Notes under the pieces: generated by a model
Told to the model about the DNA's origin: nothing
The model's input: the letters and a program-made list of their open reading frames with translations, nothing else
Database searches by the model: none
In this document: positions 1-64,000 of the stretch, one piece after another
Layout: each line of letters starts with the position of its first letter
Numbering within the stretch: the first letter of the stretch is position 1
Source: an uncultured Acidobacteriota bacterium
Lineage (GTDB): Bacteria; Acidobacteriota; Thermoanaerobaculia; Thermoanaerobaculales; Thermoanaerobaculaceae
Length of the DNA stretch: 64,000 nucleotides
Direction of reading: 5' to 3'
Assembly (NCBI GenBank): GCA_963727275.1
Contig: CAVSFK010000004.1
Span: forward strand, 69,076 to 133,075
Program-made: the position numbers and the translations under genes

Positions 1-126
<126 letters not shown>

Positions 127-196
127 CGGGCGGAATACCCGGCCCGCGGCCGGGAGTTTTTGACGGTAGGGGCAGGTGTGCCCCTGGAGGGAACCG

Positions 197-523
197 ATGC
201 TCACCATGACGGACAAGGCGGTTGAGAAGGTCCGCTTCTACGCCGGCGAGATGGCGGAGGCGAAGGGCAAGGAGCTGCGCATCTTCGTCCAGGGGGGCGG
301 CTGCTCCGGATTCCAGTACGGTTTCACGTTCGACGAGGCGCAGGACGGCGACACGGTGGTGGAGTCGGGCGGGGTGAAGGTCCTCGTCGACCCGATGTCG
401 GCGCAGTACCTGTCGGGCGCGACCGTGGACTTCGTCGAGGATCTGCGCGGCTCCGGCTTCGTGGTCGAAAACCCGAACGCGGTGCGCTCGTGCGGGTGCG
501 GGCACTCGTTCTCCGTCGACTGA
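197..523 (+). CDS. erpA: HesB/IscA/ErpA-family iron-sulfur cluster insertion protein
   Basis: [12 protein letters not shown]...[11 protein letters not shown]...[16 protein letters not shown] has the three conserved Cys of A-type carriers. GGAGGG lies upstream of the ATG at 197. The ORF-track start at 176 is probably too early. Confidence 0.85.
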
Positions 524-527
524 GGCG

Positions 528-1100
528 GTGTACGGCGTGAGCACTCGCCCGCTCGACGGCCGCCACCGCGCGATCGTGAGGCTCGGACATCCGGCGCTGC
601 GGCAGCGCGCGGACGAGGTGCCGGCGGAGCGTTTCGGCACCCGGTTCCTGCACGATCTCGGGCGCGACCTCCTGCGCACGATGTTCGAGGACAGCGGCGT
701 CGGGCTCGCGGCGCCCCAGATCGGGGTTTCGCTGCGGGTCTTCGCGTACTACGTACCCGGCGAGGGGGACAAGGACGAGGTCCCGCCCACCGTTCTGGTC
801 AATCCCGTCCTCACGCTGCTCGGCGAGGCGAACGAGGCGGGGTGGGAGGGGTGCCTCTCGATCCCCGGCTTGCGCGGCCTGGTCGCGCGGCACGCCGCGG
901 TGAAGGTCGCGGCGTTCGACACCGGCGGCTCGGCGCTCGCTTTCCAGGCCGAGGGGTTCCACGCCCGCGTCATCCAGCACGAGCACGATCACCTCGACGG
1001 GGTCGTCTTCCTCGATCGCATGTCGGGCATGGGGTCGCTCATGTTCGAGGAGGAGTGGGAGCACTATGCGCCCGACCGCGCAACCCCCGTCGAAGCCTGA
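528..1100 (+). CDS. def: peptide deformylase
   Basis: Motifs GVGLAAPQIG, EGCLSIPG and HEHDHLDG (metal ligands). GTG start. Confidence 0.9.
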   Translation: MYGVSTRPLDGRHRAIVRLGHPALRQRADEVPAERFGTRFLHDLGRDLLRTMFEDSGVGLAAPQIGVSLRVFAYYVPGEGDKDEVPPTVLVNPVLTLLGEANEAGWEGCLSIPGLRGLVARHAAVKVAAFDTGGSALAFQAEGFHARVIQHEHDHLDGVVFLDRMSGMGSLMFEEEWEHYAPDRATPVEA

Positions 1101-1113
1101 GTCCGGGCGCCGC

Positions 1114-1311
1114 CGATAGCGGACCATCTGCGTTGTCGGACTTCGGCGGCTCGGCTCCTCACGTACCCTCCGGGTACGCTCCGGGCCGGCCGCCTCGTCC
1201 TCCTAGCATCTGGCCCACTCTCGGCGGCGCGGCTACGCGCCGTGCTGCCGGGCCCTGCCTCTGATGCTGTGTCGTTTCGCTTTCGGACCCCGGACCCCGG
1301 ACCCCGGTCCT
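1114..1311 (+). repeat. ~200-nt intergenic repeat family, copy 1 (hairpin CGTACCC-TCC-GGGTACG at 1162-1178; 3' tail of CGGACCC heptamers at 1284-1311)
   Basis: Long stretches are identical to the reverse complement of 59574-59762 (cgatagcggaccatctgcgttgt, cctagcatctggcccactctcg, gcgcggctac.cgccgtgctgc) and to 43116-43324. It fills the convergent gap between def and the PDZ gene. Confidence 0.7.
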
Positions 1312-1315
1312 TCCA

Positions 1316-2419
1316 CTACAGCCCGGTCGGCGGGGGCGGCGGTGCCGGGGGCGCGGGCGGGGCCGCCGGATGCGCGGGCATCGCCGGTGCCGCACGGCGC
1401 GGCGCGTGCGGAGGCATGGCGCCGTGCCTGGCGGGCGCCTGCGCGGTGAGCGTCAGCTTCTCGTGCTTGCGCAGCACCAGCAACGCCACGGTTTCGCCCG
1501 GCTCGTACGACCGCAGGATGCGCATCGCCTGCGCGGGGGTCGCCGGCGAGCGGTCCCCGATCTTGAGGATCACGTCGCCGCCCCTGAGCTTGAACGCCTC
1601 GTCCTTGGGCGTTCGCACGACCAGCAGCCCCTCGCTGGTGCCGAAGTAGTCGCCGAGCTCCGGCGTGAGGCTCACCAGTTCCATGCTGCGCCACGAGCGG
1701 CCGCCCATCACGACGTCCATGTCGATGTCGGGCATGTCGGGCATCTCGATGTTGATGTCGGACATGTCGGGGATCTCAATGGTCTGATCGCCCCCCTCGC
1801 CGTCGGGGACCGTGAGCACCCGCACCCTCGGGCCCGTCGGCCGGCGCGCGGTGATCGCCACCGTGCTCGTGGCATCGCCGCGCCGGTACTCGAGGGTGAC
1901 CGGATCGCCGTCCTTCAACGAGCCCGCCAGCTCGATCAGGCGGGCCGTGGGGAGCGACTCGTCCTCGTCCGCTTCCACGTTGCCCGTGGTGAGCGGGTGG
2001 CCGTTGTACTTCGTGATGATGTCGCCGGCGCGCAGCCCCGCTTCCTCGGCCGGGCTTCCGGGGGTCAGCGCCTCGATGACGGCGCCGATCGCGTCCGTGC
2101 TCTGGTTCGTCTCGTGGCGCAGGACGAGGCCCAGCCGGGCGTGGTCGCGGTAGACGACGACCTTGCGGTCGAGCTTCATCCTCTTCACGTTCACCTCGGC
2201 GAGCTTGCGGGCCGCCTCCCGCATTGCCTGCTCGGCTTCGCGCATCTTCTGCTCGGCCTTGTGCATCTCCATCTCCGCGTCGTGCCGCTTCGCCTCGGCT
2301 TCGTGTCGTTGGCGGTCGGTCTCCTGCGGGTTGGGCGTCGGCGCCGCGGTTTGCGCGAACATCGGTGTGGCCGCCATCGCCAGCACGGCCAGCAGACTCA
2401 GGAACGATTGCCCTCTCAT
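1316..2419 (-). CDS. secreted PDZ-domain protein (signal peptide, His/Glu/Lys-rich coiled coil, two PDZ-like domains, Pro/Ala tail)
   Basis: Start MRGQSFLSLLAVLAMAATPMFAQ is preceded by GGAAGGGAGAA. PDZ-like segments are GSPAEEAGLRAGDIITKYNG and LRGGDVILKIGDRS. The part of the 545-aa ORF upstream of this start is rejected as read-through. Confidence 0.75.
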   Translation of the reverse strand: MRGQSFLSLLAVLAMAATPMFAQTAAPTPNPQETDRQRHEAEAKRHDAEMEMHKAEQKMREAEQAMREAARKLAEVNVKRMKLDRKVVVYRDHARLGLVLRHETNQSTDAIGAVIEALTPGSPAEEAGLRAGDIITKYNGHPLTTGNVEADEDESLPTARLIELAGSLKDGDPVTLEYRRGDATSTVAITARRPTGPRVRVLTVPDGEGGDQTIEIPDMSDINIEMPDMPDIDMDVVMGGRSWRSMELVSLTPELGDYFGTSEGLLVVRTPKDEAFKLRGGDVILKIGDRSPATPAQAMRILRSYEPGETVALLVLRKHEKLTLTAQAPARHGAMPPHAPRRAAPAMPAHPAAPPAPPAPPPPPTGL

Positions 2420-2442
2420 GGTGTTTCTCCCTTCCTCACCGG

Positions 2443-3030
2443 CTACAGCCCGACGTACGTGGTGCCGGAGGTCTCGACGCCGACCAGCGCGTCCAGCAGC
2501 TGCACCCGCCGCTGCCAGAGACCGACGATCTCCCGGGACGGGTAACGATCGGGGCGCGCGCGGCTCAGCTCCGCGTCGATCATCGCGATGCGGTCCTCGA
2601 GCTGCACGACCGTCCCGGCGGTGCGGCCGTTCATCACGCGCCCATCGCGCTCCGAGGCCCGCAGCGCCTGCTCGAGTCGCTGCGACTCCGCGACGAGCGT
2701 CTGGGCCTGGCGGGCCAGCCGCGCCTCGGCGAGCACCTCCAGCGCGCCGCGCACGCCGATCGCGAGGGTGAACGCCGCGGCGAGGCTCGCCGCCGCCCAC
2801 CCGAACCGGATCCACCCGCGGCGCTGGCGCCGGGCCGCGGCGCGGGCCCGCACGGTCGGCCACAGGTCTCGCGGCGGCGCCTGCGCGGGCAACGCCGAGA
2901 GCGACGCGCGCACTGCACGGAGGCGTTCCACCTCGGCGCTGCACGCCGGACATGCGGCGACGTGGGCTTCCGCCTCGGCGGCCGCCTCGCCGTCCCGCAC
3001 CGCGAGCAGCTCTTCAAGGCTCAGGTGCAT
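2443..3030 (-). CDS. anti-sigma factor (zf-HC2 type, single transmembrane segment)
   Basis: MHLSLEELLAVRDGE...HVAACPACSAEVERL has the H-x3-C-x2-C motif, followed by the TM helix WIRFGWAAASLAAAFTLAIGV. Its start overlaps the sigma-factor stop by 10 nt. Confidence 0.8.
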   Translation of the reverse strand: MHLSLEELLAVRDGEAAAEAEAHVAACPACSAEVERLRAVRASLSALPAQAPPRDLWPTVRARAAARRQRRGWIRFGWAAASLAAAFTLAIGVRGALEVLAEARLARQAQTLVAESQRLEQALRASERDGRVMNGRTAGTVVQLEDRIAMIDAELSRARPDRYPSREIVGLWQRRVQLLDALVGVETSGTTYVGL

Positions 3031-3617
3031 GGTCCCTCCCGAACCCCGGGCGCGAGCAGCTCCCGCAGACGAGCGTGCGCCCGCGCCAGTTGTGATTTGG
3101 AGAAGCTCGGGGTCTTGCCGGCCAGCCCGGCGATCTCCTCGTGGCTGTACCCCTCGACGTCGTGGAGCCAGATGACGGCGCGAGCGGCGTCGGAGAGCCG
3201 CGCGAGGGCGGTCTCGACGTCGACCCTCGCGGACGCCGCGGCGCCCGCCGCCGAGGCGTCCGCCGAATCGCTCGGCCGAGCGTTCAGCCGCTCCTCGGAA
3301 AGCTCCTCCTCGAGGCCCCGGGCGCCGGACTGTCGGAGCTTCATCAGGGCCTTGCTCGCCGCGACCTTGCGTATCCAGCCCGCCAACGAACCGTCCCCGC
3401 GGAAGCGGCCGATGCTGCGCACGACCTCGAGGAAGGTCTCTTGGAGGACGTCCTCCGCATCGTGCGCCGAGCGCGTCAGGCGGCGGGCAAGGGTGTAGAC
3501 GGGGGTCTCGAAACGGCGGAAGAGCTGTTCGAGCGCCGCCTCCTCGCCGGATCTGGCCCGCGCGACCAGCAGGTCGTCGATCGGCACGGCAAACGAGGTG
3601 CGCGTCGGCGTCTCCAT
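3021..3617 (-). CDS. ECF-family RNA polymerase sigma-70 factor
   Basis: Region 2 (DAEDVLQETFLEV, GWIRKVA) and region 4 (VIWLHDVEGYSHEEIAGLAGKTPSFSKSQLARAHARL). Start is placed at METPTR; the ORF is open up to 3698, so the start is uncertain. Confidence 0.8.
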   Translation of the reverse strand: METPTRTSFAVPIDDLLVARARSGEEAALEQLFRRFETPVYTLARRLTRSAHDAEDVLQETFLEVVRSIGRFRGDGSLAGWIRKVAASKALMKLRQSGARGLEEELSEERLNARPSDSADASAAGAAASARVDVETALARLSDAARAVIWLHDVEGYSHEEIAGLAGKTPSFSKSQLARAHARLRELLAPGVREGPCT

Positions 3618-3827
3618 GGTGTCCCCGCGATGCAGTACGGTAACGGGCTCGACGAAGTTTATCCGCGCCGCCCGGGCCATCGGCAACTCGCTGGTCACAC
3701 CCGTCTAGATGCGCCGGGCGGCCGGACCGTCGCACGAGGGCGTTTGACCGCACCGCGCGGGGCGTGCATCATCGCCGGCACGCCTCCCGCGGAGGAGCCT
3801 CCGAGCGCCGGGGAGCAAGGAGACGGA

Positions 3828-5207
3828 ATGGACGCCAGCGCCGTGCCGCAGCCCCTCGCCCGCTCGTACCGTTGGATCGTGCTCGCGATCATGAGCCTGA
3901 TCTGCTTCGCCCAGTACTACATCTACGACTCGATCACCCCGCTCGGCACGCTCATCAAGGAACAGCTCGGGTTCTCCGGCGCCGAGTACGGCCTGCTCTT
4001 CTCGTTCTACGCCGTGGCCAACGTCTTCCTTCTGATGTTGTTGTTCGCCGGCGTGCTGGTGGACTGGCTCGGCCTCAAGGTGTCGGGGATCCTCTACGGG
4101 TTCTTGTGCCTCCTGGGCGCCGCCCTGACGGCGCTGGGGGCGTGGAAGGGGTTGCCGGGGCTGCTCGGCGGCGGGTACGGGTGGCTGCACACGGCGTTCC
4201 TGCCGTCGTGGAGCCCGGAGCTAAAGATCATGTTGCTGGGACGCATGATCTACGGCGTCGGGGCCGAGGCGATCCTGGTCGTCAACAACAAGGTCCTGGC
4301 TCGCTGGTTCAAGGGCAAAGAGTTGGCATTTGCGTACGGGATGAACCTGACGATCATGCGGCTCGGAACGTTCCTCGCGCTCAACGTTCAGGCCCCGGCG
4401 GCGGGGTGGTTCGGACTCGGCGGGTCGCTCTGGTTCGCCGCGGCAATCATGGCCGGGGGTTTCGCCACGTACTTCATCTACCTCGGCATGGAGCGGGCCG
4501 CCCGGGGAAGGATGGGGGCGCCGGGGGTGACCGCCGGCGGCGGGGTGGCGCCGGAGGAGAAGTTCGCCCTCAAGGAAGCGTTCTCGTTCGACGCCTCGTT
4601 CTGGTTCATCACCCTGTTGTGCGTGACCTTCTACTCGGCGGTGTTTCCGTTCCAGTCGTACGCCCCGGACATCCTGGTGCAGAAGTTCGGCTACACGGTC
4701 AACGCGGCCGGGCATTACACCTCGGCGCTCATCTTCGGCACGATGATCTTCACGCCGTTGCTCGGGCTTTACGTGGACAAGCGCGGGAAGCGCGCGACGC
4801 TCATGATTCTAGGGGCGGCTCTGCTGGTGCCGTGTCACCTCTTGCTCGGGTACACGCACTTTCCGCCGGTGGTGCCGATCTTCTTCGTCGGCATCGCGCT
4901 CTCGCTCGTGCCGGCCGCGCTGTGGGCGGCGATCCCGATGATGGTGCCGGAGTCGCGCCTGGGCACCGCGTTCGGCGTCGTGGGCTACGTGCAGAACGTC
5001 GGACTGATGCTCTTTCCCTACCTCGCCGGGAAGATCGCCGACGCGCACACCACCATGGTCGGCGGCCAGCCGGTGGTCGATTACACCTCCACGATGGTGA
5101 TGTTCGCGGCGCTGGGCGTGGTCGGCTTTGTGTTCTCGCTTCTTCTCAAGGCGACCGACGCGCGCCGCAAGACCGGCATCAGCATCGAGAAGGTGCTGCT
5201 CAAGTAG
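3828..5207 (+). CDS. MFS transporter
   Basis: About 12 predicted hydrophobic helices. An MFS-like loop GRMIYGVGAEA follows TM2. ATG at 3828 is preceded by GGAGACGG. The upstream part of the 688-aa ORF is antisense read-through of the sigma gene. Confidence 0.75.
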   Translation: MDASAVPQPLARSYRWIVLAIMSLICFAQYYIYDSITPLGTLIKEQLGFSGAEYGLLFSFYAVANVFLLMLLFAGVLVDWLGLKVSGILYGFLCLLGAALTALGAWKGLPGLLGGGYGWLHTAFLPSWSPELKIMLLGRMIYGVGAEAILVVNNKVLARWFKGKELAFAYGMNLTIMRLGTFLALNVQAPAAGWFGLGGSLWFAAAIMAGGFATYFIYLGMERAARGRMGAPGVTAGGGVAPEEKFALKEAFSFDASFWFITLLCVTFYSAVFPFQSYAPDILVQKFGYTVNAAGHYTSALIFGTMIFTPLLGLYVDKRGKRATLMILGAALLVPCHLLLGYTHFPPVVPIFFVGIALSLVPAALWAAIPMMVPESRLGTAFGVVGYVQNVGLMLFPYLAGKIADAHTTMVGGQPVVDYTSTMVMFAALGVVGFVFSLLLKATDARRKTGISIEKVLLK

Positions 5208-5467
5208 GCGAGAACCGCTCGGGCGGCCGGCGCCGACCCGGCGCGCCGCTCGCTCCGCCCTCCCGATGCAACCCTCGACGTTCCGTGGGCATCTAAGGGG
5301 GTGGCGTGTCCGAACGCGGTGAGCCGCAACGACCGGGTGCGGCGGGCGTTGCCGTGCAAAAGAAGGCGCCTGGCCGGTCGTCAGAACCCGCTTCGTCGTC
5401 CGGACGTAGGTAGGGGTACGAGCCCGGCCTCTTCGTGGTGGCGGTGACGCCGGGCGTGGGGGCGCGC

Positions 5468-6565
5468 ATGAAGACGTGGTTGAAGGTCGTGGTCCCGGTG
5501 GTGGTCGTCGGAGCGGTCGGGTTCGGCGCCGTGCAGGCGACGACCGGCAAGGCCGCCAAGGGCGGTTTCACGCTCGTCAAGGTCGAGCGCGGGACGATCA
5601 CCGACAAGGCGCTCGCCACCGGCCAGATCGTCCCCGAGCAGGAGATCCAGGTGAAGTCGCAGATCTCCGGGATCGTCAAGGAGTGCTTCGCCGACGTCGG
5701 GGACCGGGTGAGCGCCGGGCAGCCGCTGTTCGCGATCATCCCGGACCCGACGCCACTCGAGCTCAACGAGGTCGAGCGCGGGGTCCAGCTCTCCGAGGTG
5801 GGCTACGCCAAGGCGGCCGCCGACTTCGAGCGCAACGGCGCGCTCTGGAAGGACGGGATCCTCTCGAAGGAGCTGTACGACGCCGCCAAGCAGGCGTTCG
5901 ACCAGGCCCGCATCCAGCTCGACCTGGCGCGCGAGCGCTTCGCCCTCACCAAGGAGGGGAAGATCCAGCGTGCCAAGGGCAACGTGGACTCCGTGATCCG
6001 CGCTCCGGCGTCGGGGACCGTGCTCATCCGCCAGGTCAACCCCGGCGACCCGGTGGTGCCGCTCACCTCGTACCAGGCCGGCACCCCGTTGATGACCATG
6101 GCCGACATGGGGACCCTGATGTTCAAGGGGACCGTGGACGAGATCGACGTCGGCAAGCTCCGCGAGGGCCTGCTCGTGCGCGTCAAGATCGGCGCCCTCC
6201 CGGACGCCAAGGTGACCGGCCGGCTGACGCGCATCGCGCCCAAGGCCACCGAGAAGGAAGGGACGACGCTGTTCGACGTCGAGGCGACCATCGAGAGCGC
6301 TGAAGGGGTCACGCTGCGCGCCGGATACTCGGCGAACGCCGACGTCGTCATCCAGGAAAAGCCCGGCGTGCTGCTGCTCCCCGAGCGCCTGGTGAGCTTC
6401 GACAAGGACAAGGCGTTCGTCGAGGTGCCGGGGGGCAAGCCGGATACGCCGCCGGCCAAGCGCGAGATCAAGACCGGCCTCTCCGACGGGCTCAAGCTCG
6501 AGGTCGTCGCAGGGCTCGCCGAGGGCGACGAGGTGGTGCAGCGTCCCCCGAAGGAAATCAAGTGA
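5468..6565 (+). CDS. efflux transporter periplasmic adaptor subunit (HlyD/MacA family)
   Basis: N-terminal TM anchor MKTWLKVVVPVVVVGAVGF, a lipoyl/coiled-coil/beta-barrel layout (QIVPEQEIQVKSQISGIV...AGQPLFAI), and context immediately upstream of FtsX permeases. Confidence 0.85.
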   Translation: MKTWLKVVVPVVVVGAVGFGAVQATTGKAAKGGFTLVKVERGTITDKALATGQIVPEQEIQVKSQISGIVKECFADVGDRVSAGQPLFAIIPDPTPLELNEVERGVQLSEVGYAKAAADFERNGALWKDGILSKELYDAAKQAFDQARIQLDLARERFALTKEGKIQRAKGNVDSVIRAPASGTVLIRQVNPGDPVVPLTSYQAGTPLMTMADMGTLMFKGTVDEIDVGKLREGLLVRVKIGALPDAKVTGRLTRIAPKATEKEGTTLFDVEATIESAEGVTLRAGYSANADVVIQEKPGVLLLPERLVSFDKDKAFVEVPGGKPDTPPAKREIKTGLSDGLKLEVVAGLAEGDEVVQRPPKEIK

Positions 6566-6576
6566 CTGATCGGCGC

Positions 6577-6894
6577 GGGAGCGCCGATCAGTCATCCCGA
6601 GCGCAGCGAGGGATCCCGTGGGAGCGCGAGGCCGCGGGTGCGCGCGGGAGCGCCGATCAGTCATCCCGAGCGCAGCGAGGGATCCCGTGGGAGCGCGAGG
6701 CCGCGGGTGCGCGCGGGAGCGCCGATCAGTCATCCCGAGCGCAGCGAGGGATCCCGTGGGAGCGCGAGGCCGCGGGTGCGCGCGGGAGCGCCGATCAGTC
6801 ATCCCGAGCGCAGCGAGGGATCCCGTGGGAGCGCGAGGCCGCGGGTGCGCGCGGGAGCGCCGATCAGTCATCCCGAGCGCAGCGAGGGATCCCC
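6577..6894. repeat. perfect 69-bp direct tandem repeat, about 4.6 copies, in the adaptor-permease intergenic space
   Basis: The unit gggagcgccgatcagtcatcccgagcgcagcgagggatcccgtgggagcgcgaggccgcgggtgcgcgc starts at 6577, 6646, 6715, 6784 and 6853, with the last copy truncated. All three forward frames give 23-aa periodic peptides. A hairpin tgactgatcggcgc-ggga-gcgccgatcagtca at 6563-6594 overlaps the macA-like stop codon. Confidence 0.95.
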
Positions 6895-6957
6895 CGGCGT
6901 TGCGAGAGCCACCGGGCGGCCAGCCGCGGCGAGCGAGTCACCGGGAAAGCCTGAGTC

Positions 6958-8187
6958 GTGGGCTGGAAGAACTACCTCCGCCAGTTCCTGCGCGACCTCA
7001 AGAGCCAGAAGCTGCGCGCCGCGCTGACGCTGTTCGGGCTCGTGTGGGGGACGACGGCCGTCACCCTGCTGCTCGCGTTCGGGGAGGGGCTCGAGGAGCG
7101 CCTGATCAAGAATATCCGCGGCCTCGGCGAGAACATCGTGATCTGCTGGCCCTCGCAGACCTCCAAGCCGTGGGAGGGCCTGCCGCGCAACCGCAAGATC
7201 GTGGTCAAGGACGACGACATCGCGGCGCTCAAGCGCGAGGTGCCCGGACTGACCGCGATCTCCGGCGAGTACAGCGCCGGCACCAAGAAGTTCAAGGTCG
7301 GGCGCAAGGTGCTCGTGCCGGGGATGACCGGCGCCAACCCGGTGTTCTCGGCGATGCGCAACCTCATCCCGCAGGCGGGCGGACGGTACGTCGACGACCT
7401 CGACATGGACGAGCGCCGCCGCGTCGTCTTCCTCGGCGACGGTCTCAAGCAGGACCTCTTCGGGGACGCCGAGGCGGTGGGGAAGTACGTCAACGTCAAC
7501 GGCGTGCCGTTCCTCGTCGTCGGGGTGATGACGCCGAAGTCGCAGGACTCGTCGTACCAGGGGCGCGACAAGGACCGAGCGTCGATCCCGGCCACCACGT
7601 TCCGGGCGATGTACGGCCAGCAGGAGTACGGCAACTTCGTCTTCCAGGTCGCGGATTCCTCCAAGGTCGAGACGGCCAAGGACAAGGTGATCGCCACCCT
7701 GGCCAAGATCCACCGCTTCGATCCGTCGGACGCCGAGGCGGTTCGGATGTGGGACGTCACCGAGAACGAGAAGTTCATGCGGACGTTCATGCTCGGGTTT
7801 CGCCTGTTCCTCGGCGTGATGGGCGTGCTCACGCTCGTGGTGGGCGGGATAGGCGTCTCGAACATCATGAACGTCGTGGTCGAGGAGCGCACCAAGGAGA
7901 TCGGCGTCAAGATGGCGCTCGGCGCCCGTCAGCGCGCGATCACCACCCAGTTCATCTTCGAGACGCTCCTGCTGACGGTGGCCGGCGGCGCCGTCGGGTT
8001 CGCGCTCTCGTGGGTGATCTGTGCCGTGTTCCCGGCGAGCCTCGACAACTACGTCGGCACCCCTGTGATCTCGCTGCAGGTCGGCGCCGTGACCACCCTC
8101 GTCCTCGGCGCCATCGGCTTCCTGGCCGGGTACTTCCCGGCGCGCGCCGCGGCGCGTCTCAACCCGGTCGAGGCGTTGAGGCTCTAG
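6958..8187 (+). CDS. ABC transporter permease, MacB/FtsX family (1 of 2)
   Basis: N-terminal TM helix (LRAALTLFGLVWGTTAVTLLLAFGEG), a large periplasmic domain, and three C-terminal FtsX TM helices with EIGVKMALGA and AGYFPARAAARL. Confidence 0.9.
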   Translation: MGWKNYLRQFLRDLKSQKLRAALTLFGLVWGTTAVTLLLAFGEGLEERLIKNIRGLGENIVICWPSQTSKPWEGLPRNRKIVVKDDDIAALKREVPGLTAISGEYSAGTKKFKVGRKVLVPGMTGANPVFSAMRNLIPQAGGRYVDDLDMDERRRVVFLGDGLKQDLFGDAEAVGKYVNVNGVPFLVVGVMTPKSQDSSYQGRDKDRASIPATTFRAMYGQQEYGNFVFQVADSSKVETAKDKVIATLAKIHRFDPSDAEAVRMWDVTENEKFMRTFMLGFRLFLGVMGVLTLVVGGIGVSNIMNVVVEERTKEIGVKMALGARQRAITTQFIFETLLLTVAGGAVGFALSWVICAVFPASLDNYVGTPVISLQVGAVTTLVLGAIGFLAGYFPARAAARLNPVEALRL

Positions 8188-8189
8188 CG

Positions 8190-9446
8190 ATGCGCGCGCT
8201 CGCCCTCATCGTCCGCCTGTTCCGCGGCGCCGCCAAGATCGCCAAGAAGAGGATGATCCTCACGGTCACCGCAATCGCCTGGGGGACCGTAGCGATCATC
8301 CTGCTGCTGTCGTTCGGCGAAGGGCTCCGGCGCAGCCTCGACAAGGGCCGCAAGGGGCTGGGCGAGAGCATCGTCATCATCTGGATGGGCGAGACGGAGA
8401 AGGCGTTCGCCGGGCTGCCCGCGGGGCGGCCGATCCGTCTGATCCCCGACGACGTGGACCTCGTGCTGCGCGGCGTGCCGGAGATCGCCTCCGCCTCCGG
8501 CGAGATGCACAACTGGAACGTGCAGCTCGTGGCCGGCCGCACCGCCCTCAACAAGCGCGTGGTCGGGGTCGAGCCCGCCTACGGCGAGCTGCGGACGAGC
8601 TACCCGCAGCCGGGCGGGCGCTACATCGACGAGCTGGACCAGCGGCTCAAGCGCCGTGTCGTGTTCCTCGGCGACCAGCTCGCCAAGGACCTGTTCGGCC
8701 CCGCGGACCCCGTCGGCCGGACGCTGCTCATCGCCGACACCCCGTTCACGGTCATCGGGGTCCTGCAGAAGAAGCGGCAGATGGGGATGTACGGCGGCCC
8801 CGACGCCGACCGCGCCTCGATCCCGCTCTCCACGTTCGAGGCGATGTTCGGGCGCCGGTTCCTGACCAACCTCGTGTACAAGCCGGCGACCGACGCCCTC
8901 GCTCCGGTCGCCAAGCGCCACCTCATGGAGGTGCTCGGCGCCAAGTACCGCTTCGACCCCGATGACACCCGCGCGCTCTACTTCTGGGACACGATCGCCG
9001 ACTCCAAGATGTTCACCACGATGATGGTCGGCATCGAGCTGTTCCTCGGGATGATCGGCGCCCTCACGCTCATCATCGGCGGCGTCGGGGTGGCCAACAT
9101 CATGTTCGCGGCGGTCACCCATCGGACCCGAGAGATCGGCGTGCAGATGGCCCTCGGGGCGCGCCGGATCTACATCACGGGCTCGATTGTCCTGGAGTCG
9201 CTCGCGCTCACGTTCGCCGGCGGCGTCGCCGGCATCGCGATCGGGGTCACGATCGTTCAGGTCCTGGCGGCGGTGCAGCAGCACGCCAAGAGCGAGGCGA
9301 TGGAGTTTCTCGGGGCGCCGACGATCTCGATCCCGATCGCCGTGACCACGGTCGCGCTGCTCGGGCTGATCGGGCTGCTGGCGGGGTACTTCCCGGCGCG
9401 CCGCGCGGTCTCGGTGCAGCCCGCCGAGGCGCTGCGGTTCGAGTGA
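8190..9446 (+). CDS. ABC transporter permease, MacB/FtsX family (2 of 2)
   Basis: Paralogous architecture (ILTVTAIAWGTVAIILLLSFGEG ... EIGVQMALGA ... AGYFPARRAVSV). The ATG lies 2 nt after the preceding stop. Confidence 0.9.
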   Translation: MRALALIVRLFRGAAKIAKKRMILTVTAIAWGTVAIILLLSFGEGLRRSLDKGRKGLGESIVIIWMGETEKAFAGLPAGRPIRLIPDDVDLVLRGVPEIASASGEMHNWNVQLVAGRTALNKRVVGVEPAYGELRTSYPQPGGRYIDELDQRLKRRVVFLGDQLAKDLFGPADPVGRTLLIADTPFTVIGVLQKKRQMGMYGGPDADRASIPLSTFEAMFGRRFLTNLVYKPATDALAPVAKRHLMEVLGAKYRFDPDDTRALYFWDTIADSKMFTTMMVGIELFLGMIGALTLIIGGVGVANIMFAAVTHRTREIGVQMALGARRIYITGSIVLESLALTFAGGVAGIAIGVTIVQVLAAVQQHAKSEAMEFLGAPTISIPIAVTTVALLGLIGLLAGYFPARRAVSVQPAEALRFE

Positions 9447-9457
9447 AGGAGGACGCG

Positions 9458-10186
9458 ATGTTCGGCAACGGGAACAACCGCAGGGAACGGGCCGACCCGG
9501 ACGGGCCGATCATCGCGCTCGCCGGGGTCCGCAAGGTCTACGACACGGGCGCGATCCAGGTCGAGGCGCTGCGCCGGGTCGACCTCGACGTGCGGCGGAA
9601 CGAGTTCCTCGCGATCGTGGGGCCTTCCGGCTCCGGCAAGTCCACGCTCATGAACATCATCGGCTGCCTGGACACGGCGACCGACGGCTCCTACCGCCTG
9701 CGCGGCGAGGAGGTGGCCGGGATGTCGATCGACCACCTGGCCGACATCCGCAACCGCCGCATCGGCTTCGTGTTCCAAAACTTCAACCTGCTGCCGCAGC
9801 TGTCGGCGTTCGAGAACGTCGAGATGCCGCTGCTGTTCAAGGGGACCCCGAGCCGCGAGCGCCGCGAGCGGGTCGAGGCGCTGTTCGCGCAGGTCGGGCT
9901 CACCGACCGCATGCAGCACCGGCCGGTCGAGCTCTCGGGCGGCCAGATGCAGCGCGTCGCGATCGCCCGCGCCCTCGCGTGCGAGCCCGACATCATCCTC
10001 GCCGACGAGCCGACCGGCAACCTCGACTCCGCGTCCGGGAAGGACATCATCGGGATGTTCGAGGAGCTGTGGGCGAAGGGGCACACGCTCGTGCTGATCA
10101 CGCACGACGCAGCCATCGCGCGGCGCACGCACAGGGTCGTGCGCGTCCAGGACGGCACGGTCGTCACCGACGAGCGCGCGGCGTGA
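9458..10186 (+). CDS. ABC transporter ATP-binding protein (MacB/LolD-like)
   Basis: Walker [11 protein letters not shown]-loop, signature [14 protein letters not shown], Walker [13 protein letters not shown]-loop ITHD. AAGGAGG lies upstream of the ATG at 9458. Confidence 0.92.
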
Positions 10187-10192
10187 GGGCGG

Positions 10193-10720
10193 CTATTGCG
10201 GGTTGACGCCGACGTACGAGCCGGCGGCGTTGACCGTGTACCAGATCTCATCGGGCTTGCTGGCGAAGCAGCGGCCGAAGTACTCCTCCGCCTTGGCGCG
10301 GTCGCCGTGGAGGTTGTACCAGGCGCCGACCTCGACGAGGTTCCCCTCGTCCTTGGGATCGAGCGCGATCGCCTTCTCGAAGGCGTCCTTGGCCCGATCC
10401 CACTCCTTGGCCTCGAGGTACACGCGGCCCAGGCGCAGCCAGTCGTCCTTCTTGACCTTGCCCGCGAAGACCCGGTCGAAGATCGCCTGGCCCTGGGTCT
10501 TGTCGCCCATGAGGTAATAGACCCGGCCGACCCCGATGTTCTCCCAGCTCCCCTTGCCCGCCTGCTTGAGCGCCACGGTCAGCAGGCCGAGCGCGGCGTC
10601 CTTCGGGCTCTGCCCCGCGTACATCATCTTCTCCACCTTGCTTCCGGCCGAGCCCGCGACGCCCACGACCACGCCGAGGACGAACGTCGCCAACGCCAGC
10701 ACCACGTGCTTCCGCTTCAT
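10193..10720 (-). CDS. secreted TPR-repeat protein
   Basis: Signal/anchor [26 protein letters not shown]-like repeats ([45 protein letters not shown]). Confidence 0.7.
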
Positions 10721-10824
10721 GTTGGCCTCCAGGTGGCCGAACAATAGACCGTGTCTCGCCGGCAGACAAGGGAGCGCCCCCGGGGTTCGGGGGCGCTCGA
10801 CCGATGCGGTCGCCTGCCCCCGCC

Positions 10825-11160
10825 TCAAGGCCGCTGCCGCGCTCCGTTGTGCTTCGCCCTGTAGATGTTGCGCGAGAGCCCGTTCTGCTGGCGGTTGACG
10901 AGGGCGCGATCCCGGCGGGTCAGGGCGCCGCCGTTGACCTGCCGCATTCCGCGGATCTCGCGGTTCAACCCCGCCTCGCGACGCTCCAGGCGCGTCGCCT
11001 CGCCGGCGGTGAGCCGGCCGCTCGCGATCCCCTGGGCGATGCGGTCCTGCTGGTTGTCCTTGCGTTGCCGGATCGTGGAATCGGCGCGAGCCGCGGCCGC
11101 CGTCAGGCTTGCCGCCAGCGCGACCGCCCCCCCTACGCATAGAACCCTGAGTCCGATCAC
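10825..11160 (-). CDS. small secreted hypothetical protein (basic, Gln/Arg-rich)
   Basis: A signal peptide ending AAARADS, followed by RQRKDNQQDRIAQGIASGRLTAGEATRLERRE...NRQQNGLSRNIYRAKHN. No function assignable. Confidence 0.55.
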   Translation of the reverse strand: MIGLRVLCVGGAVALAASLTAAAARADSTIRQRKDNQQDRIAQGIASGRLTAGEATRLERREAGLNREIRGMRQVNGGALTRRDRALVNRQQNGLSRNIYRAKHNGARQRP

Positions 11161-11359
11161 GGGTGCCTCCCTTCACGCCCACAGACGCGCGGCGCGGCCG
11201 GCCGTTGACGGCGCGGGGCGGCCAAGGGGTCGCCGTGTGACCTCGCCCACACGACGCCTGCCGGGAGATCGCGGCGTTCACCGACGATGACCGTGGCGGC
11301 TGCACACCGGGGGCGCCGAGCGCCGGCGTTCGGGGTTACCGTGCGCGCGGAGGTGGCGC

Positions 11360-11782
11360 GTGAGGTCCCTGACCCGGTACCTGACCATGGACGTCCCGGC
11401 GCGGATGGAGTTCGTCAACATCACGGGCGACGTGGAGGCGTCGGTCCGCGAGAGCGGCGTGCAGGAGGGTCTGTGTCTGGTCAACGCCATGCACATCACC
11501 GCCTCGGTGTTCATCAACGACGACGAGCCGGGCCTCCACGAGGACTACAAGCGGTGGCTGGAGCAGCTCGCGCCGTACGACCCGTCGCCGCAGCGCTACC
11601 GGCACAACCGCACCGGAGAGGACAACGGCGATGCCCACCACAAGCGGCAGGTGATGGGGCGCGAGGTGGTCGTCGCCGTCACCGGTGGCAAGCTCGACTT
11701 CGGCCCCTGGGAGCGCATCTTCTACGGGGAGTTCGACGGCCGGCGAGCCAAGCGCGTGTTGATCAAGATCATCGGCGAGTGA
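11360..11782 (+). CDS. yjbQ: YjbQ/UPF0047 family protein (secondary thiamine-phosphate synthase-like)
   Basis: Strong family motifs: [75 protein letters not shown]. Confidence 0.85.
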
Positions 11783-11900
11783 GGGCCGCCGGAGCCGGGC
11801 CGGCGGCGGGGGCGGGAAGCCGGACGACATCGCGACCGGGATCACCCTCGGGCACGGCCGGGGCGCCGTCACGATCGCCGCGCGCTCGAACGACTCGGCG

Positions 11901-12728
11901 TCACGCGGGGCGCGTTCCGTGGCCGGGTTCCCGGCGAGAGAAGCGCCCTCGATTCACGAGCCGCGCCAGCAGGCGGGGCGTATACCGGGCGAGGGCCACG
12001 GCCACCTTCCCGTGCGCGGTCACGATCAGCTCCCGCCGGCGCCCCGCGAGCGCGCCGGCGATCCGGCGGGCCGCCTTCTCGGCGGGCATGACGAGCCAGG
12101 CCGGCGCAGGGTCGCGGGCGCCGGGGTGGAGAACGCCTCGATTGTCGACCTGGCGGAACTCGCTCGCGACGAAACCCGGCGTGATCAGCACCACGCCGAT
12201 GCCTCGGGGCGCCAGCTCGCCGCGCAACGCCGCGGCCAGCGCGCGTATCGCGGCCTTGCTCATCGCGTACGCCGAGGCGCCGGGCGCCGCGACGTATCCC
12301 GCCACGCTGCCGATGATCGCCAGGACGCCGCGGGTGCGCGTCAGCTCGTCGAGCGCGGCGCGGGCGGTCAGCAGGACGCCGAAGACGTTGGTCTCGAACT
12401 GGCGCCGGTAGTCGGCGAGCGCCAGCTCGGCAAACCTGCCCGCGACCCCGAAACCGGCGTTGGCGACCACGACGTCGAGGCCGCCGAACTCGGCGGTCGA
12501 GGCGGCCACGGCGCGTTCGAGATCGCCGTCCCGGGTGACGTCGCAAACGAAGGGGAAGGCGCGGCCGCCGCCGCTGCGGATCTCGTCGGCCAGAGCGTCG
12601 AGTCGCTCGGCGCGCCTCGCGAGCAGCGCCACGGACGCGCCCCGGCTCGCGCACTCGCGGGCCAGCGCAGCCCCGATGCCCGAGGAGGCCCCGGTGATGA
12701 GCACGGTCTTGCCGGTGAGCCGTTTCAC
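11901..12728 (-). CDS. SDR-family oxidoreductase
   Basis: TGASSGIG cofactor motif, NAG, and catalytic S...YAMSK. GTG start at VKRLTGKTVLITG; the longer ORF extension is rejected. Confidence 0.85.
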   Translation of the reverse strand: MKRLTGKTVLITGASSGIGAALARECASRGASVALLARRAERLDALADEIRSGGGRAFPFVCDVTRDGDLERAVAASTAEFGGLDVVVANAGFGVAGRFAELALADYRRQFETNVFGVLLTARAALDELTRTRGVLAIIGSVAGYVAAPGASAYAMSKAAIRALAAALRGELAPRGIGVVLITPGFVASEFRQVDNRGVLHPGARDPAPAWLVMPAEKAARRIAGALAGRRRELIVTAHGKVAVALARYTPRLLARLVNRGRFSRREPGHGTRPA

Positions 12729-12750
12729 CCTGGCGGTCCGGACGCGGGCT

Positions 12751-14217
12751 CTACTCGCCGAAGTGCTCGATCGTTCGCAGGATCGCCTGCTGGCAGACCC
12801 GACAGAACGGTTTGACGCCCTTGGTGAACATGATGCAGTCGAGCATCGGGCGGTACAGCCCCTCGGCCGCGTACCCGGCGCCCGCGAACGCACCCACCTG
12901 GCCCACGAACGCCGATTTCGCGAGGTACGCGTCGACCCTCGCGGCGTGCTCGCGCGAGAGGACCTCCCCCTCGTCCTGCATGCGCTCGACCTCGGCCCGG
13001 GGCGCCCCGCCGCGTTTGGCGGCCGCGATCCGGCCGTTGAGCTGCTCCCGCACCTTCTGGTAGGCGAGATCCATGGTATCGAACTCGGACTTCTCCCAGG
13101 GGGTCGGGATCGGCGTACCGGGCGTCACGAGCGATTTCCACTTGAGGTTGGACGGCTCGAGGAGCGCGGTGACGTTGGGGGCGTCGGGCTCGACCCCTCT
13201 CGGGTAGAAGTCGGAGTAGGCCACCGACGACGTGTAGTATTCGTCGGCGAGGCCGGCGAAGGCGTGCCCGAACTCGTGCAGGAAGACGTAGGGCGACCAC
13301 TGGTTGTCGGCGGTGAAGGTGCAGTAGAGGTTGTAGATCCCGCCGCCGCCGTAGCGCGCGGAGTTGACCATGACGAGGATCGCGTCGTAGGGGACGTGGG
13401 CCGCGAGGTCGCGCAGCCGCCGGTTCTCCTCGGTCAGCAGGTAGCGTTCCGATCCCAGCGAGTCGAACGTCGCGCCCAGGGCGGTGTTGCGGTGCTGGCC
13501 CCAGCTCGGCTCCGAGGACCCGCTCTCCTGGGAGGGCGTGAACACGCCGTAGAAGTTGAAGCGGTCCTTGTGCCCGGCGTACGGCTCCTGGCGGAAGAAG
13601 ACCCCCACGAAGCGCTCGAGATCGGCGCGGAACTTCTTCTCCTCGGCGATCGTGTAGCCCTCGGCGAGGACCGCCACGTCGACCTTCGCGTGGGGGTCGC
13701 CGCTGTGCCAGGCGTTCACGATCGTGACGCCCGCGTCCGGCGGCGCCGTCACGACCGAGGTCGCGGATGGGTCGACCTCGTTCGTGAAGATCTCCTTTAG
13801 GCTGCCGTCGCGCTGCCGGACCGAGATGGCGAACCGCACGGGCCGCTTCGGGCACGGGAGGAGGACCGATTCGTGGAACGTCCGCCGGACGCCCTTCTCG
13901 GCCGCCGGGGTCGTCCGGTACTCCCCGAAGTAGCTGTCGTACCCCTTCGAGTACAGTAGGGTGCCGGTGGCGGGGTCGGCGACCGTGGCGAGGTATCGCC
14001 CGACGCCGAGCGGGTCGGTGAGGTGGCGGCGACTTCCGGCCCAGGGGCCCTGCCGGAGGACGCGGTCGAGGGTCACGACCTCCTCGGTCGCGTTGCCCGT
14101 GTGATAGGTGTCGACACGCAGCGTGACGTCGATGAACACGTCGTCGAAGGCTACGGGCTGCACGGCGGACAGGGGCGCGGCGAGCGCCAGGGCGGCGAGG
14201 ACGGCGGCGTGCATCAT
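12751..14217 (-). CDS. M64-family (IgA-peptidase-like) zinc metallopeptidase, secreted
   Basis: Signal peptide MMHAAVLAALALAAPLSA, zinc motif HEFGHAFAGLADEY, and family-typical GGGGIYN. The 861-aa ORF upstream extension is read-through antisense to ispG. Confidence 0.8.
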   Translation of the reverse strand: MMHAAVLAALALAAPLSAVQPVAFDDVFIDVTLRVDTYHTGNATEEVVTLDRVLRQGPWAGSRRHLTDPLGVGRYLATVADPATGTLLYSKGYDSYFGEYRTTPAAEKGVRRTFHESVLLPCPKRPVRFAISVRQRDGSLKEIFTNEVDPSATSVVTAPPDAGVTIVNAWHSGDPHAKVDVAVLAEGYTIAEEKKFRADLERFVGVFFRQEPYAGHKDRFNFYGVFTPSQESGSSEPSWGQHRNTALGATFDSLGSERYLLTEENRRLRDLAAHVPYDAILVMVNSARYGGGGIYNLYCTFTADNQWSPYVFLHEFGHAFAGLADEYYTSSVAYSDFYPRGVEPDAPNVTALLEPSNLKWKSLVTPGTPIPTPWEKSEFDTMDLAYQKVREQLNGRIAAAKRGGAPRAEVERMQDEGEVLSREHAARVDAYLAKSAFVGQVGAFAGAGYAAEGLYRPMLDCIMFTKGVKPFCRVCQQAILRTIEHFGE

Positions 14218-14288
14218 GGGGCCCTCCGCGCGCCATGGTAGCCCACGCGGGCTCGAGCGGGGCGCTCGGGCGCCGTTGTCGGGCCCGC

Positions 14289-15575
14289 TTACGGTATCGG
14301 CTGCGCAGCGTCGGCGCCACCGGCCGCGGACCCAAGGGCGGCGATCGCCCGCGTCCTCGGGTACTTCGTGGCGACGTACTCGTCGACCAGGGCGGCGAAC
14401 GCGACGGCGAGCTGCTCCTCGGTGCCCTTGAGCGTGGTGAACTTCTGCCCGTCGATGAACACGGGGCACGAGGGGGCCTCGCCGGTGCCCGGGAGGGAAA
14501 TGCCGATGTTGGCGGCCCTCGACTCGCCGGGGCCGTTGACGACGCACCCCATCACGGCCAGGCGCAGCGTCTCGACGCCGTCGTACGCCCGCTTCCACTC
14601 GGGCATCTTGTCGCGCACGTGTTTCTCGATGCGTTCGGCGAGCGCCTGGAACGTGCTGCTCGTGGTGCGTCCGCACCCCGGGCACGCGGTCACCGAAGGG
14701 TTGAACGCGCGCAGTCCGAGCGCCTGCAGCAGCTCGCACGCGGCGATGACCTCGTCGCGGCGGTCTCCGCCCGGCCGGGGGGTGAGCGACACCCGGATCG
14801 TGTCCCCGATCCCCTCGCCGAGCAGGACGCCGATGGCCGATGCGGACCACACGAGGCCCTTGATCCCCATCCCCGCCTCGGTGAGTCCGAGGTGGAGCGG
14901 CTGCTCGGTGCGGGCCGCGAGATCCCGGTAGACGGCGATCAGCTCGCGCGGCTGGGAGAGCTTGCAGGAGATCACGACCTGGTCGCGGCGCAGCCCGGAC
15001 GCCAGCGCGAGTTCGGTGGACTGCAGCGCCGAAGCCACCATGCACTCGTTGACGATGGCCTCCGACGTCTTGCCCAGCCCACGGTCGGTGTTCTCCGCCA
15101 TCCTCGCCGTCAGGAGCTCCTGGTTGAGCGAACCGGCGTTGACGCCGATGCGGACCGGTTTCCCGTTGTCGACCGCGATCCTGCAGATGGCGGCGAATTG
15201 CTCGTCGCGCTTGGCGCCGTGGCCGACGTTGCCGGGGTTGATGCGGTACTTGGCGAGGGCGTCGGCGCACGCGGGGAAGTCGCGGAGCAGCGTGTGGCCG
15301 TTGTAGTGGAAGTCCCCGACCAGCGGCACCTCGCACCCGGCGCCGTCGAGGCGAGCGCGGATCTCGGACACGGCGGCCGCGGCCTCGGGCAGGTTGACCG
15401 TGACGCGCACGAGCTCCGAGCCTGCCTCGGCCAGCTCGAGCGCCTGCTTCACGGTGCGGGCGACGTCCGCGGTGTCGGTCGAGGTCATCGACTGCACGAC
15501 GACGGGCGCGCCGCCCCCGATCTGGACGCGGCCGACCTTGACGCCGACCGTCGAACGACGGTTGATCGCCTGCAT
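14289..15575 (-). CDS. ispG: 4-hydroxy-3-methylbut-2-enyl diphosphate synthase (flavodoxin)
   Basis: [38 protein letters not shown] and GCVVNGPGE motifs, with the long insertion-domain form. Start is placed at MQAINRR; the ORF is open to 15641. Confidence 0.9.
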
Positions 15576-15660
15576 GGGTTCGAGGACCTCCGGGGCGCTG
15601 CCGGCCCCTGCCGACGGCAACGCTACAGGCGGGGCGTTCATGCCGTCAAGGCGTGCCGGC

Positions 15661-16035
15661 TCAGCCGTTCGCCGCCGCCCCGGGCTCCGCCGCCTGGGCG
15701 TGGACGGCGGCCATGTCGAGCGCCTTCACCTGGCCGATGAGGTCCTCGAGCGCCTCGGCGGGCAGCATCCCGGGCTGGGCGAACACGAGGACTTTCTCGC
15801 GGAAGATCGCGAGCGTGGGGATCGAGCGGATCCCGAACTCGGCGGCCAGCGCCTGCTGCGCCTCGGTGTCGCACGATGCGAACGCGATCTCGGGGTGGGC
15901 CTCGGCCGCCGCCTCGAAGATCGGCTTGAACGCCCGGCAGGGACCGCACCACGACGCCCAGAAGTCGATGAGGACGATCGAGTTGCCCTCGATCGTGTCG
16001 TTGAAGTTGTCCAGGGTGAGCTCTTTCGCTGCCAT
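15661..16035 (-). CDS. trxA: thioredoxin
   Basis: Active site [10 protein letters not shown], followed by IRSIPTL. Confidence 0.92.
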
Positions 16036-16101
16036 GAGTCCTCCTCGATGGCGATTGAGGCCGAGACGTAGGCTCCAATCACTTAATCGCCATTGAGTAA
16101 T

Positions 16102-16130
16102 AATATAGGCGCGACCGTTGCCCGCGTCAA
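16102..16130 (-). promoter_or_regulatory. sigma-70-type promoter for trxA (TTGACG-17 nt-TATATT)
   Basis: The reverse strand reads TTGACGcgggcaacggtcgcgccTATATT inside a conspicuous AT-rich island about 65 nt upstream of the trxA ATG. Confidence 0.5.
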
Positions 16131-16184
16131 GGCCCCAGGCGACCGGAGATGCCCCCCTCGTTTCCAGGAGGCGTTCCGCGTGCG

Positions 16185-16769
16185 TCAGGGACCGTCGTGG
16201 GCGGCCTGCCAGCGCGCGCCGTAGCTCGCCCAGACACGCTCCGGATCGAGCCCCAGCTCGTGGGCATACGCCATCACGAACCCGCGGACGAACACCCGCT
16301 CGGGCAGCGCCGCGAACGACTCCGACTCGAGGTGCTGCAGGAGCGCCTGCCGGATGCGGGTGCGGCCGGCAACCTCCGCGAGCGTGAGACCGCGCGCCTC
16401 CCGCAGCTGCCGCAGGAGGTCGCCGGTGAACTCGGTCGTGGGGCCGACCACGGGCGGTTGTTCCGATGACGACTCCGGGTTCCGGTCGCCGTCCTGGGAG
16501 GCGGCGACGCTCGCCGGCGGGAGGTCGTCCGTCGGCGGCAACACCGGCGCCTCGCTTCCTCCCAGCCCTGCCAGCAGCGTGAGATAGGCGGCGCGCAGGT
16601 GCTGTCGGAGCGCGTCCTGCTCCGAGGGATCCGCCACGGAGTAGAGCGCGAGCGCCCCGGGCGCGAGCTGGGACGAGAGGCGCTCGTACGCGCGCCGCAC
16701 CTCCTCGACCGTCGCCTCGGGCGCGATCCCGAGCAGCTCCCATGGCGTCTGGCGACCGAACGGCTTCAC
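16185..16769 (-). CDS. J-like domain / RodZ-type HTH (HTH_25-like) protein
   Basis: The N-terminus WELLGIAPEATVEEVRRAYERLSSQL resembles J-domain helices I-II but lacks HPD. The C-terminus LRQLREARGLTLAEVAGRTRIRQALLQHLESESFAALPERVFVRGFVMAYAHELGLDP is RodZ-like HTH. The GTG start overlaps the upstream stop (GTGA). Confidence 0.65.
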   Translation of the reverse strand: MKPFGRQTPWELLGIAPEATVEEVRRAYERLSSQLAPGALALYSVADPSEQDALRQHLRAAYLTLLAGLGGSEAPVLPPTDDLPPASVAASQDGDRNPESSSEQPPVVGPTTEFTGDLLRQLREARGLTLAEVAGRTRIRQALLQHLESESFAALPERVFVRGFVMAYAHELGLDPERVWASYGARWQAAHDGP

Positions 16770-17794
16770 GGCAGCGCCTCGCTGGCGACCGGCAGCTCGA
16801 CGAGGCGCCCGGCCACGGCCGCGAGGTCGAGGGCGAACGGCTTCCCAAGCTTCTCGAGCAACATCGGCTGGTGCGCGCGTACCGCGCGCCATACCTGCTC
16901 GTAGTGGCCCAGGTGTCCGAGGTACGCCAGCTCGACCCCGAACAGCCGGCGTGCGGCCTCGCACATCCCTTCGCCCAGGGTGAGGTCCTTGGGCTCGCGC
17001 ACCTGGTTGACGAGGAGGAGCGGCCGGAAGGTGGCCATCTCGCGCTCGAGCGCGGCACCGGCGGCGGCGTCGCGCTGGACCACGGCCTGCACCATTTCGG
17101 CGGGGACCAGCGGGCGTTGGCCGCGCGCTTGCGTCACCTCCTGGATGAGCTCCCGGATTCCGAACGCGGCGTCCATCGCCTTGACCCGGCGCAGGAAGGC
17201 CGCCTTCAAGAACCGGTAGGCGTTCTCGACCGAGGTGGGTTCCGGGACGATGACCAGGATGCCGTGGTGCGCGAGGAGGAAGAAGTCCACGACGTTGTAG
17301 TGGGTGCCCGCCCCGAGGTCGAGGACCGCCGCGTCGGCGTCGAGCCGCTGGAGCGCACGCAGCAGCCGGAGCTTCTGCTGGTGCAGGGGGTTGGCGACCT
17401 GGATCGCGTTGCGCGCGCCGGAGATCAAGCCGAGGCCCGGCACCGGGGTGGGGACCACCAGCTGGGCCAGGCTGTCGGCCCGCCGCAGGACGAAGTCCGA
17501 GAGGGTCTCGCGCGGGTACTCCATGCCGAGGAAACTGTGGAGATTGGGGCCGCCGAGGTCGCAGTCCACCAGGACGACGCGGAGCCCGCGCCGGACCAGC
17601 TCGATGGCGAGGGTGACGGCCACGAGGCTCTTGCCGATCCCGCCCTTGCCGCCGCCGATCGCGATGATGCGGTGCGGGGTCCGCGTCGGGCTCGGCTGGC
17701 GGTGCACGTGGCCCGGGACCGGCTCCGGCGCCTTGGGGAGGCGAGAGGTCGCCGGCGCGCCGGCGCCCCTGGCGGTCCGGTTCGGGGTGCTCAT
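16766..17794 (-). CDS. MinD/ParA-family P-loop ATPase
   Basis: Deviant Walker A IAIGGGKGGIGKS, VLVDCDLGGPN, Walker B-like AVLDLGAG. Start at MSTPNRT; the 404-aa ORF extension is rejected. Confidence 0.8.
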   Translation of the reverse strand: MSTPNRTARGAGAPATSRLPKAPEPVPGHVHRQPSPTRTPHRIIAIGGGKGGIGKSLVAVTLAIELVRRGLRVVLVDCDLGGPNLHSFLGMEYPRETLSDFVLRRADSLAQLVVPTPVPGLGLISGARNAIQVANPLHQQKLRLLRALQRLDADAAVLDLGAGTHYNVVDFFLLAHHGILVIVPEPTSVENAYRFLKAAFLRRVKAMDAAFGIRELIQEVTQARGQRPLVPAEMVQAVVQRDAAAGAALEREMATFRPLLLVNQVREPKDLTLGEGMCEAARRLFGVELAYLGHLGHYEQVWRAVRAHQPMLLEKLGKPFALDLAAVAGRLVELPVASEALP

Positions 17795-17973
17795 CGCCGT
17801 CCGGCGGTCGCGGGATGGGCGCAGGTGGGACGCTCGATCCGCTCGTCCCAGCGGCGGCGTCCGTGGGGCGCCGTGCACCGCGCCCGCGCACCCGGGCGGC
17901 TCGGAGCCGACTGCATGGTTAGATGCTAGCACGCACTCGCAACAGCACTTCGGCCTTGTCCCGGAGAATGCGC

Positions 17974-18020
17974 TTGACAATCCGATGATGGCGAATTACT
18001 GTACTACATCAGTGGTACAG
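17974..18020 (+). promoter_or_regulatory. sigma-70-type promoter (TTGACA-17 nt-TACTGT) with an overlapping imperfect palindrome TGTACTAC-ATCA-GTGGTACA (putative GntR/YtrA operator)
   Basis: -35 at 17974-17979 and -10 at 17997-18002. The palindrome at about 18000-18019 is a 7/8 match between arms. It sits in an AT-rich island about 40 nt upstream of the GntR start. Confidence 0.5.
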
Positions 18021-18055
18021 CATACGCGAGGCGCCGCGCAGAGAAGGGTGGCGGG

Positions 18056-18466
18056 ATGACACGGACGGTCGTGATCGATCCCTCCGACCCGACGCCGATC
18101 TGGCGCCAGATCGAAGAGGGCGTCCGCCGGCTGGTCGCCTCGGGGGCGCTGGGGCCCGGCCGCGTGGCGCCGTCCGTCCGCGAGCTCGCGAAGGCGCTAC
18201 GGGTCAACCCGGCGACGGTCGCCAAGGCCTATCAGCGCCTCACCGACGCCGGCGTCCTCACGGTCCGCCGCGGCGAGGGCACCTTCGTGGCCGAGGCGCC
18301 GCCGCGCTTGACCGAAGACGAGCGCCGGCGGGTTCTCCGCGAGGGCGCGACCCGTTTCGCGACACTCGCGACCTCGATCGGCGCGAGCAGGGAGCACGCG
18401 GCCGCGGAGCTCGAAGAGGTGTGGAGCGACTTCGAGGCGAGCGGCGGGAAAGGGGCGCAGCGATGA
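18056..18466 (+). CDS. GntR-family transcriptional regulator (short YtrA-like subfamily)
   Basis: Winged HTH PIWRQIEEGVRRLVASGALGPGRVAPSVRELAKALRVNPATVAKAYQRLTDAGVLTVRRGEGTFV, with a short C-terminal domain. Confidence 0.85.
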   Translation: MTRTVVIDPSDPTPIWRQIEEGVRRLVASGALGPGRVAPSVRELAKALRVNPATVAKAYQRLTDAGVLTVRRGEGTFVAEAPPRLTEDERRRVLREGATRFATLATSIGASREHAAAELEEVWSDFEASGGKGAQR

Positions 18467-19401
18467 GGGGCGAGGGTGACCAGCCTACGGCCGTGGCCGA
18501 GTTCGAGGGTGTCACCGTGCGCTACGGCCGCACCCTTGCGGCCGACGGGGTGACGCTCAGGGTCCCACCGGGGCGCGTCTACGCGCTGCTGGGCCGCAAC
18601 GGGGCCGGCAAGTCGTCGCTCGTCCGCTGCCTGCTCGGCCAGCAGAAACCGTCCGCGGGGCGGGCGATGCTGTTCGGCGAGGACGCCTGGAGCACGCGGG
18701 TGCGGGCGATGGCAAGGGTCGGCGCGGTGCCCGAGGAGCCCGACGTCCCGCCCGAGATGACCGCGACCGAGGCATCTTCGTTCTGCGCACGCCTGTACCC
18801 AAGGTGGGACGAGGCCGGCGTGCGGCGGCGCCTCGCGCGGTTCGATGTCCCCGAATCAGTGCCTGCCGGCAAGCTCTCGAAAGGCCAGAAGGGGCAGCTC
18901 GCCCTCGCCCTCGCGTTGGCGTCCCAACCCGAACTCCTCGTCCTCGACGACCCGACGCTCGGCCTCGACGTGGTGGCGCGGAAGGCGTTTTACGAGGAGC
19001 TCGTCGGCGAGCTCGCGGACCGCGGCACCACGGTGTTCCTGACGACGCACGACCTCGCCGGGATCGAGACGATCGCGGACCGCATCGGGATCCTGATCGA
19101 CGGCCGCCTCGCGCTCGACGAGGACCTCGAGGCGCTCAAGGGCCGCTTCCGAAAGGTGAGGTTCGGCGCGAGCACCCACCGCACGGCGGCCGTCGCAGGC
19201 CACGAACTGGCCGCGCTCGGCGCGCTCGGCGTGGTCGAAGGCGGCTGGGGCCTTGAGACCGTCGTTACCCGCTTCGAGGAGGAGCGCGTTCGAGCGCATG
19301 ACGGCGCGTGCTCCGACGACGGCCGCGCCCGTAGGCCGCAGGGATGTCGCTCGAGGAGATCTTCGTTGCGGTGGACGGATGACGCGCGGGAGGTGCGGTG
19401 A
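18463..19401 (+). CDS. ABC transporter ATP-binding protein (probable 1-nt indel near 19341 affecting the C-terminus)
   Basis: Walker A GRNGAGKSS, signature LSKGQKGQLALALA, Walker B LLVLDDPTLGLD. ATGA start/stop overlap with the GntR gene. The family-typical end MSLEEIFVAVDG* lies in the -1 frame (19344-19382), whereas the as-read frame runs on to 19401. Confidence 0.8.
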   Translation: MRGEGDQPTAVAEFEGVTVRYGRTLAADGVTLRVPPGRVYALLGRNGAGKSSLVRCLLGQQKPSAGRAMLFGEDAWSTRVRAMARVGAVPEEPDVPPEMTATEASSFCARLYPRWDEAGVRRRLARFDVPESVPAGKLSKGQKGQLALALALASQPELLVLDDPTLGLDVVARKAFYEELVGELADRGTTVFLTTHDLAGIETIADRIGILIDGRLALDEDLEALKGRFRKVRFGASTHRTAAVAGHELAALGALGVVEGGWGLETVVTRFEEERVRAHDGACSDDGRARRPQGCRSRRSSLRWTDDAREVR

Positions 19402-21480
19402 TGAGCGGCGTGCTGGTCGTCGCCACGCGGGAGCTGAAGGCGAGATGGATGGTCCTCGCCGCGGCGCTGGTCGCGGGCCTGATGGCCGTCCTCCTCCCGG
19501 TCTTCTCCTCGCTGGGCAGGCACAACGCCCGCGATGCCCGTGAGCTGTTGGCCGTCATCTTCGCGGAGCATTCGCGATGGGCGTGGCGACGGTGGTGGGC
19601 GCCGGCATGATCAACCGCGAGCTGGTGGAACGGCGCCACGGGTTCCTCTTCGCCCGGCCGCTCTCCGCCGCCGCGATCTGGGGCGGCAAGGTGCTCGGGT
19701 GCTGGATGCTGGCTATGGGCTCGGGTCTCGTGGCGCTCGGACCGGCGGTCGCGGCCTCCGGCGGGTTCCACCTCCTCGGTGCGACGGCCGGTTACGTGGA
19801 CAATGCCGCAGCGGCCGCAGGCGCTGCGGCCGCTGTCGTGTTGCTCATCCTCCTTGCTCACGCGGTCGCCCTCATGGTGCGTTCCCACACGCCGTGGCTG
19901 CTGGCGGTCGATGCGGTCTTCGGGATCGGCGTGATCGTGATGGCCGGCCTGGCCTTGCGGTCGCTCGTGGTCGCGGACGCTTCCGACGCAGCGATGCGCG
20001 GTGCCGTGGTGTTCACGGCGGTCGTTTTCGTCGCATTGTTCGCCGTCGGGCTGGGCCCAGGTGGCGTGGGCCGAACCGACATTCGTCGCGGCCACCGGGT
20101 GCTGTCGCTCGTCCTCTGGAGCGTCGCTCGGGCGCGCCGCTGCTCGCGGTGGCCGGATACTCCCGCTGGGTCGTCGCTGCGAGGCCGACGGACCTTGCAG
20201 GCATCAGCTGCACGGATTCTCGCGCCGCGAAAGGCGAGTGGATAGTGGTGTGCGGGACGGGCGCGCGGCCGGGGCGACTACTGCCCCGTCCTTCCTCTAC
20301 GACACGGGATCCGGTCGCAGCGTCACGCTTGGCCTCGCGCGCGGTTGGTGGCCCCCCTGCCGTTTCGCCGACGATGGGACGCGCGCGGCTGGATGTCTTC
20401 ACCCGCGAGCTTCAGCGATTCCGGCTGCGACTTGGTTACGCTCGACCTGACCGACCCCGCCTCCGCACCGGTCACGACCCGGATCAGCTTCGCGCGCCCC
20501 GACACGTCGGTGCTGGGGCTGTCGCCCGATGGGCGGCGGCTCGTGGTCAGAGATCAGAAGACGATCTCCGTCATGGAACTCCTCACGGGGCGGCTGCTGG
20601 CAAGCGTCCGGCTGCCGGAGGGTCTCGGATCCGGTTCCGTGAGGGTTCTTCGGTCAGCGCCGGGACACGCTCTCCCTCGCCGGCCGCGCTGGCCGCAGGG
20701 TCGCCAAGTCCGACGCGGGTGGACGTGCGGCTCTTCGAGATGGACCTCTCGACCGACGCAGTTTGAACGAGACCGGCCGCATCGCCGGGCTTGGGTCGAT
20801 CGTGGGTGTTGGGGGATCCTGCACGACCCCAAGACGGGCCACGATAGTTGGTGGTGCGGCGGGGCGCGTCCGGAGGCTCGATCGTGCGCTCTGCCGACGC
20901 GCGCACCGGCGATCACGGGTCTCGACCCTGGCGACATGCGCGGCGCTGTCGCGTGCAGAGCGGCGATCCTCGCCGACGGGCGCATCGTCGTCGCCGAACC
21001 GGGCGACGCAGGGTGCCGGCTTCGCGTGTTCTCGCGGCCGGGGCGCTGCTGCGAACGATCGAGATCGGGCCCGGGGTGAGCAGTGAGACTCGGCGGCGAG
21101 CCGACGCCGAGAACCCGGTCGTGATCACGACACGTTGAGCAAGCCGAGCACTACTCGAGTGGCGACTCCCGACCCATATCGTGGACCTCAACAGCGGGAC
21201 CGTCACCTCGCTCGGGCAGGGGTATCGCCCCCCTGACGTCGTTCTGGTTTTCCAGCGCTGCCACCGTTCCCACTCCCGGCAGCATCGGGACCACTGCGTT
21301 CCTCGACGGGGTCGGTCGTCTGGCGCTGCTCGACCCGGCAACCAGCACGTTCCGCACCGTTGCTGCCGGGGCGGTGGCGCACGAACTGAGCGCCGGCGGG
21401 CCGGCGCGGCTCGGTGCAGACGTTGACTCCCGCCGAGCGAGGGCTGCCGGGCAGTACTGCGTTTCTGGCGAGTCGGTCTC
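19398..21480 (+). pseudogene. ABC-2-type permease fused or adjacent to a beta-propeller-like domain, apparently broken by several frameshifts
   Basis: Protein-like text hops between frames. MSGVLVVATRELKARWMVLAAALVAG.. is in frame 3. ..MGVATVVGAGMINRELVERRHGFLFARPLSAAAIWGGKVLG.. is in frame 2 (ORF 19577-20245). LLAVAGYSRWVVAARPTDL is in frame 1. FLYDTGSGRSVTL is in frame 3. LVTLDLTDPASAPV..LGLSPDGRRLVVRDQKTISVMELLTGRLLASV is in frame 2 (ORF 20345-21079). VDLNSGTVTSLG and FLDGVGRLALLDPATSTFRTV follow downstream. The 3' end is ill-defined. Confidence 0.4.
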
Positions 21481-21557
21481 CGGCGGCACGGTCGTACAAT
21501 GCGGGTCCGTGCTTCCGACCTCAGCCCCCGCCCGTGCGTCGGCCCGAGGCCGCGCCG

Positions 21558-22208
21558 ATGAGGCTGGTGCGCGACCCGGTGTCCGGGTTCACGCACCTCG
21601 GCGGCGCCGTGGCGGCGGTGATCGGCGCGACGGTGCTGGTCACGCTCGCCGCCGTCCACCACAAGTGGTGGCACCTCGGGGCGTTCATCGTCTACGGCGC
21701 GTCGCTCGCCCTGCTCTACATCGCGAGCTCGCTCTACCACCTTCTGCCGGTCTCGGAGAGGGCGCGCGTGGTGCTCCGCCAACTCGACCACGTCGCGATC
21801 TTCCTGCTCATCGCCGGGACCTACACGCCCATCTGCCTCGTGCCGCTGCGCGGTCCGTGGGGGTGGTCGCTGTTCGCGGCGGTGTGGACGCTGGCGCTCG
21901 CCGGGATGTTCGTCGCTATCTTCGTGATCAACGCCCCGCGGTGGCTGTCGGTTGCGCTCTACCTCGGCCTCGGGTGGCTGGTGATCGTCGCGATCTGGCC
22001 GCTGCTGCACCGGATCTCCGGGGTGGGGCTGTTCTGGTTCGGACTCGGCGGGCTGTTCTACACCGCCGGCGCGGTGATCTACGGGATCAAGCGCCCCGAC
22101 CCGGCCCCCGGGATATTCGGGTTCCACGAGATCTTCCACCTGTTCGTAATGGCCGGCTCCGCGGCCCACTTCTGGGCGATCGCGCGCGCCGTCCTGCCGC
22201 TGCCGTAG
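21558..22208 (+). CDS. hemolysin III / PAQR-family channel protein
   Basis: FTHLGGA, SSLYH, LDHVAIFLLIAGTYTP and FHLFV motifs across 7 TM helices. Start at MRLVRDP. Confidence 0.88.
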   Translation: MRLVRDPVSGFTHLGGAVAAVIGATVLVTLAAVHHKWWHLGAFIVYGASLALLYIASSLYHLLPVSERARVVLRQLDHVAIFLLIAGTYTPICLVPLRGPWGWSLFAAVWTLALAGMFVAIFVINAPRWLSVALYLGLGWLVIVAIWPLLHRISGVGLFWFGLGGLFYTAGAVIYGIKRPDPAPGIFGFHEIFHLFVMAGSAAHFWAIARAVLPLP

Positions 22209-22268
22209 GAAACAGGCGCCGGGAAACTATCGAGTGAGCGGTCCGTAGCAGGGAACCTGGGAGGAAAC

Positions 22269-25200
22269 ATGCGCGTTGATCGGATGCGAGTCGGGCTCGT
22301 CGGCTGGGCGCTCGTCCTGGCGGCAACCGCCGCCGGCGTCTCGGCGCAGACCAAGTTGCTCCGCTTCCCGGACATCCGGGGGGAGGAGGTCGCGTTCTGC
22401 TACGCGGGCGACCTCTGGCTCGCGCCGGCGGCGGGCGGCGCGGCCGCCCGGCTCACGGCCCACCCCGGCCTCGAGCTCTACCCCAAGTTCTCGCCGGACG
22501 GCAAGTGGATCGCGTTCACCGGCCAGTACGACGGTGACGAGCAGGTCTACGTGATCCCGGTGACCGGAGGCGCGCCGAAGCAGCTCACCTGGTACCCGGC
22601 GCGCGGCCCGCTGACGCCGCGCTGGGGGACCGACAACCAGGTCTACGGCTGGACCCCGGACGGCAAGGCCGTGCTCTTCCGCTCGCTGCGCGACGGCTGG
22701 GACCTCGGCGACTCGCGGCTGTACACCGTGTCCGATCGAAGGCGGCCTCCCGGTGCCGCTGCCGATGCCGCAGGCCGGCGCCGGCACGTTCTCCCCCGAC
22801 GGCGCCAGGGTGGCCTACTCGCCGCTGTTCCGCGACTTCAGGACCTGGAAGCGCTACCAGGGCGGGTGGGCCGAGGACCTCTGGGTGTTCGACCTCGCGA
22901 CGCACGCGACGTTCAACTTCACCGACAACCCGCGCACCGACCGCGACCCGATGTGGATCGGGGGCGCGATCTACTTCGCCTCCGACCGCGACGGCACGCT
23001 CAACCTCTACCGGTACGATCTCGCGAGCAAGGCGACCACCCAGCTGACGCACTCGACGACGTCCGACGTGCGCTGGCCGTCGGCCGACCGCGCCGGCCGC
23101 ATCGTCTACGAGCTCGGCGGCGAGCTGCACGTGTTCGAAACTGCGAGCCTCGCCGACCGCGCGATCTCGATCGCGGTGCCCAACGACGGCGTCGCGATGC
23201 GGCCGTCGCGGGTCTCGGCGGAGAAGCTCGTCGAAGACTTCTCGCTCGCGCCCAAGGGGGAGCGAGCCCTGTTCGTCGCGCGCGGCGACGTCTTCACGGT
23301 GCCGATCGAGAAGGGCCCCACCCGCAACCTCACCGACTCCTCGCGCTGGCACGACAAGTGGGCGCGCTGGTCGCCCGACGGCCGCCAGATCGCGTTCATC
23401 TCCGACCGCTCGGGCGAGGAGGAGGTCTGGCTCGTCGACCAGGACGGCTCCGGTTCGCCGCGTCAGCTCACCAAAGGCGGCCGCGCGATGCGCTACGCGC
23501 CGGAATGGTCGCCGGACGGCACGCACATCGCCTTCTCCGACAAGGACGGCCGCCTCTGGGTCGCGAGCGTCGCGGACGGCGCCCTCGTCGAGGCCGCCAA
23601 GGACCGTCGCGGCTCGCTCCGCGACTACGCGTGGTCGCCGGACGGCGCGTTCCTCGCGTTCTCGCTCGCCAACCCCAGCGGGTACCGCTCGATCGCGATC
23701 TGGGCGTTGCAGGACAAGGCCCTCCACGGCGTCACCGACGCGATGTTCAACGCCGTCCATCCGAGCTGGTCGCCGGACGGCCGATACCTGTACTTCCTCT
23801 CCGACCGCGAGTTCGCGCCGCAGCTCTCGACCGTCGAGTGGAGCTTCGCGACCAACCGTACGACCGGGATCTTCGCGCTCGCGCTCGCGAGCGACGCACC
23901 CAACCCGTTCCCGCCCGAGAGCGATGAGGTCAAGATCGAGATGCCCGGAGCGCCGGCGCCCGACGCCGCCAAGGAGAAGGGGACCGAGAAGAGCTCCGCG
24001 GTCGAAAAGCCCAAACCGGTGAAGATCGACTTCGAGGGGCTCGCGGAGCGTGTGGCGCGCGTGCCGGTGGAGGCCGACAACTATGCCGGGCTCGTCGCGA
24101 CCGGCGAGTACCTCGTCGCCCTGCGGACCGGCGCGCCGTACTACGGGCGCGAGGCGGAACCGGCGTCCTCGCTCGTGGTGTTCTCCCTGCACGATCGCAA
24201 GCTCACCACGCTCGTCGACGAAGCCGACGACTTCGCGCTCTCGCGCGACGGCCGCAAGGCGCTGGTCAAGAAGGACGGTGCCTACACGCTGGTCGACGTG
24301 GACCCCAAGTCCAAGGACAGCAAGGAGGCGAGGAAGCCCGTCTCGACGAAGGAGCTCTACGTCGACCGCGTCCCGGCCGAGGAGTGGGCCGAGATCTTCG
24401 ACGAGGTGTGGCGCCGGTATCGGGACTTCTTCTACGTCACCAACATGCACGGCTACGACTGGAGCGCGCTCGGGGCGCGGTACAGGGCGCTGCTGCCGTA
24501 CGTCGCGCATCGCTCCGACTTGAACTACGTCCTCGGCGAGATGGTGGCCGAGCTCAACATCGGGCACGCCTACATCGAGGGCGGCGACTTCGAGGTTCCG
24601 CCCCGCCCCAAGGTCGCGCTGCCGGGCGCCCGCTTCGAGCTCGACCGGACGTCGGGCCGCTACCGGATCGCGGAGATCCTCGCGGGCCAGAACGAGGAGG
24701 AGCGCTACCGCGCGCCGCTGACCGAGATCGGGGTGCACGCCAAGGTCGGCGACTACGTGCTCGCGGTGGACGGCGAGGACCTCAGGGGCACGGACAATCC
24801 GTACCGGTTGCTGCGCAACAAGGCGGACCGGCCCGTGACGCTGACGGTCAACGACTCTCCCGAGGCGAAGGGCGCGCGGACCGTGACCTTCAAGCCGGTC
24901 AGCAGCGAGGTCGAGCTCCGCTACCTGCAGTGGGTGGCGGGCAACCGAACGCGCGTGGACGCGCTGTCGGGCGGCCGAGTGGGCTACATCCACCTGCCCG
25001 ACATGGGGGAGGACGGGATCCGCGAGTTCATCAAGTGGTACTACCCGCAGCTCCGCAAGGAGGGACTCGTCGTCGACGACCGCCGCAACGGCGGCGGCAA
25101 CGTCTCGGCGATGCTGATCGACCGCCTCCGCCGTGCCCTACTGGGCACCGGTTTCTCGCGCACCAGCGAGGACACCGAGACGTACCCGCCGGCGACGTTC

Positions 25201-25581
25201 GTGGGGCCCATGGCGTGCCTGCTCAACGAGACCTCGGCCTCCGACGGCGACATCTTTCCCTACATGTTCCGCCAGGCCGGCCTCGGCCCGCTGATCGGCA
25301 AGCGCTCTTGGGGCGGCGTCGTCGGGATCGACGACCACGGGCCGCTCGTCGACGGTGGCGCCGTCTTCGTGCCCGAGAGCGGCACGGCCTCCGCGGAGGG
25401 GGCGTGGATCATCGAGGGGCACGGCGTCGCCCCGGACATCGTCGTGGAGAACGATCCGGCCTCGGTGCTCGCCGGGCGCGACCCGCAGCTCGAGCGCGCG
25501 GTCGCCGAAGTGATGAAGGCCATCGCGGCGGGCGGGAAGAAGCTGCCGGCGCGGCCGCCCGATCCGGTCAAGACGAAGTGA
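22269..25581 (+). pseudogene. tricorn-type protease homolog (S41 family with beta-propellers and PDZ), interrupted by a +1 frameshift at about 22734
   Basis: The N-terminal ORF (22269..) gives signal peptide + [23 protein letters not shown]...SRLYTVS. It then continues in another frame as [23 protein letters not shown]... to 25581 (ORF 22753-25581). The junction reads gtg tcc G atc gaa. Total length is 3313 nt = 3n+1. This may be a sequencing error. Confidence 0.85.
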
Positions 25582-25657
25582 GGGGCGCCGGAACGTCGCC
25601 GGGCATGCGGCCGTCGGCCGGCCCAGGCGCGGCCGAGCTGCGCTAGGATCGTTCGAG

Positions 25658-27304
25658 ATGCCCGAGCGGGAGCGGCGCTGGAACGGGTGGGGCTTCACCG
25701 ACGAGCGCGTCCCCGTGCCCGAGCCGGCACGCGCCTGGCTCGGAGTCCGGCTCGGCGCCGGTGACCCGTTGCCGGCCGTGCGCGAGGACGAGGTTTCGAT
25801 CCCGCCGCCGCGACCGCTGCCGTCGTTCGCGGCAACGACCCTGACCGACGCGCCGGTGCGCCTGCGCCACGCCTGCGGCATGTCGTTCCCGGACCTCGTG
25901 GCGCTGCGCAGCGGAACGGTCGCGGCTTGCCCGGACGCCGTCTGCTTCCCGGCCGACGCCGAGGAGGTGGCCGGGCTCCTGCGGACCGCGGCCCGGTCGG
26001 GGCTCGCCGTGATCCCGTGGGGCGGCGGCACCAGCGTGGTCGGCGGCGTGACCGTGTCCGCGGGGGGCCCGCCGACCGTCGTGCTCGCGCTGGATCGTCT
26101 GCGGGGGCTCGCCGCGCTCGACGCGCCCTCACAGCTCGCGACGTTCCGCGCCGGCACGTTGGGGCCCGAGGTGGAGGCGGCGCTCGCACCGCACGGGCTG
26201 CGCCTCGGCCACGAGCCGCAGTCGTTCGAGCTGTCCACCGTGGGCGGCTGGGTGGCGACGCGCTCGGCGGGCCACCGTTCGACCGGGATCGGCAAGATCG
26301 ACGACCTTGCGGCGGGGTTCGAGCTCGCGACCCCCCGCGGGCCGTGGCGGCTCCCGGCCCGGCCGGCGTCGGCCGCCGGCCCGGAGCTGCGCCGGCTCGT
26401 GATCGGCAGCGAGGGGCGGCTTGGCGTGATCACCGAGGTGACGCTGCGGGTCCGTCCCCAGCCCGAGCACCGCGACGGCGTCGCCGTGCTGCTCCCGGGT
26501 TGGGCCGCCGGCGTCGACGTGTGCCGGCAGCTGGTGCAGAACGGTCCGGTGCCCGAGATGCTACGGCTGTCCGACGTCGAGGAGACCGCGTTCGGGTTCG
26601 CGCTCGTCGAGCTTCCCCGGCTGTCGGCGGGAGCCCGGGACGTGCTTCTCCGCCTGCGCCGGTTCCGCCACCCTTGTCTGCTCCTCGCTGAATGGGACGG
26701 AGGCGCCCAGGAGGTCACGCTCGCGCGCCAGGCGGCCGCGCGCGCGTGGCGGGAGGCCGGCGGGCTCGCGCTCGGCCGCTCGGGGTGGCGGCGCTGGCTC
26801 GCCGAGCGGTTTCGCCAGCCGTACCTGCGCGACTCGCTGCTCTCGGCCGGCTGGGGTGTCGACACGCTGGAGACCGCGACGACGTGGACGAACGTCGCCG
26901 AACTGCACGTCGCCGTTCGCGAGGCGATCCTTGCCGCAGGGACCGCCGGCGGCTTCGCGGCGGTCACGCTGTGCCACATCTCGCACGCCTATACGGACGG
27001 CGCCTCGCTCTACTTCACGTTCCTGTGGCCGCTCGCCAAGGGGCGGGAACTGACCCAGTGGCGCGCGCTCAAGAGCGCGGCGACGGAGGCGCTGCTGGAT
27101 CACGGCGGGACGCTCACCCATCACCACGGGGTCGGGACGATGCACGCGGCCTACCTGGAACGCGAGAACGGGCGGGAGGGCGTGGCGGCGTTGCGGGCCC
27201 TGGCCGCGGCCTTCGATCCTGAGGGCGTGCTCAACCCGGGCGTGTTGCTGCCGGCAACGGTTCGCGGCGAGTCGCCGCCGGCGGGCGGCGGGAGGGCGGC
27301 GTAG
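25658..27304 (+). CDS. FAD-linked oxidase, alkyl-dihydroxyacetonephosphate synthase (AGPS)-like
   Basis: N-terminal RRWNGWGF motif typical of AGPS, FAD-binding PCMH-type segment VIPWGGGTSVVGG, and C-terminal HHHGVG. Confidence 0.75.
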   Translation: MPERERRWNGWGFTDERVPVPEPARAWLGVRLGAGDPLPAVREDEVSIPPPRPLPSFAATTLTDAPVRLRHACGMSFPDLVALRSGTVAACPDAVCFPADAEEVAGLLRTAARSGLAVIPWGGGTSVVGGVTVSAGGPPTVVLALDRLRGLAALDAPSQLATFRAGTLGPEVEAALAPHGLRLGHEPQSFELSTVGGWVATRSAGHRSTGIGKIDDLAAGFELATPRGPWRLPARPASAAGPELRRLVIGSEGRLGVITEVTLRVRPQPEHRDGVAVLLPGWAAGVDVCRQLVQNGPVPEMLRLSDVEETAFGFALVELPRLSAGARDVLLRLRRFRHPCLLLAEWDGGAQEVTLARQAAARAWREAGGLALGRSGWRRWLAERFRQPYLRDSLLSAGWGVDTLETATTWTNVAELHVAVREAILAAGTAGGFAAVTLCHISHAYTDGASLYFTFLWPLAKGRELTQWRALKSAATEALLDHGGTLTHHHGVGTMHAAYLERENGREGVAALRALAAAFDPEGVLNPGVLLPATVRGESPPAGGGRAA

Positions 27305-28917
27305 TGTTCCCCCCGGGCTGGCGGGAGCGCGCCTGGGAGCGGCTCGGGGCGCCGCTCGACATCCTGGTGATCGGAGGCGGGATCACCGGCGCCGGGATCC
27401 TGCACGACGCGGCGCTGCGCGGCCTCTCGGTGGCGCTGGTGGAAAAGGGCGACTTCGGTTCCGCGACCTCGTCGCGGTCCTCCAAGCTGATCCACGGCGG
27501 GCTGCGCTACCTGCGCCGCATGCAACTGGGGATCACGCGCACGGCGTGCCGGGAGCGCGACCTGCTGGCCATGACCAACCCGCACCTGGTCTGGCCCGTG
27601 CGCTTCCTGTACCCGTCGTACGACGACGACATCACGCCGGGGTGGCAGGTGGACCTCGGCCTTTCGATGTACGACCACCTCACCCCTGTGCGCCACCACC
27701 ACGAGCGGGTGGATGCCGCGACGGCGACCGGTCTGGTGCCGCTGCTCGCCCGCGACGGACTCGGCTTCGGCCTGCTCTACGACGACGCGGTCGCCGACGA
27801 CGCGCGGCTCGTTCTCGCGGCCGTCGCGGCCGGGGTGCTCGCCGGCGGCGTGGCGGTCAGCTACGCCCGCGTCGATGAGCTGCTCGAAGGGGCGGGAGGC
27901 CGGATCGTCGGCGCGCGCGTGTCCGACCTGGAGACGGGCCGGGTTCACGAGGTGCGCGCCTCGGTGGTGGTCAACGCGACCGGGGTGTGGGCCGACGAGG
28001 TCCGATCGCTGGCCCGCGAGCTCAAGCCCCGGCTGCGCCCGTCGCGCGGGGCGCACGTGCTGTTCCCCCGCACCCGGCTGCCGCTCGACGTGGCGGTCAC
28101 CTCGCTCTCCCCGGACGACGGCCGGCCCGTCTTCGCGGTGCCGCACCCGGAAGGCACCCTCGTCGGAACGACCGACGTCTTTCACGACGGTCCGCTCGAC
28201 GATCCGCGCCCGACGGCGGAGGAGACCGCCTATCTCCTGCGCGCCGCCGCGCACGTGTTCCCGTCGGCCGGCTTGACGGCCGCGGACGTCTGCGGCGCGT
28301 TCGCCGGGGTGCGCCCGGTGCTCTCGAGCCGGGCGGCAACCCCCTCCGAGGCGTCCCGGGAAGAGGCGGTGTGGCGGGAGCGGGGGCTCGTGTCCACCGC
28401 GGGTGGCAAGTTGACGACGTTCCGCGCCACGGCCGAGAAAGTGGTCGACGTCGCGCTGGCGCTCCTGCCGGAGGAACGCCGGGACGGCGCCGGCCCGCCT
28501 CAAACCGAAGCCGTCGCCCTGCCCTGGCGGTGCGACCCGACCGCGACCGTGGCCGCATTGACCGGATCGGGCGTGACGGAGGCGGTCGCCGGCGGCCTGG
28601 TCCGCCGTCTGGGCGCGCTCGCCCTGCCGGCGGCGGTCTCCGCGCCCGATGCGTTGCGGCCGCTCGCCGACGGGCTCGACCTCTGCGGGGCCGAGCTCCT
28701 CTGGCAGCTCCGGGTCGGCGGGGTCGTCCACCTCGAGGACCTCGTGCTGCGCCGGGTGCGCCTGGGGATGTGGCAACCCCGGCGTTGCATGGAGCTGGCG
28801 CCGCGTTTGCGGCCGTTGCTCAGGCGTGCGGCCGGCTGGTCGGTCGCGCGCTGGAACGCGGAGCTCGCCCGCCTCGACCGCGCCGTCGGCAACTGGCTGC
28901 CCCCGGAGGGGCGATGA
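27304..28917 (+). CDS. glpD: FAD-dependent glycerol-3-phosphate dehydrogenase/oxidase
   Basis: DILVIGGGITGAGIL dinucleotide fold, followed by GDFGSATSSRSSKLIHGGLRYL (GlpD hallmark). The GTG start overlaps the preceding TAG. Confidence 0.85.
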   Translation: MFPPGWRERAWERLGAPLDILVIGGGITGAGILHDAALRGLSVALVEKGDFGSATSSRSSKLIHGGLRYLRRMQLGITRTACRERDLLAMTNPHLVWPVRFLYPSYDDDITPGWQVDLGLSMYDHLTPVRHHHERVDAATATGLVPLLARDGLGFGLLYDDAVADDARLVLAAVAAGVLAGGVAVSYARVDELLEGAGGRIVGARVSDLETGRVHEVRASVVVNATGVWADEVRSLARELKPRLRPSRGAHVLFPRTRLPLDVAVTSLSPDDGRPVFAVPHPEGTLVGTTDVFHDGPLDDPRPTAEETAYLLRAAAHVFPSAGLTAADVCGAFAGVRPVLSSRAATPSEASREEAVWRERGLVSTAGGKLTTFRATAEKVVDVALALLPEERRDGAGPPQTEAVALPWRCDPTATVAALTGSGVTEAVAGGLVRRLGALALPAAVSAPDALRPLADGLDLCGAELLWQLRVGGVVHLEDLVLRRVRLGMWQPRRCMELAPRLRPLLRRAAGWSVARWNAELARLDRAVGNWLPPEGR

Positions 28918-29822
28918 GCGGGACCGTGGTGCTCGTGAACCCGGCCGCGGGCGGCGGTCGCGCCGGCGGACTGTGGGCGCGCGTGCGGACCGCGGCGGAG
29001 AGGCTCGCCGCGGTGCGGGTCGTCACGCCGGGGAGCGCCGACGCCTCGCGCCTGGCCGTCCGCGAAGCGGTCGCGGCCGGGTGCGACCGCGTGGTGGCGG
29101 TCGGCGGCGACGGGACCACGCACCTGGTGGCCAACGCGCTCCTCGACGCGAACGCGACCGCGGTCACCCTCGGCATCGTGCCGGCGGGGACCGGCTCCGA
29201 CCTGGCGCGCTCGCTCTCGATCCCGCACGACCCGGATCGAGCGCTGCGCCGGGCGCTATTGGGTGCGCCGACGGCGGTCGACGCGGGGCGTTGCGTCGGC
29301 CCCGCCGGCAGCTTCGCCTTCGTCAACATCGCCTCGGCGGGGATATCGGGGATGGTCGACGAGGCCGTCAACGCGCGTCCGGAGCGCGGGCGCACCGCCT
29401 TCCTTCGCGCCACGCTGGCCGCGCTGCGCCGCTACGCCTGCGTCCCGGTCCGCGTTTCGGCGGACGGCGCGCCGTTCTTCGAAGGGCCGCTGTTCCTGCT
29501 CGCCGTCGCCAACGGGACCACGTTCGGGAAGGGGATGCGCATCGCGCCGACGGCGGTCGTCGACGACGGTCTCTTCGACGTGGTGGCCGTGGCCGAGATC
29601 GCCGGTCCGGAACTGCTCCTGCGGCTGCCGCAGGTCTACCTCGGCCGCCACATGCGCGCCCGGCCCGTTTCCTGGCGCCGGGCCAGGGAGCTTCGCATCG
29701 AGCCGGCCGCGCCGTTGCCCCCATTCGACGTCGACGGCGAGACGTACCCGTCCGGCGCGGCCACGTTCACCGTGCTGCCCGGGGCGCTCCGCGTCGCCGG
29801 GCCGGTCGCCGACGGCGACTGA
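28914..29822 (+). CDS. diacylglycerol/lipid kinase family protein (YegS/BmrU-like)
   Basis: VVLVNPAAGGGRA and VVAVGGDGTTHLVANAL motifs. ATGA overlap with glpD. Confidence 0.8.
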   Translation: MSGTVVLVNPAAGGGRAGGLWARVRTAAERLAAVRVVTPGSADASRLAVREAVAAGCDRVVAVGGDGTTHLVANALLDANATAVTLGIVPAGTGSDLARSLSIPHDPDRALRRALLGAPTAVDAGRCVGPAGSFAFVNIASAGISGMVDEAVNARPERGRTAFLRATLAALRRYACVPVRVSADGAPFFEGPLFLLAVANGTTFGKGMRIAPTAVVDDGLFDVVAVAEIAGPELLLRLPQVYLGRHMRARPVSWRRARELRIEPAAPLPPFDVDGETYPSGAATFTVLPGALRVAGPVADGD

Positions 29823-29940
29823 GCCCCGCGCGGTCCCGGCGGCGCTTCCGGGTCGCGATCCGCGGGCGGCGCGGGACGGGCGCCCTCGGTCGGTCCCGGC
29901 AGGCTTGACCGGGCGGGGGCAACACCGCACACTTCGGGCG

Positions 29941-31221
29941 ATGAAGCCGCTCGTGCTGATCGTCGACGACGAGCCGGGGATCCTGACCGAGCTGTCGCAC
30001 ATCCTCGAGGACGAGGGGTTTCGCACCTTGACCACCGGCCGCGGCGAGGAAGCGCTCCAGCTCTACCGCAGCCGCCGGCCCACCGTGGTCTTCCTCGACA
30101 TCTGGCTGCCGGACCGCGACGGCCTGGAGACGCTGCGGGCGCTCCGCGAGATCGACCCCGCGGCCGCCGTGATCATGATCTCGGGGCACGGGACCGCACC
30201 CACGGCGGTCACGGCGATCAAGATGGGCGCCTACGACTACCTGGAGAAACCGCTCGCCTACAGCCGGGTCCTGGAGGCGTTGACCGGTGCGCTGGCCAGC
30301 AAGGGCGCCGGCGCGGCCCAGCTCGATCTCGGCAAGGGGCCCGAGCCCGCCCGCCAGTTCCTGCCGCCGCCGGAGCTTCCCCTGCTGCGTGTAAGCTCGA
30401 CGCCGCAGCGGACGATCGGGTCGAGCACGGTGATCTACGGGCTCGGGCTGCACTCGGGCCGCCGCACCGGGATGGCGATGCTGCCCCTGCCGCCGAACAG
30501 CGGCGTCCACTTCCTGACGCTGCCCAAGGGTACCCAGATCCCGGCCCACCTCGGGTCGGTGGCCGAGACCGAATACGCGACGACGCTTTCGCGCGACGGC
30601 GAGAGCATACGCACGGTCGAGCACCTGCTCGCCGCCCTGCACGCCTGCGGGATCACCAACCTGCTCGTCAAGGTGCACGGCGAGATCCCGGTCCTCGACG
30701 GCTCCGCGCTCGCCTTCTGCGAGCGCCTGGAGGAGATCGGCATCGAGGATCAGGACGCGCCGCGCAAGGAGCTCGTCATCGACCGCCGGTACGAGCTCGA
30801 CGGGAGCGGCGGCAAGAGCCTCGTAGTGGAGCCGGCCGAGGTCCTCTCGGTCGCCTACCGGCTCCGCTACCCGCCGCCCGTGGGCGAGCAGTTCTACGAC
30901 TTCACGCTCTCGAGCTTCGCCGCGTTCAAGGCGGATATCGCCCCCGCGCGTACGTTCGGGTTCATGCGCGACCTGCCGATGATGGCGGAGCTCGGGCTCG
31001 GCTCGGGGGGCCGCCTCGACAACTGCATCCTGATCGGGGAGGACAACGTCATCAACACCGAGCTCCGTTTCCCCGACGAGTTCGTCCGCCACAAGATCCT
31101 GGACGTCATCGGCGACCTCTACCTGCTCGGCTACCCGATCCGCGGTCGGGTCACGGCGTGCCTCACCGGCCACCGCGACAACATCGCCGTCCAGCGGAAG
31201 ATCCTCGCCGCGGCGAGCTGA
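29941..31221 (+). CDS. lpxC: response-regulator receiver domain fused to UDP-3-O-acyl-N-acetylglucosamine deacetylase
   Basis: REC features at aa 1 to about 120: LIVDDEPGI, VVFLDIWLPDRDG, MISGHG, YLEKP. LpxC features from about aa 150 to 426: GLGLHSGR, TVEHLLAAL, LDGSA, ARTFGFMRD, FPDEFVRHKILDVIGDLYLLG, TGHRDN. Confidence 0.85.
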   Translation: MKPLVLIVDDEPGILTELSHILEDEGFRTLTTGRGEEALQLYRSRRPTVVFLDIWLPDRDGLETLRALREIDPAAAVIMISGHGTAPTAVTAIKMGAYDYLEKPLAYSRVLEALTGALASKGAGAAQLDLGKGPEPARQFLPPPELPLLRVSSTPQRTIGSSTVIYGLGLHSGRRTGMAMLPLPPNSGVHFLTLPKGTQIPAHLGSVAETEYATTLSRDGESIRTVEHLLAALHACGITNLLVKVHGEIPVLDGSALAFCERLEEIGIEDQDAPRKELVIDRRYELDGSGGKSLVVEPAEVLSVAYRLRYPPPVGEQFYDFTLSSFAAFKADIAPARTFGFMRDLPMMAELGLGSGGRLDNCILIGEDNVINTELRFPDEFVRHKILDVIGDLYLLGYPIRGRVTACLTGHRDNIAVQRKILAAAS

Positions 31222-31367
31222 CCGCGGCCGCCCCCGATCCGCCCTCCGGCTCGCCTCTTGTGTGCCGCGCCCGGGGAGGAATAGACTCGCTTGCCCCCGC
31301 ACGCGGGGCGACGCGAGGCGGATTTCCCAAAAATCTCGAAACCGACGACGAAAGGGGACGACACGCA

Positions 31368-32492
31368 ATGGCGGACAAGAAGGCGGACCTGGCGGGACCC
31401 GGCATCAGCACCTACGAGGAGGTCGACAAGGTCCTTCCTAGCGACTACAGCTCGATCCTGACCCCGAAAGAGACGCAGATCGCGATCACCTCGATCAAGC
31501 GGTACATCGAGGACGGCCTCTGCCGGGAACTCAACCTGTTCCGGGTCGAGGTCCCGCTCATCGTCAGCAAGGAGAGCGGCGTCAACGACTATCTCGACCG
31601 CGACGGATCTCGGACGCCGATCGAGTTCCCCTGCGGGCTCGGCCTCCCGAAGCGCATCGACACCCAGGTCGTGCAGGCGGCCACCAAGTGGAAGAGGATG
31701 GCCTTGAAGGAATTCGGCTGCAACGTCGGGGAAGGGATCGTCACCGACATGCGCGCCGTTCGCAAGGACTACTTCCTCGACCACGACCACTCCGCGTACG
31801 TCGATCAGTGGGACTGGGAAAGGGTGATGACGCCGGAGCAGCGCAACCTCGAGTTCCTCAAGGACGTCGTGAAGAGGATCTGGAAAGTGCTGCGCGGCGC
31901 GCAGGCGCACGCGTACGAGCTCTTCCCCAAGCTCAAGGGCCGCTACCCGGAGGTGCCCGACGAGCTCAAGTTCCTCCACGCGGAAGAGATCCTCGAGATG
32001 TACCCGGAGCTTCCCCGCAAGCAGAGGGAGACGCAGATCCTGCAGCGCTACCCCGCCGTCTTCATCATCGGGATCGGGTGGGTGCTCGCGGACGGCTACC
32101 CGCACGAGATGCGAGCCGCGGACTACGACGACTGGGTGACGGACACCTCGGGCGAGACGGGCAAATCGACGCACGGCCTCAACGGCGACATCCTGGTGTG
32201 GAACCCGGTCACCAAGCGCCGCCACGAGCTGTCCTCGATGGGCATCCGCGTCACCAAGGGCACGCTGAAGACCCAGCTGGAGCTCTCGAGCCAGCTCGAC
32301 TTCCTCAAGCTGCCGTACCACAAGGCGATCCTCAACGACGAGATCCCGCTCTCCGTCGGCGGCGGCATCGGGCAGTCGCGCACGCTCATGTACCTGCTCA
32401 AGAAGGCCCACCTGGGCGAGGTGAGCGTCACCGTGTGGCCGAGGCAGCTCAAGGAGATCTGCGCGCGGAAGAACATCCACGTGCTGGAGTGA
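31368..32492 (+). CDS. asnA: aspartate--ammonia ligase (asparagine synthetase A)
   Basis: YVDQWDWERVM, LNGDILVWNPV, ELSSMGIRV and GGGIGQSR motifs. Confidence 0.92.
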   Translation: MADKKADLAGPGISTYEEVDKVLPSDYSSILTPKETQIAITSIKRYIEDGLCRELNLFRVEVPLIVSKESGVNDYLDRDGSRTPIEFPCGLGLPKRIDTQVVQAATKWKRMALKEFGCNVGEGIVTDMRAVRKDYFLDHDHSAYVDQWDWERVMTPEQRNLEFLKDVVKRIWKVLRGAQAHAYELFPKLKGRYPEVPDELKFLHAEEILEMYPELPRKQRETQILQRYPAVFIIGIGWVLADGYPHEMRAADYDDWVTDTSGETGKSTHGLNGDILVWNPVTKRRHELSSMGIRVTKGTLKTQLELSSQLDFLKLPYHKAILNDEIPLSVGGGIGQSRTLMYLLKKAHLGEVSVTVWPRQLKEICARKNIHVLE

Positions 32493-32541
32493 GCCCGGGC
32501 TGAAGGCCGCCGCGGCGGCCCTCAGGTCTCGTGATCGGCGG

Positions 32542-32904
32542 TCATTGATCGCCGGCGTGCTGCTGCGGAGCGACGCTGGCCCGCTCGAATTGGGTGCGGA
32601 CGATGATGCCGCTATCGTCCACGAGGAAGACCCGCGAGGCCACGAAGTCCGCGAGCTGGGGTGCGCTGTCGGCGCTGTCGATGTCCGGCGCTTCGACGCC
32701 TGTCCCGTGGGCCTCCCAGATGTAGAGAGTGCCGCCGTAGGGGTACGCCATGATCCGGTCGGCCGGGCCGATGCTGGCGACCAGCTCGTTGATGCGGTGG
32801 CCCTCCCACCGCCTGTCGTTGACGGCCGTCGAGGCGCACCCCGCGATCAGGGCCGTCAAGGAAACCACGATTGCCGCAGGGACCCACGTTCGCGCCGTTC
32901 TCAT
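32542..32904 (-). CDS. lipoprotein, hypothetical
   Basis: Signal peptide with lipobox SLTALIAGC. No recognisable domain. Confidence 0.6.
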   Translation of the reverse strand: MRTARTWVPAAIVVSLTALIAGCASTAVNDRRWEGHRINELVASIGPADRIMAYPYGGTLYIWEAHGTGVEAPDIDSADSAPQLADFVASRVFLVDDSGIIVRTQFERASVAPQQHAGDQ

Positions 32905-33165
32905 GTCGCCCTCCCCGTCGCACCTCATCGGACCGTCCCGCCCGACCCCCTGACCCTGCTCCCTCGACCTCTGCGGCGGCTGCCGGTGGGAACGCAGTCG
33001 CGGTAGAGACTCATTTCCAGTATCATGAGATCGGGGGCGGAACCGGGCGCGGCCGTGATGCGGCGCACAGGCGCCGGGACGGAGGCCCTGGCCCTTAGCC
33101 CTGTCAACCATGCGGCACCCGTGGTCGTCGTAGCGTGTGGCGGGACGACGGAGGAGGGTATCGGT

Positions 33166-33570
33166 ATGACTGGCGTGCGGTGGCGTAGCGTGGCGTTGGC
33201 GATGCTCGGTCTCGGCGCGGTGGTGACGCTGGCCGCGTGCAGCACCGTTTCGATCTCCTCCATGCGGTACGTCGGCGCACCAACCGTCGCCCCGACCGAG
33301 CCCTCGGGGGTCGTCCTGTTGCGGCGCGCGCCGGTCCGTCCTCACGAGCGTCTCGGGGAGGTGCGTGTCGAGCCGTCCGGGAGCCCCCCTGTGGCCGAGA
33401 TTGAACAGGCGATCCGGGTCGAGGCCGCCAAGCTGGGCGCGGACGCCGCGGTGCTCGTCTACGACCGGACCCGGCGTGTCGGGACGATCGTCCAGGGCCC
33501 GTGGTGGGGGCGCACCGCCTCGCCGATCTTCGGCCGGGTCATCATCGCGGTCGCGATCCGCTATCGGTAG
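33166..33570 (+). CDS. lipoprotein, hypothetical
   Basis: Lipobox VVTLAAC. GGAGGAGGG lies upstream of the ATG at 33166. Confidence 0.6.
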   Translation: MTGVRWRSVALAMLGLGAVVTLAACSTVSISSMRYVGAPTVAPTEPSGVVLLRRAPVRPHERLGEVRVEPSGSPPVAEIEQAIRVEAAKLGADAAVLVYDRTRRVGTIVQGPWWGRTASPIFGRVIIAVAIRYR

Positions 33571-33725
33571 CGACCGAGGCGCCCGGGGGTCGGCCCGGCG
33601 GACGGGCGGCCTGCGGCACGAGCGGCAAGCCTGACCGCGTCGCGCGGCGTCTCCCCGAAACGCCGTTGCGGTTGCGGACGACCCTGGCCGCGGGGGGGCA
33701 CGCGCTATCCTGCCGCGGGCCCGGG

Positions 33726-35102
33726 GTGGCCTCGTATGTCGCAGAGCCGGCCATCCCGGTCGCGAGCGTGGAGCAGCCTCAGACCCTGACCGTGGGCCGG
33801 ATCTTCCGGTTCTGGGCGCCGCTGGCGGCGACCTGGCTGATGATGTCGATCGAGGGGCCGTTCCTGGCGGCCGTGATCGCGCGGCTCGGCCAGGCCAAGT
33901 TCAACCTGGCGGCGTTCGGGGTGGCGTTCTCGTTCGCGATGCTCAACGAGGCGCCGATCATCATGATGATGAGCGCCAGCGTCGCGCTCGTCAGCGACCG
34001 CCAGTCGTTCCTCGCCCTGCGCCGGTTCGCCTACACCCTCAACGCCGTCATCACGCTCGTGATGGGCCTCGTCCTCGTGCCGCCGGTCTTCGGGTTCCTC
34101 GCCGAACGCCTCATCGGCCTCCCGCACGAGGTCGCCGCCCTCACCCACGTCGCGACGGCGATCCTCGTCCCCTGGCCGGCCGCAATCGGCTACCGCCGCT
34201 TCTACCAGGGGATTCTCATCCGCGCCAACCTGACCCGGCGCGTGGCCTACGGGACGGTGGTCCGTGTGCTGGCGATGGCGATCACGGCCATCGCGCTGTA
34301 CGCCAGCACGTCGATCCCGGGCGCCTTCGTCGGGGCGGCCGCGCTCTCCGCCGGCGTGACTGCGGAGGCGGTGGCGAGCCGGTTCATGGCGCGGGCGTCC
34401 GTGCGGCGCCTCCTCGCCGACGCCGAACCGCGGCCGGCCGTCGGGCCGCTGACGACGCCGGCGATCCTCAGCCTTTACGCGCCGCTCGCCCTCACCTCGA
34501 TGCTCACGCTGGGCGTCAACCCCCTGGTCACGTTCTTCCTCGGGCGCGGCCGCGCCGCCCTCGACTCGCTCGCGATCTGGCCGGTCGTCGCGTCCATGGT
34601 GTTCGTGTTCCGCAGCGGCGGCGTCGCCTACCAGGAGGTGGGGATTGCCCTTCTCGGCGACGACCGCCGCGGCTTCGCCGCCTTACGCCGCTTCGCCGGG
34701 CTGCTCGCCCTCGGCACGGCCGGCGCGCTCGCGGTCGTGGCGTTCTCACCGCTCGCCTCGTGGTGGCTGTCCGTGGTCTCCGGGCTGTCGAGGGAGCTGA
34801 GCAGGTTCGCGCTCACCCCGCTGCGGGTCCTGGCCATCATGCCGGCCCTCGAGGTGCTGCTCTCGTTCCAACGCTCGCTCCTGGTGCACGCGCGCCAGAC
34901 GGCGCGGATCACCTGGGCGACCGCCGTGGAGGTGAGCGGCATCATCGCGGTCCTCGCGGTGGGGGTGGCGGCGTTCGACGCCGTCGGCGCCGTCGCCGCC
35001 GCCGTCGCGATCCTGGTCGGCCGCGTCGCCGCCAACGCCCTCCTGAGCCGGCACGCACCGGGGCCCGGTGCGGTCCGCGCGAGCGGGGTGGCTAGCGGGT
35101 GA
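33726..35102 (+). CDS. polytopic membrane protein, MOP/MATE-flippase-like
   Basis: About 12 hydrophobic helices with two-fold internal symmetry. The start is uncertain; GTG at 33726 or 33768 are candidates. Confidence 0.55.
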   Translation: MASYVAEPAIPVASVEQPQTLTVGRIFRFWAPLAATWLMMSIEGPFLAAVIARLGQAKFNLAAFGVAFSFAMLNEAPIIMMMSASVALVSDRQSFLALRRFAYTLNAVITLVMGLVLVPPVFGFLAERLIGLPHEVAALTHVATAILVPWPAAIGYRRFYQGILIRANLTRRVAYGTVVRVLAMAITAIALYASTSIPGAFVGAAALSAGVTAEAVASRFMARASVRRLLADAEPRPAVGPLTTPAILSLYAPLALTSMLTLGVNPLVTFFLGRGRAALDSLAIWPVVASMVFVFRSGGVAYQEVGIALLGDDRRGFAALRRFAGLLALGTAGALAVVAFSPLASWWLSVVSGLSRELSRFALTPLRVLAIMPALEVLLSFQRSLLVHARQTARITWATAVEVSGIIAVLAVGVAAFDAVGAVAAAVAILVGRVAANALLSRHAPGPGAVRASGVASG

Positions 35103-37192
35103 GGCGCGGGAGGTGTCGGCGGGGGGCGCGCGCCACGTCGAACCGGATCACCGCCGCGCCGCCGGGCCGGCCGTCCCCGCTCGGCAATGCGCCGGGGTCG
35201 TCGGCCGTGCGGACCTCGCCGTCGAGCGGTTGGACCGAGGCGGCGTCCACGACCGTGTCGGCGATCGTCAGCGTGTAGCGGTCGGGCGCCAACGGGTGGG
35301 CCGGCGTGAGCGTGGCCGTCGCGCCGCCGCGGTCGTACGCGAACGCACACGGCACGGGACCGACGGTCGCGCCCGCGAGCCAATAGTCGGCCGCGCGCGT
35401 GACAACGTCCTCCTGGAAGACGACTCGGACCGCCGCGACGAACGCCGACGGCACGCGGGCGCCGGGAGCAGGGTCGGTCGCCACGACGCGAGGCGGACCG
35501 AGGGCGAACGCCGCCGCCGTCACGTCGCTCGCCAGCACCCAGCCGCCGGGGTCGAGCGCGACCGCATCGACGCGCCCGGCGGCGGGGAGGAGGAAGTGCT
35601 GCGTGCGGGCGACGTTCCAGATCACGTGGGTGGCGTCGCGGTCGCCCGAGGTCACACGGACGTCGATCGGCATCGCGAACGTGGGCCAACCGGTGTCCTG
35701 GGTCTGGGCCACGGACAGCTCGACCCAGTCCCTTCCGCCGGCGGTCGTCTCGCGCCAGCCGAAACGGTAGGATGGCGCTCCGATCCCGTAGAGCCAGGGG
35801 TCGAAGAACCAGACCAGGCTGCTCCCGTAGGACGTCTCGGCCACGGTGCGGAAGTCCTCGGTGGTGGCGGCGGCGTAGGCGTAGAGGTTCCTGTAGGCCG
35901 CGAGCGTCGCGAAGAAGCGTTCGTCCCCCAGCACGTGCCGCAGCATGTGCAGCACCCATCCGGCCTTGAGGTAGCTGAAGTCCTTGGAGAAGATGCGGCT
36001 TTCGCTGCCGACGTCGTCCACGTACACGCTGCCGTCGACCCGCTGCGGCCGCCGGGCCGCCATCGCCCCGGCGAGGGCCTGCGCGCCGTCGCCGCCTGCC
36101 TGACGTTCGAGCCAGAGCGCCTCCGAGTAGGTCGCGAACCCCTCGTTGAGCCAGACGTCGTGCCAGGTGGCGCAGGTCACGAGGTCGCCCCACCACTGGT
36201 GCGAGAGCTCGTGGGCGGTGAGCGCCTCGTCGAAGCGTCCCTGGCCCGTCATCGTCTGGTGCTCCATCCCCCCGGGGAAACCGAACTCGTAGATGCCGTA
36301 CTTCTCCTCGGCAAACGGGTAGGCGCCGAAAAGCGTCGAGAATGCGTCGAGCATGGAGAGGCTCTCGAGCCAGCGGTCCCGGTTGGACGGGGTGTCGTGC
36401 TCCGGGAAGATGAAGAACTCGACGGGGGTCGGAATGCCCACCGTGCCACCACGTAGCGGAGAACGTCCGGTAGTCGGTCGCCGAGAAGCACAGCAGGTAC
36501 GGCGCCGTCGGGTAGCGGGTCGTCCAGCGGAAGCGCGTGCGGCCGCCGCCGGCCGCTTCGGGCGGCGCCGCGACCCCGTTGGCCGCGACGGACATTCCGG
36601 CGGGGACCGTGATCGCCAGCGCCGCGGTCGCCTTGTCGCCGTTGTCGTCCTTGGCGGGCCACCAGGTGTACGCGTACCACGGCTCGGAGAGCGTCCACAC
36701 CAGCGGGGCGCCGCCGCGGCTCGCGAACGTGATCCCCCCGAACCCGCCCGCCGACGGGTAGCCGTCGTACGCGACCTCGAGGACGAACTCGGCGCCGGAG
36801 GCGACCGGCCTGGGCAACCCGACCTCGACCGTCGTGTCGTCCAGCCGGCGCCAGCTCGCGGGGGCGCCGTCCGCGAGCAGCTCGCTGATCCGGAAGCGAC
36901 CCGAGAGGCGCAGCCGGAACGCCGTCACCCCGTCCTTCACCGCGCGCACGCGAATCGTGTTGCGCCCGCCGAGCCATCCCGACGACGGTCGAATCTCGAT
37001 CTCGAGGTCGTAGTGCTGGACGTCGGCGTCGCCGGCGGTCGGGTCCGGCGCGAGGTCGCGAGCGGCGGCCCGACTGCGGCAGGAAGCGAGCGCCGCGCGC
37101 CCGCGGGCGCACGCGCCGACCGAGTCGTCGTCCGTGGGCGGCGCCGCCGCCAACGGTGGCACGACCGCCGCGAGGAGGAGCGCCGCGATCAC
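35092..37192 (-). pseudogene. M1-family zinc aminopeptidase, secreted, interrupted by a frameshift at about 36438
   Basis: The N-terminal part (37192 down to about 36440) reads MIAALLLAAV..WYAYTWWPAKDDNGDKAT..FSATWWHGG. It continues in another frame as (V)GIPTPVEFFIFPEHD...GGMEHQTM...HELSHQWWGDLVT...WLNEGFATY (ORF 35092-36441). Length is 2101 nt = 3n+1. Confidence 0.85.
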
Positions 37193-37235
37193 GGCCGGGA
37201 TCGCCGGAGGGCGACGCGGGAAGGCTCGGACCGGA

Positions 37236-37403
37236 TCACGCTGGAGGGCTCCCGGTGAGACGCTGTTTGATCTCCTTCAGGTCGTGCGAGATCTGGAAGA
37301 CCTTGACGATCGCGACCACGACGAGGGCGTAGAACGCAAGGAGGACCAAGGGGAACAAGATCAAGCCGATGCCGCCGAAGGGATGCATGAGCGTACCGGA
37401 CAT
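37236..37403 (-). CDS. small single-TM membrane protein, hypothetical (55 aa)
   Basis: MSGTLMHPFGGIGLILFPLVLLAFYALVVVAIVKVF... is preceded by GGAGGCCCCCC. Confidence 0.5.
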   Translation of the reverse strand: MSGTLMHPFGGIGLILFPLVLLAFYALVVVAIVKVFQISHDLKEIKQRLTGSPPA

Positions 37404-37452
37404 GGGGGGCCTCCGCGGCAAGTCTAGCGCCGGAAAGCGGCACCGCGCGGCC

Positions 37453-38322
37453 TCAGGGCGGTGTCGGGACCTTGCCGAGGCCCAGCCTGATCGTCATCCG
37501 CGCGCCCGAGCGATCGATCAGGCCGAACCGGCCGTCCCGGTCGCGGAAGACGAGCCGCGCCTCCGTTCGCGCCACCGGCGCGAGCTCGCGGTCGAGGTGC
37601 CCGGCCACGTGGGAGAACGCGGCCTCGGCGGCTGCGGCGTCCGGGTAGTCGGCAATGATCAGGGTGGTCCGGCCTCCATCGCCCTCGTACGACCCCGCGA
37701 CCGCGGAGACCTTGCCCCCGAGCCGAAGGATGTCGCCGTCGCCGAGCGTGACGAGCGCCGACAGCGCCACCGGCCCCCGGATGATGCGCTGCGAGCCCGG
37801 GATCAGTCGCGCCGTCGGCAGAACGCCGAGCGCGTCGGCCGGGCGCGCCGCCGGGAGGCGCGCCGCGATCGCACGGGCGAACTCCACGAGCGCGGCCGCC
37901 GCGGAGGCGCTGCCCGTGCCGTCGCCGACGATCACGACGTAACGGTCGTGGACCATCAGCAGTTGGTATCGGCCCGCGGTGTGACGTTCGGCGAGGCCCG
38001 GCGCCGGCGTCTCCGACCCGCACTTGCCGAGGTAGATCCCGAGCGCCGCGTCGGGGTCGTCCATGCGGTAGCACTCGACCACGACCTCCTCGCCGCCGCG
38101 CGTGTAGCGCTGGACCGTCGCCGCCGCGAACCCGAACTCGAGGAAGATCTCGGCGCCGCCGTCGATGTGGTTGTACAGGTCGGATCCGGTAAAGACCCGA
38201 GCCTCGCCGGCCCTGGTCCAGCCGGAGAGCGACCCGGACGGCGGCAGCAGGTCGGCATCGCCGGCCGCCGCTGCGGCCGCGGCGACGGACAGCGCAGCAA
38301 CGGCGAGCGCCGCGACCCTCAC
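37453..38322 (-). CDS. secreted hypothetical protein
   Basis: Signal-like VRVAALAVAALSVAAAAAAAG. Conserved-looking core LYNHIDGGAEIFLEFGF. The GTG start overlaps the upstream stop (GTGA), implying translational coupling to the DUF362 gene. Confidence 0.6.
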   Translation of the reverse strand: MRVAALAVAALSVAAAAAAAGDADLLPPSGSLSGWTRAGEARVFTGSDLYNHIDGGAEIFLEFGFAAATVQRYTRGGEEVVVECYRMDDPDAALGIYLGKCGSETPAPGLAERHTAGRYQLLMVHDRYVVIVGDGTGSASAAAALVEFARAIAARLPAARPADALGVLPTARLIPGSQRIIRGPVALSALVTLGDGDILRLGGKVSAVAGSYEGDGGRTTLIIADYPDAAAAEAAFSHVAGHLDRELAPVARTEARLVFRDRDGRFGLIDRSGARMTIRLGLGKVPTPP

Positions 38323-39524
38323 GCGCGCACCAGCGTGGTCCGCGCCGGATCGGCCACGCCGAGGCCGAGCTTCTCCGCGTACGCCAGGTACTCGGTGAAA
38401 CGGGGGTGTTCGTTGACCGCGATCCCCATCGCCCGGCGCTTGGCGACGATCTCGCGCTGGCAGATCGCGTCGAGGGCGAACGGGTCGGTCGCGAAGTACA
38501 GCGAGGCGTTGGGGTAGACGAACTTCTCGTTCTTGTCGGGTCCGTCCTCGTACTGGCCGCGCAACCCGTCGGTGACGTTGAGGACGAGCTTCTCCCGGAT
38601 CGGCGGCGCCGCCAGGACCTCGGTGTTGACCCGGAAGCCGAGCGGAGCGTGCAGGCGGCCGGTGTTGCACAGCGAGCCGTAGCCGAGGTTCTTGGTCGCC
38701 ATCGAGATCCCGTTGCCCGTGTTCTTGTACGCGGCGAGGTTCACGATCTTGGTGAGCCGCCGGGTGACGAGCTTGCCGAAGTACGAGCGCTCCCCGGCGA
38801 AGACGTGCTGGTTGAGGTAGAACTCATCGTCCTTGTAGCCGCGCACGCTCTTGCCGACGATCCCCTTCGCGAGGTAGTACGCGTCGAGGTCGAAGTTGGC
38901 GGCGGAGACGTGGTTGCCGTGCTCGTCGCGCCACCGGCTGCCCGACTCGTCCATCGTCTGCAGCGATTCGATCCCGACGCCGGGGAAGCGCTCGGCGGTG
39001 AACCCGGCATCCTTGAGCATCGGGCCGAAGCGGTCCCAAATCACAATATTGGCCTTGGGCAGACCGCAGTCGACGAGCCACCGGATCACCGCGTCGACGA
39101 GCTCCGGTTTGGTGTGGATGAGCGGCGCCCCGACCGGGTTGACCTTGAGCCCGACCACGTCGTCGAGCGCGAAGAACATCGCGAAGCTCGCCTTCATGCG
39201 CGCGCCGGTCAACTCGCGAACGCCGCGCTCGAACATCCCGTGCACGACCTTGGCGTCGACCTTGTCGCCGGCCAGCGAACGCGGGTCGGTGACCTTCACC
39301 ACCCTGCCCGGGAACGGCCCGGGCAACCCGTGCGGCCCCTTCGGCACCTTGAGGAAGTCGGCGATGTTCGTCTCCACCTCGGACGGCTTCGTGGCGTCTT
39401 CGCCCAGCGCCGCCCCGCCCAGGACCAGGCCGGCGGCGACCACGCTCGCGCTCCCGGCGGCCTTCACGAACTCGCGGCGGTCCATGGCGAGGGCACGGTC
39501 CATCGAGACGTAACGACGTTTCAT
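38319..39524 (-). CDS. DUF362-domain protein with a twin-arginine (Tat) signal
   Basis: Tat motif DRREFVKAAGSASVVAAG. The body resembles DUF362 (VGLKVNPVG..., IVIWDR...). The family call is from memory only. Confidence 0.65.
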   Translation of the reverse strand: MKRRYVSMDRALAMDRREFVKAAGSASVVAAGLVLGGAALGEDATKPSEVETNIADFLKVPKGPHGLPGPFPGRVVKVTDPRSLAGDKVDAKVVHGMFERGVRELTGARMKASFAMFFALDDVVGLKVNPVGAPLIHTKPELVDAVIRWLVDCGLPKANIVIWDRFGPMLKDAGFTAERFPGVGIESLQTMDESGSRWRDEHGNHVSAANFDLDAYYLAKGIVGKSVRGYKDDEFYLNQHVFAGERSYFGKLVTRRLTKIVNLAAYKNTGNGISMATKNLGYGSLCNTGRLHAPLGFRVNTEVLAAPPIREKLVLNVTDGLRGQYEDGPDKNEKFVYPNASLYFATDPFALDAICQREIVAKRRAMGIAVNEHPRFTEYLAYAEKLGLGVADPARTTLVRA

Positions 39525-39624
39525 GGCGACCTCCAGGGGCGAACCTGCGGGGGGGGCCCGCGTCGAGCATGATACGCGCCGGCGCGGGCGCAGTTGCGAA
39601 CGTGCGTGGCCGGTCGCGGGCGCC

Positions 39625-40137
39625 TCAGGGGGCGCCGGGCCGCCGCTGGCGCAAGACCTCGTAGAGCACGACGGCCACCGCCGTGGACAGGTTGAGGGAG
39701 CGCATTGTGGTGTCCGCCATCGGGATCGAGACGAAGCGCTCGAGGTGGCGCCGGCGCAGCTCCTCGGGCAGGCCGCCGCTCTCGCGCCCGAAGATCAACA
39801 CGGCGTCGGCAGGGAACGCGACATCCCAGACGTCGCGCGGCGCCTCGGCGGAGAAGAAGAACGGCGCGCCGAGCCCCGGGATGGCGGCCTCGAACGCCGC
39901 CCAGTCCTGCCAGACCACGGGGTCGACCCGCGGCCAGTAGTCGACGCCGGCGCGCCGCACCTCGCGCTCGTCGAGGGAGAACCCCAGCGGCCGCACGAGG
40001 TGGAGCTGAGCACCGGCGGCCAGGCACGTGCGGCCCGCGTTGCCCGTGTTCCACGCGATCTCGGGATGGACGAGCGCGACGTGGATCGACGGCCTTCGCG
40101 CGGCCGCAGCGGGTTCGGTCCGTACCGGACGGGGCAC
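39625..40137 (-). CDS. trmL: tRNA (cytidine/uridine-2'-O-)-methyltransferase TrmL (SpoU family)
   Basis: HVALVHPEIAWNTGNAGRTC, LIFGRESGGLP and IPMADTTMRSLNLSTAVAVVLYE motifs. Confidence 0.88.
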   Translation of the reverse strand: MPRPVRTEPAAAARRPSIHVALVHPEIAWNTGNAGRTCLAAGAQLHLVRPLGFSLDEREVRRAGVDYWPRVDPVVWQDWAAFEAAIPGLGAPFFFSAEAPRDVWDVAFPADAVLIFGRESGGLPEELRRRHLERFVSIPMADTTMRSLNLSTAVAVVLYEVLRQRRPGAP

Positions 40138-40243
40138 GGCGCGAGCTTAGCAGCGGTGGGCGGCGCCGTGCCGCCGTCGCCGAACGCTCGCCGCCGACAG
40201 CGCGGTGCTACGCTGACGCAAATCGTTCCGGAGGAGGTGGGTG

Positions 40244-40669
40244 ATGGCGATTGTGAACACCCGCAGGGTCTGGCTCGGGGCGCTGGTCGGATGGGTCGTG
40301 TGGGCGGTGTGGAGCTCGGTCATCAACATGGTGGTCCTGATGCCGAGGTACGCGGCCGCCGGGAAGGCGGGGACGATACTCACGCAGCCGCGCTACCCGT
40401 TCTTCGTGGTCGGCTGGTTCGTCGTCCTCGCCGTGCTGGCGCTGATCGCCGCCTGGCTCTACGCGGGGGTGCGGGCGACGCGCGGCGCCGGGCCGGGCAC
40501 CGCCCTCGCCGTGGGGGCGCTCCTCGGATTCGCGAGCGGCTTCCCGCTCGCGTTCTCGCTGGCCTCCTGGGCCCCGTTCTCTCGCGCCATCTCGCTCGGC
40601 TGGATGCTCGACCTGTGGATCGGCTCGATCCTCGCCACGCTCGTCGCGGGCTGGCTCTACAAGGACTGA
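40244..40669 (+). CDS. membrane protein, hypothetical (4 TM)
   Basis: Hydrophobic helices. GGAGGAGG lies upstream. A GTG at 40241 is an alternative start. Confidence 0.55.
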   Translation: MAIVNTRRVWLGALVGWVVWAVWSSVINMVVLMPRYAAAGKAGTILTQPRYPFFVVGWFVVLAVLALIAAWLYAGVRATRGAGPGTALAVGALLGFASGFPLAFSLASWAPFSRAISLGWMLDLWIGSILATLVAGWLYKD

Positions 40670-40675
40670 CCGCGC

Positions 40676-41833
40676 CTACAGGTGCGTCTGGATGCGGGCG
40701 AGGACCCGGCTCACCGCTTCCGCGAAGCGCTCGGGCTCCGGCAGGAGGCTGAGTACCAGGACGCCGGGACGCGGGAAGTCGAAGAAGTAGCCGGGGTGCA
40801 CGGCGACCGAGTCGCGCTCGAGCAGTTCGAGGACGAGCGCCTCCTCCCCGACCACCGCGGGAAAATCGAGCACGGCATTCCACCCCCCGCCCGGATGCCG
40901 CACCCCGAGCGCGGGCGCCGCGTGGACGGCCCGCTGCAGCGTCTCGAGGTTCAAGCGGCAACGGGCGAGGATCGCGTCGCGCACGGCGCGCGCTTCCCGG
41001 CACAGGCTCGGGAGCGCGAGCTGCACCGGCGTGGCCACGGAGAGGTACGTGTCCGCGATGAATTCGAGGCGCTCGACCGCGGCGGCGGCGTCGCGTTCCG
41101 GCCCGCCGACCACGATCCAGGCCAGCTTGAGCTGCGGCAGTCCCAGGCTCTTCGACAGGCCGCCGAGCGTGAACGTCAGCGCGGCCCCGGTCGCGGCGAA
41201 GCTCGAGCCGGCGCCGGGCCCGCCCGCCAGCGGGTAGTCGAGGAACACCTCGTCCGCGATGATCGCCCACCCGCGCTCGGCGGCGAGCGCCGAGAGCGCC
41301 GCCCGGTCGTCGGGGTGGACAAACGAGCCCGTGGGGTTGTTGGGGTGCACGACGACGACGGCGCGCACGTTCGCCGGGGCGGCCGCGAGCGCATGCAGGT
41401 CGGGCCGCCACCCGAGATCGGGCTCGAGGTGATAGGGGACCGGCTCGATCCCCTCGGCGAGCGCGAGGTGCTCGAAGAGCGGGTACGACGGCGACGGCAC
41501 GAGCACCGCGTCCGCGGGGTCGGCGAGGAGCTTGAACAGGAACGCGTACGCCTCGCTCGTCGATGCCGTCAGCGTCACGCGCTCCGGGTCGACCGTCGCT
41601 CCGTGGCGGCGGTACTCCTCCGCCACCGCCTGCCGGGCGGAAAGGCGCCCCCGCGGGTGCGGGCGATACACGAGGCCCGCGGGGTCGCACAGGGGGTCGA
41701 GGAGGCCGTCCGGGTAGGGGATGCCGCACGAGGTCGGGTTGGCGAGCGTGAGGTCGAACCGCGGCTCGACCGCGGCCCGCTGGGCGGCGATCCGGTTGGG
41801 GGCGAGATCGGACGGGACGCGACGCGAGAACAC
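40676..41833 (-). CDS. pyridoxal-phosphate-dependent aminotransferase (class I/II)
   Basis: SPSYPLFEH, VVVHPNNPTG, and the PLP lysine context GLSKSLGLPQLKLAW. Confidence 0.85.
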   Translation of the reverse strand: MFSRRVPSDLAPNRIAAQRAAVEPRFDLTLANPTSCGIPYPDGLLDPLCDPAGLVYRPHPRGRLSARQAVAEEYRRHGATVDPERVTLTASTSEAYAFLFKLLADPADAVLVPSPSYPLFEHLALAEGIEPVPYHLEPDLGWRPDLHALAAAPANVRAVVVVHPNNPTGSFVHPDDRAALSALAAERGWAIIADEVFLDYPLAGGPGAGSSFAATGAALTFTLGGLSKSLGLPQLKLAWIVVGGPERDAAAAVERLEFIADTYLSVATPVQLALPSLCREARAVRDAILARCRLNLETLQRAVHAAPALGVRHPGGGWNAVLDFPAVVGEEALVLELLERDSVAVHPGYFFDFPRPGVLVLSLLPEPERFAEAVSRVLARIQTHL

Positions 41834-41913
41834 TGGTTTCCCCGCGGGATTGTCGCACGGACGCGCCGTCCCCCACCGCCGCGGTGTAGAATCCGCCGAC
41901 CTCAGGGGGGAGC

Positions 41914-43113
41914 ATGAAAGAGCTACTGCCGGCCCGAACCCAGGAGTACCAGGCGCGTGCGCACGAGGTCGCGGAGAAGTTCGTCCGCCCGGTGGCCGCC
42001 GAGCTCGACCGGACCGGCGAGTACCCGTGGACCGTGATCGACGCGCTGCGGGAGTACGACCTCATGGGGATCTGGATCCCGACCGAGTACGGCGGCCACG
42101 GCGCCGGGGTGCTCGACATGTGCATCGTGGTGGAGGAGCTGTCGCGCGCCTGCGGCGGCGTGGGCGTGGCGTACGCGGTCAACGCGCTCGGTTCCTTCCC
42201 GATCGTCCTGGGCGGGACGGACGACCAGAAGCGCAAGTACCTCCCATCGGTCGCCAAGGGCGAGCGTCTGATCGCATTCGGCCTGTCGGAGAAAGCCTCC
42301 GGGTCGGACGCGGGCTCCCTGCGGGCGCGGGCGCTGCGCAACGGCGACGGGTACGTCGTCACCGGCGACAAGAAGTGGACGACCAACGCGAACGCCGCGA
42401 CGATCTACACCGTGTACGCCTCGACGAACCCGGAGCGCGGCACGCGCGGGGCCTCCGCCTTCATCCTCGAAAAGGGCACGCCGGGTTTCGAGATCGGGCG
42501 CCGCGAGCAGCTCATGGGGATCCGGTGCGTCCCCGTCCACGAGCTGCACTTCCACGACTGCAAGGTGCCGGCCTCCGCGCTGCTCGGCGAGAAGGAAGGC
42601 GCGGGGTTCGCCAACGCGATGATGACGCTCGACCGCGCCCGCCCCGGCGTGGCGGCGCAGGCCGTCGGGCTGGCCCAGGGCGCGCTCGAATGGGCGATCC
42701 GCTACACCTCCGAGCGGCAACAGTTCGGGCAGAGCGTGATGTCGTTCCAGGCCGTCCAGTTCATGCTCGCCGACATGGCGATCCAGGTCGAGGCGTCACG
42801 CCAGCTCGTCTACACCGCGGCGCGGGCCATCGACGCCGGGCTGCGCAACGTCTCCAAGCTCGCGGCGATGTGCAAGGTGCTCGCCACCGACACCGCGATG
42901 CGCGTCACGACCGACGCCGTGCAGCTGTTCGGCGGGTACGGCTACTGCCAGGACTACCCGATCGAGAAGTACATGCGCGACGCCAAGATCACCCAGATCT
43001 ACGAGGGCACCAACCAGATCCAGCGGGTCGTGATCGGCAGGGCGCTGACTCGGGAGGCGGATCAGATCGCGGGGCATCTCACGGTCAAGGTCGAGCACCC
43101 CCCCAAGCCTTAA
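41914..43113 (+). CDS. acyl-CoA dehydrogenase
   Basis: GLSEKASGSDAGSL, KKWTTNA, QLFGGYGYCQDYPIEKYMRDAKITQIYEGTNQIQ. Confidence 0.92.
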   Translation: MKELLPARTQEYQARAHEVAEKFVRPVAAELDRTGEYPWTVIDALREYDLMGIWIPTEYGGHGAGVLDMCIVVEELSRACGGVGVAYAVNALGSFPIVLGGTDDQKRKYLPSVAKGERLIAFGLSEKASGSDAGSLRARALRNGDGYVVTGDKKWTTNANAATIYTVYASTNPERGTRGASAFILEKGTPGFEIGRREQLMGIRCVPVHELHFHDCKVPASALLGEKEGAGFANAMMTLDRARPGVAAQAVGLAQGALEWAIRYTSERQQFGQSVMSFQAVQFMLADMAIQVEASRQLVYTAARAIDAGLRNVSKLAAMCKVLATDTAMRVTTDAVQLFGGYGYCQDYPIEKYMRDAKITQIYEGTNQIQRVVIGRALTREADQIAGHLTVKVEHPPKP

Positions 43114-43115
43114 CG

Positions 43116-43324
43116 GGCGCCGCCGGCGTCGGACCTCTCGCGGCGTTGCGCATCGCGGCCTCGCATCCTCACGTACCCTCCGGGTACGCTCCGGTGCGGG
43201 CCGCTCGCGCGCCTTGCGATAGGCCCAACGGCGGCGGCGCGGCTACCCGCCCCAAGCTGCGAGGCCCTGCCTTTGGTGTTGTGGTGCTGTCGTTCTCGGA
43301 CCACCGGCCACTGGCCACCGGCCA
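43116..43324 (+). repeat. ~200-nt intergenic repeat family, copy 2 (hairpin at 43172-43188; CCGGCCA-type heptamer tail at 43297-43324)
   Basis: Shares gggcgccgcc..., catcctcacgtaccctccgggtacgctccgg, ggcggcgcggctac and ggccctgcct with copy 1. It lies between the acyl-CoA dehydrogenase stop and the tmRNA 3' end. Confidence 0.65.
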
Positions 43325-43370
43325 CGCCTCTTCCTCGACGGAGGCCGTCCGGGCATGACAGGGTCCGAGA

Positions 43371-43723
43371 TGGTGGAGGCGGGGGGAATCGAACCCCCGT
43401 CCGGAGGACTTGGGCCGCAGGTGTCTCCGTGCGCAGCCTACGGTTGGTTCTCGTCACGGCGGCTGGGCGTAGGCTCCCGACCGCCGCGACCAGCCCGATT
43501 TCTCTCGACCGCCGCTGCCGGGCGAAGCGGCGGTCCAGCCTGCTTTGGCGTCGCCGTGATCAGGTTCGCAGGCGGGAGCCGGCGATCACGACGTGACTGC
43601 GGTTAGGCAGCCAGTGCTAGCTCAGTGTTGGCAGCTATGAGTGTCCGCCTGTTTAACGTGGCGGCGGGCCACGACACGCTGCCGGCGACCCAACATGTCC
43701 CCCGTCGAACCCGGTACGCCCCC
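43371..43723 (-). ncRNA. ssrA: transfer-messenger RNA (tmRNA)
   Basis: The reverse strand starts GGGGGCGTACCGGGTTCGACGGGGG and ends GGACGGGGGTTCGATTCCCCCCGCCTCCACCA. The acceptor stem has a G3:U pair. The tag ORF GCT GCC AAC ACT GAG CTA GCA CTG GCT GCC TAA (43635-43603) encodes (A)ANTELALAA*. Confidence 0.93.
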
Positions 43724-43799
43724 AGGTCGCGGATCGTCAACAGTGTACGACCTTTTCGACGGCTTGACGAGGGCCGCTCCGGGGGTTACCGTGAGGGCC

Positions 43800-44174
43800 A
43801 TGGGGGAGCTCGAACCGATCTGCGTCGTTCTCACGTCCGTAGGAACCGAGCAGCAGGCCGTCGAGATCTCCCAGGAACTGGTCGCCCGCCGCCTCGCCAC
43901 CTGCGTCAACATCGTCCCCTGCCTACGTTCCATCTACCGGTGGAAGGGCAAGGTCTGCGAGGACAGCGAGTTCCTGCTCCTCGTCAAGACGCGCCGCGCG
44001 CTCTTCCCGGCGGTGAGCGAGGCGATCCGCGAGCTCCACTCCTACGAACTGCCGGAGGTCCTCGAATTCCCGGTCGGCGAAAGCGAGCCGAACTTCCAGC
44101 GCTGGGTGGCCGAAATGGCGACCGGCGTGCCGGAGGCCGAGGTCGAGCCGGAGGCCGAACCCTCGTTCGACTGA
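43800..44174 (+). CDS. cutA: divalent-cation tolerance protein CutA
   Basis: LVARRLATCVNIVP.LRSIYRWKGKVCEDSEFLLLVKT and LHSYELPEV motifs. The ORF-track start at 43641 overlaps the tmRNA and is rejected. Confidence 0.88.
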   Translation: MGELEPICVVLTSVGTEQQAVEISQELVARRLATCVNIVPCLRSIYRWKGKVCEDSEFLLLVKTRRALFPAVSEAIRELHSYELPEVLEFPVGESEPNFQRWVAEMATGVPEAEVEPEAEPSFD

Positions 44175-44298
44175 CCGGCCCTGGGCGGTAACGGCTCTTT
44201 CTGCACAAGCGGAGTCTCATGTTCCGGTTGCCTCTTTCCCGCACACGTCGTACACTTCAACCGGTCGGGGCTCGTCGCCTCGACCCGGAGGGCCAACC

Positions 44299-45225
44299 AT
44301 GAAAATCGCGCGCGTCGTGGCCGGTGCGATGCTGCTCGTGCCGTCGCTGCTGTTCGCCCAGGCGCAGGGAAGGATCAAGGGCGTCGTGACCGACCTGAAG
44401 GGAACACCCATCGCGGGCGCGAAGGTCATCCTCAGCTGCCCCGAGATCGCCAACTTCCACAAGACGCTCACTACCGACAAGGACGGCGGGTTCGCGACGC
44501 TCATCGTCGACGCGACGCGGCAGTACCTCTTTCACGTCGAGGCCACCGGATACCAGCCCATGGAGCAGATGAACAAGCCCAAGATCGGCGGCGAGACCCT
44601 CGAGCTCGCGTTCGCGCTCAAGAGCGTCCAACAGCTCCAGGCCGAGGCCCAGCAGAAGGCGCTCGACCAGCCTGGCATCAAGGAGGCCCGCGAGGGTCAG
44701 GAATTGCTCGAGGCGGGCAAGACCGCGGAGGCGAGGGCGAAGTTCGCCGCGGCGGTTGCGGCGAAGCCCGACCTCTACCTGGCCTGGTTGCAGCTGGGCG
44801 ATATCGACCAGAGGGCCGGTAAGAACGACGACGCGCTCGTCGCCGCCGACAAGTGCCTGGCGGCCAAGCCGGAGTTCCCCCAGTGCCTGGCGCTCGGGAT
44901 GAACGCGAGCCAGGCCAAGGGTGACAAGGCTACCTACCAGAAGTACGCCGAGCGCTACAAGCTGGCGAACCCGTCCGACCCGTCGCTCTACTACAACGAG
45001 GCGGTGGTGTTCCTCAACAAGGCCGACGACGCCAAGGCGCGCCCGCTGCTCGAGAAGGCGCTCGAGGCCGACCCGAAGTACGCCGACGCGATGTTCCAGC
45101 TCGGCATGGTCTGCTTCCGCGGCGGCGACACCGCGAAGGCCAAGGAGCTCCTGCAGAAGTTCCTCGAGATCGCGCCCACCCACAAGGAAGCGCCGACCGC
45201 CAAGGAGATGCTGAAGTACCTGTAG
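44299..45225 (+). CDS. secreted protein with a carboxypeptidase-regulatory-like domain and TPR repeats
   Basis: Signal peptide. GRIKGVVTDLKGTPIAGAKVIL..TDKDGGF (CarboxypepD_reg-like). C-terminal TPRs (LEKALEADPKYADAMFQLGMV...). Confidence 0.7.
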   Translation: MKIARVVAGAMLLVPSLLFAQAQGRIKGVVTDLKGTPIAGAKVILSCPEIANFHKTLTTDKDGGFATLIVDATRQYLFHVEATGYQPMEQMNKPKIGGETLELAFALKSVQQLQAEAQQKALDQPGIKEAREGQELLEAGKTAEARAKFAAAVAAKPDLYLAWLQLGDIDQRAGKNDDALVAADKCLAAKPEFPQCLALGMNASQAKGDKATYQKYAERYKLANPSDPSLYYNEAVVFLNKADDAKARPLLEKALEADPKYADAMFQLGMVCFRGGDTAKAKELLQKFLEIAPTHKEAPTAKEMLKYL

Positions 45226-45234
45226 AGACAGCGG

Positions 45235-45430
45235 TCAGGGCGTAGGGCTCAGGGGTCAGGGAGAACCACATAACGAGGGGTGCAGCGCGCGGCTCGTGCT
45301 CGAACCCACCGCGGCGTCCGTTCTGGAATAGTCGTTTCCACCGTCAACTAAGCGTCTTAGCTGCGCCCTGCGCCCTGCGCCCTGCGCCCTGCGCCCTGCG
45401 CCCTGCGCCCTGCGCCCTGTGCCCTGTCAC
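45235..45430. repeat. inverted heptamer arrays: 4 degenerate CAGGGNN units (45235-45262) and 8 perfect plus 2 degenerate CTGCGCC units (45361-45430), flanking a 98-bp lower-GC core
   Basis: Read directly. The left arm is TCAGGGC GTAGGGC TCAGGGG TCAGGGA. The right arm (CTGCGCC)8 CTGTGCC CTGTCAC is the reverse complement of the (GCAGGGC)-type unit. The right array runs into the panD stop codon. Confidence 0.9.
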
Positions 45431-45810
45431 TCCGGCACGTCGAACGGGGTCGGCTCGCGTATCTCGGTGATGCGGTTCCCCTCGCCGAGAAGCACGACGC
45501 GCGCCCGGTGGCGGGCGACGTCTTCGCGATCCAACATGGCGTAAGCGGCGATGATCACCAGGTCTCCGGTGGCGACGAGATGCGCGGCGGCGCCGTTGAC
45601 GCCGACCTCGCCGCTCCCGGGGCCGGCGGCCAGGCAGTACGTCGTGAAGCGCGCCCCGCTCGTGATGTCGTAGACGTCGACCTGCTCGAGCGGGAGTATG
45701 TCGGCCGCCTCGAGCAGCGCGCGGTCGATGGTGATCGAGCCGACGTAGTCGGGATCGCGGCGCGTGACCCGAGCGCGGTGGATCTTGGCGCGAAGGAACG
45801 GACGCAGCAT
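45427..45810 (-). CDS. panD: aspartate 1-decarboxylase
   Basis: MLRPFLRAKIHRARVT...YVGSITID (self-processing G-S site). ATGA overlap with panC. Confidence 0.92.
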   Translation of the reverse strand: MLRPFLRAKIHRARVTRRDPDYVGSITIDRALLEAADILPLEQVDVYDITSGARFTTYCLAAGPGSGEVGVNGAAAHLVATGDLVIIAAYAMLDREDVARHRARVVLLGEGNRITEIREPTPFDVPE

Positions 45811-46658
45811 CAGGCGACCTCCGTCAGCACGCTGTCGATGAGCCTCGTGGCGCCGGCATACGCCGCGACGGCGAACAGGACGCGGCGGCCGACCTCGGCG
45901 AGCGGCGCCAGGGTGTCCGGGTCGACGGCCGCCGCATACTGCAGCCGGAGGAGCGGCTCGCTCCCGATCTCGGCGGCGAGCAGCGCCTCGAGGGCCGGGC
46001 CGCGGCGTTCGCCGTCGCGGAGCGCCCGCACCGCGCGCTCGAGCGCCCGGTGCAGGGTCGTCGCGGCGCGGCGTTCGGCCGGCGTCAGATACGCGTTGCG
46101 CGACGAGCGCGCGAGCCCGTCGGCTTCCCGGACCGTGGGGACGACCTCGATTCGAACCGGGATGTCGAGGTCCTCGACCAGTCGACGGACGACGACCGAC
46201 TGTTGCCAGTCCTTGGCCCCGAACAGCGCCGTCGCGGGCTGAACGATGTTGAGGAGCTTGGCGACCACGAGCGCGACGCCGGCGAAGTGGCCCGGACGGT
46301 GCGCCCCGCAAAGCCCCGCGGCGAGCTCCGGTACGTCCACCACGGTGGCCGACGGCCGGGGGTAGATCTCCTTGACCGACGGTGCGAACAGCAGACTGAC
46401 GCCGGCCCCGGCGAGCACGCTCCTGTCGGTCTCGAAATCGCGCGGGTAGCGCTCGAAGTCCTCGCCGGGTCCGAATTGGATCGGGTTCACGAAGACGCTC
46501 GCCCAGACCTCGTCGGCGAGCTCCCGGCCGCGGCGAACGAGCGCGAGGTGCCCCTCGTGCAGCGCGCCCATCGTGGGCACGAACGCGACGCGCGTCCCGG
46601 TACGGACGAGCTCCTCCCGGCGAGCGCGGACGCCGGCAACGGTCGAGATCACCAGCAT
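45810..46658 (-). CDS. panC: pantoate--beta-alanine ligase
   Basis: FVPTMGALHEGHLALV, SVFVNPIQFGPGEDF. Confidence 0.92.
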   Translation of the reverse strand: MLVISTVAGVRARREELVRTGTRVAFVPTMGALHEGHLALVRRGRELADEVWASVFVNPIQFGPGEDFERYPRDFETDRSVLAGAGVSLLFAPSVKEIYPRPSATVVDVPELAAGLCGAHRPGHFAGVALVVAKLLNIVQPATALFGAKDWQQSVVVRRLVEDLDIPVRIEVVPTVREADGLARSSRNAYLTPAERRAATTLHRALERAVRALRDGERRGPALEALLAAEIGSEPLLRLQYAAAVDPDTLAPLAEVGRRVLFAVAAYAGATRLIDSVLTEVA

Positions 46659-46659
46659 T

Positions 46660-47586
46660 TCAGTGGCCCCCCAGGCGGTCGGCGAGCGCCGCCGCGAACC
46701 CGGGCGGTGTCGGGTAGCTCTCGGCCTCGGCCGGGTATCGGCCGCGGCGGACGTCGGCGGCGAACGCGGCGACGGCGCCCTGAATCACCTCGCCTACCTC
46801 GGCGTAGCGGCGGACGAAGCGGGGCAGCGGCGGCCGGGAGAGCCCCACGAGATCGGCAAACACGAGGACCTGGCCGTCGCAATCCGGACCGGCGCCGATG
46901 CCGATCGTCGGGATACCCACCTGTCGGGTGATCGCGGCGCCGAGCGGGGCCGGGATCGCCTCGAGGACGAGCATGAACGCCCCCGCGCGTTCGAGGACAC
47001 GGGCCGCCTCGACGAGTTGGAGCGCGGCCTCGAGCCGGCGCCCCTGGACGTGGTACCCGCCGAGGAGGTGCACCGACTGCGGAGTGAGCCCGAGGTGGCC
47101 GATGACCGGGATGCCGGCCGCGGTGATCGCGGCGGTCTCGTCGGCCCGGGCGCCCTCGAGCTTGACCGCCTGCGCCCCGCCCTCGGCCACCATACGGCAC
47201 GCGCTGCGCACGGCGTCCGCCACGCTCGCCTGGTACGACCCGAACGGCATGTCCGCCGCGAGAAGGGCGCGCGTGACGCCGGTCGCGGCGGCCCGGGTGT
47301 GGTGGATCATCTCGTCGAGCGTGACGGAGAGCGTGTCGCGGCGGCCGAGGGCGGCCATCGCGAGCGAGTCGCCCACGAGGACCACGTCGACGCCGGCGGC
47401 GTCGGCGAGGCGCGCCGACGGTTCGTCGCTGGCCGTGACCATCACGAGCCGCCGCTTGCCCTTCGTCTCCATGAGCTCCGGGACCGTGACCGCGTGCGTC
47501 ACGGCGGTGGATGACGGCGCCCCCGGGCGGGTTGTCGTGCTGACCCCTGACCCCCGACCCCTGGTCCCTGTCGTCTTCTTCTCCAT
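46660..47586 (-). CDS. panB: 3-methyl-2-oxobutanoate hydroxymethyltransferase
   Basis: VTVPELMETKGKRRLVMVTASD, LVGDSLAM, GAQAVKLEG, GHLGLTPQS. The start is uncertain: ATG at 47586 would translate a heptamer array, and GTG at 47502 is an alternative. Confidence 0.88.
   Translation of the reverse strand: MEKKTTGTRGRGSGVSTTTRPGAPSSTAVTHAVTVPELMETKGKRRLVMVTASDEPSARLADAAGVDVVLVGDSLAMAALGRRDTLSVTLDEMIHHTRAAATGVTRALLAADMPFGSYQASVADAVRSACRMVAEGGAQAVKLEGARADETAAITAAGIPVIGHLGLTPQSVHLLGGYHVQGRRLEAALQLVEAARVLERAGAFMLVLEAIPAPLGAAITRQVGIPTIGIGAGPDCDGQVLVFADLVGLSRPPLPRFVRRYAEVGEVIQGAVAAFAADVRRGRYPAEAESYPTPPGFAAALADRLGGH
47541..47568. repeat. heptamer tandem array TGACCCC TGACCCC CGACCCC TGGTCCC
   Basis: Read directly. 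It lies in the 5' leader or putative N-terminal extension of panB. Confidence 0.85.
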
Positions 47587-47712
47587 CGGTCCCTCCGGGC
47601 CGACGGATCCGGTTGGAGCGCGGTCGCCGTGCCGCCAGGTGCGGCATCGGCGCCCGCTCGCGGTACGCGGCGGGCGGAAAGCGTCAGCACAACCCGTCTC
47701 GGTCCCTTGGCC

Positions 47713-48363
47713 CTAGCCGGATCCGAGCGGCACGTACACCTGCGTCCCCTGTCGGGCGCGGGCGATCTGCTCAATCAGGTTCTCGAAGTCCTCCGCCTTG
47801 TTCACGAAGTCGATCTCATCGGTGTTCACCACCAGCAACGGCGTCTCCGCGTAGCGGAAGAAGAACGCGTTGTAGGCCTCCTTCAGCCGCACCAGGTAGT
47901 CCGGGTCCAGGTTGCGCTCGAACTCCCGCCCCCGCATCCGGATCCGCCGCATGCAGGTCTCGACGCTGGCCTCGAGGTAGATCACCAGGTCGGGCTTCGG
48001 CAACCGACCGGTGAGCAGGTGGTAGAGGCGGTCGTAGAGCCGGAACTCCTCGTCGTCGAGGTTCATCCTCGCGAAGATGCGGTCCTTGGCCATCGTGTAG
48101 TCCGACACGACGAAGCGCGTGAAGAGGTCCATCTGGACGAGGTCGACGTGCTGTTGGTGGCGGGAGAGGAGAAAGAACAGCTGGACCTGGAACGCAGCCC
48201 CTTCCTTGCCCCGGTAGAACGGCTCGAGGAACGGGTTGGCGACGTCCTCGAGGATCTTGACCCCCTCGAAGCGGGAGGCGAGCAGCTCGACCAGGGAGGT
48301 CTTGCCGACGCCGATGGGGCCTTCGACCGCGATGTGGCGGGCAGCAAGGGTGGCTGGGCTCAT
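47713..48363 (-). CDS. deoxynucleoside kinase
   Basis: P-loop EGPIGVGKTS, SDYTMAKDRIFA, YLEASVETCMRRIRMRGRE.E. Confidence 0.85.
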   Translation of the reverse strand: MSPATLAARHIAVEGPIGVGKTSLVELLASRFEGVKILEDVANPFLEPFYRGKEGAAFQVQLFFLLSRHQQHVDLVQMDLFTRFVVSDYTMAKDRIFARMNLDDEEFRLYDRLYHLLTGRLPKPDLVIYLEASVETCMRRIRMRGREFERNLDPDYLVRLKEAYNAFFFRYAETPLLVVNTDEIDFVNKAEDFENLIEQIARARQGTQVYVPLGSG

Positions 48364-49221
48364 GGGCGGCCCATCATATCAAGGAGGTAGAGCACCGCCA
48401 TCAGGATCGAAAGCGCGCCGTTGGCGGTGAAGAACGCGGTCCCGAGACGGTCGAGCCGTCCGGGACCGACGAGGGTGTGCTGCCAGACGAGCAGCACGAC
48501 CGCGGCGCCCGCGCCCGCCCACAGCCCCCACCCGCCGACGAGCCACGCGAAGCCGGCGAACGCCGCGGCGGCCGCGCCGTGCAGGGCACGGGCGACGACG
48601 ATCGCACGTCCGGCCCCCAGGCGCACCACCAGCGAATGCAGTCCGGCGGCGCGGTCGAACGGCTCGTCGGGGAGCGAGTAGAGCACGTCGAACCCCCCCA
48701 CCCACGCCACCACGGCGGCGGCGAGCACGACCGGCGGCCAGGCGAACGCCCCCCGCACCGCGAGCCACGCCCCGACCGGGGCGATGCCGAGTCCGAGCCC
48801 GAGCCAGAGGTGGGCCAGCGCCGTGAACCGCTTGCTGTAGGAGTAGCCGAGCACCCAGGCAAGCGCCACGGGGCTGAGCGCGAGGCAGAGCGGGTTCAGC
48901 CGCCAGGCCGCGACCGCGAGCGCGGCGGCGCCTCGCGACGACGAGCGTCCAGGCGAACGGGCGCCCGACGCGGCCGGCCGGGAGCGCCCGGCCGGCGGTG
49001 CGCGGGTTGGCGGCGTCGATCGTCTGATCAGCGAGGCGGTTGAACGCCATCGCCGCGGTGCGCGCGCCGGCCATCGCGAGCAGGATCCAGCCGAGCAACG
49101 GCCACGGCGGGCGCCCGTTCGCCGCCGCGACGGCGGCGATCAGCGCGAACGGCAGCGCGAAGGCGGTGTGGGCGAACTTGACGAGCTCCGCGGCCTCGCG
49201 CGCGGCCTCGACGGGCCTCAC
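48360..49221 (-). pseudogene. UbiA-family aromatic prenyltransferase (4-hydroxybenzoate polyprenyltransferase / MqnP-like), frameshift at about 48933
   Basis: The N-terminal half LVKFAHTAFALPFALIAAV..AMAFNRLADQTIDAANPRTAGRALPAGRV..FAWTLVV is in one frame. The C-terminal half ..AAALAVAAWRLNPLCLALSPVALAWVLGYSYSKRFTALAHLWLGLGLG.. is in another (ORF 48360-48869). Length is 862 nt = 3n+1. GTGA overlap with ubiX. Confidence 0.8.
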
Positions 49222-49829
49222 GCCTCTCCCTTCCAGCGCAGGTCCGGCCGGTCCACCGCGAGTCCGAGCAGGTCGAGGAGGCGCACGCAGTAGTGTTCGA
49301 CGAAACGCGCCATCTCGTCGCCGCCGAGGTAGAACGCGGGGACGGGCGGGACCACGATCGCGCCGGCCCGGGTGAGCGTGAGCAGCGCCCGCAGGTGGAT
49401 CGCGGAAAGGGGGCTCTCGCGGAAGCCGAGAAGCAACGGCCACCGCTGCTTGAGCGCGATGTCGCCGAGGCGCTGGCCGAGGCCGCGCGAAACGCCGGAG
49501 GCGAGCGAGCAGGCGGTGGCCGCGGAACAGGGCAGCACCACGACGCCCGCGAGAAGGTGCGAGCCGGAGGCGACCGGCGCCGCGAGGTCGCCCTCGGCCC
49601 ACGCCTTGATCTTCTCCCGCGCCGGGCCGCTCACCGCGAGCCCGGCCAGGAAGCCGTGCGGGGTCGCACGCTCCTTGCCGAGCTCGTCGGCGAGCACGAG
49701 CCGTGCGCCGTCGGAGAGGACGACGTGCAGGGCGCTCACGCCGGGGTGCTCGGCGGCGAGTTCGGCGAAGCGGACGGCGAGGCGGGTTCCGCTCGCCCCG
49801 GTGACCACGAGCCCCAGCTCAGACGGCAT
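49218..49829 (-). CDS. ubiX: UbiX-family flavin prenyltransferase
   Basis: LVVTGASGTRLA..., VVLPCSAATACSLASGVS, and the PAFY motif region. Confidence 0.85.
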   Translation of the reverse strand: MPSELGLVVTGASGTRLAVRFAELAAEHPGVSALHVVLSDGARLVLADELGKERATPHGFLAGLAVSGPAREKIKAWAEGDLAAPVASGSHLLAGVVVLPCSAATACSLASGVSRGLGQRLGDIALKQRWPLLLGFRESPLSAIHLRALLTLTRAGAIVVPPVPAFYLGGDEMARFVEHYCVRLLDLLGLAVDRPDLRWKGEA

Positions 49830-50340
49830 GCGAGCCTCCCAGTCGGCGAAGCATCTCGCATCGCGGGCGCCCGTCCTCGCGGAACCGGCGCACGGCGGCG
49901 AACCCCTCGCGGCGGTACAGTGCGACGGCGCCCCGGTTGCTGCGGTCCACCTCGAGCGCAAGCCAGCGGGCCGAGCAGCACCGCGCTCGCGCGATCGCGT
50001 CGCGCAAGAGCCCACACCCAAGGCCGCGCCGCCTGTGATCCGGGTGCACGGCGAGCGAGGCGAGCGAGGCGACCGGCGGCACGAGGATCAACGCACTCGC
50101 GGCGATGATCGCACGGTCCTCGATCACGACCGTGACGGCGCACTCGGGGTCCACGAGCGCCTCCCACCAGGACCGCGCCGACCACGCGCGCCGGCCGAAA
50201 CAGAGGCGGTCGAACTCGACGAGGGCGCCGAGGTCCTCCGGGTGCGCCCGTCGGCGGGGCTGCGACGTCGAGGTGACGGGATCGTCGCCGGGTGTACGAA
50301 CTCTCTGACAGGCCACGAGGCCGTTCACGCCCACACGCAC
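49819..50340 (-). CDS. GNAT-family N-acetyltransferase (RimI-like)
   Basis: LAVHPDHRRRGLGCGLL (acetyl-CoA binding Q/R-x-x-G-x-G/A) and NRGAVALYRREGF. The start is uncertain; GTG at 50277 is plausible. Confidence 0.75.
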   Translation of the reverse strand: MRVGVNGLVACQRVRTPGDDPVTSTSQPRRRAHPEDLGALVEFDRLCFGRRAWSARSWWEALVDPECAVTVVIEDRAIIAASALILVPPVASLASLAVHPDHRRRGLGCGLLRDAIARARCCSARWLALEVDRSNRGAVALYRREGFAAVRRFREDGRPRCEMLRRLGGSHAV

Positions 50341-50443
50341 CTTCCCAACTGTCAGGAAAGCTTACCACCCCGGCTCGCGGGGTCGTCGAGCCATTGTGGA
50401 GGAAAGCCAGTGTTTTCATATGCTTAGAACAACGATGCCGGCC

Positions 50444-50458
50444 TGGCACGGGGCTCGC
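50444..50458 (+). promoter_or_regulatory. possible sigma-54 promoter element TGGCAC-N5-TCGC
   Basis: TGGCACggggcTCGC has GG-N10-GC spacing. It lies about 135 nt upstream of comEA. GC-rich background makes chance matches likely. Confidence 0.25.
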
Positions 50459-50591
50459 TGAGACGGAAGGCGGAGGTGAGCGATGAGCGACGGACCCTAA
50501 GCAACGACGTTCGGTGTGTGAGTGAGGCGGCGCGTGGTGCGCGCCTCGAAGACGGCCAGCTTCGAACCCGCAACCAGAAAGGAGATTCACC

Positions 50592-50936
50592 ATGACGTCC
50601 AGAACGCTTCTGTGCATGACCATCGCCGCCGCACTGGCGAGCGGCGTCCTCGCGGCGACGCCGACGGCCGGGCCGCAGGTCAACATCAACACCGCCACGG
50701 CGCAGGAGCTCCAGCTCCTCCCCCGTGTCGGGCCGTCCCTGGCGCAGCGGATCGTGGATTTCCGCACCGCCAACGGGCCGTTCAAGGCGCCCGAGGAGCT
50801 TTCTCGGGTCAAGGGGATCGGCGAGAAGAGCTTCGCGCGCTTGCAGCCGTACGTGAGCATCGCGGGGGCGACCACGCTCAAGGAGAAGGTCCGCACCCCG
50901 AGGGCTCCGAAACCGGCCGCCAAGCCGCAGAGCTGA
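50592..50936 (+). CDS. comEA: ComEA-family helix-hairpin-helix DNA-binding protein
   Basis: Signal peptide, followed by VNINTATAQELQLLPRVGPSLAQRIVDFRTANGPFKAPEELSRVKGIGEKSF. Confidence 0.88.
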   Translation: MTSRTLLCMTIAAALASGVLAATPTAGPQVNINTATAQELQLLPRVGPSLAQRIVDFRTANGPFKAPEELSRVKGIGEKSFARLQPYVSIAGATTLKEKVRTPRAPKPAAKPQS

Positions 50937-51039
50937 CGCGGAGGCTGTCGAGTGAGACGTTCCTGAAGCCAACCGACAACGAGGTGGCGTGGACGGTGGG
51001 GGCGGCCGCAAGCCGCCCCCGGGTTTACGGGAGGGTGCG

Positions 51040-51633
51040 ATGCGAACGACGCGCGGCTATACGTTGGTCGAGGCGTTGGTCGTGCTGGCGCTGGTCGGGA
51101 TCACGGCCGCGCTCGTGATGCCCGACTTCTTCCAGGTCCGGCGGACGACCGACTTCATCCGCCTCTCGCGACAGATCGCGGCCGATGCCCTGCGCTGCAA
51201 GATGGAGGCGCTCGTGAGCTGCCGCCACGTGGGGCTCGTATTCTGCGAAGTCGAGGATCGGCCCTACTACGTGATGGTGGCGGACGGCGATGCCGACGGC
51301 GTCTCGCGCAGCGACTTCAACCGCGGCGTCGACAGGCCGCTCGGTCCGAAGGTCTGGGTGCACTTCATGAGCGGCGGTACGCGGCTCGGCGTGCCGTCGG
51401 CCTGGCACGTGCCGGATCCGTCGGGCGGTGGGACGCTGGACGAGCGCGGCCTCCGGCTCGGCTCGAGCGGGATCATGAGCTTCGCGAACACCGGCGGTGC
51501 GACGCCGTCGAGCGTCTACTTCAACGACGGCCGCGAACGCGTGCTCGCGATTCGCGTGCACGGGGAACTCGGCCGCGTGCGGGCGCTGATGTGGAAGCGC
51601 GGTTGGACGCAGTGGAGGGAGATCCGCCTCTGA
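51040..51633 (+). CDS. prepilin-type N-terminal cleavage/methylation domain protein (GspH/FimT-like pseudopilin)
   Basis: MRTTRGYTLVEALVVLALVGITAALVMP is a class III signal. GGGAGGG lies upstream of the ATG at 51040. Confidence 0.8.
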   Translation: MRTTRGYTLVEALVVLALVGITAALVMPDFFQVRRTTDFIRLSRQIAADALRCKMEALVSCRHVGLVFCEVEDRPYYVMVADGDADGVSRSDFNRGVDRPLGPKVWVHFMSGGTRLGVPSAWHVPDPSGGGTLDERGLRLGSSGIMSFANTGGATPSSVYFNDGRERVLAIRVHGELGRVRALMWKRGWTQWREIRL

Positions 51634-52586
51634 GGCGGCCGCTCGGCCCTCGTCAGGCGAGAGGCGCCACGGCGCGCTGGGACGACGAGTTGGTCGCGCA
51701 GGGTCTTCGCCGCGACGCGGACCGGGCCGGCGAGCACGCACCCCGCGAGGGTGCTGCCCGCGCCGGCCGCCGCACCCGCGGTGAGGACGCAGCCGACGAT
51801 CTCGGCGCCCCGCTCCACCCGGCAGCCGGCGCCGACCGCGCTGCGCTCCACGCGAGCACCCTCGTCGACGGTCGCCTGGGGGTGCACCCAGGTACGGTCG
51901 CCGAGCCGGCCGAGCACGAGATCACGGTAGGCCAGCGGCGATCCGGCCTCGCGCCAGGCGCCCGGGACGACCACCCCGCGCAGGCGCCGACGCAACCGCA
52001 GCGCATCCCACACCTCGGCCATGCCTCCCGGCGGCGCCGGGAGGCCCCTCACGACCTCCGCGCCCAGCAGCTGGAAACCCGTGAACAGGTAGCGCGCGTC
52101 GGTCGCGGGCGCGCCGGCGGGAAGGAACGCGCGGACGGTGCCGTCGTCGGCGAGCACCACCGAGCTCCAGCGGGTGGGGTCCGGGTGGGGGACCAACGCG
52201 AGCGTCGCGAGCGCGTCGTCACCGGCCTGGAGCAGCCGCGCGAGGTCGAGGTCGCTCCAGGTGTCGGCGTTGGCGACCAGCATCGGACCGTCGCCGAGCA
52301 GCGGCCGCGCCGCCGCGACGCCCCCGGCCGAGCCCAGGAGGTCCGGCTCCCAGGAGAAGAGCACGCCGCCGCCGGCCTCGCGCGCGGCGGCGGCGACCGC
52401 ACCGGGGTCGCGATGGAGGTTGACGGCGATCCGCTCGCACCCGGCGCGGCGCAGCGCCCCGAGGGCGCTCGCGAGCAGCGGCTCGCCCAGCACGTCGAGC
52501 GCCGGCTTCGGCACCACTGTGCTCAGCGGCTCCATCCGGTCGCCGCGCCCGGCGGCGAGCAGCATGCCGTTCACGGGCGTCATCAT
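51516..52586 (-). CDS. sugar-phosphate nucleotidyltransferase with a C-terminal left-handed beta-helix region
   Basis: MLLAAGRGDRMEPLSTVVPKPAL. Hexapeptide-like VDEGARVERSAVGAGCRVERGAEIVGCVL. The last ~40 aa look non-protein-like and overlap the pilin gene by 118 nt, so the 3' end is doubtful. An alternative-frame stop at 51657 would remove the overlap. Confidence 0.7.
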   Translation of the reverse strand: MMTPVNGMLLAAGRGDRMEPLSTVVPKPALDVLGEPLLASALGALRRAGCERIAVNLHRDPGAVAAAAREAGGGVLFSWEPDLLGSAGGVAAARPLLGDGPMLVANADTWSDLDLARLLQAGDDALATLALVPHPDPTRWSSVVLADDGTVRAFLPAGAPATDARYLFTGFQLLGAEVVRGLPAPPGGMAEVWDALRLRRRLRGVVVPGAWREAGSPLAYRDLVLGRLGDRTWVHPQATVDEGARVERSAVGAGCRVERGAEIVGCVLTAGAAAGAGSTLAGCVLAGPVRVAAKTLRDQLVVPARRGASRLTRAERPPQRRISLHCVQPRFHISARTRPSSPCTRIASTRSRPSLK

Positions 52587-52604
52587 AGTCGTCGCCGGCG
52601 TCGC

Positions 52605-53153
52605 CTATCCGGCGAAGACCATGTCCTCGGGGAGCGCCGGGTGCGCGTCCCGGTACGCCGCCCAGAGGTCGAGGTAGGTGCCGTGCGCCGCGTCCCGCGG
52701 ATCGAGCCCGAGATCGGCGGCTGCGGCCGCGAGGCTCGCGCCGGCCCCCTCGAGCTCGACGAAGTCGCCCATCGGGGTCTCGTCGAGCGCCACCACGATC
52801 GCCCCGAGCGCCCAGGTCTCACGCCGCTTCTGGTAGCGCCGAACCGTGCGGAACCCGAGCGCGCCGAGGATGGCGAGGGTGCGCTCGGCGTCGCCGACGA
52901 CGGTCTCGAGCTCGACGCGGCTCTTGATGCCGTCGGCGAACGAGCCCGGCTCCTTGAGCGTGAGCGAGCCCTCGTGCCCGGCCCGTCGCACCCGCAACAG
53001 GCGGCCGGCGGCGCGCAGGCCGTTGCGGCCGTCGTCCAGCACCCAGTTCTCCTCGAGGGTGAGCGCGCTGAGCAAACGGCCGCCGGCCGCCGCCAGCCGT
53101 TGCCGGACGGCCGGGAGGGACGACACCGGGACCTTCATCTCCTGCTCGAGCAC
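52605..53153 (-). CDS. CYTH-domain protein (class IV adenylate cyclase / triphosphatase-like)
   Basis: LEQEMKVPV (ExExK-type motif), LRVRR, LTLK, VALDE..GDFVELE. Start candidates are GTG 53159, GTG 53153 and ATG 53138. Confidence 0.7.
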   Translation of the reverse strand: MLEQEMKVPVSSLPAVRQRLAAAGGRLLSALTLEENWVLDDGRNGLRAAGRLLRVRRAGHEGSLTLKEPGSFADGIKSRVELETVVGDAERTLAILGALGFRTVRRYQKRRETWALGAIVVALDETPMGDFVELEGAGASLAAAAADLGLDPRDAAHGTYLDLWAAYRDAHPALPEDMVFAG

Positions 53154-53180
53154 GCGCACTCCGGCGGTTAGTATAGGCGG

Positions 53181-55082
<1,902 letters not shown>

Positions 55083-55896
55083 CGCGGAGCGCATCGGAGG
55101 CGAGGCTGCCCATCTCGACTTCGACCTCGCCGTCGAGCTGCACCCAGGCGGTGACAGGTCCGTCCTTGCCGGTCGACGGACGAAACGTCCACGAGGCCAT
55201 CGACGTGAGGAGCCATGACCGGAGCCCCTCGGGGCAGGCGAGGAAGACGACGTGCTGGCAGCGCCCCTCGGCGGTGACCTCGACGAGAACGCTCACGGCC
55301 TGGCGCCAGACGCGTGAGTCCACGCGGGCGCGGAACCGCTTGGGCGAGGGAAGCTGATCGACACGGTCGAGCGGCGTGGCGGGAAGCTCAAGGTCGCGGG
55401 CCTCCGGCGTCGGGACGGCGGTCGCCTCCGGCGCCGGGGGTTGATCGGGATCCGGAGCGCTCGCCTGCAGGCGTGTCACCCGCCCCTCGTCGACCCGGCC
55501 GCGCAGGTCGATCGTGAGCGGGAGCCAGACCCCGACCGCGGCGCCCGAAGCGCGCGCCGGCGTGAACCGGGTCTCCGCGAGCGTGGGGCGGAGGTCGTCG
55601 CCGAGGGTCGGCCAGGGCAGGCGCGTGAACACCACCCGGCGGCACGTCCCGTCGGCGTCGACGTAGGCCGACGCGAGCGCGGTGAACGTCTGGGGGAACT
55701 TCGCGCGCAGGGGCGTCACCGCCGGCGCGGCCGTCGCCACCAGGGGCGTCGCGAACGGGTTGGTGGGGGGCACGGCGGGGAGCTCGAGCGGCACCGGCAC
55801 GGGGAGGTCGACCCGCGCCTCCCACGGTCGCTGCGCGGCGGCCGGCACGCTCGCCAACACGGTCAGGGCGATCCACACTCGGCGCATGACGCCATT

Positions 55897-58422
55897 TTAC
55901 GCTTTCGCGGCCGCCCAGGACCGACCGCTTCCGATGTCGACCTTGAGCGGGACCGCGAGCGTCGCAACGCCCTCCATCACCCGGCGCGCGAGCGAACCCG
56001 CTGCGTCCAGGGATTGCTCGTCGACCTCCATGATCAGCTCGTCGTGCACCTGGAGCAGCAGCCGGGCGGGCAGCGCCCCGCGCCGCAGCTCGGCGTGGAG
56101 CCGGATCATCGCGAGCTTCATGAGATCGGCGGCGGTGCCCTGCACCGGCGCATTGATCGCCTGGCGCTCGGCGTTGCCCCGCACCTGAGCGTTGCGCGAG
56201 TCCAGCCCCGTGATCCAGCGCACCCGTCCGAACAGCGTCTTCACCTTGCCGGTCGCACGCGCCTGCGCACGGGTGGCGTCGAGGTACTCGCGCACGCGCG
56301 GCAGCCGGGCGAAGTAGGCGTCGATGAAGCTCTGCGCCTCGGCGTTGCCGACGCCGAGCTCGCGGGCGAGCGCGTACGCCCCCATGCCGTAGATCAGACC
56401 GAAGTTGATCGTCTTCGCCGCGCGTCGCTGCTCGGAGCTCACGAGCTCCGGCGCGACCGAGAAGACCAGGGCGGCGGTCGCGCGATGGATGTCCTCGCCG
56501 CGGTCGAAGGCGTCCTTGAGCGCGGGGTCGCCGGCGAGGTGGGCGAGGACGCGCAGCTCGATCTGCGAGTAGTCGGCCGCCATGAATACTTGACCGGGAT
56601 CGGCCACGAACGCGCGCCGTACCTCGCGGCCCAATTCGGAGCGGACGGGGATGTTCTGCAGGTTGGGGTCCGAGGACGACAGGCGGCCGGTCGCGGCGAC
56701 CGCCTGGTTGAACCGGGTGTGGATGCGGCCGTCGGGTCCCACCTCCCTCGGGAGGGCGTCGACGTAGGTCGACTTCAGCTTGGTCTGCTCGCGGTACTCG
56801 AGCAGGAGCGCGGGCAGCCGGTGGCCGCGGGTCGCGAGCTCCGCGAGGACGTCGGCGTCGGTCGACGGCGCCTTCGTCTTGGCGGTGCGGCGCAGGACCG
56901 GCAGGCCCCGGCGCTCGAACAGCACCTCTGCGAGCTGTAGCGGCGAGTTGATGTTGAACGGTCCGCCCGCCTCCGCGTGGATCTCCCGCTCGAGCTCCGC
57001 GAGCGAGCGGGCCAGCCGACCGGCGAGCTCCTCGAGCGCCGCGGTGTCGAGCCGAATCCCGTGCCGCTCCATCGCCTCGAGGACCGGCACGAGCGGCAGC
57101 TCGAGCGTCTCGAACACGGTCTCGAGCTCCTCCTCACGGAGGCGTCGCCCGAGCGCCGGCGCCAGCGACGCGATCGCGCGGGCAGCCTCGGCCGGTCCGT
57201 CGCCGCCCGGGGCCTCGGCGCCGAACCTCCGGCACAGCGCGGGGAGGTCGGCGGCCTCCCCCGGCGCCAGGAGATACCCCGCCAGCATGGCGTCGCGGCT
57301 CACCGGCGGATCGGCCAGGCCGGCATCGCGCAGGGCCGCGAGCAGCGCCTTCGCGTCGTAACACCAGAGCGTCGCCAGGTGAGGTGCGAGCTCGGCGGCC
57401 AGCCGTTGCGGGTCCGCCTCGACAACCACGGTCGCCTCGCCGGCGGCCACCGCGAGCCGGTCGCCGGCAAACACGACCGCGGCGCCCGGGATGACGAGCA
57501 ACGCGGCGAGCTCGTCGGGCCCGGCCTCGCGGGCCGCGACGCCGGCCGGCGGCGGCGCAGTCCGGCCGCCGGCTCCCATCTCGGCGAGGAGCGAGGTGAA
57601 GCCGAGACGGCGGTAGAGCGCGGCCAGGCGCTCGTCGTCCGCGGGCCGGCGCACGAGGGCGCCGAGATCCTCGGCGAGCGCGAGGTCGGTGCGGATGCGC
57701 ACGAGCTCCTGCGAGAGCTCCACGTCGTCCCTGTGCTCGGCCAGCGCCTTCCTGGCGCGCGGCGGCGTCACCTCCTCGAGGTGGGCGTAGACGTTCGCCA
57801 CGGTGCCCCAGGCGGCGATCAGCTCCTTCGCGGTCTTCTCGCCGATCCCCTTGCACCCGGGCACGTTGTCGGCGGCGTCGCCCATCAGCGCGAGCACCTC
57901 GCCGACCTTCGCCGGCGGGACGCCGAACACCTCCTCCACGCCGCGCTCGTCGAGGAGGCGCTCGAGCCGGGTGTGCCACATCTTCACGAGCGGGTCGCGC
58001 ACCAACTGCATGAGGTCCTTGTCGGTCGAGGCGATCACGACCTCGGCGCCGGCGGCAGCCGCGCGAGCGGCGAGCGTGCCGATCACGTCGTCCGCCTCGA
58101 CGTCCGGTTCGGTCAGCACCGCCAGGCCGAGGAGCGCGACGGCCTCCTGTGCGATCGGCACCTGCGCCTGCAGCGCCTCGGGCATGGGCTCCCGCTGCGC
58201 CTTGTAGCGCTGGTCCAGACGGTTGCGGAAGGTCTCCTTGCCGACGTCGAACGCGACGCCGACGTGGGTCGGGTCGAGATCGCGCAACAGCTTGTGCTGC
58301 ATCCGCAGGAAGCCGTAGGCCGCGTTGGTGGGCGTGCCGTCGGGGGCCGAGAGCTCCGCCCGGATCCCGTAAAACGCGCGGTACAGGTTGGAGTGGCCGT
58401 CGACGAGGAGCAACCGGGACAT
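55897..58422 (-). CDS. polA: DNA polymerase I
   Basis: 5'-nuclease N-terminus LLLVDGHSNLYRAFY. Polymerase motifs DYSQIELRVLAH, RRAAKTINFGLIYG, QVHDELI. Confidence 0.95.
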   Translation of the reverse strand: MSRLLLVDGHSNLYRAFYGIRAELSAPDGTPTNAAYGFLRMQHKLLRDLDPTHVGVAFDVGKETFRNRLDQRYKAQREPMPEALQAQVPIAQEAVALLGLAVLTEPDVEADDVIGTLAARAAAAGAEVVIASTDKDLMQLVRDPLVKMWHTRLERLLDERGVEEVFGVPPAKVGEVLALMGDAADNVPGCKGIGEKTAKELIAAWGTVANVYAHLEEVTPPRARKALAEHRDDVELSQELVRIRTDLALAEDLGALVRRPADDERLAALYRRLGFTSLLAEMGAGGRTAPPPAGVAAREAGPDELAALLVIPGAAVVFAGDRLAVAAGEATVVVEADPQRLAAELAPHLATLWCYDAKALLAALRDAGLADPPVSRDAMLAGYLLAPGEAADLPALCRRFGAEAPGGDGPAEAARAIASLAPALGRRLREEELETVFETLELPLVPVLEAMERHGIRLDTAALEELAGRLARSLAELEREIHAEAGGPFNINSPLQLAEVLFERRGLPVLRRTAKTKAPSTDADVLAELATRGHRLPALLLEYREQTKLKSTYVDALPREVGPDGRIHTRFNQAVAATGRLSSSDPNLQNIPVRSELGREVRRAFVADPGQVFMAADYSQIELRVLAHLAGDPALKDAFDRGEDIHRATAALVFSVAPELVSSEQRRAAKTINFGLIYGMGAYALARELGVGNAEAQSFIDAYFARLPRVREYLDATRAQARATGKVKTLFGRVRWITGLDSRNAQVRGNAERQAINAPVQGTAADLMKLAMIRLHAELRRGALPARLLLQVHDELIMEVDEQSLDAAGSLARRVMEGVATLAVPLKVDIGSGRSWAAAKA

Positions 58423-58499
58423 GGCGAAACGGTACCACGAGGCCGAGGCGCGGCGAGCCGGAGCGCTCTCGGGAGGAGCCGCTGCGGTACCCTCTCGGC

Positions 58500-59555
58500 G
58501 TGGTGAGCAATGGGGCGCTCGCCGAGGCGCTCTTCCAGCTCGCAGAGAGCCATCCCCCGGGCGAGCTGCGACTCGCGCTCCTGCGCGCCGCCTATGCGAT
58601 CTTCGACCATCCCCGCGAGCTCGAGGGCACGCGCCGCCTGCCGGAGACGGTCCCGCTCGAGGTCCTGCCGACGCTCGCGATGCTGTGCGGCTGCCTTTCG
58701 GTGGATGCGCTCGGCGCCGCGGCGCATCGGCTGGCCGGACCCCATAGGCTGCACGGCAGTGCGACGCGCGAGGGGTTCCTCACGGCGGCCGCGGCCGAAC
58801 GCGCGGTCGCGTCCGCCGGCGCCCTCGACGTCCGGCGGCTGCGCGGGGCCGTGCACTGGCACACCCGCGCCTCGGACGGCGCGGCCGTGCTCGACGCGAT
58901 GGCGCGCGGGTGTCAGCGCCGGGGTGCCGCGTGGGCGGTCGTGACCGATCACACGCGCGGCCTGGCCTGTGTGAACGGGCTCGACGGCGAGGGTGTCGAG
59001 CTGCAGCGCCGCGCGGTCGCCGCCTGGAACCGCCGACGCGGTGACGATCTCCGGCTCCTGCAGGGGCTCGAGGTCGAGGTCCTCGAGGACGGGCGTCTCG
59101 ACCTGCCGCGCTCGGCGCGAGCGGGCCTGCTGCTGGTGGCCGCCATTCACACCGGCCTCGCCGAGCGCCGCGACCAGACCGGGCGCCTCCTGCGGGCGAT
59201 CGAGGAGCCGGGCGTGTGGGCGCTCGCGCACCCGCGGGGGCGGCTGTTCGCCCGGCGGTCGGGTATCCGCGCCAACTGGGAGGTGGTGTTCGCGGCCGCC
59301 GCAGCCGCGGGCGTGCTGGTCGAGATCAACGGCTTCCCCCGCCGCCAGGACCTCGACCCCACGCTGGTGGTGCTCGCCCGCGAGGCCGGCTGCCGCTTCC
59401 TCCTCGCCTCGGACGCCCACCACCCGCGCCATCTGGCGTTCGACGCGACGGCGGTGGCGCTGGCCGCCAGCGCCGGGGTCGAGGAGGCCGAGATCGTCAA
59501 CTTCGAGCCGCTCGACCACCTCCTGACCGCGCGCCCCGACCTCGCCCGCCCCTGA
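58500..59555 (+). CDS. PHP-domain phosphoesterase (PolX C-terminal-like)
   Basis: HWHTRASDG, VVTDHT, AAIHTG, LAHP, EING and ASDAHH motifs typical of PHP. GTG start at 58500 is uncertain. Confidence 0.7.
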   Translation: MVSNGALAEALFQLAESHPPGELRLALLRAAYAIFDHPRELEGTRRLPETVPLEVLPTLAMLCGCLSVDALGAAAHRLAGPHRLHGSATREGFLTAAAAERAVASAGALDVRRLRGAVHWHTRASDGAAVLDAMARGCQRRGAAWAVVTDHTRGLACVNGLDGEGVELQRRAVAAWNRRRGDDLRLLQGLEVEVLEDGRLDLPRSARAGLLLVAAIHTGLAERRDQTGRLLRAIEEPGVWALAHPRGRLFARRSGIRANWEVVFAAAAAAGVLVEINGFPRRQDLDPTLVVLAREAGCRFLLASDAHHPRHLAFDATAVALAASAGVEEAEIVNFEPLDHLLTARPDLARP

Positions 59556-59573
59556 ACCCATCCCGGAGGAACC

Positions 59574-59762
59574 GGGTCCTGGGTCCTGGCCGATACCAGG
59601 ACGACCAGAGCAGGAAGAAGCAGGCCGCCGCAGCACGGCGTGTAGCCGCGCGGTCGAGAGTGGGCCAGATGCTAGGCGCGCGAGGCTGCCGCACCGGAGC
59701 ATAGCCGGAGGCTATGTGAGGATGCGACGGCCGAGCGCAACAACGCAGATGGTCCGCTATCG
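59574..59762 (-). repeat. ~200-nt intergenic repeat family, copy 3 (inverted; hairpin CATAGCC-GGA-GGCTATG at 59700-59716; GGGTCCT heptamers at 59574-59587)
   Basis: The reverse complement aligns with 1114-1311 over nearly its whole length. It lies in the convergent gap between the PHP gene and cysK. Confidence 0.7.
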
Positions 59763-59800
59763 ACCGCGCAGATGCCTCGACGCCGGCGGCGCCAGCGGGC

Positions 59801-60733
59801 TCAGTCGAGGCCGGCGAACAGGTCCGTCGAGATGTACCGCTCCGACGTCGACGGGACCACGAACACCACGAGCTTGCCCGCGTTCTCCGGCCGGCTCGCC
59901 ACCGCGACGGCGGCGTGGGCGGCGGCGCCCGAGGAGATGCCGGCGAGGATCCCCTCCTCCTTGGCGAGCCGTCGGGCCATCACGAACGACTCGTCGTTGC
60001 TCACCTGAACGACCTCGTCGACGAAGTGGGTGTCGAGGTTCGCCGGGATGAAACCGGCGCCGATCCCCTGGATCTTGTGCGGGCCCGGCGCGCCCCCGGA
60101 GATCACCGGCGAGTGGACGGGCTCCACCGCGACGATGCGCAGCTCCGGGCGGCGCGCCTTCCATACGCGCCCGACGCCGGTCAGGGTGCCCCCGGTCCCC
60201 ACCCCGGCCACGAACACGTCCATGCGCCCGTCGGTGTCGCGCCACAGCTCCTCGGCCGTGGTGGCGGCGTGGATCGCGGGGTTGGCCGGGTTCTCGAACT
60301 GCTGCGGCATCACCGCGCCCGGGATCTGCTCGAGCAACTCGAGCGCCTTTCGGATGGCGCCCTTCATCCCGTCGGAAGCCGGGGTGAGGACGAGCTCCGC
60401 CCCGAGCAGCTTGAGCACCTTCCGGCGCTCGATCGAAACGCTCTCCGGCATCGCGATGACGCAGCGGTACCCCTTGGCGGCCGCGACCATCGCGAGCGCG
60501 ATCCCGGTGTTTCCGGAGGTCGGTTCGACGATGACCGAACGGCCCGGCGCCAGCTTGCCGTCGCGCTCCATCGCCTCCACCATGGCGACCCCTATGCGGT
60601 CCTTGACCGAGTGAGCCGGGTTGAAGAACTCGAGCTTGGCGGCCACCGTGGCCGCGCACCCCGAGGTGATCCTATTGAGCCGGACGAGCGGCGTGTTGCC
60701 GATGAGTTTCGTGATGTCTGCAGCGATCCTCAT
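59801..60733 (-). CDS. cysK: cysteine synthase A (O-acetylserine sulfhydrylase)
   Basis: [18 protein letters not shown] (PLP lysine), [22 protein letters not shown]. Confidence 0.93.
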
Positions 60734-60749
60734 GGTCTCCCCCCTTGGG

Positions 60750-61136
60750 TCAGATGCTGAAGTCGGCGGCCGCGATCGCCTCGCGCTCGGCGGCGACGAG
60801 CGTGGCCAGGCTCAGGTTATCGAGGGTGCGCGCTTGCGCCTCGGCGAGTCGGGTCGCCAGCCACCGGACGCCGGCGCCTCCGGCCGTCGGCGGCGCCGTC
60901 TCGCGCACGAGGCGGCCGAGGCCGATCTCGCCGGGCGGCGCCGCCAGGCGGACCCCTCCGTGAGGCCCGCGTGTCGTGAGGACGAGATCCTCCCGTGCGA
61001 GCTCACCCACCAACCGGGACAGGAACCGGGCGGGAACGTGACGGCGGCGTGCGACCTCACGCGCCGTCAGGGCGTCCGGAAAGGCCTTTGCGAGCTCGAT
61101 GAGCGCCTCGAGGCGATACGCTTCGGTCTCATTCAC
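60750..61136 (-). CDS. Rrf2-family transcriptional regulator (CymR/IscR-like, no obvious Cys cluster)
   Basis: [46 protein letters not shown] start. Immediately upstream of cysK. Confidence 0.8.
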
Positions 61137-61190
61137 GACTAATAAGATGGTCTATATCGTTTAATCTGTCAAGAGCCCCGGACACAGCGA

Positions 61191-61212
61191 GGGCTCCCGG
61201 TGAGGGGAGCCC
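61191..61212 (-). terminator. GC-rich hairpin GGGCTCCC-N6-GGGAGCCC downstream of the barrel gene (no U-tract)
   Basis: A perfect 8-bp stem read directly, 35 nt after the stop of the 61247-63187 gene. Confidence 0.35.
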
Positions 61213-61246
61213 TGAGTGGTCGAGGACGGCGTGGTTCGATCGCTGC

Positions 61247-63187
61247 TCAGTTGTGCCAGCGCAGGAAGAAGCCGTAGATCTTCGCGTCGTAGTTTGCGAT
61301 CGGGAGCATGCTCTCCTCGTACTTGCGTTTGTCGAACCGCAACGAGGCGCCCACCGTCGAGGTGAGGTCGAAGTCGAGCCCGGCCGTGGTCCGGTCGAGC
61401 GTGAGGGGGAGGTCGCCGGTGTTGGAGAAGCGCGAGTAGGCCGCGTCGAGGCCGAAACGGCCGACCTTGTAGGTGATCCCGGCCTCCTTGGACGTTCCGT
61501 CCTCACCGTAGATCGACGGCACGAGCAAAAAGTCCTGGGGCGTACGGATGGTGACCCGGCTGTCCACCCGGTAGACCCCGTAGCCGACCCGGATGGCCAA
61601 CGGCTCGATCGGTGTGAACACCGCGTCGCCGGCCCAGTGCTTGGTCGTGCTGGTCTGGTCGATCCCGGTCGTCGGGTTGTCGGCGGTGATGCGCTCGGCG
61701 GTGCCGACGAGTTGCAGGAACTTGCCGGCCGTCCAGTTGACCCGGCCGCGCCAGCGCTCGAGGTTCAGGTAATCCGTGCGGACGACCGCCTTGTCGGCAT
61801 CGTCCTTCTTCCAGTCGACGCCGAACCGCAGGCCGCCGAACAGCAGCGTCGCGCCGGCGGAGGTCCGTTTGACCTCCCGCTCGAAGCGGCCGCTCTGGCC
61901 GCCCAGCACCACGATCTCGGCGGCGGCGGGGGTGACCTCGACGTCCTGGCTCGAGCGGGCCCAGCCCGCCCAGAGGCGCAGCGGCCCGAGATCGGTCGCC
62001 GAGACCTTGGCCTCGAACGTGTTCTCGTCCCGTTTCATCGCGGTGGCCGCGTCGATCAACGTGCTCACGTCCTTGGGGTCGGCGCCGGAGAAGTTGGCGG
62101 TGTTGGAGTACAGGTCGGCGATCGTCGCGAGGCCGTCGAGGTCCCGGTGCTTCTTCGTGTAGCCGGCGGCCACCTCGAACCCGTCGATCGGATCGGCCTC
62201 GACGCGGACCTCGCCCTGCCAGTCCGTGCTCTCGGCCCGAGCCGCGGACGACTCGTAGAGGCCGGCGTAGAACCTCGAGAGCTTGAACGACGCGAGGGAG
62301 CCCGCAGCGGCTTCGGTGTCCACGCTGCCGGAGTTGAAGTCGGCGCGAGTGAAGGAGCCGACGACGCGGACGCGATCGGAGAACCGTCCGGTCACCAGGC
62401 CGGTTGTCATCGGCGTCGTGCCGTGGGTGTCGGTCCGGTCGGTGAGACCCGAGAGCGTGATGGGCTGGCCGAGCACCGGGCGGGTGTTGTTGCCGGCGCC
62501 GGCGCCGGCGGCGAGCCACTCCCGCTGCGTCGAGTCGACCATCCGCCATCCCTGCACGACGCTGCCTTCGAAAGCGCCGACGGTGAAGGCGATGCCGCCG
62601 CGCAGCTCCTGCGTCGTCTCGCCGAGCCTGGAGTCGAGCCGGAACTCGTTCTGGCCCACCTGGGCCGTCGTGCGTCCGGAGCCGGCGTAGCGCACCCAGC
62701 TGTACCCGAACAACGGCCTCACGGCGCTGCCCGGAAGCAGTTCGACATCGAGGTTGGCGCTGTCGAGGTTACGGTTGAGCGTGTACTCCCCCGGGAAGAC
62801 CCCGGAGCCGAGCAGCGGGTTGGCGAAGTCGGGGAGTGAGTTGAAGAACTCCGAGTGCCTGTAAGTGAAGCGGAGGTTGTAGGTCCGCGCGAGGCCGGCT
62901 TCCAGTCGGAACGAGGACTGCGGCTCGCCGCCGATCCCCGCCGCATCGATCCGAACGCGGTCGAAGAGCTTGCCTCCCTGGGCGTTGTCGAAGCTCACGA
63001 TGGAGAGCGAGTGAAGGGCGAGCCCCTTGCCCTCGTTGACCTGGCTCCGGAAGACGTCGTTGTTCCCGGAGATGCTGGTCCACTGGTAGCCGAGGTCGAG
63101 GGAGAACTGGGTCGGCTGAGCGCCGGCCGTGGCGGCCCAGCAGGCGACCACGAACAGACCCACGACGTGTGTGATGCGCTTGGCCAT
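61247..63187 (-). CDS. outer-membrane beta-barrel protein, MtrB/PioB-like (decaheme-associated porin)
   Basis: Signal peptide ...ATAGAQ, then 646 aa of alternating amphipathic beta-strand pattern rich in Y/F/W/G and ending ...YGFFLRWHN. It starts only 10 nt after the decaheme cytochrome gene ends. Confidence 0.7.
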   Translation of the reverse strand: MAKRITHVVGLFVVACWAATAGAQPTQFSLDLGYQWTSISGNNDVFRSQVNEGKGLALHSLSIVSFDNAQGGKLFDRVRIDAAGIGGEPQSSFRLEAGLARTYNLRFTYRHSEFFNSLPDFANPLLGSGVFPGEYTLNRNLDSANLDVELLPGSAVRPLFGYSWVRYAGSGRTTAQVGQNEFRLDSRLGETTQELRGGIAFTVGAFEGSVVQGWRMVDSTQREWLAAGAGAGNNTRPVLGQPITLSGLTDRTDTHGTTPMTTGLVTGRFSDRVRVVGSFTRADFNSGSVDTEAAAGSLASFKLSRFYAGLYESSAARAESTDWQGEVRVEADPIDGFEVAAGYTKKHRDLDGLATIADLYSNTANFSGADPKDVSTLIDAATAMKRDENTFEAKVSATDLGPLRLWAGWARSSQDVEVTPAAAEIVVLGGQSGRFEREVKRTSAGATLLFGGLRFGVDWKKDDADKAVVRTDYLNLERWRGRVNWTAGKFLQLVGTAERITADNPTTGIDQTSTTKHWAGDAVFTPIEPLAIRVGYGVYRVDSRVTIRTPQDFLLVPSIYGEDGTSKEAGITYKVGRFGLDAAYSRFSNTGDLPLTLDRTTAGLDFDLTSTVGASLRFDKRKYEESMLPIANYDAKIYGFFLRWHN

Positions 63188-63197
63188 CGCTCGTCTC

Positions 63198-64000
63198 CTA
63201 TTTCAAGAGCGTCGGGGAGCTGTTCGATCCGTGGATCGCGACGTGGCAGACCGTGCAGTTCGTGTAGCGCGGGCTCCGCAGATCGTGGAACGCCGGCGGT
63301 TGCGGTCCGAGGTTGCCCGCCGGGAACAGGGTGTGACACTCGAGACAGACCTGGTCCACGCGCGCCCGGGTGAGCATCTTGGGGTTGTTGGACCCGTGCG
63401 GCTCGTGGCAGGTCAGGCAGTTGCCCGCGAAGCCGCTGACGTGCGTGAACACGAACGGCCCGCGGGTGTCGGGGTGGCACGAGAGGCAGGGGAGCTGGCC
63501 TGCGGTGGTCAGCTTCAGGCTGCGCTCGCCGTGGCCGCCGTGGGGGTTGTGGCAATCGACGCACTCGACGCCCCCGCGGGCGAGGTGGTGGGCGTACGGC
63601 TTGCCGAACTGCGCCTTCTGCGAGGGGTGGCAGCCGACGCAGAGCGACGTCGATTCGGCCGTCCGCAGCAGCGTCGGAGCGGCGGTAGCGGCGCCGTGAA
63701 TTGAGTGGCAGTCGGTGCAGTTGACGGCCGCCGAGGCGTGGAACCCGCTCCCGGCTCGCTCGAACCCGGTCTTGCCTCCGTGGCAGGCGAGGCAGGCTTT
63801 GGCGCCCGCGCCGCCGCTGGGAACCGTGATCGTCGTCTTGTCGGCCTGGGCGAGGTGCTTGGCGCTGTCGCCGTGGCAGCTCTCACACAGGGCCTTGCCC
63901 TTCACCTTGCCGCTCATCGCGTGCGGGTTGTTGGCGAAACGCGCCGCGACCTCATCGTGGCAATCCGAGCAAGGTGCGAACGCCGCGGTCGCCGCGGCGG
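63198..64000 (-). CDS. periplasmic decaheme c-type cytochrome, MtrA/DmsE/PioA family (5' end outside window)
   Basis: Ten CXXCH motifs in about 267 aa: CSDCH, CESCH, CLACH, CTDCH, CVGCH, CVDCH, CLSCH, CLTCH, CLECH, CTVCH. The reading frame stays open from 63917 to the window edge (..FAPCSDCHDEVAARFANNPHAMSGK..). Confidence 0.85.
   Translation of the reverse strand, partial: AAATAAFAPCSDCHDEVAARFANNPHAMSGKVKGKALCESCHGDSAKHLAQADKTTITVPSGGAGAKACLACHGGKTGFERAGSGFHASAAVNCTDCHSIHGAATAAPTLLRTAESTSLCVGCHPSQKAQFGKPYAHHLARGGVECVDCHNPHGGHGERSLKLTTAGQLPCLSCHPDTRGPFVFTHVSGFAGNCLTCHEPHGSNNPKMLTRARVDQVCLECHTLFPAGNLGPQPPAFHDLRSPRYTNCTVCHVAIHGSNSSPTLLK

What the first reader, a model, noticed from the sequence alone, without database searches (positions are those of the whole stretch)
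59574..59762. Compensatory base changes preserve the hairpin in the inverted copy of the repeat family
Copies 1 and 2 carry the hairpin C-GTACCC-TCC-GGGTAC-G (1162-1178 and 43172-43188). In the same orientation, copy 3 carries C-ATAGCC-TCC-GGCTAT-G (59700-59716).

Two stem positions changed on both sides (G:C to A:T and C:G to G:C), while the loop and flanks (ctcac..., ...gctccgg) are unchanged. Double compensatory substitutions argue for selection on the secondary structure in RNA or single-stranded DNA, rather than simple sequence drift.
Basis: seen in the sequence. Interest (0 to 1): 0.6.

Follow-up and report, generated by a model that had tools for sequence, protein, structure and literature searches.

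The report
Paired mutations preserve repeated hairpin
The small hairpin is the tip of a 125-base folded repeat that sits just after the stop codons of dozens of ordinary genes in these soil Acidobacteria. Its stems change only by matched pairs of mutations, so its shape is under selection, as in the REP, ERIC and TRIT repeats of other bacteria.

Summary
Copies 1 and 2 carry C-GTACCC-TCC-GGGTAC-G. Copy 3, on the minus strand, carries C-ATAGCC-TCC-GGCTAT-G: two pairs are swapped on both sides and nothing is broken.

This 7-bp stem is the apex of a 122-124-nt, five-helix imperfect hairpin with about 45-60 copies in this genome.
- **Own genome (29 full copies):** 23 of 41 pairs show two-sided changes, and 96.9% of cells pair, against 80.8% in shuffles.
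- **Five other genomes (100 copies):** the result is the same.
- **Apex across 23 genomes (426 copies):** 93% are fully Watson-Crick at the three variable pairs, in seven haplotypes. Shuffling predicts 28%.
- **Unpaired positions:** internal loops, a bulged T and the TCC loop are invariant.

At least 38 of 42 copies follow a co-oriented gene and start 1-14 nt after its stop codon. Copy 3 is an insertion found only in this genome. The copy beside tmRNA is shared by six species with four different compensated tips.

Selection on the fold is therefore supported. Whether RNA or single-stranded DNA is the selected form stays open. RAYT-like genes exist but are not linked to the family.

Compensatory change is already known in REP/REPIN families, so this is a new member of a known kind.

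The parts
59700..59716 (-). Apex hairpin (helix 5) of copy 3: C-ATAGCC-TCC-GGCTAT-G
   Evidence: This haplotype has 58 copies in 16 genomes.
59648..59769 (-). Whole five-helix hairpin of copy 3. The foot is GCGCGGTCG/CGACCGCGC, itself a compensated variant of the usual GCGCCGCCG/CGGCGGCGC.
   Evidence: Fold z-score -5.5. Consensus structure and pair counts.
59615..59647 (-). 3' tail of copy 3: GGCTAC-ACGCC, a variable stretch, then CCTGCTTCT
   Evidence: Alignments. A weak terminator-like site was called in the tail.
59778..59793 (-). Remnant of the 5' end of another copy (GGCGCCGCCGGCGTCG), lying between the upstream stop codon (59801-59803) and copy 3
59801..60733 (-). Upstream co-oriented gene; its stop codon precedes copy 3. 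The orthologous site has no element in 18 other genomes of the genus.
1107..1230 (+). Five-helix hairpin of copy 1 (apex 1162-1178). It starts 6 nt after the stop codon TGA at 1098-1100.
1231..1262 (+). 3' tail of copy 1 (GGCTACGCGCC ... CCTGCCTCT)
43117..43240 (+). Five-helix hairpin of copy 2 (apex 43172-43188). It starts 3 nt after the stop codon TAA at 43111-43113 of an acyl-CoA-dehydrogenase-like gene.
   Evidence: Orthologous copies in six species carry four different compensated apex types.
43241..43274 (+). 3' tail of copy 2 (GGCTACCCGCC ... CCTGCCTTT). The locus-specific signature CCCCAAGCTGCGA is shared with the orthologues.
43371..43723 (-). tmRNA gene, convergent with copy 2. Used as the anchor for orthology.

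Best explanation
**What it is.** The hairpin is the apex of a dispersed 122-124-nt repeat. The repeat folds into one long imperfect hairpin of five helices separated by invariant internal loops and bulges. A short conserved tail follows (GGCTAC-RCGCC ... CCTGCCTTC).

**Where it sits.** There are about 45-60 copies per genome in one genus, and in a few neighbouring genera, of Thermoanaerobaculaceae (Acidobacteriota). Nearly every copy lies directly after the stop codon of a gene that reads into it.

**Shown here.**
- Base pairing in all five helices is kept by purifying selection. Single-sided changes are rare, two-sided changes are common, and the unpaired motifs do not change.
- New copies are still being inserted: copy 3 is specific to this genome.
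- Old copies are overwritten by other copies through gene conversion or replacement. This mixes helix variants among copies without breaking pairs.

**Inferred, not shown.** The selected form is most likely the 3' end of the upstream gene's mRNA. There the hairpin would define or protect the transcript end, as proposed for REP, ERIC and TRIT elements. The invariant loops suggest that a protein reads the fold.
For: - **Covariation in this genome:** 41 predicted pairs, 23 with two-sided changes, 96.9% of cells paired against 80.8% in shuffles, and slid controls far lower.
- **Replication in other genomes:** 100 copies from five other genomes give the same picture.
- **Apex:** 396 of 426 copies in 23 genomes are fully Watson-Crick, in seven haplotypes, against 120 expected.
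- **Unpaired positions:** 16 of 42 unpaired columns are invariant, and paired columns vary more.
- **Polarity:** 38 of 42 copies lie downstream of a co-oriented gene. Full copies start 1-14 nt after its stop codon. Binomial p is about 6e-8 (my calculation).
- **Stop-codon proximity in other genomes:** 57 of 86 copies have a stop triplet within 14 nt upstream, against 15 of 86 in a control window.
- **Insertion:** the copy 3 site is occupied in 1 of 19 genomes of the genus.
- **Turnover of old copies:** the tmRNA-locus copy is shared by six species. Its hairpin is 79% identical between them, against 88% for the adjacent coding sequence and 93% for tmRNA. Every version is still fully paired, and four apex types occur.
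- **Wobble at the apex:** T.G wobbles outnumber A.C mismatches 15 to 5 on the sense strand.
- **Known parallels:** compensatory stem variants and gene-end location are documented for REP/REPIN families (PMC3116915, PMC3733652). Narrow spacing from the stop codon is documented for TRIT (PMC3152330).
Against: - Transcription and 3' ends are therefore untested.
- The hairpin is not followed by a U-tract.
- Over the whole hairpin, G.U pairs are barely commoner than A.C mismatches: 5 to 10 in this genome and 57 to 35 in others.
- Pair swaps show no excess of the transition type (30 transversion-type against 14 transition-type). This is not the usual signature of RNA-level selection and fits a DNA-level constraint equally well.
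- The cells counted are not independent events. The main haplotypes are old and have been amplified by copying.
Confidence: 0.7

Rival explanations
1. The selected form is folded single-stranded DNA, and the hairpin is the substrate of an HUH/Y1 (RAYT-like) transposase that copies the element, as in the REPIN model. Pairing and the invariant bulges would then be kept because only well-formed hairpins are mobilised. This partly overlaps the best explanation.
For: - Five Y1_Tnp genes are present. One passes the NCBIfam REP-associated tyrosine transposase cut-off, 88.4 against 80 bits.
- Copy 3 is an insertion specific to this genome.
- There is almost no excess of G.U over A.C, and the pair-swap spectrum is unbiased.
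- On the bottom strand, a GTAG tetranucleotide lies 2 nt from the hairpin foot. It appears as GGCTAC in the tail of 25 of 29 copies. This is the position of the REP tag described in PMC3733652 and PMC8266576.
- Conserved bulges are required by TnpA-REP in E. coli (PMC8266576).
Against: - No family copy lies within 1.5 kb of any RAYT-like gene.
- Each RAYT-like gene is flanked by its own unrelated (G/A)TAG-GGTACC inverted repeats.
- The element is three to six times longer than REPs.
- The tag is missing in copies from other genera.
- The model does not explain the fixed polarity or the 1-14 nt spacing from the stop codon of the upstream gene.
Confidence: 0.3
2. The compensation is mutational and not selected. 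Intrastrand template switching in a quasi-palindrome, or arm-to-arm conversion, copies a change from one arm to the other.
For: - Transversion-type swaps such as C:G to G:C are twice as common as transition-type swaps. That is the ratio expected if any substitution is simply copied across.
- G.U intermediates are few.
Against: - Such a process would erase mismatches. Instead, the 4x4 internal loop CTCA/CTCC, the bulged T, the A.C mismatch in helix 2 and other unpaired positions are invariant across copies and genomes.
- The process also does not explain the fixed placement after stop codons.
Confidence: 0.1
3. The covariation is a genealogical artefact. A few ancient subfamilies happen to differ at paired sites and were then amplified, with no constraint on pairing.
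For: - The main apex haplotypes each occur in 12-21 genomes.
- Copy 3 arrived by insertion already carrying its haplotype.
- Cells count copies, not events.
Against: - Without a constraint, single mutants should outnumber double mutants. Observed: 30 imperfect against 229 compensated non-master apices.
- Controls with slid partners keep relatedness and give 16-28 two-sided cells against 179, and 43-113 against 503.
- Foot variants seen in one copy only are compensated across about 110 nt.
- Helix variants assort almost freely, with 15-25 combinations per pair of helices.
Confidence: 0.05
4. The palindrome is a double-stranded DNA binding site (an operator) for a dimeric protein, or an integron attC-type recombination site.
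For: - The arms are symmetric.
- attC sites also follow open reading frames in a fixed orientation and conserve structure more than sequence (established knowledge).
Against: - Seven apex haplotypes, and many variants of the other helices, coexist in one genome, which a single dimeric reader would not tolerate.
- Copies are singletons behind conserved housekeeping genes in conserved synteny, not cassette arrays.
- No terminal RYYYAAC/GTTRRRY core sites are visible in the alignments. No attC model was available to test this formally.
Confidence: 0.03

Closest known systems
REP / BIME elements and REPINs with RAYT transposases (E. coli, Pseudomonas, Stenotrophomonas)
   Same: - High-copy extragenic palindromes, mostly downstream of genes.
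- Subfamilies differ by complementary stem changes (PMC3733652); compensatory changes are 'common' in REPINs (PMC3116915).
- Conserved bulges and a GTAG tag next to the stem (PMC8266576).
- Mosaic arrangements with other repeats.
   Different: - The unit is one hairpin of 122-124 nt with five helices, not a 20-40-nt stem-loop or a doublet of two such units.
- No RAYT gene is flanked by it.
- It has a strict polarity and lies 1-14 nt from the stop codon.
- It has an asymmetric 3' tail.
- It occurs in Acidobacteriota.
ERIC / IRU (enterobacterial repetitive intergenic consensus, about 127 bp)
   Same: An imperfect palindrome of about the same length, dispersed in transcribed intergenic regions and able to fold as one long RNA hairpin (established knowledge; mentioned in PMC3184786).
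   Different: - No sequence relation and a different phylum.
- ERIC is not tied to stop codons within a few nucleotides.
- Copy numbers and host range differ.
TRIT motif of Mycobacterium (Gardner et al. 2011, PMC3152330)
   Same: - A hairpin repeat conserved in both sequence and structure (147 copies).
- A very narrow distribution relative to the nearest stop codon.
- Restricted to one lineage.
- Proposed to act at transcript ends and to be read by a factor.
   Different: - TRIT is short and mostly bidirectional, and overlaps the end of the coding sequence (about position -8).
- This element is about 125 nt, is polar, and starts after the stop codon.
- No sequence similarity.
Canonical intrinsic (Rho-independent) terminators
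   Same: A G+C-rich hairpin directly downstream of a gene, in the sense orientation.
   Different: - No U-tract after the hairpin.
- Far longer, with conserved internal loops.
- A repeated family with shared sequence.

Membership tests
REP/REPIN-RAYT system | High-copy, extragenic, palindromic repeat | tested here: met
   - 50-60 nhmmer hits in the genome.
- 37 of 42 strong copies overlap no called gene.
- The fold z-score is -5 to -7.
REP/REPIN-RAYT system | A cognate RAYT gene flanked by members of the repeat family | tested here: not met
   - Five Y1_Tnp genes are present.
- No family copy lies within 1.5 kb of any of them.
- Their flanks carry unrelated (G/A)TAG-GGTACC inverted repeats.
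REP/REPIN-RAYT system | Short (20-40 nt) stem-loop unit with an unpaired GTAG (or CGTC) tag at one end; REPIN = inverted doublet of such units | tested here: inconclusive
   - A GTAG lies 2 nt from the foot on the bottom strand in 25 of 29 copies in this genome.
- It is absent in other genera.
- The unit is a single 122-124-nt hairpin, not a doublet of REPs.
REP/REPIN-RAYT system | Binding and cleavage of the folded single strand by the RAYT | not testable with these tools
   Needs a gel-shift and cleavage assay with purified protein.
Intrinsic terminator | G+C-rich hairpin followed within 0-2 nt by a U-rich tract | tested here: not met
   - No site was called at copy 1.
- At copy 3 the only site is a weak 5-bp stem in the tail, not the main hairpin.
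MITE | Terminal inverted repeats matching an autonomous IS, plus target-site duplication | tested here: inconclusive
   - The filled copy 3 site was compared with empty sites. No clean duplication is visible, and the junction is complicated by a remnant of another copy.
- No parent IS was searched for.
Rfam families (any described structured RNA) | Match to a curated covariance model | tested here: not met
   - The only hit in the window at gathering score is tmRNA.
- Nothing below E = 8.8 was found over copy 3.
TRIT / ERIC | Sequence homology to the Mycobacterium or enterobacterial consensus | not tested
   - No model of either family was available.
- All hits of the apex pattern among 185,579 species genomes are in Acidobacteriota MAGs, apart from three or four stray matches.
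- The relation is therefore one of analogy.
Integron attC site | R''/R' core sites (RYYYAAC ... GTTRRRY), cassette arrays, nearby IntI | not tested
   - No attC model was available.
- By eye, the alignments show no core sites at the ends.
- Copies are singletons behind syntenic housekeeping genes.

The most novel reading that the evidence does not exclude
The element may be more than a passive stabilising hairpin: a device coupled to translation termination and read by a dedicated protein.

- **Spacing.** The foot starts 1-14 nt after the stop codon, so a terminating ribosome must melt the first helix.
- **Conserved unpaired motifs.** CUCA/CUCC, a bulged U and the UCC triloop are conserved across genera while every stem drifts. 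This points to a specific reader of the folded strand.
- **Possible role.** Such a system could link the end of translation to the fate of the transcript, in a phylum where canonical terminators are scarce.
Probability: 0.12. Interest if true: 0.75.

Novelty: new member of a known kind. Interest (0 to 1): 0.5.

Why it matters
This repeat family has more than twenty covarying base pairs, replicated across genomes. It meets the evidential standard used to call a structured nucleic-acid motif, and it occurs in an uncultured soil and peat lineage (Thermoanaerobaculaceae) where gene-end signals are unknown.

It gives a ready-made natural mutagenesis table for experiments: which positions may swap, and which loops may not. 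It also marks real gene ends for annotation.

It adds a case outside the Proteobacteria to the open question of whether REP-like repeats are selfish DNA, host RNA elements or both. Compensatory evolution in such repeats is not new in itself.

Tried and rejected
- **Over-permissive regular expression.** It gave thousands of chance hits and was replaced by nhmmer-anchored extraction.
- **Alternative hairpin.** A pairing between the 3' strand of the foot and the tail appeared in the minimum-energy fold of copy 1. It would have suggested a switch. RNAalifold on 25 tails found only a 3-bp stem with no covariation, so it was dropped.
- **RAYT linkage.** Checked by proximity and by flank similarity; negative.
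- **Rfam.** Searched at gathering score and at E up to 10; nothing found.
- **De novo RNAalifold on the 100-copy alignment.** It failed on the outer helices because of gaps and about ten copies with a different 5' module. The structure from the own-genome alignment was projected onto it instead.
- **G.U against A.C asymmetry, as a test of RNA against DNA.** Inconsistent: 15 to 5 at the apex, 5 to 10 in this genome, 57 to 35 in other genomes. Reported as inconclusive.
- **Canonical terminator scan.** Not met.
- **attC and dimer-operator readings.** Rejected on anatomy and context only.

Full report
**1. The observation.**
- Window 1162-1178 and 43172-43188 carry C-GTACCC-TCC-GGGTAC-G on the + strand.
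- Window 59700-59716 carries C-ATAGCC-TCC-GGCTAT-G on the - strand.
- The loop (TCC) and the flanks (CTCA..., ...CTCCGG) are identical in all three.
- Two of the seven pairs differ on both sides and none on one side.

For these three copies alone I estimate the chance of this pattern at about 0.002 (four substitutions in 14 positions forming two complementary pairs; my calculation).

**2. What the hairpin belongs to.** The three copies align over about 170 nt. Each folds into one long imperfect hairpin, with z-scores of -5.1 to -6.8 against shuffles. nhmmer finds 50-60 copies in the 4.47-Mb, 70% G+C genome.

The anatomy runs 5' to 3' in the orientation of the upstream gene:
- the stop codon, then 0-14 nt;
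- five helices (foot GCGCCGCCG/CGGCGGCGC, then helices 2-4, then the 7-bp apex), separated by internal loops and bulges, 122-124 nt in all;
- a tail, GGCTAC-RCGCC, then about 15 variable nt, then CCTGCCTTC;
- often, heptamer arrays after the tail.

Some copies are mosaics. In these, about 120 nt is inserted behind the 5' module, or another repeat replaces the 5' module. No Rfam family matches the element.

**3. Covariation in this genome.** A sequence-only MAFFT alignment of 29 full copies (A2) gives an RNAalifold consensus of 41 pairs. Of these, 23 show two-sided changes that keep the pair.

| Measure | Observed | Shuffled | Partners slid 1-3 columns |
|---|---|---|---|
| Cells paired | 96.9% | 80.8% (0 of 500 shuffles reach it) | 32-44% |
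| Two-sided cells | 179 | 57.5 | 16-28 |

Further points:
- Paired columns vary more than unpaired ones (mean entropy 0.55 against 0.43).
- 16 of 42 unpaired columns are invariant. They include the 4x4 internal loop CTCA/CTCC around the apex, a bulged T and the TCC loop.
- Helix variants assort almost freely between helices (15-25 combinations per pair of helices). Copies therefore exchange segments.

**4. Replication elsewhere.** The pattern CTCANNTANCCTCCGGNTANNCTCC leaves all six variable apex positions free. It was run over the 42 genomes of the family and found 426 apices in 23 genomes. Of these, 19 belong to this genus and 4 to three other genera. The reversed-pattern control found none.

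396 apices (93%) are Watson-Crick at all three variable pairs, in seven haplotypes:

| Apex haplotype | Copies |
|---|---|
| CGTAGCC/GGCTACG | 167 |
| TGTAGCC/GGCTACA | 120 |
| CATAGCC/GGCTATG | 58 |
| CGTACCC/GGGTACG | 37 |
| CCTAGCC/GGCTAGG | 7 |
| CATACCC/GGGTATG | 6 |
| TTTAGCC/GGCTAAA | 1 |

Shuffling the 3' letters gives 120 fully paired apices on average, and never more than 144 in 2000 trials. The haplotypes of copies 1/2 and of copy 3 are each one pair-swap away from the commonest type.

I then fetched 100 copies from five other genomes and projected the same 41-pair structure onto them. The counts were:
- 94.5% of cells paired, against 81.7% in shuffles;
- 503 two-sided cells, against 160 in shuffles and 43-113 in slid controls;
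- 24 pairs with two-sided changes.

**5. Position and polarity.** I used a crude ORF caller (long ORFs with GC3 at or above 0.8).
- 38 of 42 strong copies lie downstream of a co-oriented gene.
- Full copies start 1-14 nt after its stop codon. The value is 6 nt for copy 1 and 3 nt for copy 2.
- Copy 3 starts 31 nt after the stop codon, because a 16-nt remnant of another copy lies in between.
- In the other genomes, 57 of 86 copies have a stop triplet within 14 nt upstream of the foot, with a mode at 1-3 nt, against 15 of 86 in a control window.

Copy 3 is 'inverted' only because its upstream gene is on the minus strand.

**6. History of the window's copies.**
- **Copy 3.** The orthologous site between two convergent genes is occupied in this genome only, out of 19 genomes in the genus. 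In several relatives the two genes abut or overlap. Copy 3 is therefore a lineage-specific insertion that brought its CATAGCC/GGCTATG apex with it.
- **Copy 2.** It lies between an acyl-CoA-dehydrogenase-like gene and tmRNA. An element sits directly after the same stop codon in six species. Four of them share the locus-specific tail signature CCCCAAGCTGCGA. Three species with the same neighbouring gene lack the element.
- **Divergence of the copy 2 orthologues.** The six carry four apex types and differ in every helix, yet all are fully paired. Their mean identity is 79%, against 88% for the last 300 nt of the gene and 93% for tmRNA.

Old copies are thus rewritten faster than their surroundings, most simply by conversion from paralogues, and pairing is always retained.

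**7. RNA or DNA?**

Points favouring RNA:
- the strict sense polarity and the abutment to stop codons;
- 15 T.G against 5 A.C at the apex on the sense strand.

Points favouring DNA, or neutral between the two:
- Over the whole hairpin, G.U is hardly favoured over A.C: 5 to 10 in this genome and 57 to 35 in others.
- Pair swaps are 30 transversion-type to 14 transition-type. This is the 2:1 ratio expected with no wobble route.
- There is no U-tract.

Transcript data could not be obtained. A purely mutational 'palindrome correction' is unlikely, because the mismatched loops are never corrected.

**8. RAYT.** The genome has five Y1_Tnp genes of about 320-330 aa with a DnaA-like C-terminal helix-turn-helix. 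One passes the NCBIfam REP-associated tyrosine transposase cut-off. None is within 1.5 kb of a family copy. Each is flanked by its own short inverted repeats of the type (G/A)TAG-GGTACC-N-GGTACC, present in only a few copies. One lead remains: on the bottom strand a GTAG lies 2 nt from the hairpin foot in most copies of this genus, where REPs carry their tag (PMC3733652, PMC8266576).

**9. Comparison with what is known.** Earlier work already describes the main features of this kind of repeat:
- Compensatory changes across REPIN hairpins are described as common (PMC3116915).
- REP families are routinely split into subfamilies by complementary stem residues and lie mostly downstream of genes (PMC3733652).
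- TRIT hairpins of Mycobacterium show a very narrow distance to stop codons (PMC3152330).

The phenomenon is therefore known. This family, in uncultured Acidobacteriota from peat, fen and soil (record titles), has no description that I could find. It differs in size, in its polar tail and in lacking a linked transposase.

Earlier notes of this scan on this genome and two others reached the same reading. I re-derived their main claims independently here.

**Verdict.** The element is a new member of the REP/ERIC/TRIT kind. The selected molecule (RNA or single-stranded DNA) and the copying mechanism remain open.

Noticed in passing
genome contigs outside the window: C2:16831-17787, C12:220017-221009, C12:~128150-129164, C9:~328620-329615, C9:~807700-808679: Five paralogous RAYT-like genes (Y1_Tnp plus a DnaA-like C-terminal helix-turn-helix, about 320-330 aa). 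Each is bracketed by its own short inverted repeats of the form (G/A)TAG-GGTACC-N-GGTACC, which have only a few copies in the genome.
   Followed up: partly
window 59778-59793 (- strand): A 16-nt remnant (GGCGCCGCCGGCGTCG) of the 5' end of another family copy lies between the stop codon and copy 3. A similar duplicated 5' stub precedes the tmRNA-locus copy in genome G032 (L013). This suggests that copies insert into, or recombine with, older copies.
   Followed up: partly
L013, L014, L017, L018, L020 (tmRNA loci of sister genomes), between the element and the tmRNA 3' end: A second, unrelated G-rich repeat (about 90 nt, ...GAGCGCGGAGCGGGATTCACTCCCGCGGAGCGCTGGGGGG...GGGTGGGTGGGGGAGTGGACGCGGGACCCCCCGA) occurs one to three times next to tmRNA in several genomes. 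It is absent at this locus in the window.
   Followed up: no
G036 and G031 loci such as L027, L031, L032, L036, L054, L064, L074, L093: About one copy in ten has its 5' module replaced by a different conserved sequence (...GACCCCCCG.GCCCCCCGCGAGCCGCGGCGGAGCCGCGTCTCGCC...). The family therefore forms mosaics with at least one other repeat. In this genome the same junction appears as copies that start about 120 nt after the stop codon.
   Followed up: partly
genome contigs, e.g. C2:56960-57130, C9:63093-63258, C6:412659-412787, C10:591745-591874: A sister subfamily shares the first ~22 nt (CCGCCGATAGCGGACCATCTGC) and the tail. Its interior is different and longer (TTCGCTTCGCTCGGGCGGCCCG...CCCCACGT...TGGCGCGGCCGCCTCG), and it lacks the TCC-loop apex.
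   Followed up: no
L169 (Paenibacillus timonensis), L210 (Pseudomonadota MAG), L222 (Bdellovibrionota MAG): Single exact matches of the 25-nt apex pattern outside Acidobacteriota. They may be chance, contamination or mis-binning.
   Followed up: no
G036 (10 contigs): Apex matches are 44 on the forward strand and 9 on the reverse strand of the contigs, far from even. This may reflect gene-strand or replichore bias in the contigs as deposited.
   Followed up: no
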